A stretch of 57,622 nt of DNA from an uncultured archaeon (GTDB lineage Archaea > Asgardarchaeota > Thorarchaeia > Thorarchaeales > Thorarchaeaceae), in assembly GCA_964610875.1 (NCBI GenBank), contig CAZSWP010000026.1:1-57622 (forward strand). Direction: 5' to 3'. Made by a program: the position numbers and the translations under genes. Below the pieces are notes generated by a model, which was not told where the DNA came from, did not search any database, and saw only the letters and a program-made list of their open reading frames with translations. Positions within the stretch are counted from its first letter, which is position 1; every line of letters begins with the position of its first letter. Below are positions 1 through 57,622 of the stretch, piece after piece.

Positions 1-277
1 TTTCTACCTTCTTTGGAAGGTCAAACTTGAAGAAGAGCGGACCATAGAGAGTAGTACCTTTCTCTCTGAGATACTTTACTCTATGCTTTATGATAATGCT
101 TGACCCCAATTTTAGCTCGACCGACTGGATATCATCATACCAGATATAATCGAAACAGTTGACCTCAGGACGCTCTTCCCAGCCGTCATAGGTCAGACGA
201 TAGACCTCTTTATCATGGAATACAGGACTTCGCTGATAGCGGGGAACTACCACGTAAGCTTCGTCGGCTTTGGCCAC
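1..277 (-). CDS. hypothetical protein, N-terminal part (runs off window start)
   Basis: Manual translation from GTG at 277 is open to the window edge (MAKADEAYVVVPRYQRSPVFHDKEVYRLTYDGWEERPEVNCFDYIW...). Not in the ORF track because it has no stop in the window. Confidence 0.7.
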   Translation of the reverse strand, partial: MAKADEAYVVVPRYQRSPVFHDKEVYRLTYDGWEERPEVNCFDYIWYDDIQSVELKLGSSIIIKHRVKYLREKGTTLYGPLFFKFDLPKKVE

Positions 278-389
278 ACCTCTTGATTTGCAGTTTCATT
301 CTCTGATTCTTGGTAGGGTATTGCAATAATACGATTTCAGACCAAGGGTATTACTTGCGTAGGAATTCATTATTATATTCAGTAAATGA

Positions 390-938
390 GATTTAGAATA
401 TATCCATCATGTCATGAATGTAAATCTATATGGAACAATAAGAATGAACAAAAGATTCTATGCTTTGCTTCGCAAATCAAAGAGGAATCCGCTCATTATT
501 AACATGAGTTCACAAGGTGGGAAGTACGCATTTCTCTTTTGGGGACCTTATCATATGAGTAAATTTGCTTTGAAAGCTCATTCATATTCATTGAGAAGAG
601 AGCTTAAACTCGTTGGCATCAATGTCGTTGTGATTCAACCCGGAGCAATAGCATCTCAAGCTTTTCTAAAACAGAAAGAGAGATTGAGTGATTACGAACA
701 AGAAGTTGATTCAGAATTCACACCTTATGTAGTCCAATTCTTGAAGAGAGCATTCTATGATGAGAATTGAGAAGTTGAATCACCAAGTGCGGTAGCAAAG
801 GATCTTGAAAAGGCTATTTTCTCAACTAAACCAAAACGCCGTTATCAACCGAGCAGAAGACTGATTCCAGATATACTTGCTAGTAAATTCCCACAATCTC
901 TAGTGGACAGAATTATCCATGGCACATTAGATTCCTAA
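390..938 (+). pseudogene. short-chain dehydrogenase/reductase (SDR) remnant
   Basis: SDR motifs MNVNLYG, IINMSS and YHMSK (YxxxK) are present, but the N-terminal Rossmann GxxxGxG is absent (TGA at 387-389). An in-frame TGA at 768-770 is followed by a typical SDR tail (SPSAVAKDLEKAIFSTKPKRRY...LVDRII) ending at TAA 936-938. Confidence 0.75.
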
Positions 939-1019
939 GAGAATTTGATGACATTATTCAACCCGACCATATTTTGTAAATCGTCGTTATTCAAAGAGCC
1001 ACAATAAGTTGCAAATTAG

Positions 1020-1027
1020 TTTATAAC
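1020..1027 (+). promoter_or_regulatory. putative TATA box of surface-protein gene
   Basis: TTTATAAC about 33-40 nt upstream of the TTG start at 1060; GAGGT RBS-like sequence just before the start. Confidence 0.45.
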
Positions 1028-1059
1028 AAACCAGATTTTCCTCTCACTGAGGTTGACAA

Positions 1060-3903
1060 TTGAAACGCGTTCTACCTTTAATAGTAGTAACGTTGTTTCT
1101 CGCAGGAATTTTCATTGTGCCTGTAGGAGTTACAAATACTCCAGCACGCTTGCAGGAAACATCTTTACTTAATGATTTTACACTTGAAAAACAAGACGAA
1201 ACTTCTTGGATTCCGACAGACAAGATGGTAAGGATTGCATTGTATAATGAAACCAATACAACAACTCCGTCTTACACATCAGGAACTTTGAAGGCAAATT
1301 ACTCTGTAATTTATGACTTACTTACCAATTTTGGATACGAAGTTGCAAGATTAACTGTTCAAGATATTTCAAATCATGAACTCAATACTGTAAATTTTGA
1401 TGTAGTCATCCTTGCAGATACTTGTCCTCGTGAAAATATCACTGATTTGGTTAGAGAATTCTGGCTTGGCGGCGGAGGCATCCTTAGCTTTGATAGTGCA
1501 ATAGGATATCTTGGTTATGCAGGAATCCTTCCTCGCGAAGGTTTGGGAGTGGACGATGGACGGGGGACCTACTGGGAATATCGAGATAATTTCAAAGGGA
1601 ATGTTTCTGCAAGACATCCTATCACACAAGATTATTCCTTAACTGATCAGTTATTGTATGATGACATAACTAATTACGCTCAATTTGATAAGACTGCTTT
1701 AGACGTTACAACAATTGCATCCGATATTGAATACCTAGTAATGGACAAGGACAACTCAGACTGGTATCAAGTAGTAGCAGTTGATTCGACAGATATGGGA
1801 GGAAAGGTAGTCCAAATGGGTATTCCGATTGATCCATGGGCAGAAGATTGGGAGAACATGATAATTGATGCAGTAGAATGGCTTGTTCCAAGACCAAAAG
1901 CAAGAATTGCCTATGACTTAACCCACAAACCACATTATGGTGTTGATGTATGGGATAGCGACTATTACGTATATTCTACACAATACACAACCTATCGGAC
2001 AGATTTAGTGTCTAGGCACTACACCTTTGACAAACTCTATCCATCAATTGATGGGAATTTAACTGCAGATAGACTAGCACCTTATGATTTTCTCATAGTG
2101 TGTGAGAGTGCACTAGATTTCACAACTGCAGAAATATCAGCAGTTCAAACATGGGTCAATAACGGTGGAGGGTTGCTAGCTCTTAATGATGCGCCGTTCC
2201 AGCCAAATGATGTGTTATTTCTGAACAATCTGACTATGCCCTTTGGTCTATTTACAAATAGTACAAATATTGGGTCAGTAGATCCAGCAATTTTGAGTGA
2301 GAATCATCCTACAACAGAAGCATGTACATCGTTAGACTTCGGTTCTTCTGGCGCAATCAATGTAACAGGAGATGCCTATGAGATATGGAATGATGGAGCT
2401 GGCAATATTATCCTCGCTGCGAGTGAATTCGGTAACGGTCGTGTGATTCTAGCTGCAGATAGGCTTTGGCTAGGAAATGCGGACATTTTACAGAATAGCA
2501 ACAGACAGTACGGTTGGAACATGGCAAACTGGCTAACTGCAGGAACGACTGAGGTTCTATTATATACTGACGAACCTACGAGTACAAATAACTATAGAAC
2601 TCCTGTAGTCGATGCTCTGAATGATTTAGGATTGAATTTCTACCTCACATTTGACGAGACCTATCTCAACTTGTCCCTTCAGGTACAGAGTTGGGAAATG
2701 GTCATCATTGACAATCCATGGTCTGACATTGATGAGGCCTTGGATGCCTTATATGACCATGTTGAGGGTGGAGGTAGATTTTTGATGTCAGGCTATCAAG
2801 TGGACACCTTTCCAGATGACCCACTTTGGGCATTGCTCGGATTCCAATTCATCCATGAGAGCCATGATAGTATTCCGCTGTACATCTGGTCAGAAGATCA
2901 TCCCGTATTCAATACACCTTTTGATTATTCAGTGGGCAATTTCACACCCACACATGATTACGGTGATGAAGGTGACATTCTTGGAGTCTTTCCAAATGGA
3001 ACTGCAATTGCTGGAAATAGCTCCTCTTACAATGTGAATCATACTATGATGGTTTTGGGTAACTCTGCTCGCACTTTGTACAATGGATATGCTATAGATC
3101 AATTCATGGGAGACTTGGATGATTCAACTTATCCAGACAACTACGAACTTTGGTTGAATGAGATTGCATTCATCATGCGACCGACAATTGATAGTCCAAG
3201 TGATGCAACCATTGAACTAGGAGTAAGTGGTGAAACTATAGAATGGAATCCTGCAAGTTATAATCCATGGACATACTCCATTGAACGTGAAACCGTTGAA
3301 GTTGAATCTGGTACATGGAATGGCGATGCAATCTCTTATGAGATAGATGAGTCCAGTCCAGGAGTATATACCTTCGAGATAACAGTCCATGATGGTGCTG
3401 GATACAGCGCATCAGACATTGTCGTTATCACTGTAGAAGATACAACAGCTCCTACTATCACCTTTAATCCAGATAACATGGAGTTTGAAGAAGGTACCAC
3501 CGGTCATGAGTTGAACTGGACCTTTGAGGACTTAGAACCAGATACCTATGTGATTGAGGTTAATGGTACAACAGAGGCAAGTGGTTCATGGACCAGTGGT
3601 GTGAATGTCACTCTTCTAGTTGATGACCTTAGTCTTGATGTGGGAGTTTACAATGTGACTATTATCGCATTTGATGACTCGGGTAATTCAGTAACAGATG
3701 AAGTGATAGTGACTGTTCTTGAAGAGGAAACCACATCAACAGATACAACAACATCTGAAACGGATACAACTACTGAAACGACTACGGATACTGGTACTAC
3801 TACACCGCCACCTGATGGAGATTATACACTTATTCTCATCTTAGCGGGAGTTGCTGCAGTGGTAGTTATTATCGTCGTCATCATGATGAGGAAGAAGTCG
3901 TAG
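1060..3903 (+). CDS. membrane-anchored surface glycoprotein: signal peptide, about 3 GATase-like/DUF4350-type alpha/beta domains, 2 Ig-like repeats, Thr-rich linker, C-terminal TM + basic tail
   Basis: N-terminal hydrophobic signal; repeated 'W..GGG(I/L)L' and 'HP(I/T/V)' flavodoxin-like segments; PTIDSPSD and PTITFNPD Ig-like repeats; ETTSTDTTTS linker; TM + MRKKS; many N-x-S/T sequons. Confidence 0.8.
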   Translation: MKRVLPLIVVTLFLAGIFIVPVGVTNTPARLQETSLLNDFTLEKQDETSWIPTDKMVRIALYNETNTTTPSYTSGTLKANYSVIYDLLTNFGYEVARLTVQDISNHELNTVNFDVVILADTCPRENITDLVREFWLGGGGILSFDSAIGYLGYAGILPREGLGVDDGRGTYWEYRDNFKGNVSARHPITQDYSLTDQLLYDDITNYAQFDKTALDVTTIASDIEYLVMDKDNSDWYQVVAVDSTDMGGKVVQMGIPIDPWAEDWENMIIDAVEWLVPRPKARIAYDLTHKPHYGVDVWDSDYYVYSTQYTTYRTDLVSRHYTFDKLYPSIDGNLTADRLAPYDFLIVCESALDFTTAEISAVQTWVNNGGGLLALNDAPFQPNDVLFLNNLTMPFGLFTNSTNIGSVDPAILSENHPTTEACTSLDFGSSGAINVTGDAYEIWNDGAGNIILAASEFGNGRVILAADRLWLGNADILQNSNRQYGWNMANWLTAGTTEVLLYTDEPTSTNNYRTPVVDALNDLGLNFYLTFDETYLNLSLQVQSWEMVIIDNPWSDIDEALDALYDHVEGGGRFLMSGYQVDTFPDDPLWALLGFQFIHESHDSIPLYIWSEDHPVFNTPFDYSVGNFTPTHDYGDEGDILGVFPNGTAIAGNSSSYNVNHTMMVLGNSARTLYNGYAIDQFMGDLDDSTYPDNYELWLNEIAFIMRPTIDSPSDATIELGVSGETIEWNPASYNPWTYSIERETVEVESGTWNGDAISYEIDESSPGVYTFEITVHDGAGYSASDIVVITVEDTTAPTITFNPDNMEFEEGTTGHELNWTFEDLEPDTYVIEVNGTTEASGSWTSGVNVTLLVDDLSLDVGVYNVTIIAFDDSGNSVTDEVIVTVLEEETTSTDTTTSETDTTTETTTDTGTTTPPPDGDYTLILILAGVAAVVVIIVVIMMRKKS

Positions 3904-3914
3904 TAACTAATGAA

Positions 3915-3953
3915 GAGAACCTCGCAAAGAGGTTCTCAATCCTAATTTTTTTT
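3915..3953 (+). terminator. hairpin + T-tract terminator
   Basis: GAGAACCTC-GCAAA-GAGGTTCTC (3915-3937) followed by a T run at 3946-3953, starting 12 nt after the stop codon. Confidence 0.7.
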
Positions 3954-3996
3954 ATCTTGGAATTTTGTATCAGAAGGAAGATTGAGTGATTGAAAA

Positions 3997-4512
3997 ATGC
4001 AAACAGATGTGTTCCTATTCTCATTATTGATAGTTGTGTTTTGCTTCTTCATGATGATGTTCATCTCAATTGGAATCAAGGTATTCAAAGAATACGAAAG
4101 AGCTGTCATTCTTAGGCTAGGAAAATTTAGTAAGATAGTAGGTCCAGGAATCATCTGGAAAATGCCAATCCTAGATAGAATTGGAGCTGTATTCGATCTT
4201 AGGAAAAAAGTATTGACAATTCCAGTAGGTGTGATTGAAACAGAGAAGGAATTTGGTAGAGGAATTGAAGTACAGATAACCTACAGAATAACAGATGTCG
4301 AGAAGGCATATCTTTCAGTGGAAAACATTGAAGGTGCCATCATTCAGATTATACAGCATGAAGTCCATAAGATAGTTGAATCTGCAGTTCTGGATATTTA
4401 CTTTGATGATCATGATGCGATAGATGATGTAATCATGAATAGAATAGTAGACCCTCTGTCCAAAATGGGAATATCAATTGAAGATGTTAGTGCACGAAAA
4501 TTCGACTCTTAA
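3997..4512 (+). CDS. SPFH (band 7/stomatin) domain membrane protein, short form
   Basis: N-terminal TM, then IKVFKEYERAVILRLGKF..VGPG...PILDR...DLR, a stomatin/HflK signature. Confidence 0.85.
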   Translation: MQTDVFLFSLLIVVFCFFMMMFISIGIKVFKEYERAVILRLGKFSKIVGPGIIWKMPILDRIGAVFDLRKKVLTIPVGVIETEKEFGRGIEVQITYRITDVEKAYLSVENIEGAIIQIIQHEVHKIVESAVLDIYFDDHDAIDDVIMNRIVDPLSKMGISIEDVSARKFDS

Positions 4513-4528
4513 TTTAGTCACTATCCGA

Positions 4529-4765
4529 CTAAGATACAATGTACTTTGAGAGTGCAACTTTCAATCGCTTCTTGAATCCATCACTATCGTACTTTAGTTT
4601 CTGTCTAATCATCTTCCAAGTTGCCGGATCATTCTTGTAATCTACACTCAACATCTCATGAAGAATCATATTGATTTCTTTTTTATTTTCCTTTGTTAAT
4701 TCAACACCAAGCTCTTCGAAAAGCTCGATCATTCGTGAATTACTAAAGTAACGAACCATTTGCAT
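4529..4765 (-). CDS. small hypothetical protein
   Basis: ORF track gives 4529..4861. The likely true start is ATG 4765 or 4759, downstream of a TTTAATAA box near 4795-4802. Predicted helical and charged. Confidence 0.6.
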   Translation of the reverse strand: MQMVRYFSNSRMIELFEELGVELTKENKKEINMILHEMLSVDYKNDPATWKMIRQKLKYDSDGFKKRLKVALSKYIVS

Positions 4766-4873
4766 CACATGTATTATTCGTGATTGAAGTATCATTATTA
4801 AATATCTCGCGAACGAAGTAACTCCAAAGCACAGAAAAGTGATTACGTAGATAGCAACCACTAGTTAATTCGT

Positions 4874-5845
4874 TTATTCATTGAGATAAGGAGAGTTCTT
4901 GAGAATGATCCTTCGAATTAGGGGACTGAACAATTTCATTATGTGCCGTTTGAATCCCACTTTATCCTTCAATTGTTCCAGATAATCATCGAAGGTTCTT
5001 GATTGATAATGTAGCAATTCTTGGGATTTTGATGTGTCCATCCATGATGTATAATACCAATCATCATCAGTTGCAGGTTCTTTGAAAGCATCTTCAGGAA
5101 GGGTCCCAATTCCCATGACATCCATCATTTTATTCATGAACTCTCTATTATACATCTGACATTCAGGACCTCCACCAATGAGCAGGATATATCCAATAGT
5201 ATCAGCTTCCACGCAATTTGTAAAAGCAACTCCAACATCACTTGTATGAGCAAATTCCATAGGTTGGTCTAGTGGTATCTCAAACATCAATGGATCCATA
5301 TCTGTCCCTAGTTCTAGAGGGGGAATGGCAGTGAGTCTAAGAATCGTCCACGGGAGTGATGACTCCTTCAGTATCTTCTCACATTCTACTTTGTGGTGAG
5401 TGTAGTGATCAGTTGGTTTTTGTGGTGTGTCCGCAGTGACTAGAGGTTTGTCGGGACCTCTAGGGCCATAAGTTGAAACGGAACTGGCTAGTATGAATTT
5501 GGGTTTATTCTCCAGACCATCTGCAACTTCGACTAGATTTCTTGTTCCTCCTACATTCACTTTCCGTGCTAACTTGGGATTTTGCTCACTGAGTGGAGGG
5601 ATTATTGCTGCTAGATGAATAATTGCATCTACTCGATCAGCAATACTGACAATTTGGGTTTTATTGGTTATATCACCCCAGACAACATCAAAATCTACTT
5701 TCTCTTTCAATTCTTCGGCTTTCTTCTTAGTCCTATTGTTTTCCAAGTCAAAGCAGACCAAATCATATCCTTTTTCACGCATTGCAAGTAGTGTACTCTC
5801 TCCGATATTCCCAAACGCACCTGTGATTAAAACTTTCATCTCCAC
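4874..5845 (-). CDS. NAD-dependent epimerase/dehydratase (extended SDR)
   Basis: VLITGAFGNIG, HLAA, NVGGT, SSVSTYG and YTHHK motifs. Confidence 0.9.
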   Translation of the reverse strand: MEMKVLITGAFGNIGESTLLAMREKGYDLVCFDLENNRTKKKAEELKEKVDFDVVWGDITNKTQIVSIADRVDAIIHLAAIIPPLSEQNPKLARKVNVGGTRNLVEVADGLENKPKFILASSVSTYGPRGPDKPLVTADTPQKPTDHYTHHKVECEKILKESSLPWTILRLTAIPPLELGTDMDPLMFEIPLDQPMEFAHTSDVGVAFTNCVEADTIGYILLIGGGPECQMYNREFMNKMMDVMGIGTLPEDAFKEPATDDDWYYTSWMDTSKSQELLHYQSRTFDDYLEQLKDKVGFKRHIMKLFSPLIRRIILKNSPYLNE

Positions 5846-5973
5846 ATCTACTCCATAGGTACTAGGCTATAAAATTATAAGAAAACGTGACTCTTTAACC
5901 TATCAGTTCATATCTCAATTCAGTCGAGTTCGATTTATTACGCCGCTTTACATCTTTCTGTCAGGTAGAACCA

Positions 5974-7035
5974 ATGCAATCCACTCATCTCATTATCCCA
6001 TTATTTATTTCAACAGCAATCACAGCATTTGCAATGGCCACGATTCTCCGTTCTTGGTGGAAACGACGATTGACACCTACGCTTCTCTATTCAATTGCAG
6101 TGATTCTATTTTCAGGAATGGCATTGGACCTGTTACTTGACCAAGTATATATTCCCTTTAGAAGCTGGTTCATCGAAATCAATGGCCATGTACTATGGTG
6201 GTCGAATGTTCTCTTGGCTTTCTTCATCGTTGGGGGATTCCTTTTCTGGTATTTTGCAATCATGTACTCTGAGTATGATACACCCCCAACTAGAGCGATT
6301 ATTGTCAGTTTCATTGCGGGAGGGGCTTTGCTAGGAGAGATTGTAAAAGGAGATTGGTCAGAACAAATACCGTTAATCATAGAAGCTCTTGCTTTCATAA
6401 TTCTATCAGTTGAAGTCATTCACTACGGTAGGAAGGTCATAAGAACTACAGAAGAGAAGCAAGAAAAAATCTGGATATTCATGTATTTCCTTGGTTTTCT
6501 TTTATGGATCATCGCAGGACAAATTGGGATTGTCTTAGGAAACCTTCCGAGTTTCGAGTTTATTGCTGATTTCTGGACAATCCCTTACAGCATGGGTTTG
6601 CTTGTCATAGCAATTACTGTAGCTAGAAATCCAAGACTGTTGTTCATAAGTGAAGCACGTGCATTGGATTTACTTGTGCTAGACAAATCCGGGACACTCA
6701 TTCTCGGCCACCGAATCAGTAGACACGAAGATGCTATTGACATTGAACTCATGGGGTCTGCGATGTCAGGTGTGATTTCGCTAATGAAAGAGATGCTTGC
6801 CGGCGAAGGAGATTTGCAGCGTGTTGATCATGGTGACATTAAGATTCTTGTAGAGCGAGGACTCTATTCCACATTTCTATTGGTTGTCACAAAAGAAACT
6901 GCAAGATTCCGTCAGTCATTAAGAAACATAGTACTGGAGTTCGAAGCGAATTATAGAAGCGAATTGCTGGAAGACTCAGGGATGGTAACACAATACAAGA
7001 ACTTTCAAGGAAGAATCGATGAAATATTTGAGTAA
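5974..7035 (+). CDS. 7-TM membrane protein with C-terminal longin-like domain
   Basis: Seven hydrophobic segments in about aa 5-217. The C-terminal domain (LLVLDKSG...DIELMGSAMSGVISLMKEM...VDHGDIKILVERG...FEANY...G) matches the Asgard longin pattern and aligns with the second longin domain of 43530..45503. Confidence 0.75.
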   Translation: MQSTHLIIPLFISTAITAFAMATILRSWWKRRLTPTLLYSIAVILFSGMALDLLLDQVYIPFRSWFIEINGHVLWWSNVLLAFFIVGGFLFWYFAIMYSEYDTPPTRAIIVSFIAGGALLGEIVKGDWSEQIPLIIEALAFIILSVEVIHYGRKVIRTTEEKQEKIWIFMYFLGFLLWIIAGQIGIVLGNLPSFEFIADFWTIPYSMGLLVIAITVARNPRLLFISEARALDLLVLDKSGTLILGHRISRHEDAIDIELMGSAMSGVISLMKEMLAGEGDLQRVDHGDIKILVERGLYSTFLLVVTKETARFRQSLRNIVLEFEANYRSELLEDSGMVTQYKNFQGRIDEIFE

Positions 7036-7099
7036 CTATATCCAAAGGCTAATACAATTGACATCTAGATTCTAAAATATTCAGGAGACTCTATAGAAA

Positions 7100-8116
7100 A
7101 TGAATTCAGTAAAGGTGTTATTCATCTGGGATGTACGGAAAGAGCTTAGAGAGTATCTTCAGAAAGGACTTCAGGACATTGATAATCTCGAGTTAGTATT
7201 TCTAGATGAAGCTGCTGAAGAAGAATATCTCTCAAGTGCAGAATATGTTGATGCAATTGTGGGATGGAGACCAACTGACGAATTACTTGAAAAAGCGGTC
7301 AAATTGCGTCTTTTCATCAATCCTGGTGCGGGAGTACAACATTTAGTTCATAGATTCAAGAAATTAAATGAAACAAGAAAAATCACACTTGTCAATGGGC
7401 ATGGTAATTCATACTTCACCGCACAACATGCAGTAGCTCTGCTTCTTGCAATTATGAACAAAGTGGTTCCACATCATAATTGGATGACTGAAGGGAAGTG
7501 GCGGATGGGAGATAATGAAGGAAGATCAACTCCGCTTCGGTCTCGAAGAGTCGGCTTGTTGGGTTATGGAGCTGTAAATAGCAAGGTGCATAGTTTCCTA
7601 TCGGGATTCGATGTTGAATTTCATATCCTTAAACGCACATGGGAAAGTGATACAGAATTACCAACTGAAGTCGTAAGATACACACCAAAAGAAATGCATC
7701 AATTTCTAGAAGAGATTGATACTTTAATCATAGCAGTACCTCAAACACCTGATACAGAGGGGCTGATTGGTCTAGAAGAGCTTAGATTACTTGGTCCAGA
7801 TGGATTCCTAGTAAATATGGCTAGAGGTAGTGTGATTGATGAAGAGGCTCTTTATAATATTTTAAAGAATAAGACAATCGCAGGCGCTTCAATCGATGTC
7901 TGGTATGAATATGGACCTGATGAAGATGAGTGGGGGAGAAAATACCCTTTCCATTATCCGTTCCATGAGCTGCAGAATGTCGTTCTATCTCCACATAGAG
8001 GCGCATCGCCAATGGAAGACTTGAGAAGATGGGACGAGGTCATTGAAAATCTATCAAGGCTAGCAAAGAGTGAAACAGAGTTCATGAATACCGTTGAGCT
8101 TGATAGAGGCTACTAA
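7100..8116 (+). CDS. D-isomer-specific 2-hydroxyacid dehydrogenase
   Basis: GAGVQH, VGLLGYGAV, PQTPDTEGLI, VNMARG, IDVW and SPHRG motifs. Confidence 0.9.
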   Translation: MNSVKVLFIWDVRKELREYLQKGLQDIDNLELVFLDEAAEEEYLSSAEYVDAIVGWRPTDELLEKAVKLRLFINPGAGVQHLVHRFKKLNETRKITLVNGHGNSYFTAQHAVALLLAIMNKVVPHHNWMTEGKWRMGDNEGRSTPLRSRRVGLLGYGAVNSKVHSFLSGFDVEFHILKRTWESDTELPTEVVRYTPKEMHQFLEEIDTLIIAVPQTPDTEGLIGLEELRLLGPDGFLVNMARGSVIDEEALYNILKNKTIAGASIDVWYEYGPDEDEWGRKYPFHYPFHELQNVVLSPHRGASPMEDLRRWDEVIENLSRLAKSETEFMNTVELDRGY

Positions 8117-8147
8117 GGAGAACCATGAATCTATCCAGAATATAATA

Positions 8148-9002
8148 CTAAATATCATCAAACTCGTCATAATCAAGTGCGAGTTTTCTTGGATTAACAA
8201 GAAGACTGAGTTCAAATCTATCTTGATAGATTTCTTCTTCACCTTTGGAAATTGCTTTCATTATTTTCCTAATCTTGTCTTGCATTTTCGTCCGATATTT
8301 TACGACTACGGAGAAGCATTGCAAAATCCTACAGAACCACTGATTCTTAGCTAATACGGGATCCTTGATTTTAACTTCAAATTCTCCACCTAAATCCCCA
8401 AACTTACTATCAATTTCTGCAACGGTCTCTCCACCAGAGAGTTTGATAACTCTATAATCATCACCAGCTGAGCCTCGTATCCCTTCAATTCGGTATATAT
8501 CAAAGGTCTTGTTTGGCCCCAGTAAGAAGAACGAGTAACTCTCTGTGGTTAACTTCCCACGATTGACCTGTTGTAGTCGAGTGATGAACTCATTGTCTCG
8601 TGTGAAGACCGAGAGTGCAATTAGGGGTTCATCACTTGCAAAACTGTTAGCCACTTCCTGTGCCACCATCTCTTCAGCAGTAGCAATCCATCCACCACTA
8701 TTTGTGAACAGTTTCAAAACTAATCTTCTTTGGAACTCGTTTGGTTCATCTTCCCAGAGAGAATTTCGGAGAATGATAAATCCAGTCTTCTCTTTGTCAG
8801 GTAACTTACCATCTGCATCAACTACGGCTTCTTCTATTTTACCAATTATTTCAGCGTCAGCAGAAAATTGTCGACTCTTGGAACGCCAGACCTCATCTTG
8901 CCGGATACCAATTTCCTCACTATGCATATCAGTCACATAGAGATCTTGTGAGTATACTTTGTAGACTGGCCCTATTTTCCGTTCTTCCTTTTCATCATTC
9001 AT
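8148..9002 (-). CDS. hypothetical protein, possible tubby/LURP-one/scramblase-like beta-barrel
   Basis: Beta-strand pattern ending in 'DYRV..LSGGETVAEIDSKFGDLGGEFEVKIKDP...FCRILQCFSVVV', resembling the LURP/tubby C-terminal strands plus central helix. Confidence 0.55.
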   Translation of the reverse strand: MNDEKEERKIGPVYKVYSQDLYVTDMHSEEIGIRQDEVWRSKSRQFSADAEIIGKIEEAVVDADGKLPDKEKTGFIILRNSLWEDEPNEFQRRLVLKLFTNSGGWIATAEEMVAQEVANSFASDEPLIALSVFTRDNEFITRLQQVNRGKLTTESYSFFLLGPNKTFDIYRIEGIRGSAGDDYRVIKLSGGETVAEIDSKFGDLGGEFEVKIKDPVLAKNQWFCRILQCFSVVVKYRTKMQDKIRKIMKAISKGEEEIYQDRFELSLLVNPRKLALDYDEFDDI

Positions 9003-9059
9003 GATTCTCGCCAGCTCATCATGTACACTACTCTTTGATAAGTATTAGCGGTAGGTGAT

Positions 9060-9100
9060 GAAAAAAAGATGAAAACAAGATGGGCGTTGAAAGCCCATCC
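9060..9100 (-). terminator. hairpin + T-tract terminator of surface-protein operon
   Basis: GATGGGC-N7-GCCCATC (9079-9099), about 10 nt after the stop at 9110, followed on the minus strand by TTGTTTTCATCTTTTTTT. Confidence 0.7.
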
Positions 9101-9109
9101 TATTTTGTG

Positions 9110-12100
9110 TTAGTTAGCTGCTCTCCTTTTCCTGAAGTAGTATACACCACCAATCACAGCAATAACTCCAACAATTCCTCCTGCTATCAGTAGAGCCATT
9201 ACAATATCGAATGGAGGAGGTTCTGTAGTTTCTTGGAATCCACGATAAGGATAAACTGTCACTTCCGCGTCATCTGATGCAGTTTGACCAATCTTGTCAT
9301 AGACCGTAATTGTAAATCCATATACTCCAGCTGTAAGCGAGTCTAAGTTATAGACTACGCTACCACCACCCCACTCACCTTCTTCAACGATTGTGCCGTT
9401 GAGCTCAATCTCATAGTAGTCAGGATACATGTCACTCGGTAACCAAGCGATATTATTGCCAGTAGTCCCTGCAAACATAATGATATCATTAGGTTGATTG
9501 ATTGTAGGTGGTGTGCTATCGTCTATGACTAAAACGAGTATAGTATCACTCACAGAGTTCCCATCGACATCGTTGACCGTCATCTTGAATGCCCATAGTC
9601 CTTCATCAAGTCCATCAACATCAATAACAATACTGACATTGTCCTCCCAGTTTCCAGAAGCATACTCGGTACCATTGCGATAGACAATGTATGTGTCTGG
9701 ATTGAGGTCTCTTGCCCTCCATGAGATAGTCTGGTCGTTATTACCTACAAAAGCTTCAGTATTTGCAGGATGATTGATTGTTGGGGGAGTGTCATCGTAG
9801 ACATGGATGGTTACTTCGTCACTAACACTATTGCCATCAAGGTCATAGACAGTGACAACAAGTACATGGTCGCCATAAGGTAGTCCATCGATGTTTATCT
9901 TGATGCTAGTAAAGTTCCAAGCATCAGCGGCCCACAAAGCTCCATCCATCACGGCTTCGAAGTTTTTGAGATTATCATCGAATGGAACCCACTCAATGTA
10001 ATTGCCCTCACTTCCCTCGGCAAGCCAAACATCCAAAGGACTATCGATTACTGGTTCAGTTACGATATACTGCATAGGATATCTGTCTGCAGCACTAGCA
10101 CCACCATCAAGGTAATACCAACCAGAACCACTGTAATCAGCCCACCAGTTTCCTGTGTCAACATTGTCGTCCCAGTATTCAAGAGTATCATCATATCCAT
10201 TTGCAATAGTGAAAAGTCCTACTGTATTATAGGTGACATTCAAATTGCTGCAGGAACCTGCATGTATACCATATTCCTCACCCCATAGAATTGTATTGTT
10301 CTGGATATCCACAAATGAAGCACTCATCAATACAATTCCATAGCCGCTACTATATAACTCATTGAATAGAATTTGGCTATTAGCTGGAGATACATACCCA
10401 ATGACAATTCCATATTCCATATGATGCAGATAATTAAACTCTATATTCCAACCATCACTACCTAAAACTGCAACAATGCCGTAAGTACAATTAAACATGT
10501 AATTATGCTCAACCACGCAATAATCGCTTCCATCTTCTGACAGCACCGCAACAAGCTCAATATGAGTGAAGTTTGAAGAATGAATGGTAGCATTTGAAGA
10601 TCCTAATCCAATAGCAACACCAGTATAACTATGGTCAAAGACGCAATGACCAATATCCACATCAAGAGACCCTTCAATATTGACTCCGGCACCACAGCGT
10701 TCGAACTCGGAATTCATAACAGTGGCATTGTTGGAGTAGCTAATATCTATTCCAATTTGGGATAGTTGTGTAAACTCACTGTTGTTGACTGTGAGATACT
10801 CTGATAGAAAAACAAGGATACCATATCTTCCGTTATACGAGTCTATTCCATCAACATGGACTTCATCACTATATATGATATGTAGAATGGAATTGTTGAA
10901 GCTTCCATCATTGATATCCATATCAAAGCAATCCACGAGAATTACTTGACCATAATCATTGGCATCTATTGATTCACCATCTTCACCTAGACCGTAATAT
11001 AGAGGTAGTGAGTTAACCTGATTATTTTCTAGAGTATGATTATAGTAATTTACGCCAGCTTGTAAATAGAATTCCATTCCACAACCAATCATGGTATTTG
11101 CTGATGCGTTAAGGAAATTCACAGAACCGAAGTAAATTGCACTATAGCTACAATTGGAGATCTGATTGCTTGCTATCGTTGAATTATCAATATTCCACAG
11201 ATACATTCCATACTCTGTCATGTCATCTATTGTGTTCTGAACAATGGAGTTGTTCAATGAGTTGCTTGCATCAATACCTCTTATTCCTAGTCCTAGAATG
11301 TTGTTATCCACTATCATTCTGTGTGAACTAGCAACATCGATAGCAAAACTACATTGTTGAACCGAGTTGCCAGTAATCATGATATCGTCATGAGATTCTA
11401 CATAAATTCCTGCAGAACCTACATTTGTGATTTCATTGTTCAGTACATCACTGTTATGACCATTCATAATTTGAATACCGCTAGTAGCTGATTCAGAGAT
11501 TATGTTATCAGAAATGAGTGTGTTCACCGGAGTGTCTAGATAAACTGCCGTATCACCTGTCATACTGACAGAATTTTCAGTTAGGGTATGATTCTCAGTA
11601 TTTATGATGTGGAATCCGTTAGTTCCTGCATCCGAAATAACATTCTGATGGAAAAAGGCTTCATGACTATTTGTGGTATATATACCGATTCCAGCAACAT
11701 CATGTATCTCATTTCCTGTACAATTTAAATCTAAACATGTATAGAGGTTTAACCCACCATCATCACCAGAACCGACATAATTGTCAAACACATCCATGTG
11801 ATGGCAAGTGTCTAGAAATATACCGTCGTTCACTGAAAACTCTATGACATTGTTTTGAAGTAAGGTGTAATTAATGGTGTCACATTGAATTCCATATTGT
11901 CCAGCATGGAGAATCGTATTGTCCTCTATGTAGGCATCGTTACCTGTGTTGTACCATATACCATTGCCGCTTGTGGAGTTCAATTCATTCCCAATGATGT
12001 ATGAATCATTTGCCTTATGCATGTAAATTGCATGTGACCCTGCAATAAAACGAGAGGCTGTAATATTGTTGTTGTGTCCAGTATTTATGTAACCGCCATT

Positions 12101-12940
12101 TTGTGAACAAGTCACATCAAAATTGGTGGCTCGTGAATCGTTAGTATCTGTCATTGTAATACCATACAGGAAATCCCTACCATAGAAGTTACTTGCTTGT
12201 ACATCACTGCAATCTCTGACATCAAGAACTGTGAATCCATTATATGCTTCAATGCCATTGACGATTAACCCATTTGTATATCTGATGTCCATTGCATCAC
12301 TGCTACTATCAGGATACATCACGCAGTTCTCAATCGTCATTCCATCGACATACGTCGCAGTTATCGATCTGTGAGCAGTACAGTTGATAATGGAATCTGA
12401 AATAGTACAAGATATTGAATTAGTTGGCATTATTGCAGAAACGCCGGTTGTTCCTTCTGCATTAATGACGGTATGAGTTATTGAACTTGTATTTGCGTTA
12501 TCTAAGAATATTGCACCAGCAGCTGAAGTGATATCACAGTATTGAAGTGAGCCAGCACTGGTATTCACAAAAGAAATTGCATACATTGTTGATAGTTGAT
12601 CAACATAACAATCCTCTATCACAAAATGCATGTCTGTGTTGTAGATAGCAATGCCTATCTGCCCAATATCATATGTAATGTTCAACTGCGAAATTACGTA
12701 CGGGTCTTGTGCTGTTCCAGCACCGGGCCATCCCTGACTTACAAAATCTGCATCTTCATCGATGAGGATGGGTACGTGATTTGTCAGTGAGCTTGGTGCT
12801 ACTCTGATACCTTGTGCAGGTATTGAGTCAGCCTTTTTTGGCGTGTCCATTTTTACTGCACTCGGTCCAAGTCCCAATACAATCAGGGGTTGCAGGACCA
12901 GTATTGCTAATACAATTGAAATGATTAGGTTTCTCTTCAT
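9110..12940 (-). CDS. right-handed parallel beta-helix (NosD/CASH-like) surface protein with 3 Ig-like repeats and C-terminal TM anchor (A2)
   Basis: Signal peptide; 'GWPGAGTAQDPYVISQLNI' opener; many G-I-x-L...N-x-I beta-helix coils; GNWWADY closer; three PxI(D/N)xP Ig repeats; TM + RKRR. True ATG is likely 12940, after GGAGG (ORF track start 12958). Confidence 0.85.
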   Translation of the reverse strand: MKRNLIISIVLAILVLQPLIVLGLGPSAVKMDTPKKADSIPAQGIRVAPSSLTNHVPILIDEDADFVSQGWPGAGTAQDPYVISQLNITYDIGQIGIAIYNTDMHFVIEDCYVDQLSTMYAISFVNTSAGSLQYCDITSAAGAIFLDNANTSSITHTVINAEGTTGVSAIMPTNSISCTISDSIINCTAHRSITATYVDGMTIENCVMYPDSSSDAMDIRYTNGLIVNGIEAYNGFTVLDVRDCSDVQASNFYGRDFLYGITMTDTNDSRATNFDVTCSQNGGYINTGHNNNITASRFIAGSHAIYMHKANDSYIIGNELNSTSGNGIWYNTGNDAYIEDNTILHAGQYGIQCDTINYTLLQNNVIEFSVNDGIFLDTCHHMDVFDNYVGSGDDGGLNLYTCLDLNCTGNEIHDVAGIGIYTTNSHEAFFHQNVISDAGTNGFHIINTENHTLTENSVSMTGDTAVYLDTPVNTLISDNIISESATSGIQIMNGHNSDVLNNEITNVGSAGIYVESHDDIMITGNSVQQCSFAIDVASSHRMIVDNNILGLGIRGIDASNSLNNSIVQNTIDDMTEYGMYLWNIDNSTIASNQISNCSYSAIYFGSVNFLNASANTMIGCGMEFYLQAGVNYYNHTLENNQVNSLPLYYGLGEDGESIDANDYGQVILVDCFDMDINDGSFNNSILHIIYSDEVHVDGIDSYNGRYGILVFLSEYLTVNNSEFTQLSQIGIDISYSNNATVMNSEFERCGAGVNIEGSLDVDIGHCVFDHSYTGVAIGLGSSNATIHSSNFTHIELVAVLSEDGSDYCVVEHNYMFNCTYGIVAVLGSDGWNIEFNYLHHMEYGIVIGYVSPANSQILFNELYSSGYGIVLMSASFVDIQNNTILWGEEYGIHAGSCSNLNVTYNTVGLFTIANGYDDTLEYWDDNVDTGNWWADYSGSGWYYLDGGASAADRYPMQYIVTEPVIDSPLDVWLAEGSEGNYIEWVPFDDNLKNFEAVMDGALWAADAWNFTSIKINIDGLPYGDHVLVVTVYDLDGNSVSDEVTIHVYDDTPPTINHPANTEAFVGNNDQTISWRARDLNPDTYIVYRNGTEYASGNWEDNVSIVIDVDGLDEGLWAFKMTVNDVDGNSVSDTILVLVIDDSTPPTINQPNDIIMFAGTTGNNIAWLPSDMYPDYYEIELNGTIVEEGEWGGGSVVYNLDSLTAGVYGFTITVYDKIGQTASDDAEVTVYPYRGFQETTEPPPFDIVMALLIAGGIVGVIAVIGGVYYFRKRRAAN

Positions 12941-12954
12941 TCTATCTCCTCCTC

Positions 12955-15315
12955 TCACGCACTTCGCCTCCTATGCACAATTGCGACGATGACCACGACA
13001 GCAACAGCAGCTACAGCTATTCCTGCAACAATGAGTAAAGTCGAGTCCATAGGTATCATAGCGGCACCAGAAGGTCCATCACCAGGATACATGATATCTG
13101 GGAGCATATCTGGGGTGTTAGTAGTGAAGGGTGTAATCTCTATTGATAATACTCCTTCCTCCACCATCGCTCGATTTATTGTGAATCTCAACTCAATAGT
13201 TCCACTTATTGAACCAAACTGGAAGGATGATTCATTGTAAGTCATGCCAGTTAAAGTGTCATCTAGATAGCTCCATGAAAGTAATTGAATTCCCTCAGAA
13301 CCTAGATCTTGGTAAAGCATTGCAGTATAGTCTGTCACATCCTCACAATATACTGATACATTATACCAAACGCCCGCAGGACAATCGATACTCAACTTAT
13401 ACAATTCTTGGGCATCTCCTGGGTCTCCTAGAGTGAAGTTATGTTGCTCAGAAGAGCTAGTGATTGCCATTGTCCCTGTGTTGTTATAGAGAGAATCAGT
13501 GACATCATCCACTTCTATTAGGAAATTGGATGTATATTCTGAATACCAATCACTTACTAAACCCGCAGTGTTATTCTCTGCTAGATATGGACTAATAGCA
13601 ATAATGCTTGAATCATCCAAAAGAGTTTGACTTACTGCAAAGGTAGTATTGATAGGATATCCGTCCCAGATAATACCATTCTGTCTATTACCTAATGTTG
13701 GCGATGAAGAATACGATAATCCACCATGGTTGTTTATGACTTCAATATCACACTCTACTGATACATTTTGATGATTGAGAAATTCTACACTTACATTATA
13801 ACTTCCCAAGTTCTGAGTTGGAACCCTGACAGCGGCGATGCTAGCAAGATCAACTGATATTGCACCAGGGTTGTCTAATACAGGCCCAAGATTGAACTCA
13901 TAGAATCCCCATGAGTCCTCATCATCGGCATCAGCTAGCACTACGTAATCACCAGCTGGAAGATAATATGTCATTGCATTTTCGAACGAACTAGCATCCT
14001 GAAGTGATTGCATTCTATACATTTTATTCTCAAAAACACGCCAGATTGACCAATCATATCCATACGTTCCTTCAGTAGAATTAACCCTAAGAACTGAATC
14101 TTGAGCTAATTCCAAATTATATGGAATTGTTTGCTCCCAAGCTATATTATTCTCAATGTAAAACTCTTGGTTTATTGGTATTGTCTGAACCTGAGGTGAA
14201 TCATGATGGAGAAGATATTCAGTATTTTCCATTCCAATCAGAGTCATGTAATAACTTTCATTCTGGAAGGATTGGTAATGAAACACATCTGAATCCTCAG
14301 AATAAATACTCCAGAATCTGAACAACATAGGATACTGGATCCAACAGTCAGCAGTGAAATAGACTTCATAATTGTACTTTGGATAGATGTCATTGCTTGT
14401 CTCAGGAACGTTCATAGCATATCGTAGTCTTGCAGGATCTGTCCAATTTGAAGAGAATACATATGTATGAGCTGTTGGAGCTTTCTCGTCATGAATCAAA
14501 CTGCCAGTTCCACTCTCAACACCGTATTCACTCCCCGGCAAAACATCCTCTACAATTCCATCTACTGGAATTTCAGTGGGCGTGACTTCTTCTATCAGAA
14601 TATCTAGAGGTACGAGTCCTTCGGTATTAGCAGAAACAAAAAGGAGAAGAAAATACATCCCTGGACCATCGGGTCTGAACGGTAAAATTCTGATATCTCC
14701 ACCATTGATAATCATCTGCCCATAAACTCTGGTTTCATAGTCAAATACCACTGCAGTGATTGTCAGCGAATCATGCTTGGAACCAATTGTTATATGAGCG
14801 AATTCTCCATCAGTGAGATTGAATACTCCATAAGTCATGATGTTGGGTTCATTGAATACTGACTTTGGTTCACCAACTGTTATCTCAAAAATATCTCTCC
14901 GAGTATCCATTTCAAGATGACCTGTGTCAGAAGTAGTATTCCTGTAGTCATTAAATCCTCCATAGATCGTACTATTACCTAACCAACCCCAGCCTCCAGA
15001 ACCAAAATTGAAGGGATATGTTCGTCTATATGCTGGACCAGCGAACGAGCCAGAAGTTCGACTCCAATATTGTGGATAGTATGTGTATGATGTCCAATCC
15101 AAATCATCACTATGATTTAGCCATGTTATTCCATAATTCTCTATTGCATATTCAGGTGAATGGATATATACATGTCCGTTCTCAGCAGCTTCAAAGACAT
15201 CTGTTTTCGTTTCAGAAGCGATAATTTCAGGTGTAGCATATGAAGGAATGATGCATATACCAACCAGCATGATAGTTAATGCGAATGCTGACAGAATAAT
15301 TCTTCTCTTCATCAT
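12955..15315 (-). CDS. membrane-anchored beta-rich surface protein with PPC-like beta-sandwich repeats (B2)
   Basis: Signal peptide MKRRIILSAFALTIML; segments such as 'FRPDGPGMYFLLLF' and 'YYLPAGDYVVLA'; C-terminal PMD-TM-RRR; clear full-length paralogue of 19061..21424. ORF track start is 15354. Confidence 0.8.
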   Translation of the reverse strand: MMKRRIILSAFALTIMLVGICIIPSYATPEIIASETKTDVFEAAENGHVYIHSPEYAIENYGITWLNHSDDLDWTSYTYYPQYWSRTSGSFAGPAYRRTYPFNFGSGGWGWLGNSTIYGGFNDYRNTTSDTGHLEMDTRRDIFEITVGEPKSVFNEPNIMTYGVFNLTDGEFAHITIGSKHDSLTITAVVFDYETRVYGQMIINGGDIRILPFRPDGPGMYFLLLFVSANTEGLVPLDILIEEVTPTEIPVDGIVEDVLPGSEYGVESGTGSLIHDEKAPTAHTYVFSSNWTDPARLRYAMNVPETSNDIYPKYNYEVYFTADCWIQYPMLFRFWSIYSEDSDVFHYQSFQNESYYMTLIGMENTEYLLHHDSPQVQTIPINQEFYIENNIAWEQTIPYNLELAQDSVLRVNSTEGTYGYDWSIWRVFENKMYRMQSLQDASSFENAMTYYLPAGDYVVLADADDEDSWGFYEFNLGPVLDNPGAISVDLASIAAVRVPTQNLGSYNVSVEFLNHQNVSVECDIEVINNHGGLSYSSSPTLGNRQNGIIWDGYPINTTFAVSQTLLDDSSIIAISPYLAENNTAGLVSDWYSEYTSNFLIEVDDVTDSLYNNTGTMAITSSSEQHNFTLGDPGDAQELYKLSIDCPAGVWYNVSVYCEDVTDYTAMLYQDLGSEGIQLLSWSYLDDTLTGMTYNESSFQFGSISGTIELRFTINRAMVEEGVLSIEITPFTTNTPDMLPDIMYPGDGPSGAAMIPMDSTLLIVAGIAVAAVAVVVIVAIVHRRRSA

Positions 15316-15353
15316 TAGATTCACTCCGGTATGATTTCCAATCTTGATATTCA

Positions 15354-18300
15354 TTATACAGCCCTCCTCTTTCTGAAGAAATAGATGCCACCAATCACAG
15401 CTATTGCCGCAACTGCAACTCCTCCAATTATCAGGAACATTGTGAGGTCTAACGGTGGTGGGGGTGGTGTTATTGCCACTTTGGGCAATACAACTACTGT
15501 TACTGTATCATCTACCGTTCCACCACTCATGTCAAAGACTGTTACTTTGAAAGTATGCGTACCAACAGGCAGATTATCTAAACTGTAGACTATACGTCCA
15601 CCGCCCCAAGAATCTGATTCAATAACGGAGTTGTTTAGCTCAATCTCATAGCTGTCGGGATATTCATCAGTAGGTGTCCATACTATTCTATTACCAGTCG
15701 TACCTGCAATCATTGTGATATCATCAGGACTGTCAATTGTTGGATTATCCGCATCATCTATCACCAGAATAAGTACAGTATCGCCAATGTAGTTGTCGTC
15801 AAGGTCGTACACAACCATTCTCATAGCATATACGCCTACTGAAAGACCATCAACATTTACTGATATTGTAACATTATCCTCCCAAGTTCCTGTGTCATAC
15901 TCCGTTTCATTTCGGTAGACTACATATTCACCAGGATTCAAATCACGTGCAATCCACGATAGAGTCTGACCAGTACCATCTACAAAAATCTCCTTATTTG
16001 GTGGATTATTTATTGTAGGATCTTTATCATCGTACACATTGATGAATAGATCATCAGTGACATTGTTCTGGTCAACATCCCAGACTATGAGACTTAGCAA
16101 ATGCTGGCCATATGGCAAACCATCAATATTGATTTTGATGCTAGTGAAGTTCCATGCATCAGCTGCCCAGAGGTCTCCATCAATTCTTGCTTCAAAATGA
16201 CTGAGAGCGTTGTCGTATGGAAGCCATTCAACATAATTACCGGTACTTCCCTCAGCATAGTATACATCTAGCTGATTATTGATAATTGGGGATTCCGGAA
16301 GATACTGCATTGGATAGTTGTCAACAGAAACACCACCGGGCACATTGTAGACTCCAGGACCTGTGTAGTCGGACCACCAATTTCCAGTATCAACACCATC
16401 ATCCCATGTATTGAGATTGTTGTCATAGCCATTGTGATCTGTACTGAGTCCTAGAATATTATAGTACACATTTGCGTTATCAACATCATAGAGTCTGATA
16501 CCATCTATCTTAGAATAGAGGATTGTATTGTTGCGTGCCCAATAATAGTCACCATGATCAACATAGATACCTCTAGCACATGAGTAGAATTCATTGTATT
16601 GTACCGTGCCATTCTCACCAGGATCAGTGTCACCTCTATAAGCATATCCAGCATGTCTAACAATATTGCTACTAACTTCCCAACCGTGTCCTTCTCTATT
16701 GTATACAGCGTAATTACTGATATTATAGAAATAGCAACCAGAAATGAGACCGTATTCGCCATAGAGTGAGTAGATTGCGTCCATCTCCATATGCCAGAAA
16801 TCACAACCAGATACGGTTAGATTGTCGGGATCACCATCTGCATATACACCTCTGTAAAGATATTCGAAGTGGCTATCTTCAACAGTAAATGTGTCAGTAT
16901 AGTAGAGATAAATACCATAATGACCACGGTCAAAGATGCTATTGCTTACAGAACCATTCTCACAATAACTGTAAGCCACCATGTAGCTGTCCATTGTGTG
17001 TGAGAATGTACTGGCGTTTATCTCAACCCAATCCGAGTAGAATACATACCATGGGAACCATCCGTGTTCGAATGTCAATCCTTCAGCATAGACATCCTCA
17101 CAATGACTGATTATGTTTCCAGCTCCAACAAAGGTTCCTCCATCAATGGTCATATCCTCACAGTCAACTAAGATGATCTGTCCATAGTCATTTCCTGTTA
17201 TTGTTTGACCATTTTCTGCAAGACCATAGTACACTGGTAAGTCATTAACTTCATTGTCAACCATTGTATGATTGTTTTCATTGACATTGGAAGTTTCAGG
17301 GAAGAAGAAACCACAATTCGTCATTGCATTTTCCGTGAAATTCAAAAACTCACACATGGATACAGTGATGCCACCCTGCTCTGTATCTGTTATTGTATTC
17401 TCCCAAAATGTTGCGTTGTGGAAATCATAGAGATTGATACCTCTTTCTCCAATCATAGTGAGATTGTTGCCTGCAATAGTTCCATTGACAGCTGAATCAA
17501 AGTGCATGCCATCAGATTCAATCATGTAGACTTCATTATCCCAGACACCAACACGGTTACAGGTTGTGAAATAGATTCCATATCCTGATTCAACCACTGT
17601 ATTTCCTATAACGTTGGGATCATCATGTGTATTGAAATTGAATGCCTCATCTTCTACTAATTCGAGGTAGTTATGAGTAAATGTTGAATTATGTCCTCCA
17701 CCAATATAGAATCCCATTCCTCCACATTCACTAAGTGAAACATCTGAAACCATCCAATTATCACAGTCATCAAAATAGATTCCGTTTTCAACGACATTTG
17801 TCATTTCAACATGTATCAGTGAACCGTTGTCACAATCCTGGAAATAGAAGCCATCATACCCAATATCATTCATGACAATATTGGAAAGAACAGGACGCTG
17901 ACTGTTTCTGAAGTCAATGCCGTCATTTAGTGCTTCTACAATAGTAATATCAGTCAGTGTTAGATTGTCAGAGTTCACTACATAGACGGCATCAGTGTTA
18001 CACTTTGTTATGGTTATGTTTTCAAGTGGAATATTATGAACATCACTCAGATATATTCCTCTACCATCACTAGCAATAATTACATCAGCTAGTTGGCTTA
18101 CATTTGAGTTTGATATATAGATTCCAGGATCGCCACCTGATGTTGACTCAAGGTCTAGATACTGCAAGCTTATCTCGTCAACAGCATCTATATATGCTCC
18201 GTGATCATTAAGATTCCTTGATACTATATTCATTATTGAAATGTCTTTAGAAGATATTGCAGCTATACCATTTCCTGCATCATGAATACTGATATCATAA

Positions 18301-19049
18301 ACTTCACTGTCATAGCAGTCAACAAGACTAAGTCCTTCCGATGAATCATAGATAGTATTGTTGTGAATCAGAGAATTATTACAGCTAATCAAGTGCAATC
18401 CCCATCTGGTTGGAGAAGATTTTACAAAGCAATTGAAAACTTCAGTATTATGTACATCTACAATCCGGAAACTTCTGTAAAAGGTACTATTGAAAATGTT
18501 ATTTTCAACTTTCCAATCAAAGGAATTTTCACCGTAGACAGTATATTGAGTGACAGAACCTACACAAGCAACAATATTGTGTGACAAATCTGTGGAATTA
18601 GCATTCCAGAGATATATTCCTCCACCATGAGATTCTATTGTATTATACTGTATTGTACAAGAAGGGACATCCTCGATGTATATTCCATATTTAGCTGAAC
18701 CTTGACCGATATAACAGTCCTCTATGATAAAATGCTTTGTTATGTTTAGAATCTCAATGGCATAGAGACCAACATCATAAGTGATGTTCAGACCCGAAAT
18801 GACATAGGGGTCTCCCGCTGTGCCTGAACCAGGCCATCCCTGCGAAACGAAGTCATCATCTTCATCTATCGTGAAAGGTACATGACTAACAAGATCATCC
18901 GAATCAAGTCTTACTCCTTGTGAGATAGTCTTCGATTCAGTTGGTTCTGTAGTATTCAATAGCGTGCTTGGCCCCAATCCAAAAATGAGGAATGGTTGAA
19001 TGATCAGTATTGCAAGAACAATGGTTAGTATTGGGTTTTTCTTCATCAT
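15354..19049 (-). CDS. right-handed parallel beta-helix (NosD/CASH-like) surface protein with 3 Ig-like repeats and C-terminal TM anchor (A1)
   Basis: Same architecture as 9110..12940, with shared blocks DFVSQGWPG and WAADAWNFTSIKINIDGLPYG. AAGGAGGT RBS before ATG 19049/19046 (ORF track start 19064). Confidence 0.85.
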   Translation of the reverse strand: MMKKNPILTIVLAILIIQPFLIFGLGPSTLLNTTEPTESKTISQGVRLDSDDLVSHVPFTIDEDDDFVSQGWPGSGTAGDPYVISGLNITYDVGLYAIEILNITKHFIIEDCYIGQGSAKYGIYIEDVPSCTIQYNTIESHGGGIYLWNANSTDLSHNIVACVGSVTQYTVYGENSFDWKVENNIFNSTFYRSFRIVDVHNTEVFNCFVKSSPTRWGLHLISCNNSLIHNNTIYDSSEGLSLVDCYDSEVYDISIHDAGNGIAAISSKDISIMNIVSRNLNDHGAYIDAVDEISLQYLDLESTSGGDPGIYISNSNVSQLADVIIASDGRGIYLSDVHNIPLENITITKCNTDAVYVVNSDNLTLTDITIVEALNDGIDFRNSQRPVLSNIVMNDIGYDGFYFQDCDNGSLIHVEMTNVVENGIYFDDCDNWMVSDVSLSECGGMGFYIGGGHNSTFTHNYLELVEDEAFNFNTHDDPNVIGNTVVESGYGIYFTTCNRVGVWDNEVYMIESDGMHFDSAVNGTIAGNNLTMIGERGINLYDFHNATFWENTITDTEQGGITVSMCEFLNFTENAMTNCGFFFPETSNVNENNHTMVDNEVNDLPVYYGLAENGQTITGNDYGQIILVDCEDMTIDGGTFVGAGNIISHCEDVYAEGLTFEHGWFPWYVFYSDWVEINASTFSHTMDSYMVAYSYCENGSVSNSIFDRGHYGIYLYYTDTFTVEDSHFEYLYRGVYADGDPDNLTVSGCDFWHMEMDAIYSLYGEYGLISGCYFYNISNYAVYNREGHGWEVSSNIVRHAGYAYRGDTDPGENGTVQYNEFYSCARGIYVDHGDYYWARNNTILYSKIDGIRLYDVDNANVYYNILGLSTDHNGYDNNLNTWDDGVDTGNWWSDYTGPGVYNVPGGVSVDNYPMQYLPESPIINNQLDVYYAEGSTGNYVEWLPYDNALSHFEARIDGDLWAADAWNFTSIKINIDGLPYGQHLLSLIVWDVDQNNVTDDLFINVYDDKDPTINNPPNKEIFVDGTGQTLSWIARDLNPGEYVVYRNETEYDTGTWEDNVTISVNVDGLSVGVYAMRMVVYDLDDNYIGDTVLILVIDDADNPTIDSPDDITMIAGTTGNRIVWTPTDEYPDSYEIELNNSVIESDSWGGGRIVYSLDNLPVGTHTFKVTVFDMSGGTVDDTVTVVVLPKVAITPPPPPLDLTMFLIIGGVAVAAIAVIGGIYFFRKRRAV

Positions 19050-19060
19050 GATACCTCCTT

Positions 19061-21424
19061 TCATGCTCTCCTCCGTAAGTAGACAATGACCACAGCCGCA
19101 ATCACCACAACTCCTGTTACAACTGCTCCACCGATTAGAAGTCCAGAGTAGTCCATAGGAACTACCTCACCCGCACCGGATGTTGCTTCCGGATAGTTAA
19201 CATCAGGCATTGTAAGGAGGAGATTTGTTGTAAGAGGTATGACTTCTATTGATAGAACACCTTCATCAGCCAATTCACGCCAAATTCGGAATTCCAATCT
19301 GATTGTGCTAGCAAGTGATCCAAACTGGAATGAGGATTCATTTGTTACATCTCCAGTGAATTCCTCGTCAAGATAGTTTGTCCAAGGTAGTTTGAAGGGT
19401 TTACCATCCACATTTTGGTAAGCAGTCACAGTATAATTCAAAACATCCTCTGTGATGATTGAGAGATTCATCCAGACTCCAACAGGACACGTCAGAGTAA
19501 GTGCGTAATACTCCTGAGCATCACCGGGATCACCAAGAGTGAAGTTGTGCATCTCAGGGGATGCAGTAATGGTGAGGGTATCTGTCGTGTTGAACACATT
19601 ATTTGTTGGGTCTTCGACAGTGATTGTGTAGTCAGCTTTGTAGGTATTATATTCCTCACCAGGCAGTCCAAGAGTATTGTTCTCTGCCTTATATGGACTG
19701 ATGGCTACGATACAGAATCCATCCACCGCATTATCAATTATGTGACTGGTCGTATTTTCACCAAATGCCTCCCAATAGACTCCGTTTTGTCGTTGACCCA
19801 GTGTTGAGTCATAATTCAGTAATGAAAGACCATAAGTATTGAGAATATCATAATCTGCTGAAACTGACACATTCTGATGGTCCAATAATTCAATTGATAC
19901 ATTGTAATAGTCTAATGCAGATGCATCAAATCGGACTGCAGTAATTGCACCTAGATCTGCACTAACCGAACCAGGACCATCCAAAACAGGTCCTAAATTG
20001 AACTCATAATGGCCACTAGCATCAATAGAGTTTGCAGAAGCAACGGCTACGTAGTCACCTGCAGGAATATAATATACGGCAGAGTTCTCAAAGAACTCGC
20101 CATCAATAATTTGTCGACTTCTATAATATCCATCATCAAAAACTCTGAAAATACTCCAGGAGAATCCACTACCTCCTTCAGTTGAATTTAGCTTTAAAAC
20201 TGAGTCTTGTGCCAAATCAAAGCTATATGCTTTAGAATAAGAACCAGATACCCAATTTTCAATATAGAATTCTTGATTCACAGGCAACTCACGAATTATG
20301 GGTTCATCATGGTAGATGACATATTCTACATTCTCCATTCCAATTATTGTCAGATAGTATGTTTCATTCTGAAATGATTGGTAATAGATTGCATCAGAAA
20401 CTGCACTGAATTCGTTCATATATGTAAGATCGATACTACCTTCAATGAGTGCCTGACTAGTGAATAACAACCATGGCTGAAATGGCTTGTAGACGTCATC
20501 ATCGAGAGTAGGGATGTTGAGATTGTATCTAATTCTACCCGGATAAGTTGAGTTTGAGGAGAATTTGTATGTATGCGCGGTAGGTGCTTTTTCATCATGA
20601 ATGAAAGCACCGGATTCATCATCAAGAATATACTCACTTCCAGGTAAGACATCTTCGACCGCTTCCCCAACAGGTATCTCAGTCGGAGTAATTGCATCTA
20701 AAGTTAAGTCAACTGTGATCAATCCATCATCATATGAATATGGAAATAGTATGAGGAAATACATCCCAGGACCAACAGGAGTGAGAGGATAGACCATGAT
20801 ATCACCATTAGTAACACTGCCTTCCATTAGTGCGGTCCCGTTCTCATGAAGAACTAGAAAACCAAGTTCGAAGGAATCCTGTTTGGATGCGATTGTGAGA
20901 TGAATGAACTCTTCATCTGTAACGTTGAAAACTCCATAGTTCCATTTACCTGATTCAAGGATAACTGAAGTTGTTTCCTCCATTGCCATTGGAAAGAGAT
21001 ATCGTTCTTGTATTGCAGTTAGATCAAGTCCATCCCCGGTAGTGTTTATAATATCATAGAATCCAGTGAAGACGGTTGTATCAGATAACCAACCCCAACT
21101 TGCGGAATCTTGTACATCATAATCGAACATTCTTTTCGCTGGACCAGGGAAGCCTCCAGTGAAGACGTTCCAATGTGTACTCTCATACGCATATCCTTTG
21201 AATCCAATATCTTGTTCATGAAACAAGTATTGAGTATACGTCATCGCCATGTCAGATACTTCTGGATGGATGTACACGTGTCCATTGTCAGCGACCTCTA
21301 GGTCCTGATACATAGTTTCAGAATCTGTTGTGATGTAAGCAGCCTTAGAGGGCAGTACAAACACACCGAGTAACATAATCGTTAACGCGAATACTGATAG
21401 GCCAACTCTTTTCCTCAGAGACAA
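19061..21424 (-). CDS. membrane-anchored beta-rich surface protein with PPC-like beta-sandwich repeats (B1)
   Basis: Signal peptide; blocks shared with B2 (NGHVYIH, EDVLPGSEY, HDEKAPTAHTY, YQSFQNE, HNFTLGDPGDAQE, NESSFQFGS); PMD-TM-RRR tail; GAGGAGG RBS before TTG. Confidence 0.8.
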   Translation of the reverse strand: MSLRKRVGLSVFALTIMLLGVFVLPSKAAYITTDSETMYQDLEVADNGHVYIHPEVSDMAMTYTQYLFHEQDIGFKGYAYESTHWNVFTGGFPGPAKRMFDYDVQDSASWGWLSDTTVFTGFYDIINTTGDGLDLTAIQERYLFPMAMEETTSVILESGKWNYGVFNVTDEEFIHLTIASKQDSFELGFLVLHENGTALMEGSVTNGDIMVYPLTPVGPGMYFLILFPYSYDDGLITVDLTLDAITPTEIPVGEAVEDVLPGSEYILDDESGAFIHDEKAPTAHTYKFSSNSTYPGRIRYNLNIPTLDDDVYKPFQPWLLFTSQALIEGSIDLTYMNEFSAVSDAIYYQSFQNETYYLTIIGMENVEYVIYHDEPIIRELPVNQEFYIENWVSGSYSKAYSFDLAQDSVLKLNSTEGGSGFSWSIFRVFDDGYYRSRQIIDGEFFENSAVYYIPAGDYVAVASANSIDASGHYEFNLGPVLDGPGSVSADLGAITAVRFDASALDYYNVSIELLDHQNVSVSADYDILNTYGLSLLNYDSTLGQRQNGVYWEAFGENTTSHIIDNAVDGFCIVAISPYKAENNTLGLPGEEYNTYKADYTITVEDPTNNVFNTTDTLTITASPEMHNFTLGDPGDAQEYYALTLTCPVGVWMNLSIITEDVLNYTVTAYQNVDGKPFKLPWTNYLDEEFTGDVTNESSFQFGSLASTIRLEFRIWRELADEGVLSIEVIPLTTNLLLTMPDVNYPEATSGAGEVVPMDYSGLLIGGAVVTGVVVIAAVVIVYLRRRA

Positions 21425-21464
21425 AAGTGGCGCACCTCCTCTTCAGATATCATGTATGCTCTGC

Positions 21465-21478
21465 TTTATAGACTTTTG
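21465..21478 (-). promoter_or_regulatory. putative BRE/TATA of the four-gene surface operon
   Basis: Minus strand reads CAAAAG-TCTATAAA about 40-55 nt upstream of the TTG at 21424. Confidence 0.45.
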
Positions 21479-21556
21479 CTGAAATCTTTCAATAAGATGG
21501 GTTATTGCATACTAGACTCCGGAAGGTTCTTTGACCAGTAAGATGATGAAATAAGC

Positions 21557-22510
21557 ATGAAACTCGAACAGATTTACAATAAAATCGTAGAGATGGGAAT
21601 AGATGCAGATCCCAGAGGAAAAGAAAAAGTAGAAAAAATCTTGGAAGATTCAAAAAAGGCTCTTGAAAAGCTTGAAGGAAAGAAGAAAGAGCTTGCTGAC
21701 AAGGATGTGGAGTGGAACCCCTACACTGATTGCAGAGTGCTACATGGGGACATGAATCAAGAGGTTACAGGTGTACTTGCAGGTATTGACATATCTCCAG
21801 GTGAGATTGTCTTAGCGGACAGACTGAATGATAAAGGAACCACTATCGATTTAGTACTCGCTCATCATCCTCATGGAATCGGAGTGTCAAATCTTGATTT
21901 TGTTATGAAACTTCAACCAGAACATTGGGCAAAGCTGGGAGTCCCAATTGCACAAGCAGAATCAGCTATGGCCAAAAGAATGAAAGAAGTCCATTTTGCC
22001 ACAAAGCCTAGAAACCACACTCAGGCAATGGACGCAGCGAAACTACTCAATATGCCATTCATGTGTGCACATACACCAGCAGATTCGCTTGGATACCAAT
22101 TTCTAAAGAATCACTTGGACAAAACAAACCCAGATACTCTAGGAAACTTGTTGGAAACGCTATTAGAGTTACCTGAATATCAAGAGGCTGAAAAGGTTGG
22201 AGCAGGCCCAGAGATACTTGTTGGATCAGCATCAGGCAGTTGTGGCGAGAAATTCATTTTCTTCACAGGAGGAACCTCACCAGGTCCTGAAGCGGTTCGA
22301 AAATTGGCAAGAGCTGGTGTAAGTACCATTATCACCATGCATCTGACTGAAGCACTCAAGAAAGAGTGTGAAGAAGAAGGAATCTATGTCGTTATTGCTG
22401 GACACATGAGTTCTGATTCAATTGGAATGAATCTGATATTGGATGAATTAGAAAAGAACGGGGTCAAAACCCATGTCTGTTCAGGTCTGATTCGACACAA
22501 AAGAATCTAG
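21557..22510 (+). CDS. NIF3 (NGG1p-interacting factor 3)-like metal-binding protein
   Basis: GID.DPRG, NPY.D, AHHP.G, HTPAD, MH, AGHMSSDSIGMN and SGLIR motifs. Confidence 0.85.
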   Translation: MKLEQIYNKIVEMGIDADPRGKEKVEKILEDSKKALEKLEGKKKELADKDVEWNPYTDCRVLHGDMNQEVTGVLAGIDISPGEIVLADRLNDKGTTIDLVLAHHPHGIGVSNLDFVMKLQPEHWAKLGVPIAQAESAMAKRMKEVHFATKPRNHTQAMDAAKLLNMPFMCAHTPADSLGYQFLKNHLDKTNPDTLGNLLETLLELPEYQEAEKVGAGPEILVGSASGSCGEKFIFFTGGTSPGPEAVRKLARAGVSTIITMHLTEALKKECEEEGIYVVIAGHMSSDSIGMNLILDELEKNGVKTHVCSGLIRHKRI

Positions 22511-22632
22511 AAACATATTCCAAATCAAGCAAAGTATGTGCTTGTCTCTAAACAAGAAAAAAGAAGTCAAAATCAATCATATGATAAAATCCCTTACAAT
22601 GAGAGAGAAAAGTGTAGAGAAGTTGAGAGAAC

Positions 22633-22783
22633 GAAGCAAAGGTGTTCATGAAATTGTATTCATTCCATTGAGTGTTTTGAATCCATGAAACAACACCTTT
22701 GTTTCAATGGGTGCAAAGGTCCCAGGTGGATTGAGATTTAATAGAGGGACTGTTTCAATCACGAACCTTAGAGACCTGCGCCC
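22633..22783. ncRNA. tandem long-hairpin element, candidate structured ncRNA
   Basis: Hairpin 1: GAAGCAAAGGTGTT (22633-46) pairs with AACACCTTTGTTTC (22692-705). Hairpin 2: GGGTGCA-GGTC-AGGT-GATTGAGA pairs with TTTCAATC-ACCT-GACC-TGCGCCC (22709-22783). Located in a 310-nt gap between convergent genes. Confidence 0.4.
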
Positions 22784-22820
22784 TCCATTTCTCATGAATT
22801 GAATCTAATTATATTAGGAA

Positions 22821-23267
22821 TTAAAATGTCAATCTAACCGTTCTTTCGAATTCTTCAACAAGATACATTTCTGAAACATCTACTCTAATTATCTCACAAT
22901 CAGGGTGTTGTACAAAGCCCCTAAGGTTAGAGTGTCTTTGAGTAATCTTATTAGAGTACTTCTCGCGCTCTTCTCCAATGCATGTACTAATGCTTCCAAC
23001 AATTGCTAAAGAGCTAGCACCGTGGATGTCATCAGGAAGATTTCTACGATTATCGATGTGCAATGCTATTTGATTGTTAGCAATCATATTACGATACTTC
23101 TTTCTCTCAGACATTGTTGCAAAGTAAAATTTTGATAGATCATCAGAATTAACAAATGACACTAAACAGGAATATGGTACACCTTTATTGCAGGTACCTA
23201 GTACTCCTATTAGCTGGTCCTCAACTAACTCACTTATCCGCTTTAACGCCTTATCCTCTTTTTTCAT
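22821..23267 (-). CDS. pyridoxamine 5'-phosphate oxidase-like FMN-binding protein
   Basis: GVLGT...PYSCLV...FYFAT...RKKYRNMIANNQIALHIDNR split-barrel pattern. ATG 23267 directly follows the aspA stop (ORF track start 23294). Confidence 0.85.
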   Translation of the reverse strand: MKKEDKALKRISELVEDQLIGVLGTCNKGVPYSCLVSFVNSDDLSKFYFATMSERKKYRNMIANNQIALHIDNRRNLPDDIHGASSLAIVGSISTCIGEEREKYSNKITQRHSNLRGFVQHPDCEIIRVDVSEMYLVEEFERTVRLTF

Positions 23268-23268
23268 T

Positions 23269-24750
23269 CTATTCATCATTCCTAGAATCATCATCTTTTA
23301 CAGTAGAGCTTTTCGAGTGGTCATGTCCGGGTATCCCAGGATTTGTCATTCTCTTTGGGGACAGAAGAACATCAAGCCATTGTTCATCCATAATCTTTTC
23401 TTCTAATACAAGCTCTCGAATAGGTTTCCCAGTATCAAGAGCTTTCTTTGCAATTCTTGTTGCAGCTTTATAGCCAATCACTGGATTTAGAGCTGTCAAA
23501 AGACCAACGCTACGATGAACAACATCCAGTCCTTCATGGTTTGGCATTATACCACTTATACACTTCTCTGTGAAGATAGGGATTGCGTTCTTGAGGATTT
23601 TCAGACCTTGGAAGAAATTATAGGCAATCACTGGTTCAAAGGCATTCAGCTCCAACTGTCCCGCTTGAGCTGCAAGTGAAATGACAGTATCATGCCCAAT
23701 CACTTGAAATGCAACTTGAGTTACCATCTCAGGGATTACCGGATTTATTTTTCCAGGCATAATGGAACTCCCGGGTTGGACTGGTGGCAAGATAATTTCA
23801 TGAAATCCTCCTATTGGTCCAGAAGAGAGAAGAATTAGGTCCCCACAGATTTTTGATAGATTGGTCGCCAAGACTCTTAGTAATCCGGATACATGTACAA
23901 ACTCGTCTGCGTTCTGAGTGTCATCAATGAGGTTTTCTGCCGTCTTTAATTCTTCAAGGCCTGTCACTTCTATCAAATATTTCTCTGCCAGCTTGATATA
24001 TTCAGGATCAGCATTTAGAGACGTACCAATTGCTGTAGCACCTATGTTGTGCGTCATCAATACATCTATAGCTAGTCCAATTCTTAGAAGATCGCGTTTT
24101 AGTCCAGCTGACCATGCACTAAACTCCTGTCCCAGTGTTATTGGCACCGCATCTTGCATCTCAGTCCGGCCCAATTTCAGTACATCTTTGAATTGCTCAG
24201 CTTTATTATCAAAGGCAAGTATGAGTTCTTCTAATGACTCTGATAGGTCTCTCATCCCAAAAATTGTGGCTATTTTGATTGCTGTAGGATAGACATCATT
24301 CGTCGATTGACTCATATTCACATGGTCATTAGCTGAAATTGGAAAAATCGAATTCCTTGGCTCCCCGATTATTTCGTTTGCTCTTGAAGCAATGACCTCA
24401 TTACAATTCATGTTAGTGCTAGTGCCAGCTCCACCCTGAAGCATATCAACAACGAATTCCTTCTGTAGTTTGCCTTCGATTATCTCATCACATGCCTGAA
24501 CTATTGCATCTCTATACTTTTCATCCAGATGACCTAACTCACAGTTAGCCAATGCACAGGCTTTCTTCACCATTGCTAACGATTCTACTAGAGTGGAATA
24601 CGTGTGAAGATATATCAAAGAAACTCCAAAATTCTCCATTGCACGTAAAGTTTGAATACCCCAATATGCATCCTTGGGAACCTTACGTGTACCAACTAAA
24701 TCACTCTCTTCGCGGTACTCAACATCATCAGGCATTCTATCATCCACCAT
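23269..24750 (-). CDS. aspA: aspartate ammonia-lyase
   Basis: YWGIQTLRAMENF, QGGAGTSTNMN, SQSTNDVYPT, GRTEMQDA and GSSIMPGKINP signature. Confidence 0.9.
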   Translation of the reverse strand: MVDDRMPDDVEYREESDLVGTRKVPKDAYWGIQTLRAMENFGVSLIYLHTYSTLVESLAMVKKACALANCELGHLDEKYRDAIVQACDEIIEGKLQKEFVVDMLQGGAGTSTNMNCNEVIASRANEIIGEPRNSIFPISANDHVNMSQSTNDVYPTAIKIATIFGMRDLSESLEELILAFDNKAEQFKDVLKLGRTEMQDAVPITLGQEFSAWSAGLKRDLLRIGLAIDVLMTHNIGATAIGTSLNADPEYIKLAEKYLIEVTGLEELKTAENLIDDTQNADEFVHVSGLLRVLATNLSKICGDLILLSSGPIGGFHEIILPPVQPGSSIMPGKINPVIPEMVTQVAFQVIGHDTVISLAAQAGQLELNAFEPVIAYNFFQGLKILKNAIPIFTEKCISGIMPNHEGLDVVHRSVGLLTALNPVIGYKAATRIAKKALDTGKPIRELVLEEKIMDEQWLDVLLSPKRMTNPGIPGHDHSKSSTVKDDDSRNDE

Positions 24751-24812
24751 TCAAAGCATTGATGATAACCACAGAGAAGTATTCTTCAATATCAGTCTAT
24801 TGAATCGTTATT

Positions 24813-26399
24813 TCAGAAGCCTGCAGCTTGACCATCTTTTCTAAAATCAGAACCAGCAATCCACGAATCCTTTTTTCTCAGAATCACCTGCCCACCACCA
24901 AAACCAGTCATTGTTTCATGCACAAAATGATGACCTAACCGTCTAAGTTGACCTTGTACATATGGATGTATACCATTCTCCAAACCTACAGTATTCTTGT
25001 TTTGATTGTGAGTGAACCTCGGATGATCCATCGCCTCTTGGGGTAGCATATCATAATCTACCAAATTACTAACGAATTGTGCATGCGCCTCAGCTTGATG
25101 AGGACCTCCCATGATTCCAAATACACCAAAGAATTCGTTCTCCTTGTATAGCGCACCTGGGATAATTGTATGAAAAGGCCGCTTCCCTGGCGCATAGCAA
25201 TTTGGATGATTGATATCCAACGAGAAGAGATTTCCTCTATTCTGTAATTTTATCCCGGTCCCTTTTGCTACCAGACCGCTTCCAAAACCCATGTAAAGGC
25301 TATTGATGAATGAAACAGCATTACCTTCAGCATCAGCTGTAGCGAGATAGATAGTATCAGTACTCTGCTTCATGGAGAGCGATGATGGATTAATGCAAGA
25401 TGACAAACTGATTTTCTCAGATCTTGAAATTGCATAGTCTTTGGAGAGCAAGTCATCCATCGGAATATCATAATATTCCGGGTCTGCATTGTGACGATGT
25501 AAATCATCATATGCCAGCTTCTTTGCTTCAATCATGAGATGATATCTTTGGTGTGTTAATGCTCCATATTCGCCAGTACCGAGAGATTCCATGATGTTTA
25601 ACATAATTAGAGCTGCAAAGCCCTGACCATTTGGTGGATGTTCGTATACACTCATTCCATTGTAATCTGTTGAGATTGCACTGGTCTCTTCAGTATGATG
25701 GGATTCGAGGTCTTCCATTGTCAGAAACCCATCATCATTGACAACAGTGTCAACAACACTCTTTGCAATTCTCCCTGAATAAAAAGCCTCGACACCTTCT
25801 CTAGCCACTTCTTCAAAAGTATCAGCCAAGTTAGGATTTTTCATTCTAGCACCTATTTCTGGTGCATTGCCGTCAATAGTAAGAATCCGCTTAGCATCCT
25901 CATTCCTTAATACATTCTTGACGATATGCCATTGTTGAGATATTATCTCGGAAACTGGAAATCCAATCCGTGCATACTCAATTGCAGGTTCGAATACTTT
26001 TTTCATTTCCAGATTTCCATATTTCTCAACTAGGTAACACCAGAGATGCATGGCACCAGGTACGGTGACAACAGGTCCACCTCGTAAAGGCATCTCAGTC
26101 CACCCCTTTGACAAAAGCTCATCAAGGTCCGCGAGTGATCCTGCACGTCCAGAACCATTGAAACCCAAAGGCGCATCCTTACCGTGTAAATGAAGAAGAG
26201 CGAAAGCATCACCACCACAACCTGTACTGAATGGTTCGACCACGTCCAGAACAGCTGCAGAAGCAATAGCAGCATCTATCGCATTTCCCCCCTTATGTAA
26301 TATTTCAATACCAGCTTGCGTTGCTAACGGTTGTGAAGTAGCGACCATTGCATTTTGTGAGAGAATATTTGAACGACCAGTTTTTCTGCGCCAGTACAT
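24813..26399 (-). CDS. ggt: gamma-glutamyltransferase
   Basis: GGNAIDAAIA, GGDAF, TVPGA, PPNGQG, autoprocessing DT(IY), QNRG, PFHTIIP, MGG and SDFRKDG motifs. Confidence 0.93.
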   Translation of the reverse strand: MYWRRKTGRSNILSQNAMVATSQPLATQAGIEILHKGGNAIDAAIASAAVLDVVEPFSTGCGGDAFALLHLHGKDAPLGFNGSGRAGSLADLDELLSKGWTEMPLRGGPVVTVPGAMHLWCYLVEKYGNLEMKKVFEPAIEYARIGFPVSEIISQQWHIVKNVLRNEDAKRILTIDGNAPEIGARMKNPNLADTFEEVAREGVEAFYSGRIAKSVVDTVVNDDGFLTMEDLESHHTEETSAISTDYNGMSVYEHPPNGQGFAALIMLNIMESLGTGEYGALTHQRYHLMIEAKKLAYDDLHRHNADPEYYDIPMDDLLSKDYAISRSEKISLSSCINPSSLSMKQSTDTIYLATADAEGNAVSFINSLYMGFGSGLVAKGTGIKLQNRGNLFSLDINHPNCYAPGKRPFHTIIPGALYKENEFFGVFGIMGGPHQAEAHAQFVSNLVDYDMLPQEAMDHPRFTHNQNKNTVGLENGIHPYVQGQLRRLGHHFVHETMTGFGGGQVILRKKDSWIAGSDFRKDGQAAGF

Positions 26400-26422
26400 T
26401 TTGATTCATCTCCCACATCGCA

Positions 26423-27811
26423 TCATTCAGTATCCGATGATGAAGTTGTAGGATAACCTCTTTTCTTCCATTCTTTCAGACCATCGATTAGTACTCCAAC
26501 ATCCTCAAAGCCATTATGTTTTAAGATACTAGCACCAGTAGTACTTCGGACACCTGAAGGACAAATTGTTGCAACTGGTTTTTCTTTACTAATCTTTGAC
26601 ATATCCTCTTGGATGGTTGTCAAGGGAACAAAAACCGAATTCTCAACATGCTCGATTTCAGTTTCATGAGGTTGTCGTACATCAACCAACTGAATTGTTT
26701 CATTAGTGATTCCAGATTTTATCTCATCAAGTTCATACATTTTGAGAGACTGTGTTATTTTGTCATGATCCTTCCATCCGTGGAATCCAATCCCCAGATA
26801 TCCTTCCACAGAATCAATTCCAATTCGATAGAGTGATGCTACAGCTTCATCTAGTTGAGAGTGAGTATCGAGTACAAATGCATACTTCTGTTCTGAATCT
26901 AGAACCCATCCAGCAATAAGACCAATAGAACTCAGACTCAGACTGATTGAGTTAGGTAGATGACTGTGAATGAATAGCTCTGACTCTCTGGTATCCACTA
27001 CTATCATAGAATCTTCTTCAAGTATCTCTTCTATCCTGGAGGTAGTGAACATCTTCACTGTGGGAGCTTCCGATAGTAGTGGGGGACCAATTGTATTCAA
27101 TCGTTCACATCTCTTGAAGTAAGGGACTCTTGTTAATTTCTGATTTTTCTTAGCTTCAGTAAAATCGTCCTCATCCATGTCTAACCAAATATTGTTCTTC
27201 CGCTCATATCCTATTGTTGAGAAATCACGGTTTCCTATAGCACCACCACATACAGAACCAGCACCATGACCAGGATATACAATAACTCCATCACCAAGAG
27301 GAAGAACCTTTTCATGAAGACTTGCATGTAATTTCCTAGCCATTTTTTCAGTCTTTTTTATGTCGACTAAATCTGTTCGTCCAACCTCGTTCACAAAAAG
27401 AGTGTCACCCGTAAAGATAACCAATGGGTCTTCACTTACTTGTAGATCTGCAAGAACATAGCACATGCTATCATCTGTATGTCCAGGAGTTTTCAAACAA
27501 GTCACACGAACGTTCCCAAATTTTAGATTCTCCTCATCATCAAGACTATCGTCCCCATATTCAAACTTTGTAGATGATGAATGACCTATTCGTGCTGAAG
27601 GAATCTTATTCTTAAGCTCAAGAGAGCCAATCACATAGTCCTCATTTCTATGAGTTTCTAGAATATGTTGTATCTCGACTTCTTCTCGAGAAGCAATGTC
27701 AGCATAGATTTTACAATCCCTACGAGGATCTATGACAATGGCTTCTTTGCCAGAAGCAATCAGATATGACTGATGTGCAAGCCCGTTTGACTTGATTCTG
27801 AATATATGCAT
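26423..27811 (-). CDS. MBL-fold metallo-hydrolase / tandem rhodanese fusion (persulfide dioxygenase-like)
   Basis: DPRRD, ETHRNEDY, TPGHT, FTGDTLF...GRTDL, YPGHGAGSVCG, then two rhodanese domains with CPSGVRS. Confidence 0.9.
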   Translation of the reverse strand: MHIFRIKSNGLAHQSYLIASGKEAIVIDPRRDCKIYADIASREEVEIQHILETHRNEDYVIGSLELKNKIPSARIGHSSSTKFEYGDDSLDDEENLKFGNVRVTCLKTPGHTDDSMCYVLADLQVSEDPLVIFTGDTLFVNEVGRTDLVDIKKTEKMARKLHASLHEKVLPLGDGVIVYPGHGAGSVCGGAIGNRDFSTIGYERKNNIWLDMDEDDFTEAKKNQKLTRVPYFKRCERLNTIGPPLLSEAPTVKMFTTSRIEEILEEDSMIVVDTRESELFIHSHLPNSISLSLSSIGLIAGWVLDSEQKYAFVLDTHSQLDEAVASLYRIGIDSVEGYLGIGFHGWKDHDKITQSLKMYELDEIKSGITNETIQLVDVRQPHETEIEHVENSVFVPLTTIQEDMSKISKEKPVATICPSGVRSTTGASILKHNGFEDVGVLIDGLKEWKKRGYPTTSSSDTE

Positions 27812-27928
27812 GCTTTCTCTTCTCCACCTGTAACTAAATTATTGCGATTGTACATAATATCAATTGTGATTTGACGACCTAAGGCAAAGATTAAACATAG
27901 AGAAGTTTTCTCAAAAAAACGATGTTTT

Positions 27929-28405
27929 ATGCCAATAAAGAGGGAACAATCAGAATATATGGATGAAGCAATCGTGGTAATGGCGGATTTAGATACACTC
28001 AGGAAAGCCGTGGCTAAGGCATTATTCGAATATGATGAAGTACTTGAAACACTCACGCTTGAGAGAAAGAAATCATTTGATACTGTAGAAATTGGTGAAA
28101 CCATTATTTTCAAAGAGAGAATGGATCTCATGCCAGCTGAGATTGTAGCTGTAAAGATTGGAGAACAACAATGGCTTGTCATAAGTACAACAGAACTGCC
28201 AGACACAGGTTTCCCTACAACACAAGATGCAATGAGAGTTGTTGCTTCAGAAGCCAAGAAACTCAAACTAATCAAAGATTTTCTCGCAAAAGAAGCAGGC
28301 AATTATGTTGTTCAAGACATTCAGAGTTGGGAACCAGATAAATTAGCAGATGCTGAAAAGATAAGAGCCATCATTTCAGAGGCAGAGAAGAAATGGCAAC
28401 ACTGA
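27929..28405 (+). CDS. hypothetical protein
   Basis: 158-aa ORF fills the intergenic space with normal composition; no recognised motif. Confidence 0.7.
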   Translation: MPIKREQSEYMDEAIVVMADLDTLRKAVAKALFEYDEVLETLTLERKKSFDTVEIGETIIFKERMDLMPAEIVAVKIGEQQWLVISTTELPDTGFPTTQDAMRVVASEAKKLKLIKDFLAKEAGNYVVQDIQSWEPDKLADAEKIRAIISEAEKKWQH

Positions 28406-28414
28406 TTTTGTCAA

Positions 28415-29563
28415 TCAATAATCGTTCCAGATATTATATAATCTGATACCTCTAGATGCTCTAAGCAATGCTGCATAGAGCTGGAATAACAGTTTGTTAT
28501 TTGGTTCAGGATCTTCGATGATACCTGAAAGTACTGAATCAATCAAAGAACGAGCACCGCTCATGCTTGCTTCATCAAGACTATCTAAGATTACTTTTGA
28601 TTCTGAGATTGAATCAAATCCACTCTCTAAGGCCCATAAAAGCGCCAGTGTCTTAGTGATAAAACTAGAAGTCCGCATATCATCAGTTTGAATGAATACT
28701 GACATGATTGAACAACGGGTATCTGAAATCAAGTCCTCAGGGTATTCCTCGATATTTCCCTTCTTTAAACCAGTAATCGAATTCACAAGAGCTTCACCAA
28801 GATTCTCAATGAGTGTAATCGTTTTATCTATCTCATCCCCAAACTGCGTAAGCAGTTCTTTTTTTGAGAACGAACTATTCAAAATATCCTTAGTCAAATG
28901 AATTCTACTGCCCGCATTGAAGACAGGGTGTGTATCCTCTTTAGGAGGAATATCATCTATAATGATACTAAGAAAATCATTACCACAGCAGTTACAGATA
29001 ATTGAACCGAGAATAGCTTGTTCTATTGTTGAAAATATTTTGAGTACTTCTTCCTTATCAGAAACTCTTCGCATATTGATTCTACCATCTTGAAGCAAAG
29101 TGATGCTCATGTCACCAGTATCCGCTCTTCCATATCCAAGGTCTCTGCTACATTTCAAAGTTTCAAAATGTTGACGCAGGCAATCAAGTAATTCACAGAA
29201 TAAGATGGGGTCAAAGACTCCGAAGCGTATAGGTGTGCCAGGTTCGACACCATTCGTCACTCGTAATTCAGCCATAACTTTCTCTGTTGAGTCCTTACAA
29301 GGCATTGTGAGTAAGAGACCGTCAGAAGGCAATTCTTGTGCTAGTTGCGGTTGAAGTGTGGTGGACCTCATCGCAACAGATTCTAGCTCACTCTGTAATC
29401 CACCAAATTCATCAAATGAAAGAATTGGACATGCATTGATGGACACATCGCCAACAACAAATGCTCTAGCAAAACTCGCACACCTTGTATATCCACATAA
29501 GCCACAATCATATTGTGGTGTCGCCTTAATGGAACGTGTCCATATACTGCTCATCTCTATCAC
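28415..29563 (-). CDS. Fe-S cluster-binding protein (putative FeS domain + COG4871-like domain)
   Basis: N-terminal CGLCGYTRCASFA...CP 4-Cys motif; PCKD, CSRDLG, ITLLQDGRINMRR and ICNCCG. Confidence 0.75.
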   Translation of the reverse strand: MIEMSSIWTRSIKATPQYDCGLCGYTRCASFARAFVVGDVSINACPILSFDEFGGLQSELESVAMRSTTLQPQLAQELPSDGLLLTMPCKDSTEKVMAELRVTNGVEPGTPIRFGVFDPILFCELLDCLRQHFETLKCSRDLGYGRADTGDMSITLLQDGRINMRRVSDKEEVLKIFSTIEQAILGSIICNCCGNDFLSIIIDDIPPKEDTHPVFNAGSRIHLTKDILNSSFSKKELLTQFGDEIDKTITLIENLGEALVNSITGLKKGNIEEYPEDLISDTRCSIMSVFIQTDDMRTSSFITKTLALLWALESGFDSISESKVILDSLDEASMSGARSLIDSVLSGIIEDPEPNNKLLFQLYAALLRASRGIRLYNIWNDY

Positions 29564-29643
29564 GACTCTACTTCAATAACCATGGTTCTGTTACCTGAGT
29601 CAGCATTCACGGTTAGTTTTATTAGAATCGGTAATGGCTAAAC

Positions 29644-30246
29644 TTGAAGAGGCTTTTCAAAATGGAGAGAATGCGTCAAAAACTCAAATGGGACACGCGT
29701 TCAGAGACCTTCAAGACTGTATTCCTTCTAGTGATAGTTGTTGGAGGAACCCTAGGGGGATATGGTCTCTTCATGCTAACAATGGGTACATCTTCACCCC
29801 TTGTGGTTGTTACTAGTGGTTCGATGGAACCAACATACTATCGAGGAGATCTACTCGTTCTTCAATCTCGAGCTCCAGAAGATATTCAGTTATCTGATGT
29901 AATTGTGTTTGAAGACAAAAATTGGGAAACAAATGGACCTGTGGTTCACAGGGTTGTTGAAATTGGGATAATTGATGGGGAGTATCATTTCACTACAAAA
30001 GGTGACAACAATAATTCTGAAGACCCATATACTAGAACTGCAGATGAAATAATTGGAGTTGTTGTTGGAGTAATTCCAGCTATTGGGCACATTAGTCTCT
30101 TTCTAAAAGAACCAATAGGGATGGCTTTCATGATAATCCTCTTCATAGCAATATTAGTTGTGCCAGAATACGTTTGCAATGAAGAGGAAGAGGAGGGAGC
30201 TACAGAAGACTCTGATAGCTCCGATGATTCAAGTACAGATACTTAG
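29644..30246 (+). CDS. signal peptidase I, archaeal/Sec11 type
   Basis: VVTSGSMEP..RGDL, VVHRV and TKGDNN motifs; N- and C-terminal TM segments. Confidence 0.93.
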   Translation: MKRLFKMERMRQKLKWDTRSETFKTVFLLVIVVGGTLGGYGLFMLTMGTSSPLVVVTSGSMEPTYYRGDLLVLQSRAPEDIQLSDVIVFEDKNWETNGPVVHRVVEIGIIDGEYHFTTKGDNNNSEDPYTRTADEIIGVVVGVIPAIGHISLFLKEPIGMAFMIILFIAILVVPEYVCNEEEEEGATEDSDSSDDSSTDT

Positions 30247-30247
30247 C

Positions 30248-30787
30248 TCATCCATATAATATCATAGGTTCTAATCCAAACATGGAACCAACAATATTTC
30301 CGGGAAACTGTGCCAATGCAGTATTATATGCAGTCACAGCGTCATTATAGTTTAACTTTGCCATTGTGATTCTGTTCTCGGTTCCAGTAATCTCATCAAA
30401 CAACTCCTGATATAGAACATCAGCATGAAGTGTCGGATAGTTTTCTTGAATTGCTAGAAAGAGCATATTAAGAACCTGATTCAGTTCAGTTGAAACATTA
30501 GCTTGTTCACTGGGAGAACCGTTAAGATTCAACCACTGGGTTCTTAGTTCAGTGACCAATGTTAGGGTTTCCTGCTCATATTCCGTATAATTCTCAACCA
30601 ATGTTACCAATTGGGGAATTAGCTCGACCTTACGTTCGTATTGAATTTGGATTGCACTCCATTTGTTCTCAGCTTCTAATTTCTCCGCCACCAGTCCATT
30701 ATAGGATAAAACAATTGAACCGACAAATCCGATTCCAACTACAGCAATTATTAGAACGCTTATACATAGTATCTGTTTTGTTTGCAT
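30248..30787 (-). CDS. lemA: LemA family protein
   Basis: TM + YNGLV...WSAIQIQYERKVELIPQLV, ENYPTL, TENRI...YNDAV..YN...FPGNIV. Confidence 0.92.
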   Translation of the reverse strand: MQTKQILCISVLIIAVVGIGFVGSIVLSYNGLVAEKLEAENKWSAIQIQYERKVELIPQLVTLVENYTEYEQETLTLVTELRTQWLNLNGSPSEQANVSTELNQVLNMLFLAIQENYPTLHADVLYQELFDEITGTENRITMAKLNYNDAVTAYNTALAQFPGNIVGSMFGLEPMILYG

Positions 30788-30809
30788 TTTTTTTTACTCT
30801 CCTAGGTAC

Positions 30810-31658
30810 TCAATATGTACTCCATCCACCACCTTCGGAACGACCACCGCCACCTCTAACTCTTCCAATCCCACGAATTGTAACAGTTGCTCCTAAAGAG
30901 AATGCTATGGCATAGAAAAGTACCATTAGAGAATAATCTAGCCACCATCCAAATAAGAGAAGACAGACAATTGCGATCATTGGGAGAAGTACTCTACCGC
31001 CACGATATGCATAAACCTGAAGCCACATGCCACAGAACCACAGTCCAATTGCTAGAAGAATTCCCGGGATGATAGGGTTATAGTACGCCCAAGCTTGAAC
31101 TGCTGAGAGACCCTCAGGACCCCCACTTCCACTCACAACACTTGGATCATCTTCGAATTCGTAGTATAGTTCTTCAATCCCTTCATAGAAGCCTTCGTAG
31201 AAATATGCCCAATTAAACCAGATGGACATATTATCCCTACCAATGCATCCTGCTTCTGAATCAGTTATCGCTCCCTCTAGTCCTCGACCAATTTCAATTC
31301 TAAACTCGTATCCAAAATGAGTTTCATTGATATCAATGTAGTAAAATGTGATCAATAGACCATTGTTCACATCATCTTTACCGATTCCCCAATCATTGAA
31401 GATACGATATGAGTATTCATTCAGATCATAACCCTCAAGATCAGTCGTTGTCAGAATATAGACCTCAACTGTTGTTTCCTCTTCAATGAATCTACAGAAA
31501 TCTTCCAGGGAGTTATCTTCTTCCCAAGTCAAAAGATAAGCAAAATCATTCACCATATAGCCACTCTCTTCAGGAAGAGCTTGGACGTTAGTTGCAAGGG
31601 CTATGAGAAGCACAATTCCAATTGTGAGCACAATTAGAGAATGATTTCGACGGGTCAT
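30810..31658 (-). CDS. TPM domain (YgcG-like) membrane protein
   Basis: VNDFA.LL, WGIGKDDVNNGLL, RIEIGRGLEGAITD and a Gly-rich C-terminus GGGGRSEGGG; adjacent to lemA as is typical. Confidence 0.9.
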   Translation of the reverse strand: MTRRNHSLIVLTIGIVLLIALATNVQALPEESGYMVNDFAYLLTWEEDNSLEDFCRFIEEETTVEVYILTTTDLEGYDLNEYSYRIFNDWGIGKDDVNNGLLITFYYIDINETHFGYEFRIEIGRGLEGAITDSEAGCIGRDNMSIWFNWAYFYEGFYEGIEELYYEFEDDPSVVSGSGGPEGLSAVQAWAYYNPIIPGILLAIGLWFCGMWLQVYAYRGGRVLLPMIAIVCLLLFGWWLDYSLMVLFYAIAFSLGATVTIRGIGRVRGGGGRSEGGGWSTY

Positions 31659-31808
31659 TTTTTCGGTATTGAAAAATGCAATACTTATTATTTGCTCTGA
31701 TATTGTATAAATGAAATTTTCCTATTAATTTAGATTTGGCCGCCTACTAAGCACTTTTCAATGGTGTCATCTCTCATCTATTCCATGCTGTAAGAAGGGA
31801 TTCCTACA

Positions 31809-33110
31809 ATGACAGCACAGTTAGACACTGACAGCAGCAATTCATCCCTGAATCAGTCAAAAGTCATTAGACTATCCATACTCTACGCATTCAGTAGAGT
31901 AACAGGAGCATTCAATGTGGTTGTCCTACCTCTTTTTGCTTTGGCAATTGGACAAGACGAAGCTTTCTACGGTGTGCTCACAGCCGCAGCAGGTTATGTT
32001 CAAGCGACGGTGCTCTTCCCATCAGGACAACTCAGTGACAAGAATGGAAGAGGTATAGCTATTCTGCTTGGAGGTCTTTTTGCAGGACCATGTTTACTGA
32101 TACTTCCATTCCTATCAGACCCTTTCTTGATTCTCGTAACATACGCACTCACTGGAGTGGGTAATGGTTTCATCACAACTTCTGTAAATTCATTGATTGC
32201 AGATTATACTGAAAAAGGCGATGAGAGAACCAAGTCATACGGGATTACAATATCTGCAGCTACTTGTGCAGCCGTTTTAGGTTCGTTCATAGCAGGACTA
32301 ATTCTTGATCCATTTGCATTTCCAGGCATCAATCCAATGCAAGCTCGTTTTGTGATTACTTTCATTGTAATGGGTTCGAGTATGATTGCAACAGGAGCTT
32401 CAGGATTATTCACAGAAAGATGGTTGAACAAGTATTGTCAAATTCCTGTCACAATTGAGGAGATAGATGAAGAGAATGGACCTCGTGCAAAACAAGACCT
32501 TCGGACTGCAATACTATTCGGAACAAGTCAGTTGATTATGGGCATTAGTTCTGGAATGGTCATTCCTTATCTTATACCATGGATAAACGCTGCATTCACG
32601 CCAGACCCGGTAGTTCTCGGATCCGTTCCCGCGATCGCCAATATTACACTTGCAACAGGAACGTTGTATGTTGGTATGAGTAGTGAACGTGTTGGAAAAC
32701 TGAAGATGATAGGAATTCTCTATATCCTCGCACCTATCCTTACCTTTGGTCTTGTCCTGACACCTATTTTCCATATTATGGTCATATTCTATGTCACACG
32801 CATGGCAGTTGCCAACATGGCAAGACCGGCTAATAATTCACTCTTCATGGAAGAGATCGGAAAATCTCGCAGAGGTAGGTCATTAGCAATTTCGAGGATA
32901 ATGTGGAACTTTCCAAGGCAAACTGGTACACTTCTCACCGCAATCATTCTGAGTATTGGTATTTTTAGCGGTATTGTTGAGTTCGGAGTGTTCATTTTCC
33001 CGTTAGTCATGTGCCTCTATCCACTTGCAGTGATCCCAATGTGGCTAGCTTTACGTCTTAATCGTAGAGATGAAAGACTTGAAGAAATTGAACCCAAAGA
33101 AGAAATGTGA
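31809..33110 (+). CDS. MFS transporter
   Basis: About 12 TM segments; motif A (GQLSDKNGRG) and its repeat (GMSSERVGK). Confidence 0.9.
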   Translation: MTAQLDTDSSNSSLNQSKVIRLSILYAFSRVTGAFNVVVLPLFALAIGQDEAFYGVLTAAAGYVQATVLFPSGQLSDKNGRGIAILLGGLFAGPCLLILPFLSDPFLILVTYALTGVGNGFITTSVNSLIADYTEKGDERTKSYGITISAATCAAVLGSFIAGLILDPFAFPGINPMQARFVITFIVMGSSMIATGASGLFTERWLNKYCQIPVTIEEIDEENGPRAKQDLRTAILFGTSQLIMGISSGMVIPYLIPWINAAFTPDPVVLGSVPAIANITLATGTLYVGMSSERVGKLKMIGILYILAPILTFGLVLTPIFHIMVIFYVTRMAVANMARPANNSLFMEEIGKSRRGRSLAISRIMWNFPRQTGTLLTAIILSIGIFSGIVEFGVFIFPLVMCLYPLAVIPMWLALRLNRRDERLEEIEPKEEM

Positions 33111-33347
33111 GAAAATGAGAGCAATTTGTGAAAACGCATTTTCATTCTCGTATTAGATTCACTAGAATACATCTTCAGAGGGTTTAATGAATATTGAAAC
33201 TTCCAGATACTATTTTGAACAGTTTATTTTTAAAAAAGCTAATATTTTAATTAATATTCGTCATATGAAATAGATTATAAGCGATTTTAATAGGAAATCG
33301 TTTATAAAAAATAACAGTCGCTTAATACGATAGGGAGTAGATAGTTC

Positions 33348-33524
33348 ATGTCAGCAATACTAGAATTGTTAGAGGAGTTCATGATGACTCTCTTTCTCCT
33401 ACTGTATATCGTCGTATTGACCATCGTTATTGATAGAATTAAGGAACACATGACTTCGCACACAGTCCCTAGCGAGGCCGAATCCTTTGCAAGTCATGAT
33501 CTAATATGTACGACTTATAATTGA
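33348..33524 (+). CDS. small single-TM protein (58 aa)
   Basis: MSAILELLEEFMMTLFLLLYIVVLTIVIDRIKEH...; preceded by TTTATAAA (33301) and GGGAG; below the ORF-track length cutoff. Confidence 0.55.
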   Translation: MSAILELLEEFMMTLFLLLYIVVLTIVIDRIKEHMTSHTVPSEAESFASHDLICTTYN

Positions 33525-33569
33525 TCGAATTTTCGAAATCAAAATTGATACAGACGAGGTAATCAACAA

Positions 33570-34853
33570 TTGGCAGATATTCCAATTATCATAGGCATAG
33601 GTCTTGTGATGGCATTTTTAGCATCCAAGTTATTCAAAAGAGTGGGGATTCCACAAGTTGTAGGCTTTATGGTTGCAGGTATTCTACTTCGTATAGTAGG
33701 ATTTATTGGAACCGACGAAATCGAAACTCTCAGTGTAATATTCTCTCTTGCACTAGGATTAATTGGATATAACATAGGACTTGAATTGAGGACAAAAATT
33801 CTCAAAGGAAGAATCAGAAATATTTTCATAATTGTGCTTCTTGAAGCCACTATAGCATTTTGGCTTGTTACTCTTCTAGTATTCTTCTTTACACAACAGT
33901 TTTTTGTAGCCATGATTCTTGGTTCCATTGCTAGTGCAACAGCACCAGCTGCTACAGCTGATGTTGTGTGGGATCATGACTGTAAAGGACCAGTTACAGA
34001 AAACCTAATGTTTGTCCTAGCACTTGATGATGTAATTGCAGTCGTCCTCACGAATGTGGCGATTTCTTATGCACTATTCGTTCTTTCACCAACTAGTGCT
34101 TCTTGGTTGACCATCATTCTCAATCCAATCATAATGACAATTGGTTCTATTGTAATCGGAGGGATTTTTGGTATAGTTTTCGTCATGTTTGTAAAAAGAG
34201 AGGAGAAGAAGGGTGTAATTGTTGAGCTAGAATTAGCCTTAGTCATTCTTTTAGTGGGGATAGTAGATTACCTTGCTTTCAACGACATCTTAGCGGCAAT
34301 TTCATTTGGCGTTATTGTCGGCAACCGAACTCCTGAGGAAAAACAAAGTGGCCCCCATCTACTGGAGGTGATAATGGCACCCATTGTAATGTTATTCTTT
34401 GTTTTAGCTGGTGCTAAAACAAATCTTGAGATATTCTTTGCAGATACAGGATTGATAGTCATTATTATCACTGCTTTGTACATCACTGGAAGAACAATTG
34501 GTAAGTTGCTTGGTGCTCGTATAGGCGCAACAGCCACTAAATCAGAAGACACCGTTCGAAAATATTTGGGAAGTTGTTTGCTAAGTCAAGCAGGAGTTGC
34601 GCTTGGACTGAGTGTTATTGTCGAACAGCAGTTTGCAATTATTGGTGGTGATGCAGCCCTCTATGGAACAATCATTCTTAGTGTTGTAGCAATTTCAACA
34701 ATCATACTTGAAATAGTTGGACCGATTACTGCTAAGTGGGCTCTTGCCAGAGCAGGAGAGGTAGGAAATGGCAAACGAGGGTGCACAGAACCAATTTCTA
34801 ATAGTGATTATAAAAAGGAACCAGTTGAGCTAGAACAAAAATTAGAAAAATGA
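33570..34853 (+). CDS. cation:proton antiporter (CPA2 / Na+/H+ exchanger family)
   Basis: IPQVVGF, IGLEL, ASATAPAAT, LALDD, LFFVLAGA, GK.LG and SQAGVALGL motifs; about 12-13 TM. Confidence 0.92.
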   Translation: MADIPIIIGIGLVMAFLASKLFKRVGIPQVVGFMVAGILLRIVGFIGTDEIETLSVIFSLALGLIGYNIGLELRTKILKGRIRNIFIIVLLEATIAFWLVTLLVFFFTQQFFVAMILGSIASATAPAATADVVWDHDCKGPVTENLMFVLALDDVIAVVLTNVAISYALFVLSPTSASWLTIILNPIIMTIGSIVIGGIFGIVFVMFVKREEKKGVIVELELALVILLVGIVDYLAFNDILAAISFGVIVGNRTPEEKQSGPHLLEVIMAPIVMLFFVLAGAKTNLEIFFADTGLIVIIITALYITGRTIGKLLGARIGATATKSEDTVRKYLGSCLLSQAGVALGLSVIVEQQFAIIGGDAALYGTIILSVVAISTIILEIVGPITAKWALARAGEVGNGKRGCTEPISNSDYKKEPVELEQKLEK

Positions 34854-34891
34854 ACACTAGAAAAAAGATGATTTTGTCATTTAGCGAAGGT

Positions 34892-34977
34892 CTTATAACA
34901 TTGAATCTGGCGCAGCTCGACCAGATTTGACCCTTCTTTGAAGGTAAAATGACCGTCATGATTTTACGGTGAAACCA
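34892..34977 (+). promoter_or_regulatory. kbl promoter and structured leader
   Basis: CTTATAAC box; inverted repeat AATCTGG-N10-CCAGATT (34904-34927); ACCGT/ACGGT stem (34952-70) overlapping the GGTGA RBS before ATG 34978. Confidence 0.4.
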
Positions 34978-36168
34978 ATGAAGAGAGAACCTATTGCATG
35001 GATGCGAGAGGAGTACGAAGCTCTTGTTGAGAATAATCTCGATTGGAAAATCAGAGAACTTCAAGGTCCTAGTACACCTAAAGCAAAGATGGATGGTGAA
35101 GAGGTGATAATGCTTTGTAGCAATAACTACCTCAATCTTTCAAACCATCCAAAGTTGAAAGAAGCAGCATTAGAAGCGATTAAGACACATGGCGTTGGCT
35201 CTGGTTCAGTTCGAGCTATTGCTGGCACAATGGATGTGCACTTGGAACTTGAACGACGTCTAGCTGAATTCAAAGGTGCAGAAGCATCTCTGACATACAG
35301 TGCAGGATTTGCAACAAATGAAGGATTAATTCCACAACTTGTTGGTAAAGGAGATGCTATAATCTCAGATGAGCTCAATCATGGAAGTATCATCGACGGT
35401 GTCAGACTGACAAAAGCTACACGTTTCGTCTACAAACATAATGATACAGAAGATCTTGCAAGAGTACTAGATGAAGCTGAAAAGGAAAACCCAGATAAAA
35501 TGCTCATCATCACAGATGGTGTCTTCTCAATGGATGGAGATATTGCTCCTCTAGACAAGATTGTGAAGCATGGCAAAGAACACGGTGCAATGATCTACGT
35601 AGATGATGCACATGGTGAGGCTGTACTTGGGAAGGGAGGCCGTGGTATCGTATCACACTTTAATTTGACACACAAGGACGTTCATTTTGAAATGGGTACA
35701 TTCAGTAAGGCCTTTGGTGTCATGGGAGGACATGTTTCAGGTAGTCGTGATATGGTAAACTATGCTTTGAATAAGAGTCGTTCTTGGTTACTCTCAGCAT
35801 CCCATCCACCAGCAACTGCTGCAGCATGTATTGCAGCTATTGACGTACTTGAAACAGAAGAAGAGCATGTGAAGACTCTCTGGGATAATAGAGAATACTT
35901 CATAAAAGGCTTGGAACAAATGGGCTATGATACTGGAGTGAGTGAAACTCCAATAGTCCCTGCTATTGTTGGTGAGAGTTCAAAAGCCGCAGCACTTAGC
36001 GATGGTCTCTTTAAAGAGGGAATCCTTGCATTGCCCATAGTATTCCCAATGGTTGCTAGAGATAAGGCAAGAATTCGTAATATGATGAACTCCGGTCTAA
36101 CAAAGGACCAACTGGATCATGCCTTAAGCGCATATGAGAGGGTAGGTCAGAAACTAGATATCATCTAA
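34978..36168 (+). CDS. kbl: glycine C-acetyltransferase (2-amino-3-ketobutyrate CoA ligase) / AON synthase family
   Basis: CSNNYL, GSGSVRAIAGT, SDELNHGSIIDGVRL, TDGVFSMDGD, DDAHG, GTFSKAFG (PLP Lys), FPMV..DKARIR. ORF track start is 34969. Confidence 0.85.
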   Translation: MKREPIAWMREEYEALVENNLDWKIRELQGPSTPKAKMDGEEVIMLCSNNYLNLSNHPKLKEAALEAIKTHGVGSGSVRAIAGTMDVHLELERRLAEFKGAEASLTYSAGFATNEGLIPQLVGKGDAIISDELNHGSIIDGVRLTKATRFVYKHNDTEDLARVLDEAEKENPDKMLIITDGVFSMDGDIAPLDKIVKHGKEHGAMIYVDDAHGEAVLGKGGRGIVSHFNLTHKDVHFEMGTFSKAFGVMGGHVSGSRDMVNYALNKSRSWLLSASHPPATAAACIAAIDVLETEEEHVKTLWDNREYFIKGLEQMGYDTGVSETPIVPAIVGESSKAAALSDGLFKEGILALPIVFPMVARDKARIRNMMNSGLTKDQLDHALSAYERVGQKLDII

Positions 36169-36176
36169 ACTGCGAA

Positions 36177-36221
36177 AAGTCAGGAAGCAATTAAAGCTCC
36201 TGACTTCCGTTTCTCTTTCTC
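36177..36221 (+). terminator. hairpin + pyrimidine tract terminator
   Basis: AAGTCAGGA-AGC-N7-GCT-CCTGACTT (36177-36206), then TTTCTCTTTCTC, just after the kbl stop. Confidence 0.6.
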
Positions 36222-36255
36222 AAAGCTTATCAGATACAAAAGCGAATATATTCAT

Positions 36256-36492
36256 ATGAAGGAAGACAAGATAGATTATTCGTTGAAGACAATTCTGACA
36301 AATGCAGCCAGAGATGCCCAAAGAGTCAGGTTAATTGGTGCGCCCCTGGTGATAATCGCAGATGGATATGTTACATATGTATCCAGAGAGATTGTCGCGT
36401 TGTCTAACGAGAAAGACTCTGAACCCAATGAATTTGTCAACCTCGCAGATGTTATCAAAGTGCAGTTGCTTCCCGACTATGTCAGCTATTGA
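36256..36492 (+). CDS. small hypothetical protein (possible Sm/SH3-like beta fold)
   Basis: 78 aa; one helix then about 5 short strands (RVRLI, DGYVTYV, IVAL, EFVNLADVIKVQL). Confidence 0.6.
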   Translation: MKEDKIDYSLKTILTNAARDAQRVRLIGAPLVIIADGYVTYVSREIVALSNEKDSEPNEFVNLADVIKVQLLPDYVSY

Positions 36493-36565
36493 CCCTCAAA
36501 ACTGGTAGATAACACATACCTAAACCATGAGGATTCTTTGCTGAGAATATGACATCATACTAGTG

Positions 36566-37747
36566 TTAGTATGCTCCGAATGCTAACAGCATGTACAACA
36601 TCATGATGAATACAGCTATCATTGCTATTGCTTCAAAATTGTTCACTTTTGCATCATCGGTTATCATTATTCTTAGAATAAATAAAGAAGGAAATGCAAA
36701 GAGTAGAAGAACAACTGAAAAGAGATCTATTGGAATCCAACCGCCTGTCAATCCACCAAATAGCAATGTAAATCCGAAGACAACAAAGAAGACCTGTACA
36801 ATTCCACCAAATGCATTAGAGAGCGCGACTTCAATTTGCTGTTTTCGATGACTTGACGCAACTATGATGTATTCTGGTGTGCCACCAAAGATGACAAGTA
36901 AAAGCGCAGCTTGGATAAAGTTCAGACCTAATCCACCTTCTGCTACTTCACCACTGGCGAAAGAAGCAAATGATGCCAAAGCTTCACCACCTAGAAGTGC
37001 TCCTAGAGATGCAAGAAAGATAAGAACAGCAACTGTTTTCTTTGTTAGAACGTGAGGATATACTTTGCATAACATGCCTTCATCTTCAGTATCGGGTAGA
37101 CACTTTCCATAGTATTTAGTTATTCTGTAGAGATATGCAATAAAGACAGCAACCAAACATCCTCCAAAGACGAATAATTCATCTCCAGTAAATACAGGTA
37201 CATCACCAGGGAAGATGGTAGTGGTTCCAACAAATACATACAGAATTAACATTGAAAGTCCTACTGCTAGACTGATTACAGCTCCCATTGCCAGCAGATC
37301 AGACCCGACCCACATGATAGCATCTGGGAGTCTGAAGTTGCCATGGTCGTCCTTAGGTAAGAAAAGGGTATAGAAGGCGAAGACGAGAGTATTCATGAAT
37401 ATGGTAGCCAGAGCGAGAACCCAAGCCATCTCATATTTTCCTTCTAGCATGAGAAAAGCAAGAATTACCAACTCTGGAATTGTACTGGCAATGCTCGCAT
37501 AAATTCCACTCACATAGTCAGTCATATGCATATTATGTGAGATGCCTTCTACTGAGATGACAAAAGCTTCACAAGCACCAGCGATAAGCATGACGCCTCC
37601 AGCGAGTTCAGCTATGGCTAGTGTGACATGTGGGAGATGAACTCCAGCAAAATCTAATCCAAACAATCCAACAACAATTGCAAAGCCAATGATATACGAT
37701 ATTTGCCACAGCTTGAGTTTCACGCCTGTTACCTGCTGCATCAGCAA
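36566..37747 (-). CDS. Ca2+/cation antiporter (CaCA family)
   Basis: Two alpha repeats (ASTIPEL and GGTPEY...ALSNAFG); about 11 TM. Confidence 0.85.
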   Translation of the reverse strand: MLMQQVTGVKLKLWQISYIIGFAIVVGLFGLDFAGVHLPHVTLAIAELAGGVMLIAGACEAFVISVEGISHNMHMTDYVSGIYASIASTIPELVILAFLMLEGKYEMAWVLALATIFMNTLVFAFYTLFLPKDDHGNFRLPDAIMWVGSDLLAMGAVISLAVGLSMLILYVFVGTTTIFPGDVPVFTGDELFVFGGCLVAVFIAYLYRITKYYGKCLPDTEDEGMLCKVYPHVLTKKTVAVLIFLASLGALLGGEALASFASFASGEVAEGGLGLNFIQAALLLVIFGGTPEYIIVASSHRKQQIEVALSNAFGGIVQVFFVVFGFTLLFGGLTGGWIPIDLFSVVLLLFAFPSLFILRIMITDDAKVNNFEAIAMIAVFIMMLYMLLAFGAY

Positions 37748-37844
37748 ACGAAGACGTAAATTAAGGTTACTCTATTATCGTATTGGATGATTATACTGTA
37801 ATAGAAGATTGAAAAGGGAGTAATGCTAATCATCGGTGAGATAG

Positions 37845-38408
37845 ATGACTAACTATTGGCATGACCTTCCAGCAGGTCAGGACCCTCCAAGTGAGATCTA
37901 TGTTGTGGTTGAGCTCAATCGAGCGAGTAAAAACAAGTATGAATACGAGCCAACCTTCAATATTTTCAAATTGGATAGAGTGTTATACACCTATGCCCCT
38001 TTTGATTATGGATTCATACCTCAGACCCTTGATCATGACGGAGACCCTTTAGATGTTGTACTACTTAACTCCGAATCAACTTTTACTGGCTGTCTAGTGC
38101 ATGCAAGACCTCTGGGAGTAATGGAAATGGATGACATGGGACACATCGACGATAAAATAATCGCAGTCCCATTAAACGATCCATATTATAGAGATGCAAA
38201 GAGTATTGTTGATCTTCCAAGAAGCACAATGGATGAACTGAAGCATTTCTATGCCACTTACAAAATTCAAGAGGGAGGTCATACAGAGGTTAGAAAGTTC
38301 AAAGAGCTTGGTGAAGCATATCAGTCAATAATACGTTGCACTGATGAATACCAAAAAGCTGTTAGAGAAGGAAAAATTAAATCATATAAGAAAAAGACCA
38401 ATTCGTAA
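37845..38408 (+). CDS. ppa: inorganic pyrophosphatase (family I)
   Basis: KNKYEY, LDRVL, YGFIPQT, DGDPLDV, DDKIIAVP and HFYATYK motifs. Confidence 0.95.
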   Translation: MTNYWHDLPAGQDPPSEIYVVVELNRASKNKYEYEPTFNIFKLDRVLYTYAPFDYGFIPQTLDHDGDPLDVVLLNSESTFTGCLVHARPLGVMEMDDMGHIDDKIIAVPLNDPYYRDAKSIVDLPRSTMDELKHFYATYKIQEGGHTEVRKFKELGEAYQSIIRCTDEYQKAVREGKIKSYKKKTNS

Positions 38409-38485
38409 AAACAACGATTCACACCAAAACTGCCTAATACCACAACCTCTGCAATCATAAAGTACTACAAAAGGGATTTAGAAAG

Positions 38486-39139
38486 ATGACTGACCTGGTA
38501 TACTGCAAAGCAATTGTATTTGATTTTGACGGAACACTTGCAGATAGTATGCCTTTCTTGGAAAAGATTGGTGTGGAGATGATGATGAAATATTATGATG
38601 TTGCTTTTGCAGATGCTACTGAGAGATATCGTTCCACTACAGGCCTTCCATATGAACAACAAATTGAACTGAGCTTTCCAGATAATGAACGTAATGACGC
38701 ATGTGTGGAAGAATTCGAGAGATTGAAGATTGAGAGGATATTTGAACAGGACCTATTCGATGACACTGAGGAAATGTTACAGAATCTTTCAAATCGCAAA
38801 TTCGAGCTATACGTATCTTCCTCTACTTTTCAATCTACTATATTAGAATATTTTGACAGAAGAGATATGACCAAGTATTTCTCCGAAATTTTGGGGTACA
38901 GAAAGGGTTTCGAGAAAGGAGCAGATCATTTCAAACATATCAAAACAAAACATGAGATTTTTCTTGGACATCTAGTTTTTGTTGGAGACTCTCTAAAAGA
39001 CTATGAACGGTCAAAGGGGTATTGTAAGTTTATAGCGAAGACCGGAATATTTAGTGAGAATGACTATAGGTCTTTGGGACATTCTGGACATGTTATTGAA
39101 AGACTAGCAGAGCTTCCACAGTTGGTTGCCAAATTATGA
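38486..39139 (+). CDS. HAD-superfamily hydrolase
   Basis: Motif I FDFDGTL, motif II SS, motif III K, motif IV VGDSLKD. Confidence 0.9.
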   Translation: MTDLVYCKAIVFDFDGTLADSMPFLEKIGVEMMMKYYDVAFADATERYRSTTGLPYEQQIELSFPDNERNDACVEEFERLKIERIFEQDLFDDTEEMLQNLSNRKFELYVSSSTFQSTILEYFDRRDMTKYFSEILGYRKGFEKGADHFKHIKTKHEIFLGHLVFVGDSLKDYERSKGYCKFIAKTGIFSENDYRSLGHSGHVIERLAELPQLVAKL

Positions 39140-39140
39140 T

Positions 39141-40106
39141 TCAATTAGCTTGGGTAGCAATGGCCTTTGCTGGACCCTGACCTTTTACCTTGTTCATTCT
39201 CTCTAATACTAAGGTTATGTGATCTTTCATATGTTCAGGTACAATAACCAGATTCTCTTCTGGTTTTTCTTCTAGAACTCGAAGTATCTTCTCTAGCGTG
39301 TTCTTCTTCATCTGTCTGCAAATAGCTCCTTCCCAAAGAGGGATTATAATCTTGTCAGGATGGGCTGCTTGAAGTTGATGGACTAAACCCATCTCAGTTG
39401 CAATGATGAACTTCTTTGCATCAGATTCAGCTACTGTGTTTGCCATCATTCCCGTTGAACCAACCATATCAGCGGCTTCCTGTACTTCTTTGCGACACTC
39501 AGGATGTGCGATTGCAATAGCATCAGGATGTTCTTCCTTCAATAGAAGTAATTGGGCAATATCGAATTGATTGTGAACGTAGCAATGCCCTCTTGGTTCA
39601 ATATCTATAATTTCAACGCTAGTGTGTTTTCGCACATGCTCCGCAAGATTAGCATCAGGACCAAATAATACTGATTCCACACCGAGATTCTCTACAACTT
39701 CAACAGCACTACCAGAAGTGCAAATATAGTCGGTTTCCGATTTGGTTTCTGCAGTGGTATTAACATAGACAATAACAGGTGCATCAGGGTGCTGTTCCTT
39801 AGCTTTTCTAAGTTTGTCAGCATTCGCAAAAGCTGCAAGAGGACATAGTGCTCCAGGTTCAGGGATATATACATGAGTCCCATTTGATAAAACAGCAGTC
39901 ATCTCTGCCATGAATCTAACACCACAGAATATAATCATATCAAAACCACTAACATCTGCACTCTTTTGAGCAAGTTGAAGGGAATCGCCAACAAAATCAG
40001 CAATCTCTTGTATATCCATCGTTTGGTAGTTATGAGCTAGTATCAGTGCGTTCTTTTGCTTTTTTAATTCCAAGATTTTCTTTTGGAGTTCGCTGCATTC
40101 TTGCAA
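39141..40106 (-). CDS. nadA: quinolinate synthase
   Basis: ILAHNYQ, GDSLQLA, FCGVRFMAE, CPLA, YVNT, CTS, GPDANL, CYVH, AHPEC, GST, ATEMG and C..MK. Confidence 0.95.
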   Translation of the reverse strand: MQECSELQKKILELKKQKNALILAHNYQTMDIQEIADFVGDSLQLAQKSADVSGFDMIIFCGVRFMAEMTAVLSNGTHVYIPEPGALCPLAAFANADKLRKAKEQHPDAPVIVYVNTTAETKSETDYICTSGSAVEVVENLGVESVLFGPDANLAEHVRKHTSVEIIDIEPRGHCYVHNQFDIAQLLLLKEEHPDAIAIAHPECRKEVQEAADMVGSTGMMANTVAESDAKKFIIATEMGLVHQLQAAHPDKIIIPLWEGAICRQMKKNTLEKILRVLEEKPEENLVIVPEHMKDHITLVLERMNKVKGQGPAKAIATQAN

Positions 40107-40309
40107 TCACATGCACCTATTCTTGACAGCTGAAATGATGTTTTAAAGGAAACCTCAAACGGCAATTCATGGCGCATCAAATAAGATTGGGCAATGCTTG
40201 CCGGTTCTTAATCACCTTAGAGAGGAGTCCAGCATGATTTAAGTGTCACATATTCTACAAGAAATAAGTTGCAATTGGAATTGGAGGTCTCACAACGAAA
40301 GTAGGTGTT

Positions 40310-41371
40310 GTGGCCAGTAATGAAGCCCATACAAAGGATGACACAAAATCAGTTGTGACTGAGATTGAACAAGCTGGAGGAGAAGTGATCCTCGAAGAGC
40401 ATTCAGCTGAAATTCTAAAGAGAACGGGGATTCCACTAAAGAGATTAGATGCAGATGTTTTAGCAATTGTAGGGTCGGATAGACATCTTCTCTCTACACT
40501 ACTTAAGATAGGAGAATCATCCCTACCTGTCCTTCCAATCTCTTCAACTGGTCAACCAACCTTCTTTTCTGAAATCACTGTGAAAGGATTTGAAACAATA
40601 GTAGAGGACTTGATATCAGAACAATGGGTAATAGAAAAACGATTGAGACTTGTTGGAAATATCGGAGGGCGAAAAACGCCTCCATTCATCAATGATCTTG
40701 GATTATTTTGCAAGAGAAGTGCAACACTATTAAGATATTCACTTTACCTTGACGGAGAGATGTTTTGGAAAGATGGCAGTGATGGCGTATTAATTGCAAC
40801 CCCTACAGGTAGCACAGGATACTCTATGAGCGTAGGAGGTCCAGTTATTCTTCACCCCGCGCATGTTATGATGTTTGTTTCCGTAAACAGTACGAATCCA
40901 GCCAGACGACCTTTGATAGTTTCTGACAGCATGGAGATTCAGGTTAGAGATTTAGACAGTTCTATAACAATTGAAGCAATTGTTGACGGACAGCGCAGAA
41001 TGAAAGTTAAAGACGACCCGGTTCTCGTCAAAAGGGCTGATTCAGATGCGACCTTTGTAAAATTTGATGAAGAGAAACTTGCAGCATTGAGAGGAAAGTT
41101 ACACAAGAAATCACTCTCACTGGATAACGCTCATCATGAAATACCACCAAGTGCAAAATTGGTTCTGAAGGTCTTGGAGTATCAAGACCAACTGACTCAA
41201 AAGCAAATTATCTTAGAAACCATGCTACCCTCACGAACCGTGAGATATGCTCTTTCAATCCTAATATCAGAAGGAATAGTAAAAAAACAAGTATCGCTTC
41301 GCGATTCCAGACAAGCGCTTTATAGCGTTGTTAAGCAAAAGAAGAGTACTGAAGAGCTCAAAGAGAAATAG
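40310..41371 (+). CDS. NAD(+)/NADH kinase family protein with C-terminal winged-helix domain
   Basis: ND motif, DGVLIATPTGSTGYSMSVGGP and DG; the GGDG motif reads GSDR; C-terminal PPSAKLVLKVLEY...LTQKQI...RTVRYAL..L...G wHTH. Confidence 0.85.
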   Translation: MASNEAHTKDDTKSVVTEIEQAGGEVILEEHSAEILKRTGIPLKRLDADVLAIVGSDRHLLSTLLKIGESSLPVLPISSTGQPTFFSEITVKGFETIVEDLISEQWVIEKRLRLVGNIGGRKTPPFINDLGLFCKRSATLLRYSLYLDGEMFWKDGSDGVLIATPTGSTGYSMSVGGPVILHPAHVMMFVSVNSTNPARRPLIVSDSMEIQVRDLDSSITIEAIVDGQRRMKVKDDPVLVKRADSDATFVKFDEEKLAALRGKLHKKSLSLDNAHHEIPPSAKLVLKVLEYQDQLTQKQIILETMLPSRTVRYALSILISEGIVKKQVSLRDSRQALYSVVKQKKSTEELKEK

Positions 41372-41384
41372 ACACGTGATAGAT

Positions 41385-43526
41385 ATGGCTTTATCAAAGA
41401 ACATTCTTCCAAAAGCAAAGCATTCAGTTGTAGATGATTTCCTTAAAGAAGGTTACAAAGACGCAGAAATATCACTAAAAAACCGAGAATTGGATAGCAG
41501 TTCCGATGTCTTGGGTCAAAATCGTGAACTTATGGCATTCACGATTATTCAAGCTGCAGGGGAATCTATAGAGGGGATTGAGAAAGCTATTGCCGTTAAT
41601 GAGAAACTTCAGGAAGTCTTTAGGGATATAGTGGATGATGTTGAAGAAGATATGATGATTTCATGTCTCTCTTTATGTCTTTATGGTCATATAATGGAAA
41701 TATATTCTGAAGAAGACTTCCGCTATGTATACCGCTATACACTGAAGGATTCAAAGAAAACAGAGGTAGTTAAGGATTGGTTGCTACGTGCATTACTAAT
41801 TCTTGGAGGATTGAAGAAAGATAAACCAACTGAGATTTTGAGTGAAGTAAGAAACTGGATTAACTTTCTTGGAGCCCAGTTGTTTTCTCCAAACGAATTA
41901 TCTGAACCTGCAGAAGAGTTACAGATGGATATGGAAGATGCATTGCTGTCAGAAGAAGTCAGGTTGGTAGAGGCATTAAGAAAATATTCAGATTATCTTG
42001 AGGAAGCTGTCAGAAACAAACCATACTTTGAGATGTATAGTCAATCAAATGAATGGCTTCCAGAGGTGCTTTCACATCATCTTTTGAAGATATATCGTAA
42101 GAAAGTCTACAGTTCTGCTAAAGATATTATTACGCCAGTTATGGACATCGAAGAGGCTCATGAAACTCTGAAGAAACATTTCGAAGAGCAAGAATTTAGG
42201 AGCAATGAAGACTCAGTCTTTCCAGTACGGCTACAAGAGCTTGAGAATCCTCCACCAGCTGATGCAGTTGATCCAGTTGTATTCGAGATGATTCCTCAGA
42301 AATTGCGAGTTCAATTGCTACCATCTGTTGCTTATTCAGTAAGTACAAAGCAGATAGAGATTATTTTCATCGGAGGACCTAGAATTGGTCATAGTGGAAT
42401 TCTGATTAAAACAGACTCAGGAGGTATTCTTATGGACTATGGGATGTCTGTTGCAAATCAGATGATTCCAAAATGGGTGCCAGAGATAGAAATGATTGAT
42501 ACAGTTTTGGTCACTCATTCACACCTAGATCATGTTGGTGCTCTTCCTATTTTATTTGATAGTTATTCTGGAAAGTGGTGTTCTACTAATCTAACTGCAG
42601 CAATCACTATGACACTGTTAGAAGATGCAAAAAAGGTTGGAACACCCATGCCTCCAAGACGATATGATAAATGGGACATGGTATCAAGATTCAAACAGAA
42701 GAATATAGATATCGTATCGCGAAATCATGCACCTCTTGAGGTTGGAGTCACAAGTGAAATTGGTCCAGGTATATTAGTCACTCCTATAGAAGCTTGCCAC
42801 ATTCCAGGGAGTGTGGCTTACATTGTAGATATAGAGGGAGTAAGGATTCTATATACCGGGGACTTCAATCTTGACCAATCAATGCTCTTTCCCGGGGCGA
42901 GTTTACCCAATGATTGCAATGTTGTGATTTTTGATGGTACGTATTGGGACAGAGAGGATTTCGACCGATCGAAAGTAAGTGAAACGTTTTCAGACGTAAT
43001 TCAAAATCACGGACCTGTTATCATTCCTAGTTTTGCTGTAGGTCGTTCTCAAGAAGTGTTAATGATTCTTGAGAATCTCGGAATCACAAAAAGTAGAAAT
43101 GTCATCGTTGCCGGAATGGCTGAACAAGTAACAAAGACTGCCGGGTACAAAGGGAATTGGGATAGTCTAAAGAAGAACAAGTATGAACTTGACTCAGAAG
43201 ATGTGATAGTGGCAGGAGGCGGAATGATGGGAGGAGGTCATGCTAGGAATTTCTTCAACATGTATCGTGATGACCCCAAAGCAGCAGTGATTCTCTGTGG
43301 ATATCTTGCCCCACGGACTCCAGGCTGGAATTTAGCAAATGGACACGAACCGTGCAAATGTCATGTGGAGTATGCTAGGTTGAGTGCCCATTCATCCGGA
43401 AGTAACTTAGAGCAGTATATTGATTCATGCGATGGTAAAAGAGTGATAGTTCACACTCCTGTAGAGAAGATTACTAAGAAACTCACAATGCCTGAATTCG
43501 GATCTAGAATAATCTTGAAAACCTAA
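41385..43526 (+). CDS. beta-CASP metallo-beta-lactamase ribonuclease with long N-terminal helical extension
   Basis: MDYG, THSHLDHVG, CHIPGS, YTGDF, DGTY, PSFAVGRSQE, GMM.GG, LSAHS and VH motifs; about 320-aa non-KH N-terminal region. ORF track start is 41328. Confidence 0.85.
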   Translation: MALSKNILPKAKHSVVDDFLKEGYKDAEISLKNRELDSSSDVLGQNRELMAFTIIQAAGESIEGIEKAIAVNEKLQEVFRDIVDDVEEDMMISCLSLCLYGHIMEIYSEEDFRYVYRYTLKDSKKTEVVKDWLLRALLILGGLKKDKPTEILSEVRNWINFLGAQLFSPNELSEPAEELQMDMEDALLSEEVRLVEALRKYSDYLEEAVRNKPYFEMYSQSNEWLPEVLSHHLLKIYRKKVYSSAKDIITPVMDIEEAHETLKKHFEEQEFRSNEDSVFPVRLQELENPPPADAVDPVVFEMIPQKLRVQLLPSVAYSVSTKQIEIIFIGGPRIGHSGILIKTDSGGILMDYGMSVANQMIPKWVPEIEMIDTVLVTHSHLDHVGALPILFDSYSGKWCSTNLTAAITMTLLEDAKKVGTPMPPRRYDKWDMVSRFKQKNIDIVSRNHAPLEVGVTSEIGPGILVTPIEACHIPGSVAYIVDIEGVRILYTGDFNLDQSMLFPGASLPNDCNVVIFDGTYWDREDFDRSKVSETFSDVIQNHGPVIIPSFAVGRSQEVLMILENLGITKSRNVIVAGMAEQVTKTAGYKGNWDSLKKNKYELDSEDVIVAGGGMMGGGHARNFFNMYRDDPKAAVILCGYLAPRTPGWNLANGHEPCKCHVEYARLSAHSSGSNLEQYIDSCDGKRVIVHTPVEKITKKLTMPEFGSRIILKT

Positions 43527-43529
43527 TGC

Positions 43530-45503
43530 TCAAGCTACAACCTCTAGAACCCCGTCAAGTACCAATTTAGTCGCAACAAACTTCATCGCTGGAAGACTTA
43601 CATTCAGCTTCCTGACAACGTCCTCAAGCGCAGTATTCCCATCACATAATTCAACGAACTTGATAACAACAGGACCATATGCCTTCACAGTATCAGAATC
43701 AGGGTCAGTCTTCTTTTTCAGATGGCTGTTTGGATTTATCTCTACTTGGAAGTCAATCCAACCGTATTTCTGCATTATTTGTAAACAACCCAATACGGTT
43801 TCTCTTGGTAGGTCAAGGCTTCGTACGAGTCCACCCACGGTAGTAGTACTCTCAATAGCTGTCTTCACTTTTACAACGGCATGCCCAACCTCACGATTAG
43901 CAAATGGAAGAGGTCTACCTGCTTCTCTTGCTCGGACCACATAGTCCAAGCTTATGGGACGCAGAGGTGCCTCAGATACAATATCAAAAACAGAACTCTC
44001 AAACACTACATTATCGCCTTCCCATCTATCCCAAATGTCTGAATATTTCTGCTCAATATCAACAAGTAGAGAAGCCATCAGCCTCCTGTTTTTGTCTTCT
44101 TCAAGGTCATTATCTACAATCAATGCTAGAACAAAATGCTTGGATTTTTCAACCATGACGAGATTTCCTTCGTGCTCGATGGTTTCTAGTGCGTTTGTCT
44201 TGCCTCCAGTGCCATCAGCTTCTGCATCAAGTCCACCAAAGGAATCCAATGCAGAAATCAAAGATGTAACAGCTTTAGTGTCGAAGACTTCCTCAGAGTA
44301 GTCTAAATGATATGCAATGTCATACATTCCTTGATTCTGAACAATTAGTAAAAGTGTTAGAATCTTACTTCCACGATGTATTTGTTTAGCCACTAACTCC
44401 GCATGAGATTCCGATGAACCAGCAACAGCACCAGACTCAGTTGCAGCTTCGACTTCTTCTACATCAGATGCTACCATTGATTCCATTTTAGTGGACTCAG
44501 TTTCTGATACCGCTTCACCATCTTCTTGATAGGGGACATCCTCGAATCCCGAATCACCTTCAGGTCTAGAAGCGTGTTCTCCTAATTCGGGTCGCTCTGA
44601 TTCGTCAGTCTTTCTTCTTACAGTGATCATCTCACTAATGGAGCGATTGGGAAGTACTACTCCTGCAGTCTTTGCACAGACTTCAAGCATGAAGCGTATG
44701 AACTCCTCTCGACGAGCTTTATCCGTAGCTACCATGGAGAAAGTTGTTGCTCCCAAGAGACGCTGAATCTTGTCACCCTTCATTGATTCGGGAAGGTCCT
44801 GTTTGTTAGCAACAATGAAGAGTGGTACAGCAGGTGCTTCCTTTCTTATGTTACGAAGTAGCGTCTTTGTTTGCATAACATTTCTAAAACTAGAGTCAGT
44901 GATTAAGAAGATTGCATCAGTCCCCTGGAAGTAGAACGCCCAGAGATCCTGGAATACGGCCTGTCCTGCGAAGTCCCATATTGTTACAAGGAACGTACCA
45001 AACTGTATCGTTTCGGAACTATCCACTGCGACATTAATCGTCGGTACGTATCCTCCAGGAGCGGGTTCCCTACCGAAAAGTAGACGCAATAATGTACTCT
45101 TACCAACACCACCAGAACCGACGAAAGAAATCTTGAATCGAGTGAAAATGAGTTCACCCAAGATGTCCTCCATATTATCCTTGATGTAATCGATACTGTT
45201 ACCACGTAGTGCAGTGGTGATTCTAGCTGCACCTTCTCGTACCTTGTATTTGATGGTACGATCTTCATCTCGACCATCAGTTGCAAATATTAGCAGTAAT
45301 TCATCACTAACAGGACCATGGAATACTTTGTGCTGGTCTACAAATACCGGAGTGTCTTCAGCAAGACCCTCGGTTGTCTTAAGGTCATTGTAACCATTCA
45401 GAAACTCTTTGATATCAGCCTCAAGGAAATCTATCTTCCAAAATCTGGCACGGACTACAACATCCCCTGTTTCTTTGTCAATGAGTAGGACGTTGTGAAT
45501 CAA
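43530..45503 (-). CDS. longin - Arf-like small GTPase - acidic linker - longin - tandem wHTH protein
   Basis: G1 GSGGVGKS, G2 YVPT, G3 WDFAGQ, G4 NKQD; LWAFYFQGTDA is Arf-like; longin-pattern domains on both sides; two C-terminal wHTH repeats. Likely TTG start at 45503 after AGGAG (ORF track start 45563). Confidence 0.85.
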   Translation of the reverse strand: MIHNVLLIDKETGDVVVRARFWKIDFLEADIKEFLNGYNDLKTTEGLAEDTPVFVDQHKVFHGPVSDELLLIFATDGRDEDRTIKYKVREGAARITTALRGNSIDYIKDNMEDILGELIFTRFKISFVGSGGVGKSTLLRLLFGREPAPGGYVPTINVAVDSSETIQFGTFLVTIWDFAGQAVFQDLWAFYFQGTDAIFLITDSSFRNVMQTKTLLRNIRKEAPAVPLFIVANKQDLPESMKGDKIQRLLGATTFSMVATDKARREEFIRFMLEVCAKTAGVVLPNRSISEMITVRRKTDESERPELGEHASRPEGDSGFEDVPYQEDGEAVSETESTKMESMVASDVEEVEAATESGAVAGSSESHAELVAKQIHRGSKILTLLLIVQNQGMYDIAYHLDYSEEVFDTKAVTSLISALDSFGGLDAEADGTGGKTNALETIEHEGNLVMVEKSKHFVLALIVDNDLEEDKNRRLMASLLVDIEQKYSDIWDRWEGDNVVFESSVFDIVSEAPLRPISLDYVVRAREAGRPLPFANREVGHAVVKVKTAIESTTTVGGLVRSLDLPRETVLGCLQIMQKYGWIDFQVEINPNSHLKKKTDPDSDTVKAYGPVVIKFVELCDGNTALEDVVRKLNVSLPAMKFVATKLVLDGVLEVVA

Positions 45504-45616
45504 GTCAGATGTTTCTCCTTGGTGATGTGGTTTCAAGTTATCTTGATATGAAAACCTTTTCAAGCATTCTAGTAAGTATATCTAAGATGAAGCTTTCCTC
45601 GATGAACTAATACTTT

Positions 45617-47302
45617 TTATTTTATCTTAATGATATCTCGTTTGATTAATTCCCTTAAAACTGTCTGTAGCACGCTTTGCTCGATACCAAGATTCTTTGC
45701 GATGTCCTTGACTTTTGCTTCTCCTGATATCTGGGACATTATAGATTCAATGTGTGTGTACATCTGTTTCATTTCATCATCAGGTTTTGCTATAGCAATC
45801 AGAGTATCTTCATCATCTAACTTGACCTTAAAGTCTATTGCATCCAGGGTTTTCAGCATATGGAGTGCTCCCAGTGTCATTTGAGGACCCGTTCCGCGAA
45901 CTAGCTGAGATAGCTTGTAATCACCACTAAGACTACTCCAGACAGCTCTTAGGAAGTCACGAACATTTTCAGATCGAAATTTCTCCCACCGAGGTTCCTT
46001 CGTACAGACTGGAGTGACTGATTGAGGCAGATTCTCAGGCGGTAATGTAGCAAGTAATTTCAGTGTGAACGGAACAGTTTCATATGGATTTGTCGAGTCC
46101 ACAACATCTTCCGGAGATTCAGCTTTCCAGAGTTCTGGCAAGAATGAAAATCTTTCTCTTAGATCCTCAACATCATGACCTCTTCCTGTTACTAGAGCAA
46201 ATATCAGATTCTCGAATTCGATAAGGATGTAGATTAACTCGCCAGTTTCAAATACAGAGGTTTTGATCTCTTCATCTTCTCCTACATCAAATAGAGTAAT
46301 GGCTGCAATCACATTAGGTGCTCTTTCAAGGACTGTCGATGGTTCTTCGTAGTAATGAGAATACAGAGATGCACCATTCTTTCTATCAACAACAAAGAAA
46401 GCTTGGTGTCCTAGAATCTCTTCATCAACAATTTCCTCCTTGCTCTTGATTACTATTTCATCTGCAATCATTTTTTCCATTGCTAATTCGGGATGATAAT
46501 TTGTGAGACCAAGCATAGAAAGGGCTGATACCAACAGATAGATTGGTCGAGATGAAACAGCATCACACAGAATTACGTTCAATTCTAGTTCCAGTGATCT
46601 AGTATATTCAAGTTCATTGTCACTTGCTGGTACTACAAGAATGGGCGCATTTGGTTTTTCTCCTATGAATCTAACCGCTTCGTGTATCTCATCTAATGTA
46701 GTGATTGTGCCACCAACCACAAGAACAAATCCATCAGCAATTGCTGAAACTGTTTCGAATTGGGATTCCTCCAATTCATCAAAGCCGAAAAGGTGTGCCA
46801 TCAATGAGAAAGGGCCAATCTGAAGAGTCTGAGGATTAATTGAATCTTCTCTTAAATAATTCCAGAGCTGATTGATCGCATCCATCGTTGGTGTTGATGT
46901 CGTAAAATCTCTAGGATATATGACACACAAATGAATCGGTGCCAACAATGTGGATTTTGCAACTTCCTCAAATTTCTTCGACATATTTCGGGTTCGCAGA
47001 GTTTCTTCCATACCTGTAAGAATATCACTGAGTTCTCTACTTTTTCCTACAATATCATCATCTACCTTATGGTCATCAGTGATAATGATTGTGAGCAAAT
47101 GTTCACCTATTCGATAGAGAAGTGTTTTTTCACCATTAACATCAATAATAGACTCGCCTTCACCAGATCCATTAGTTACAAGGGAGAAGTATACTTCAAT
47201 GGCACGTGCCAACTTTGTATCTTCAATTTTATCAGTTAGAAATGAAACAGTTGATAGAGTCCTGCCCGAAAATAGATCATGCAAGACAGCATGTGTAATC
47301 AA
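45617..47302 (-). CDS. longin - degenerate (pseudo) GTPase - longin - tandem wHTH protein, paralogue of the downstream gene
   Basis: Collinear with 43530..45503 (ITHAVLHD ~ IHNVLLID; QTLQIGPF ~ ETIQFGTF; ADGFVLVV ~ TDAIFLIT; PNAPILVV ~ PAVPLFIV; DAIDFKV ~ GWIDFQV) but lacks GxxxxGK, DxxG and NKxD. GGAGG RBS. Confidence 0.75.
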   Translation of the reverse strand: MITHAVLHDLFSGRTLSTVSFLTDKIEDTKLARAIEVYFSLVTNGSGEGESIIDVNGEKTLLYRIGEHLLTIIITDDHKVDDDIVGKSRELSDILTGMEETLRTRNMSKKFEEVAKSTLLAPIHLCVIYPRDFTTSTPTMDAINQLWNYLREDSINPQTLQIGPFSLMAHLFGFDELEESQFETVSAIADGFVLVVGGTITTLDEIHEAVRFIGEKPNAPILVVPASDNELEYTRSLELELNVILCDAVSSRPIYLLVSALSMLGLTNYHPELAMEKMIADEIVIKSKEEIVDEEILGHQAFFVVDRKNGASLYSHYYEEPSTVLERAPNVIAAITLFDVGEDEEIKTSVFETGELIYILIEFENLIFALVTGRGHDVEDLRERFSFLPELWKAESPEDVVDSTNPYETVPFTLKLLATLPPENLPQSVTPVCTKEPRWEKFRSENVRDFLRAVWSSLSGDYKLSQLVRGTGPQMTLGALHMLKTLDAIDFKVKLDDEDTLIAIAKPDDEMKQMYTHIESIMSQISGEAKVKDIAKNLGIEQSVLQTVLRELIKRDIIKIK

Positions 47303-47361
47303 CCATTTCGACCTCCGATTTTTGGATGTTGAACACTACATTAACTAGCTGAAGTCACAAA

Positions 47362-48591
47362 TCAAGTTTCCGTGATTCGTTCTTTAATGAATTGTTCATA
47401 ATTCAATTCACCACGCATTAATTTCTGATATCCTGTCAATTCATACTTATCAGGATAATATTGCTCCCAGTCACCTGAACCGCTATCTAAAGATGGTAAG
47501 TCGGATATTGCTTCGAAAACTGTAATTGGAGTTAGAAGTCCGGTGTCTGTGATTTCTGGAGGGTATCTTCGTCTGCCTCGTTTGACTCTCTCGAAATCAG
47601 GTTGAGGAAGGGTTGGAATAATACCATTTTTTGAAGCGATGATGAATAATCTCCGCCTCCTTTGTGGTACTCCATATTGCTCTGCATATAAGATAAAATA
47701 ATTGGAGTAATATCCGATAGCATCAAGAGCAGCAATTATACCATCTAATGCTTGTCCCCCACCCATTCCTTTTAGACCAACAACATTCTCGATTAGAATA
47801 AAGTCAGGCTGCAATCTTTGAGCGAACCTAATCATACTGAACACAAGTCTGTTTCTGGAATCAGAGATATTCCATTTCCCAGCGGTTGAGAAACCTTGAC
47901 AAGGAGGACCCCCTGCAAGAATCCTAATATTTGACCCACACAGATAGTTTTTGATTCTGTCAAAGATTGACTCAAATTCAATAATCTGTGATAAATCGCT
48001 TTCTATAATGAGTGCATTTGGATGATTGTGAGCATATGTTTGAAGCATGTTGGAATTGTTATCTATCCCTATGAGTGGGTTATGACCAGCATTGGATAGA
48101 CCTAATGAGAGACCTCCACATCCGCAGAACAAATCAATCACATTGCCTTTCGGAATTCTGCCACCCAATGCTTTCGCAAGTAAGGGAGGAACTGCATTCC
48201 CTATCTGTTTGAATATTGAAGAGTATGTTCCTAGGAATTTGAAAGAATCGGGAAAAGACTGTAGCCGTGCAGCTTCTCGGAAAGAAATCAGTCTATCTTG
48301 AATCGGATGGATAAATGTTCCATTTCCAGGACGATTGAAGTATGTGTTAATTGTATAACTTGGTAGGTCATATCGTAATCGACCGTAGTAAGTAGTTCTT
48401 CCTCCTGATTCACGTATTTGAGATATCCTCGCAGACTTCTTGGCAACATGAAGAGGTATGTCTTTCCAATTTCCTCCTAGAGGAATCGACTGAATTACCT
48501 CCATATCCAAATCGCTAATCCTTGGACTAATATGATTGTAGAGTTTCCTACTGACTACACCTTCTTCTTGGTGAGTAGTAGTAACTGTCAA
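47362..48591 (-). CDS. circularly permuted DNA (cytosine-5) methyltransferase, Alw26I/Eco31I/Esp3I type
   Basis: Motifs IX-X (REAARLQSFPD, QIGNAVPP) come before motif I (DLFCGCGG), IV (GGPPCQGFS), VI (ENV) and VIII (QRRRRLF). Confidence 0.9.
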   Translation of the reverse strand: MTVTTTHQEEGVVSRKLYNHISPRISDLDMEVIQSIPLGGNWKDIPLHVAKKSARISQIRESGGRTTYYGRLRYDLPSYTINTYFNRPGNGTFIHPIQDRLISFREAARLQSFPDSFKFLGTYSSIFKQIGNAVPPLLAKALGGRIPKGNVIDLFCGCGGLSLGLSNAGHNPLIGIDNNSNMLQTYAHNHPNALIIESDLSQIIEFESIFDRIKNYLCGSNIRILAGGPPCQGFSTAGKWNISDSRNRLVFSMIRFAQRLQPDFILIENVVGLKGMGGGQALDGIIAALDAIGYYSNYFILYAEQYGVPQRRRRLFIIASKNGIIPTLPQPDFERVKRGRRRYPPEITDTGLLTPITVFEAISDLPSLDSGSGDWEQYYPDKYELTGYQKLMRGELNYEQFIKERITET

Positions 48592-48647
48592 ACGCTTCCT
48601 TTCTCCAATCTAGAAGTAGCTAACGGGTCTTATAGAAAGTTGTGTTA

Positions 48648-50963
48648 TTACAATTCAGAATAATGGGTCTTCACTTCTGATTGGTATTTTCGAGAACTTC
48701 TTTGATGTTTTAGTATTCTTCTCCCCTTGGAATATGGAATGCTATACAATTTGAAAACGAGGGCTTCAATCCTTGATGTATCGTTTGACTCTTCCTTCAT
48801 AAGAGACCGAACCTCTTTTGATATCATATAAGCAAATTCACTGGTTTCATCTTTGGAACTGAAATCTGGAATCGGAAGCTGATCTATTTCTCTATTCGAA
48901 ACATGATTATTGGCATTTGTTACTGAGAATCGCCAATTCAATAAATCTGAGTTGAGAAGCCCTAAGAGATAATTGTAGAACATTGAATCATGATTTTTGA
49001 GAATAATGTAATTGCATGAGTTAGCCAAGACATGATCTGGTTCTATATATGTAAATTTCAATCTCCATCTCTGCATCTGATTAGAAACCTGTTGGCATGC
49101 AATTCGATAGTTCTCATGATGATTTACTCTTATTGAAGATGGTTTCTTCTCTATTAACCTCTCAATGTCCACATATTGTAAACTATTCTTCCCACGCTGT
49201 AAATCCAATCTATATCTTAACAGATTTGCACCTCGGACAAGAGGAATACCCTCATCCCTTTCGGAGATTAACTCACGGTCTAGAGTCAAATCAACCTCTC
49301 CACGGTAATTCGTTATATTTGGATTATTCCTGATTGATTGATGTTTGTGCATTCTATCGAGAATGACCCAATCTTCTTTCCTTACTTTTGGAATTGCCAT
49401 ACTCTGACCAGTTATTGCACAAATTTTCGAAATTGGTATACGCACAGGAGATAGGAGTTTACCGTCATCAATACTATCTAATAGAAAAGATGCATTCAAA
49501 AATCCTGTTTCATTGTTTCTCCTTACAACTCCAATGCAGAGAGATTGAACGACATCAGGGAATAAAGCTGCACTCTCTGAAAACTCAAAGAGGGATTCTA
49601 ATTGATTAGATGTGAGTATCTCCTGTCTCAATTTATGAGCGGAATAGTCAGCAATAATGGTGGAAGGTACAATAAAGGCAATTCGTCCATTTCTTCTTGT
49701 TAATGATAGAGCCCTCTCCATGAATAATCTGTAGGTATTGATGCTGTAGATACCACTAAGAGGATATACTCCACTATTTCGAAAATAATTTACATCTTCT
49801 TCAAGAGTTTTGAGATGTTGCTCATAAACAGAGGATGCCATATCAGGTCTCCTTGCACTCTTCCGATGTCTTCCGAACTCCACTTTATTTGGCTTCAAAC
49901 GTTCATATGGAGGATTGAATGCAATCAAATCAAAACCATGCTTTTCTTTTGAAAATATGATAGGGAACTCTGATTGCCAATCAAATGGCAAGCGGGATGA
50001 AGGATTTTCAAAGTAATCTTCTAAACTAGATTCTGGCAATGATGATGATATCAAAGAATTGCCTTGTTTCAGAGTATTTCCTAAGAGTGAATTTGAAGGG
50101 GAAACCTGTGTCGAATCAGACAGAAGTTGTAAAGAAACATCCGTGAGTTCTAATGCAGCCAAATCCAAATCTACGCCATAACAATTGTTTCTGATTCGTT
50201 TCAATATCACGGAATCAACCACTCCAATTGAAGATTGAAGTTTCATGGCAAAGCGAATTATAGCTTGAAGAAACGCTCCAGGACCACAAGCGGGATCTAG
50301 AAAAGTCATTTGTTGCATTCTATCGAGTAATTCATGTACAGTCATTCTACCTTTGTTAATCAGTTGCATTTCTTCTCCAAATGCTTTCTCGATTATAAAA
50401 TCAGAAACCGGAATAGGAGTGTAATAAGCTCCCAAAGCACGCTTCATATTCATCTGATCAGGCGTGATTGTTCCAGATGCAATACCATGAATTATGGACA
50501 TCATATCAATAACTTTGCTAATGGTCATTGATTCAAAATCAATCCAATTCACTTCACTGTCCAATCTCTTCAATACGTGTTCTGCATATGCTATAACCGT
50601 AGGGCCTTCTATCCCGCTCGTTCTAGCATATAATGATGGATTGAAGAAAAGGGGATTTGTATCTGAAACTAAATCCATAGTATCTGTACCTGTTATTTGA
50701 CCAAGACAATAGTAAAGTGATGACAGCCGACTTACTTCTGCTCTAAGAGTCTTGTTGTGACCTGATTCTTCAATTATGGACTTACTACCTTTGTAGAAGG
50801 TTTCGAAAAGAAGATGGCTCAACTTTCGAACTCGAGTCACAACACTACAGCTCCAATTTCTTATTTCACTTGTGCACAAAAAGAGTTTCTCCTTGGTCTC
50901 TTCAACATATATTCGATGGCATCGAAGGGGAGGTTTGTTAACAGCTGCCAAAAACCTAGACAC
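48648..50963 (-). CDS. N6-adenine DNA methyltransferase, Alw26I/Eco31I/Esp3I-like (gamma class)
   Basis: GAYYTP, LDPACGPGAF, YGVDLD, NPPYERLKP, FIVPS, RGEVDLT and RIACQQVSN...LANSCNY. Start codon uncertain; it may be GTG near 50840. Confidence 0.85.
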   Translation of the reverse strand: MSRFLAAVNKPPLRCHRIYVEETKEKLFLCTSEIRNWSCSVVTRVRKLSHLLFETFYKGSKSIIEESGHNKTLRAEVSRLSSLYYCLGQITGTDTMDLVSDTNPLFFNPSLYARTSGIEGPTVIAYAEHVLKRLDSEVNWIDFESMTISKVIDMMSIIHGIASGTITPDQMNMKRALGAYYTPIPVSDFIIEKAFGEEMQLINKGRMTVHELLDRMQQMTFLDPACGPGAFLQAIIRFAMKLQSSIGVVDSVILKRIRNNCYGVDLDLAALELTDVSLQLLSDSTQVSPSNSLLGNTLKQGNSLISSSLPESSLEDYFENPSSRLPFDWQSEFPIIFSKEKHGFDLIAFNPPYERLKPNKVEFGRHRKSARRPDMASSVYEQHLKTLEEDVNYFRNSGVYPLSGIYSINTYRLFMERALSLTRRNGRIAFIVPSTIIADYSAHKLRQEILTSNQLESLFEFSESAALFPDVVQSLCIGVVRRNNETGFLNASFLLDSIDDGKLLSPVRIPISKICAITGQSMAIPKVRKEDWVILDRMHKHQSIRNNPNITNYRGEVDLTLDRELISERDEGIPLVRGANLLRYRLDLQRGKNSLQYVDIERLIEKKPSSIRVNHHENYRIACQQVSNQMQRWRLKFTYIEPDHVLANSCNYIILKNHDSMFYNYLLGLLNSDLLNWRFSVTNANNHVSNREIDQLPIPDFSSKDETSEFAYMISKEVRSLMKEESNDTSRIEALVFKLYSIPYSKGRRILKHQRSSRKYQSEVKTHYSEL

Positions 50964-51011
50964 ACCTGGACATTCTTGGTGGGAGCTTGTATACTTCAGA
51001 ACGGCATAAAT

Positions 51012-51117
51012 TCATAGGTCATCTGACGCCTGTGTGCTGACCCCACGGAGTAACGTTCCAGTACCGTCCCTGGACAGACAAAGCTCCGGTGTCGAGATCT
51101 GTCCAGCTTACAATGAA
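51012..51117. ncRNA. GC-rich multi-hairpin element (candidate ncRNA/cis-element)
   Basis: GGTCA/TGACC (51017-42), ACGG/CCGT (51045-67) and CTGGACAGA/TCTGTCCAG (51070-106), closed by TTCAT/ATGAA; 53 of 90 bases G+C in an AT-rich background. Confidence 0.3.
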
Positions 51118-51526
51118 CGGTATACACATTTTTGAATCACTATCTGACAATTGGACAATGATTGGGAGGATTCCCGGAGACTTAGATGAGATTACAATCA
51201 GGTGCAGAACAGAGAACATGCAGAATATTGAAGCTAGAAAAGTGTTTGCGACAGCATTGATTTGTAGTGTCACAGTTGCAAAAGGGCTTGCTGTTCAAGA
51301 CAATGATTGGATGGGATTCTTCAATATTGTCACTGTTAATAGTCATAGAAGAAGAGGATTAGCAAGATCTGTTAGCAAAGCTCTAGCTGAATGGGGAAAG
51401 AAATCTGGTGTAAGAAGAATCTATCTTCAAGTGGAATCGGACAATACTCCTGCAATTGAGTTTTACTAATCCTTAGGATTTCGACTAGTTTACAAATATT
51501 GGTATCTTGCACTCTTTGAAGAATAA
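51089..51526 (+). pseudogene. GNAT acetyltransferase remnant
   Basis: Motif A HRRRGLAR and motif B YLQVESDNTPAIEFY, broken by TAA 51467-69, then in-frame SLGFRLVYKYWY to TAA 51524-26; N-terminus appears eroded. Confidence 0.75.
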
Positions 51527-51534
51527 GTTTCCTA

Positions 51535-52350
51535 TCATTCTCTAGGTTCATGCCAATAGTAAGCATCCCATTGGTCGACACCAGAGAACCCAAGTTTCTT
51601 TGCTAGACCAACTGATGCTTCATTCGCTGCATCCCAGTGGGCAATCATGCCATTGTTCAAACCATATTCAATTAGAGCCGCAGAAACAGCTGTGGCGAGT
51701 CCTTTGCGACGATATTTCTCGTCATTAAGGGTGTCCACTTGAATCTCAAATTCATCAATGAATGGAAACGCGGTTGAGGCCATACTTACAATCTTTTCAT
51801 CGTCTTTGATGCAAAAAGCAAATCCATTCTCTATGAGATTCTCAAATGAATCCCAAAAGGGAATCAACCCTCTAGTCATTTTCTTGTCTGCTGATTTCAT
51901 ATCCTCAATTGTAGCTTTATTGAGAACATAATCTTCAGGTAGTTTTCCCATCAATTTCTGTAGTTTCTCTCGATTGCTAGCATCTGCAATAAAGCGTGTT
52001 CTGTGTTGAACTTTCAGTTTATCTCCATATTCACTTCTCAATAAATCGACCCAGTCATCATCAGTTACAACTATCATACGTAATTCCGGAATATTCCGGA
52101 CCAATTCTACTGCTTTTTCATGCGACGTGTTTCCACTTATGAAGCAGATCAATGCAACACAATATAATAGTAGAGAGGGATGTTCAAGTGAGTCGACTAA
52201 TGCAGAACCATTACCAAGTTTAATTGCAGGATAGAATATAGCTCTCCCTCTTGTATGTTGTTGCAAGAGAAACTCAATTGGAGAAGTATCTTTCCTATCC
52301 CACTTGATAAGCATATCATGACCTCTGATGGATACTTGGATCAAGACCAC
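51535..52350 (-). CDS. GNAT family N-acetyltransferase
   Basis: EIQVDT...YRRKGLATAV...HWDAANEASVGLAKKLGF. True start possibly ATG 52314. Confidence 0.9.
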   Translation of the reverse strand: MVLIQVSIRGHDMLIKWDRKDTSPIEFLLQQHTRGRAIFYPAIKLGNGSALVDSLEHPSLLLYCVALICFISGNTSHEKAVELVRNIPELRMIVVTDDDWVDLLRSEYGDKLKVQHRTRFIADASNREKLQKLMGKLPEDYVLNKATIEDMKSADKKMTRGLIPFWDSFENLIENGFAFCIKDDEKIVSMASTAFPFIDEFEIQVDTLNDEKYRRKGLATAVSAALIEYGLNNGMIAHWDAANEASVGLAKKLGFSGVDQWDAYYWHEPRE

Positions 52351-52423
52351 ATGTATCTATTTTACTGTTAAAGTAATCTAATTGCTCTAGAAAGAATCAA
52401 TAGGCACCCAGAGTAAACAGAAG

Positions 52424-52781
52424 ATGATGCAGACCCGAAGGCGTCTATGGTGGCTCCTCGCAGAATCGAGAGGAGGCATTAATCGTGCAAGGATTTTGTC
52501 ATCCTTGATTGAGAGGCCATATAATGCAAATCAGCTTTCAGAATTATTAAATCTGGATTATAAGACAATTAGACATCATCTTGACATGCTTGATATTCTT
52601 CACAGGTGCTCCAAAGAAAGGCGAAACAGCAAGAATATGTGTTTTCTTTCTACCATTCCTGATTTGGCCAATTGTTAACAATTTGCAGTCAGATGGATAT
52701 GAAAGAATCGAGTACTACAAACTCCGGATAGTGATCTTTACCCAAACCGTAATCTTCCAGCTGATTGGTTATTGGATTTAG
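52424..52781 (+). pseudogene. truncated archaeal ArsR-like wHTH regulator joined to the C-terminal fragment of a membrane protein
   Basis: LWWLLAESRGGINRARIL...PYNANQLS..L.LDYKTIRHHLDML loses homology before the wing. Another frame then reads LIFFTGAPKKGETARICVFFLPFLIWP...FQLIGYWI* with no clear own 5' end. Confidence 0.6.
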
Positions 52782-52886
52782 TAATAGTGATACGGAAGAC
52801 AAGTTAGAACCGTATCTTTCCCTCTTTATCTTTGATTTTTCAACGAGCTTCTCTAATTATTGTCAATTTTGTCCGGAATAAATTAC

Positions 52887-52941
52887 TTTAATATATATGA
52901 TAGTAAAAATAAAGACTTATTTGGTAATTTTTACTATTATA
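52887..52941 (+). promoter_or_regulatory. TATA box and inverted-repeat operator candidate upstream of the GTPase operon
   Basis: TTTAATAT at 52887; ATAGTAAAAAT (52900-10)-N16-ATTTTTACTAT (52927-37) perfect 11-bp inverted repeat. Confidence 0.5.
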
Positions 52942-52953
52942 CCATAGACTGAA

Positions 52954-53613
52954 GTGATTATTATGAGCCTTTCCGAGTTGAAGGAACTGGATGAACCCGA
53001 GAAACGCATCCACTCCAATGATTCATCCAGTGAAAGAAGTAGAATTGGTAAGCTCCTCTTTGCAGGTTCAGGTGCTGTTGGCAAGACAAGCCTCATGACT
53101 GTTTTTAAAGCCAACAAATCCCTGAGCGATATTCTAACAGCTGATTCCAAATATCATCGAACTTTGTTTTACGATATTGACGTCTTAACCCCATCAGGCT
53201 TGAAGAATTGCCCTTTCCCCAGTTCTCTGCAAATGGTCGATATCGCAGGTCAGCTAGATTTACCAATTCATGCATTGAGAGACATGCCTAGAACCACCCT
53301 CGGCAGCGTGGACCTCGTGCTTTTCGTTTTTGCTTGTGATAACCTTCAGTCACTTTTTGAGTTGGTGCAATGGTTAGAGATGATTGATGAGTACTATTCA
53401 GCTAATAACCTGGAATACCCAAATTATGCACTTGTCTGTAATAAGACGGACCTTGAAGCAGCAATGGATGACCAATTAATCGACGAAGTACTCAATTCGA
53501 ATCCTCGTTTCAAGGCCTGTTTTAAAGTAAGCTGTATGACAGGAGAGGGTTTGGAAGAATTGAGAGGCTGGATTGAACGTAATGTATTCCTTGTAGGAGA
53601 GAATGAAGAATGA
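52954..53613 (+). CDS. Ras-superfamily small GTPase
   Basis: G1 GSGAVGKT, G2 YHRT, G3 DIAGQ, G4 NKTD, G5 VSC..GEG. True start may be ATG 52963. Confidence 0.9.
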   Translation: MIIMSLSELKELDEPEKRIHSNDSSSERSRIGKLLFAGSGAVGKTSLMTVFKANKSLSDILTADSKYHRTLFYDIDVLTPSGLKNCPFPSSLQMVDIAGQLDLPIHALRDMPRTTLGSVDLVLFVFACDNLQSLFELVQWLEMIDEYYSANNLEYPNYALVCNKTDLEAAMDDQLIDEVLNSNPRFKACFKVSCMTGEGLEELRGWIERNVFLVGENEE

Positions 53614-54539
53614 GCCAACTAAAACAACTCACTGAATTCAGATGTGCCATCTGTGATGAAGTAATACAATTCGATCCGAACGATTCGAAGACCTATGAAG
53701 CAAAGACTGCTGAAGACACCTTCTTTGGTATGAAACTGACCACATTTCGTGTTTCGCATGAGATTGGAAATAATAGACATGTGAATACGATTATCGTCGA
53801 CCATAGGGGCTTATTTCGAGGAAAGAAAGATGCGTTCGTTGAAGAGATTAGATTAGCACCAGACTCAGAGATACCAATATGGGTGGTGGGTGATGAGGAA
53901 AAGGTCCTGAAGACTCATCCATATTTCAGTGTCATGTTGATGCTAGATTATAATGAGAAGTGGCTCATGGTCATCCTCAATGAATCCACTTTTAGAATGA
54001 TAGAACTCGCACACTTGATCAATGAGAAAGTAATCGAAGCACTGAAGGTGTACAAAGAGGTCCCTGAAATTCTTACAATCACTGTTGCAGATCAAGATTT
54101 CAGGATTTGGCTGGAAGGATCCAGAATAGTAGGAGTCGTCTTGAAAAGCCCGAAAGCGTTCGATGCAATTAATATCGCAACAAAATGTATCCTTCAAAAT
54201 ACACACAATGATGCAATCCCAAACAAGAAACTGATGAAGTTAGTACTGCAGGCCCTTGCTGTAAATCCAAAACTCGAAGAGAGATACGTCCTGAAACTCT
54301 TACTGGACCACAATCTATTCTCCAATATTGACTTTCCATACAAAGCTAGAATATCCAGTATCACTCAACGATTGGAAACCCGTTTTGACATAGCATCAGA
54401 ATTTCTAACACCTCTACTAAGAGGACAAAATTCTGTCATTGAATTACTTGAAGTCGGCTACATAGAGCAAGTACAGACTGTGTTTGATATGCTGGATTAC
54501 GTTGAGAGAAGAGGAATTCTTGGCCTTGAGGAGGTTTAG
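53610..54539 (+). CDS. hypothetical protein: CxxC...H-x6-H Zn-binding domain + roadblock/longin-like domain + helical C-terminus
   Basis: FRCAICDE...VSHEIGNNRHVNTIIVDHRG; central beta-beta-alpha-beta-beta-beta-alpha pattern; ATGA overlap with the GTPase stop. Confidence 0.7.
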   Translation: MSQLKQLTEFRCAICDEVIQFDPNDSKTYEAKTAEDTFFGMKLTTFRVSHEIGNNRHVNTIIVDHRGLFRGKKDAFVEEIRLAPDSEIPIWVVGDEEKVLKTHPYFSVMLMLDYNEKWLMVILNESTFRMIELAHLINEKVIEALKVYKEVPEILTITVADQDFRIWLEGSRIVGVVLKSPKAFDAINIATKCILQNTHNDAIPNKKLMKLVLQALAVNPKLEERYVLKLLLDHNLFSNIDFPYKARISSITQRLETRFDIASEFLTPLLRGQNSVIELLEVGYIEQVQTVFDMLDYVERRGILGLEEV

Positions 54540-54543
54540 TACA

Positions 54544-55584
54544 TTGATACGAAAGGCTAAAGCTTGGAAAGAACTGTTGAAACTCGGATTGAACGTCCGG
54601 AAACTCAGGGATGAAATTGATCTGTTCTTTCGCGGCAACATCTTAGGTGTACTTCGTAATGAAGGATGGTTTGAATATTTAATCACGCCAAGAACAGCAA
54701 TGGAGATTGCGTCATATTTCAACTACACAGACATTGCCTTTCTTGAATACTTGCTTGACATTCTTGTTGAAGATGACGTACTCGATCTAGACGGCGGATA
54801 CTATGAGCTTGAAGAAAAGGAGTTCAGTTTTGAGTGGGCGTGTCCATCTTGCTTCGATACAGCTATGAGTGAATTGTGGGTTGATCATGCTCGTGCAATT
54901 CCAGATAGACTTCGCGGAAAATACCTGACATTTTCAGGAGGTCTGAACCTATTCAATTGGGATGATGCACTATCCAACAAGTTATATGAACAAATTCGAC
55001 GCGCAGCATTTTCATTTTCAAATGCACTGGAACACCCCATCAAATTTCTGGATGTGGGTTCAGGTAATGGCAGAGGGACAGCTGCTATCTGGTCATATTA
55101 TTTTGACCTAGGTCATTTCTATGAAGGGTCATCAATGCAAATATTTGGCATCGATCCAGATGATAAACTACTGACCATAGCTAATGCAGAATTTCCACAA
55201 ATGGTGTCCGAGTACAATGGACATCTGCTCGGAATAGAAGAAGAAGTAAGAAAGTATCATCCTGAATTCAAGTGGGGTTTTGCTGAGAATATTCCATTTG
55301 ATGACGAAACATTCGATGTTGCCTTCTTGTCACAGGTACTCCACTGGACCAGTCCAAAAGATGCCATTAGAGAGCTGCTCAGAGTCATTAAGCCAGGAGG
55401 ATATATTTTTGGGACTCAAAACTTCCATCCTGACGCTAACAAATACAATGAAGCTCATTTCAAGGTGGTTGATGGAGCAAATGGATTCTTCTACAAAAAT
55501 GAATTAGAAGAATGGGCAAAGGAAGAAGGAGCAACAAAAATAGAGTTTGCCACACCAATAGCGGTATTCAAAATTGTGAAGTAG
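54544..55584 (+). CDS. class I SAM-dependent methyltransferase with N-terminal winged-helix/dimerisation region
   Basis: LDVGSGNG, GIDPD, AENIPFDDETFD, QVLHW and RVIKPGG; N-terminal PRTAMEIA...YLLDILVEDDVL; TTG 54544 after GAGGAGG (ORF track start 54484). Confidence 0.88.
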   Translation: MIRKAKAWKELLKLGLNVRKLRDEIDLFFRGNILGVLRNEGWFEYLITPRTAMEIASYFNYTDIAFLEYLLDILVEDDVLDLDGGYYELEEKEFSFEWACPSCFDTAMSELWVDHARAIPDRLRGKYLTFSGGLNLFNWDDALSNKLYEQIRRAAFSFSNALEHPIKFLDVGSGNGRGTAAIWSYYFDLGHFYEGSSMQIFGIDPDDKLLTIANAEFPQMVSEYNGHLLGIEEEVRKYHPEFKWGFAENIPFDDETFDVAFLSQVLHWTSPKDAIRELLRVIKPGGYIFGTQNFHPDANKYNEAHFKVVDGANGFFYKNELEEWAKEEGATKIEFATPIAVFKIVK

Positions 55585-55589
55585 AATCC

Positions 55590-56717
55590 CTATTTCTTGA
55601 TGACATCATGCAGAAGGAAGGATATGTCTTTTCGCCACGAATGAGAATCTTCATCGAAGGTTTTGGGCCAAATGTAGTATAGTAGAGAATTTCGATAATC
55701 AAGATAGCACATATCGATGAATTCAATGAGTGCTATTGCCTCATTCAAGAACGGATTTGTAAGAGATTGTGGAATACGAAGATACCAGAATATTTTGTCT
55801 TCATGAACTCTAAGTGTTGATTCAAATGGGGGTGGGTTCTTTTCAAATTTCTTTTTCAAGGCACCTAGTATCTTTGGATCAGAGGTGCCGTAAATCAATA
55901 CACCAGCCAAGGTTTCAAAGAAGATCGGGTGAAATGTTACTCTATATCCTCTGATGCATCGATCATTTATTATTTTCAAATGACGACCAAATGTTTGGGG
56001 AGTAAATGCGACATCATGTTCTTCCAAGGCGGAAATAATCTCCGTATTTTTTCGACGAGCGCTTCTCATCAGTTCAGAAATAATGAATACATCATCCTTG
56101 GTCAGCCATTCGAGGGATGTAGTTGGTTCTCTTTCTTCAACTCTTTTAATTTTTGATGACTTTCCTAGCTTAAACCACTCGGACCAATCAAAATTCCAAG
56201 TACGCTGATCAGCATCCCAACCATCTATTTTCATAGAGGAATAAATTGGAATTGATTTAGAAGTCGGCAGTATTTTGTATCTCGCGATTGAATCAGTTTC
56301 AGTTAACTTTTCAAAAAGTTCTTTGATTAGAGGACTCGAATTCAATGGTACCGCAAATTGGAGTAACAACCCATTAACAGAACCAAAACATCTACTCCGA
56401 TAAATGGTGTAAGGATGAGATTTAGCAATCTCCTCCAGTTGTTCAATCATGTCAGCATGTTTAACATCAATCAAAGCATCAACCTGCTCAAGCCCTAATT
56501 CTCTAAAGTTTAGAAGGGGTTTCACTACGAAATACTGCTCACCACTAGGGAGGTCAGAGTCCTCATATACGTCATCAGAACCATTGAGTGCCTGTAATCT
56601 ACGAAGTACCGTGGGTTTCGATATTTTTGCAGCTTCTGCAAGTTCATCTGCTGTACCAAACGGATTGTTTTGTAAAGCTGTGAGAAGTGATAAATATCTC
56701 TCTGTTAGTTTCTCCAC
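55590..56717 (-). CDS. Lrp/AsnC-like transcriptional regulator with duplicated wHTH-effector modules
   Basis: HTH1 LLTALQNNP...ELAEAAKISKPTVLRRLQAL + LGL.. effector domain; HTH2 DVFIISELMRSARRKNTEI...QTFGRHL; AGGAG RBS. Confidence 0.8.
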   Translation of the reverse strand: MEKLTERYLSLLTALQNNPFGTADELAEAAKISKPTVLRRLQALNGSDDVYEDSDLPSGEQYFVVKPLLNFRELGLEQVDALIDVKHADMIEQLEEIAKSHPYTIYRSRCFGSVNGLLLQFAVPLNSSPLIKELFEKLTETDSIARYKILPTSKSIPIYSSMKIDGWDADQRTWNFDWSEWFKLGKSSKIKRVEEREPTTSLEWLTKDDVFIISELMRSARRKNTEIISALEEHDVAFTPQTFGRHLKIINDRCIRGYRVTFHPIFFETLAGVLIYGTSDPKILGALKKKFEKNPPPFESTLRVHEDKIFWYLRIPQSLTNPFLNEAIALIEFIDMCYLDYRNSLLYYIWPKTFDEDSHSWRKDISFLLHDVIKK

Positions 56718-56767
56718 GGATTCCTATACTCCTTGGTATTTTTCTTTCTAAATCATGCTGCTTAATA

Positions 56768-57250
56768 TCAACCAGCAATAGCTATTCCATCCATCAGTGG
56801 AGGACCAGGGTCACCACCTTCTGGAGGATCAAAGACACGACTTGTTGTTAGGTGTAAAACGCCACCATCATAATGTATCAAAATATCTACATCTATTTCG
56901 TACCATCCGGATTCAAGAGCTGTGTTATACCAGAATACAAAGAGAATCATGTAGGTGAAGTCGCCAGTATAATCAAGGTCATAGATGAATGTCTGACCAG
57001 ATGGCAGAGTCAACGTTGATGTTATGTTCGCAAACACCACTTGATAGTCATAAGGTACATGGATGTATGTGATTGTAAGGATGTCGTCACTATTTCCGTC
57101 ATTATCTAAATCAAGGTAATGTGCAAAGATTACCCTAGCATCAGTAGAGTCTGAAGTTGAACTTATGTTATAAGCAGAAGTGGGTTGAATGGGCAGTGTA
57201 AATATAAGACAAGTTAGTATTAAGGTGAGTAGATGTATTCTTTTTGCCAC
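56768..57250 (-). CDS. secreted hypothetical protein with DxDxDG Ca-binding motif
   Basis: Signal peptide ending PTSA; DLDNDGNSDD; beta-rich; FDPPEGGDPGPP tail; GGGAGG RBS. Confidence 0.75.
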   Translation of the reverse strand: MAKRIHLLTLILTCLIFTLPIQPTSAYNISSTSDSTDARVIFAHYLDLDNDGNSDDILTITYIHVPYDYQVVFANITSTLTLPSGQTFIYDLDYTGDFTYMILFVFWYNTALESGWYEIDVDILIHYDGGVLHLTTSRVFDPPEGGDPGPPLMDGIAIAG

Positions 57251-57622
57251 AAGGTTAAACCTCCCTATGAAATATTAGTAAAAGACCTTAATAAATTATT
57301 TGTGCTTTTCTACCATCATTGGAAGTTGAGGGATTTCAAGATAATTAATCGCATGTGTCTTCATCCAGAAGTGAACATAACAGATTCTCGATAAGTTATT
57401 CATCAAAATCAACATAGCTTATCTTCAACAAGAGGTCCTGCATTGTGGTTCTAAATAGTTTGTTCATTATTGTATGTTGTACCTCACAGTCAGCAATGAG
57501 GAAACCATCCATTACCAATGTACTAAACTCACCAGCAAGGAATCATAGAAAATCACAGGAAAAGGAAATGGAGCCGGCCTTGGGATTTGCACCCAAGTGG
57601 TACAGATTTGCAGTCTGTTGCG

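Follow-up and report, generated by a model that had tools for sequence, protein, structure and literature searches.

Longin-longin contact is the classical dimerization mode of the Rag, MglB, TRAPP and NPRL proteins. In the Rag GTPases both subunits bind nucleotide and dimerization occurs via the C-terminal roadblock domains, and, among the systems of MglA/MglB and of the actinobacterial conservon, the latter comprises CvnB (roadblock), CvnC (DUF742 winged helix) and CvnD (GTPase). Asgard archaea contain many small GTPases along with longin and roadblock proteins, and how regulators match GTPases is unclear, which has been stated as a problem (PMC10933270). In the Lokiarchaeon 'Ca. Prometheoarchaeum syntrophicum' MK-D1, multidomain Rag/Arf-like GTPases with the arrangements longin-G, G-roadblock and longin-G-roadblock have been described (Tran et al. 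2024, PMC10933270), and an operon pair among them is predicted to heterodimerize (PMC10933270). Furthermore, NPRL2-like proteins have been reported in most Thor MAGs (Liu et al., bioRxiv 10.1101/2020.10.19.343400). As such proteins and such a GTPase pair are already published (bioRxiv 10.1101/2020.10.19.343400; PMC10933270), the tandem pair of genes considered here, which a preliminary description had put forward as a candidate undescribed system, is better placed among the GTPase/longin switches that earlier work has found in Asgard archaea, as a variant specific to one lineage, and it is not a shown counterpart of Rag-GATOR1.

The window, i.e. the whole stretch of thorarchaeial DNA that was analysed (57,622 nucleotides), contains a locus that writes the pairing into the genes, with a GTPase fused to a longin and winged-helix module and, in the adjacent gene, a dead paralogue for which docking on this GTPase is predicted:

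43530..45503, minus strand: GTPase paralogue gene, TTG start, 657 aa
45504..45616, minus strand: spacer between the paralogues, 113 nt, intergenic, by direct reading of the sequence
45617..47302, minus strand: pseudo-GTPase paralogue gene, 561 aa
47362..48591, minus strand: circularly permuted C5 DNA methyltransferase (Pfam DNA_methylase, E 1e-60)
48648..50963, minus strand: Eco57I/TaqI_C-type N6-adenine DNA methyltransferase (Pfam Eco57I, E 1.4e-22; TaqI_C, E 2.9e-10)

Both paralogues are present as open reading frames on the minus strand, as first described, with the start of the GTPase gene corrected. Its longest reading frame spans 43530..45563 (minus strand, 677 aa); the N-terminus of the orthologues is MIHNVLLI, so that the TTG at 45503, 11 nt downstream of an AGGAG, is most likely the start, giving a protein of 657 rather than 677 aa. 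This Shine-Dalgarno sequence (45519-45515) lies within the spacer, which also contains A+T-rich stretches. The pseudo-GTPase gene, already recognized as an intact 561-aa frame with a strong ribosome-binding site, starts with TTG, and GGAGG stands 8 nt 5′ of it. The C5 methyltransferase gene lies directly upstream on the same strand, and the N6-adenine methyltransferase is gene 1 of the resulting co-oriented row of four, in which the gaps measure about 55-115 nt. Among public sequencing runs containing the stretch, two DNA runs (one microbial-mat study) and no RNA run are listed.

The two proteins have the same domain order, as follows from AF2 models and structure searches:

GTPase (657-aa numbering), N-terminal half: longin, 1-118; Arf-like G domain, 119-292; acidic disordered linker, 293-376
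GTPase, C-terminal half: second longin, 377-515; two winged helices, 516-657
Pseudo-GTPase (561 aa), N-terminal half: longin, 1-119; degenerate G fold with the P-loop deleted, 120-268
Pseudo-GTPase, C-terminal half: second longin, 297-424; two winged helices, 425-561

The arrangement longin, G, longin and two winged helices is thus the one that had been proposed for both chains, and the middle domain of the upstream gene product (45617..47302) models as a G fold. The longins show the order strand-strand-helix-strand-strand-strand-helix-helix together with structural similarity to known longins. Paralogy extends over the full length: when family profile is compared with family profile (hhalign), 534 columns are aligned end to end (prob 98.8, E 9.2e-17), and the strand pairs that had been matched by eye, ETIQFGTF/QTLQIGPF, TDAIFLIT/ADGFVLVV and PAVPLFIV/PNAPILVV, are recovered. 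A profile comparison was needed because BLASTP between the two proteins, which aligns only the C-terminal ~184 aa (E 3e-4), missed the paralogy of the G-domain stretch, where it gives no significant match (E 4.8). For the GTPase, AF2 yields a model of middling quality (pLDDT 66.7, pTM 0.41), in which the relative arrangement of the domains is uncertain. The C-terminal half of this protein is homologous to a stand-alone longin and two-winged-helix family of the same organisms (hhalign E 8.8e-27), whose members form a tandem pair on another contig of the same genome and are probably the 'NPRL2-like' proteins of the literature.

Judged from its motifs and profile matches, the downstream protein is a Ras-superfamily small GTPase of the Arf-like type. 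The motifs GxxxxGK[ST], DxxGQ and NKxD, here reading GSGGVGKS, WDFAGQ and NKQD (ANKQDLP), are found in 30/30 relatives, the Pfam Arf match reaches 66.7 bits (cut-off 22.3; E 2.3e-18; residues 141-275 of the 677-aa reading) and the top PDB sequence match is Arf1 (E 1.4e-14), in agreement with the intact Arf-like G domain attributed to this gene at the outset. The N-terminal amphipathic helix that directly precedes the G domain in canonical Arf and in many Asgard ArfR proteins is absent, a longin of ~118 residues being there instead. The upstream protein is a pseudo-GTPase, the G fold being kept and the nucleotide-binding motifs being gone: none of 36 relatives carries the G motifs, and G1 and G4 are missing from all 36, so that the loss of every such motif, first read from one sequence, extends to its family. 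Mean column identity is 79% for the GTPase versus 54% for the pseudo-GTPase, and identity is about 70% versus 35-40%; by this measure, the GTPase is among the most constrained proteins of the lineage.

The complex prediction, made from truncated chains without the winged helices, gives GTPase and pseudo-GTPase a score of 0.70, the best of three controls reaching 0.14. For calibration, 58 of 80 solved complexes and 2 of 110 mismatched pairs attain the mark set for this score, counts which hold only roughly because own alignments and three chains were used. The runs share at least 68% of contacts, with a partner pLDDT of at least 74. Confident contacts link G to pseudo-G only, residues outside being uncertain in a job without winged helices; a heterodimer with a G/pseudo-G interface, as envisaged earlier, is therefore predicted, while the longin-longin interface envisaged along with it finds no confident contact in the truncated chains. 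On the pseudo-GTPase side, 7 of the 12 confident interface residues (L231, R235, L245, D247, A262, P271 and E272) are at least 90% conserved (hypergeometric p 9e-5 within the pseudo-G domain), several of these being hydrophobic residues that could belong to the core. The modelling thus supports the view that the two proteins would bind each other.

Features shared with the MK-D1 GTPases are a small GTPase domain that carries an Arf-like annotation and has longin/roadblock-type domains at its flanks, adjacent paralogous genes and a modelled heterodimer. The Thor pair differs in the addition of two winged helices after the second longin, in that one partner is a pseudo-GTPase with its P-loop deleted, in the predicted contact, which is G/pseudo-G here and roadblock/roadblock in the (also predicted) MK-D1 pair, and in its restriction to one order of Thorarchaeia. 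Within this order, the pseudo-GTPase is found as an intact frame in 71 of 76 genomes of one GTDB family, and the GTPase gene follows directly downstream on the same strand in 41 of the 48 genomes with both matches listed, in line with the expectation that the genes would be conserved neighbours; in the other seven, the pseudo-GTPase gene lies, by coordinates, at a contig end in at least four. In the sister family, only the GTPase gene is present, with the same neighbours (beta-CASP, NADK and NadA); duplication of a single-copy ancestor, which may have been a homodimer, would be expected to leave such a pattern. A 178-184 aa frame downstream of the sister-family GTPase, considered as a remnant of the partner, was discarded (no similarity, hhalign prob 0.3; no Pfam family).

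The reading that we favour, and regard as probable with appreciable room for doubt, is that the two genes encode a heterodimeric molecular switch born by tandem duplication within Thorarchaeia. The downstream protein would be a functional GTPase of Arf type within a chain of several domains, in which the N-terminal longin and the G domain would be tethered by the acidic flexible linker to the second longin with its two winged helices. The upstream protein, a full-length copy that would have retained the fold and lost nucleotide binding, would serve as a constitutive partner, its pseudo-G domain docking beside the G4 motif, on the alpha3/alpha4 face of the live G domain. The one nucleotide-dependent subunit may then set the geometry of a platform of four longins and four winged helices that binds effectors. 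We infer such a switch logic, with the longin and winged-helix modules acting as regulator or effector platforms. The locus offers a concrete, expressible two-protein archaeal system in which to study the action of a longin on a G domain in cis, the origin of pseudo-GTPase partners and any GAP activity of NPRL-like modules.

The two copies might also not pair at all, the upstream one being either a neofunctionalized scaffold that binds other partners or a duplicate in slow decay, with adjacency a relic of duplication. The sister family, where the GTPase does without a partner that is therefore not essential to its fold or basic function, the much faster evolution of the partner and the separation of the two genes by about 1.9-3.5 kb in genus g13 would fit this account; however, the full-length frame kept in nearly all genomes of the family, together with 39 invariant columns, rules out decay, and the complex prediction passes its controls with an interface on conserved residues, which leaves absence of pairing quite unlikely in our estimate. 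Slightly less credible still is that the four genes (m6A methyltransferase, m5C methyltransferase, pseudo-GTPase and GTPase) make up a DNA-methylation module to which the pair contributes a GTP-dependent arm for DNA binding or regulation, the winged helices reading or targeting DNA, e.g. in epigenetic regulation or a restriction-like function. The closely spaced co-oriented row suggests as much, as does its order, with the N6-adenine enzyme at the same position in three distant Thor MAGs; the C5 methyltransferase is present in 60 of 80 family genomes (15/16 genera) and, where found, mostly lies directly upstream of the pseudo-GTPase gene, and, in the pseudo-GTPase, the final winged helix is similar to DNA-binding HTH domains of the TrmB/MarR type (E 1.3e-4). 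The C5 enzyme is, however, a frequent but not obligatory neighbour: genus g4 (3/3 genomes, 96-99% complete) has the pair without methyltransferases, G236 retains the N6 enzyme only, and the sister family has neither beside its GTPase. Moreover, gene order is simply stable in this region, because the beta-CASP, NADK and NadA synteny on the other side is kept even more widely with no evident functional link. With a median net charge of -5 to +2, the winged helices range from acidic to nearly neutral; the pseudo-GTPase and most domains of the GTPase are acidic, the G domain alone being basic. No nuclease domain was found, and PADLOC gives no match with E below 4e-3 for the pair. A role in anti-phage defence was likewise set aside, PADLOC returning only noise for both proteins and the locus being fixed in the chromosome across the 71 of 76 family genomes, neither patchy nor mobile.

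The preliminary description had also seen in the pair a possible counterpart of Rag-GATOR1, of which the likeness in fold and architecture stands and the closer kinship does not. In Foldseek searches with full-chain models, the best matches of the GTPase are NPRL3, NPRL2 and Npr chains (E 1.7e-5 to 1e-4, prob 1.0, about 350 columns), in line with the resemblance to NPRL2/3 that had been proposed, and those of the pseudo-GTPase are Gtr/Rag chains (E 1e-6); three independent profile searches of PDB sequences each list NPRL2/Npr2 winged helices within their first six matches, the best NPR2 match of the whole genome falls on the first winged helix of the stand-alone relatives, and an NPRL2-like family is reported in most Thor MAGs, as noted above. 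Like NPRL2/NPRL3 (yeast Npr2-Npr3), the pair has longin and then winged-helix domains at the C-terminal end of two paralogous chains (AF2), with a predicted heterodimer. Against a common origin, the NPRL matches of the GTPase model have low TM-scores (0.14-0.23), the longins are closest to COPI, AP, SNARE and sedlin longins by VIA rather than to NPRL, all sequence matches are insignificant (E 0.16-0.6), and the PDB profile matches, which return only generic winged-helix regulators and NPRL2/Npr2 at E 0.2-0.6, were rejected as evidence of homology. ESM Atlas feature and shape searches found only the pair's own Thor/Promethearchaeota clusters, plus COPI and AP longins. Among Pfam families, NPR2 (PF06218) matches 1 of 36 members (E 0.022) and none of the C-terminal halves, the cut-off of NPR3 is not reached by the pair, and in the six-frame whole genome the best NPR2 (11.2 bits, cut-off 27.5) and HTH_NPRL3 (PF24064; 16.6 bits, cut-off 27.2) matches, both in the stand-alone relatives on another contig, stay below threshold, HTH_NPRL3 being matched equally well in 5 of 14 control genomes. 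A search of the whole genome of the window (95% complete) with Pfam IML1 (DEPDC5) gives nothing up to E 1. For NPRL2/NPRL3, the features described are a GP motif ahead of longin strand 2 and a catalytic arginine finger (PMC12290439); in the beta1-beta2 longin loops of the pair, TGDV and QGMYD (GTPase) and SGRT and NGAS (partner), no GP dipeptide is seen, and orthologues and stand-alone relatives often have G-x-P (GMP, GEP). Furthermore, NPRL proteins have no G domain, unlike the Thor chains.

The similarity to NPRL proteins is, thus, one of fold and architecture only. With Rag/Gtr (RagA/B-RagC/D; Gtr1-Gtr2), the pair shares functionally asymmetric subunits and the paralogy of two chains in which a longin/roadblock-superfamily domain comes after the G domain, whereas the Thor upstream subunit, lacking G1 and G4, is predicted to be unable to bind nucleotide, the pair has an extra N-terminal longin and C-terminal winged helices, and the G domain is of Arf type, Gtr1_RagA (PF04670) scoring 20.4 bits (cut-off 22) and giving faint precomputed matches in some orthologues only. 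The full architecture was not found in the other Asgard families searched, and its confinement to one order argues against an ancestral module of the eukaryote line. It is, therefore, unlikely that the pair is the true evolutionary counterpart of Rag-GATOR1, with longin and winged-helix halves that would descend as orthologues from the same origin as NPRL2/NPRL3 and serve the fused GTPase as a built-in GAP, and with dead and live copies equated with NPRL3 and NPRL2 or with RagC and RagA. To the same degree doubtful is that it is a living example of how a Rag/GATOR1-type layer might come to be assembled, i.e. an Arf/Rag-like GTPase fused to an NPRL2/3-like regulator and duplicated into live and dead heterodimerizing subunits, with the stand-alone tandem pair as an archaeal NPRL2-NPRL3 equivalent acting on them. 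If true, the NPRL link would bear on the origin of eukaryotic nutrient signalling; if false, the locus still illustrates cleanly how a duplicated subunit has lost catalysis while being kept next to its live counterpart in almost all genomes of the family.

Two further systems invite comparison with the heterodimeric switch proposed here. In the tri-longin GEF heterodimers (Mon1-Ccz1, Fuzzy-Inturned/CPLANE and BLOC-3), the middle domain is a third longin, whereas it is a G or pseudo-G domain in the Thor proteins, which also carry the added winged helices. With MglA/MglB and the conservon, compared via Pfam only, the pair has in common the joint presence of a Ras-like GTPase, a roadblock/longin-superfamily domain and a DGxxT-type winged helix; those are separate small proteins, whereas the Thor chains are fused and duplicated, with one copy dead, and have no sensor kinase as a neighbour. 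Weak Pfam DUF742 matches occur in 5 of 36 members, and also in the stand-alone longin and two-winged-helix relatives.

The pseudo-GTPase and the GTPase encoded by two adjacent, co-oriented genes of the window form a real, well-conserved and lineage-specific pair, in which a longin domain, a G or pseudo-G domain, a second longin domain and two winged helices follow each other. The pair is a variant of GTPase/longin systems already known in Asgard archaea, as described for the multidomain GTPases of a Lokiarchaeon (PMC10933270) and for the NPRL2-like proteins of most Thorarchaeota MAGs (Liu et al., bioRxiv 10.1101/2020.10.19.343400). The genes and their neighbours are as follows.

39141-40106: NadA; neighbourhood conserved beyond the window's own GTDB family
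40310-41371: NAD_kinase_C and winged-helix fusion; neighbourhood likewise conserved beyond the own family
41328-43526, + strand: metallo-beta-lactamase/beta-CASP protein, 732 aa, convergent with the GTPase gene; no Pfam family matched in its N-terminal ~350 aa
43530-45563, - strand: GTPase (downstream) gene, longest ORF, 677 aa
45617-47302, - strand: pseudo-GTPase (upstream) gene, 561-aa ORF; TTG start with GGAGG 8 nt before it
within 47362-50963, - strand: Eco57I/TaqI_C-type m6A and permuted m5C methyltransferases (Pfam), preceding the pair

The GTPase gene most likely spans 43530-45503 (657 aa) rather than the longest ORF, because the orthologues begin with MIHNVLLI and an AGGAG precedes the TTG at 45503; the longest-ORF start, which adds 45504-45563, and the 668-aa database call are probably too long, and GTPase residue numbers follow the 657-aa form. 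The public relatives of both proteins are nearly all labelled Candidatus Thorarchaeota, which bears out the organism assumed in the preliminary description, those of the GTPase being annotated as 'ADP-ribosylation factor-like protein' or 'GTP-binding protein' and those of its neighbour as 'hypothetical protein'.

That the two genes are paralogues with the same domain order, as proposed in the preliminary description, was borne out in full. With BLASTP, the C-terminal ~184 residues align (E 3e-4, 20% identity) and the G regions give no alignment; hhalign of the two family profiles runs end to end (534 columns, probability 98.8%, E 9.2e-17), the single large gap corresponding to the P-loop and following residues, which are absent from the pseudo-GTPase family. 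AF2 models made from the family alignments (pLDDT 82.8 for the pseudo-GTPase and 66.7 for the GTPase) give for both a longin domain, with the order strand-strand-helix-strand-strand-strand-helix-helix, a Rossmann-like G fold, a second longin and two winged helices; after its G domain the GTPase has, in addition, an acidic disordered linker of ~85 residues. The contrast drawn earlier between an intact, Arf-like G domain and one that keeps the fold without the nucleotide-binding motifs also holds: the GTPase matches Pfam Arf with 66.7 bits and Arf1 as the best PDB sequence, and GxxxxGK[ST], DxxGQ and NKxD are kept in 30/30 of its relatives, whereas neither a Walker A nor an NKxD motif is found in any of 36 pseudo-GTPase family members.

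A model of the complex supports binding of the two proteins to each other, and a heterodimeric switch is the most likely form of the pair. When the pseudo-GTPase (residues 1-400) was modelled with the longin-G part (1-292) and the second longin (377-515) of the GTPase, the complex score was 0.70, the best of three controls reaching 0.14, and swapping out the longin-G chain lowered it to 0.14. The mark applied to such scores is reached by 58/80 solved complexes and 2/110 mismatched pairs, counts that hold only roughly here, since the model was made with custom alignments and with three chains. At least 68% of the contacts agree among runs, with a partner pLDDT of at least 74. The confident predicted contacts involve the alpha3/alpha4 face beside the G4 motif of the GTPase (residues 206-251) and residues 231-273 of the pseudo-G domain. 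The predicted interface includes F206/R207 and K245/R248 of the GTPase and, on the other side, R235, D247 and the segment DMHPEL (268-273). On the pseudo-GTPase side, 7 of the 12 predicted interface residues are conserved to at least 90%, and another four in 26-31 of the 36 sequences (hypergeometric p 9e-5 within the pseudo-G domain). This signal does not depend on the fold prediction, although hydrophobic core positions may contribute to it. Of the heterodimer envisaged earlier, the G/pseudo-G interface is predicted but the longin-longin one is not: no such contact is confident in this model of truncated chains, which is not evidence against it.

How far the pair resembles the eukaryotic Rag/Gtr and NPRL proteins depends on the level of comparison. 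In Foldseek, the best matches of the pseudo-GTPase model are Gtr2, Gtr1, RagA and RagC (E 1e-6), with Fuzzy/Inturned, Mon1/Ccz1 and NPRL chains next, and those of the GTPase model are NPRL3, NPRL2 and Npr chains (E 2e-5, ~350 columns). Differences in domain arrangement keep the TM-scores low (0.14-0.34). Like Rag/Gtr, the pair looks like, and may well function as, an asymmetric dimer, here a predicted one, and like NPRL proteins it carries NPRL-type modules by fold resemblance, but at the sequence level the resemblance fails. The G domain of the GTPase is below the Pfam Gtr1_RagA cut-off; NPR2 and HTH_NPRL3 are below theirs everywhere in the window's genome, with matches of similar strength in control genomes; Pfam IML1 finds no IML1/DEPDC5 there. 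NPRL2/Npr2 winged helices are among the few best PDB matches in three profile searches, only with E 0.2-0.6, and no GP motif of the form reported in GAP longins (PMC12290439) is seen in the pair. By the tests applied, the pair belongs to neither family, and the prokaryotic Rag-GATOR1 counterpart previously suggested, although favoured by the Foldseek ranking, is unlikely.

The C-terminal half of the GTPase has relatives in a stand-alone family of longin and two-winged-helix proteins without a G domain (~65% identity across Thorarchaeota), clearly homologous to it (hhalign probability 99.7, E 8.8e-27, 266 columns); the protein is therefore a longin-G GTPase fused to that module. The window's own genome encodes a second tandem pair, of this stand-alone type:

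C48:15098-15901 and 16030-16830 (contig of the own genome); L025:6072-6917 and 6983-7846 (locus), + strand: stand-alone proteins of 281 and 287 aa

The two are 37% identical (E 4e-58) and are a better candidate for an NPRL2-NPRL3-like heterodimer than the pair of the window. The NPRL2-like family of Liu et al. very probably is, or includes, the stand-alone family. Upstream of the tandem are a coiled-coil HTH protein and a radical-SAM gene, an arrangement shared with a related, sister family, where there is a single copy.

Searching 1.84 billion cluster representatives with the pseudo-GTPase profile recovered only 48 clusters: orthologues and fragments of the pseudo-GTPase itself and, after them, the GTPase family. 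Among 301 Asgard genomes, full-length genes of this type occur only in the own family (71/76 genomes). Conservation of the genes as neighbours was confirmed there: in 41 of the 48 genomes with both matches listed, the two genes share contig and strand, with the GTPase just downstream, and in the other seven the matches are on separate contigs, with the pseudo-GTPase at a contig end in at least four by coordinates. In one genus, g13, ~1.9-3.5 kb of extra DNA separates the two genes (for example G248:C8:11713-13580 and G227:C19:44080-47647). The GTPase is exceptionally constrained (~70% identity, 79% mean column identity, G domain almost invariant); for the pseudo-GTPase the values are 35-40% and 54%. 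The sister family (genome G112 and contigs carrying protein P0232) has one GTPase, complete in its four-part domain order, but no pseudo-GTPase, and shares the beta-CASP/NADK/NadA neighbourhood. Most simply, the own-family ancestor underwent a tandem duplication, after which the upstream copy lost nucleotide binding; with the tree not reliably rooted, the sister family may instead have lost the partner.

A DNA-linked function would fit the two methyltransferase genes upstream of the pair and in the same orientation, in an order conserved in distant MAGs, the m5C gene being present in 60/80 own-family genomes and 15/16 genera, in most directly upstream of the pseudo-GTPase. Genus g4 (3/3 genomes, 96-99% complete), however, has kept the pair and lost the methyltransferases, genome G236 has lost the m5C enzyme and has only the m6A one, and the sister family has neither. 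Moreover, no basic character is seen in the winged helices, and apart from the G domain, which is basic, the proteins are largely acidic, so that this function is a minority rival to the heterodimeric switch. A defence role is unlikely, given a defence-model search (PADLOC) in which the pair had no match with E below 4e-3, and the fixed core locus. The m6A and m5C genes form a pair without a nuclease, and their vertical conservation (51-56% identity, 15/16 genera) is unusual for restriction-modification genes.

In three sister-family loci (L016, L017 and L019) a CUB-PPC-caspase (Peptidase_C14) gene precedes the GTPase where the pseudo-GTPase is missing, and a conserved ORF of 178-184 aa with no detectable family follows it. 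Parts of the architecture are also more widespread: another Asgard family has 287-aa longin-G proteins of Arf-like type. Further GTPase/longin gene pairs are seen in other Asgard families: locus L021 (G118:C85) holds clustered longin-Arf-like GTPases of 287 and 380 aa beside an unannotated 298-aa neighbour, and at L022 (G220:C1) a Rab-like GTPase is directly followed by a 256-aa Fuz_longin_1-like protein.
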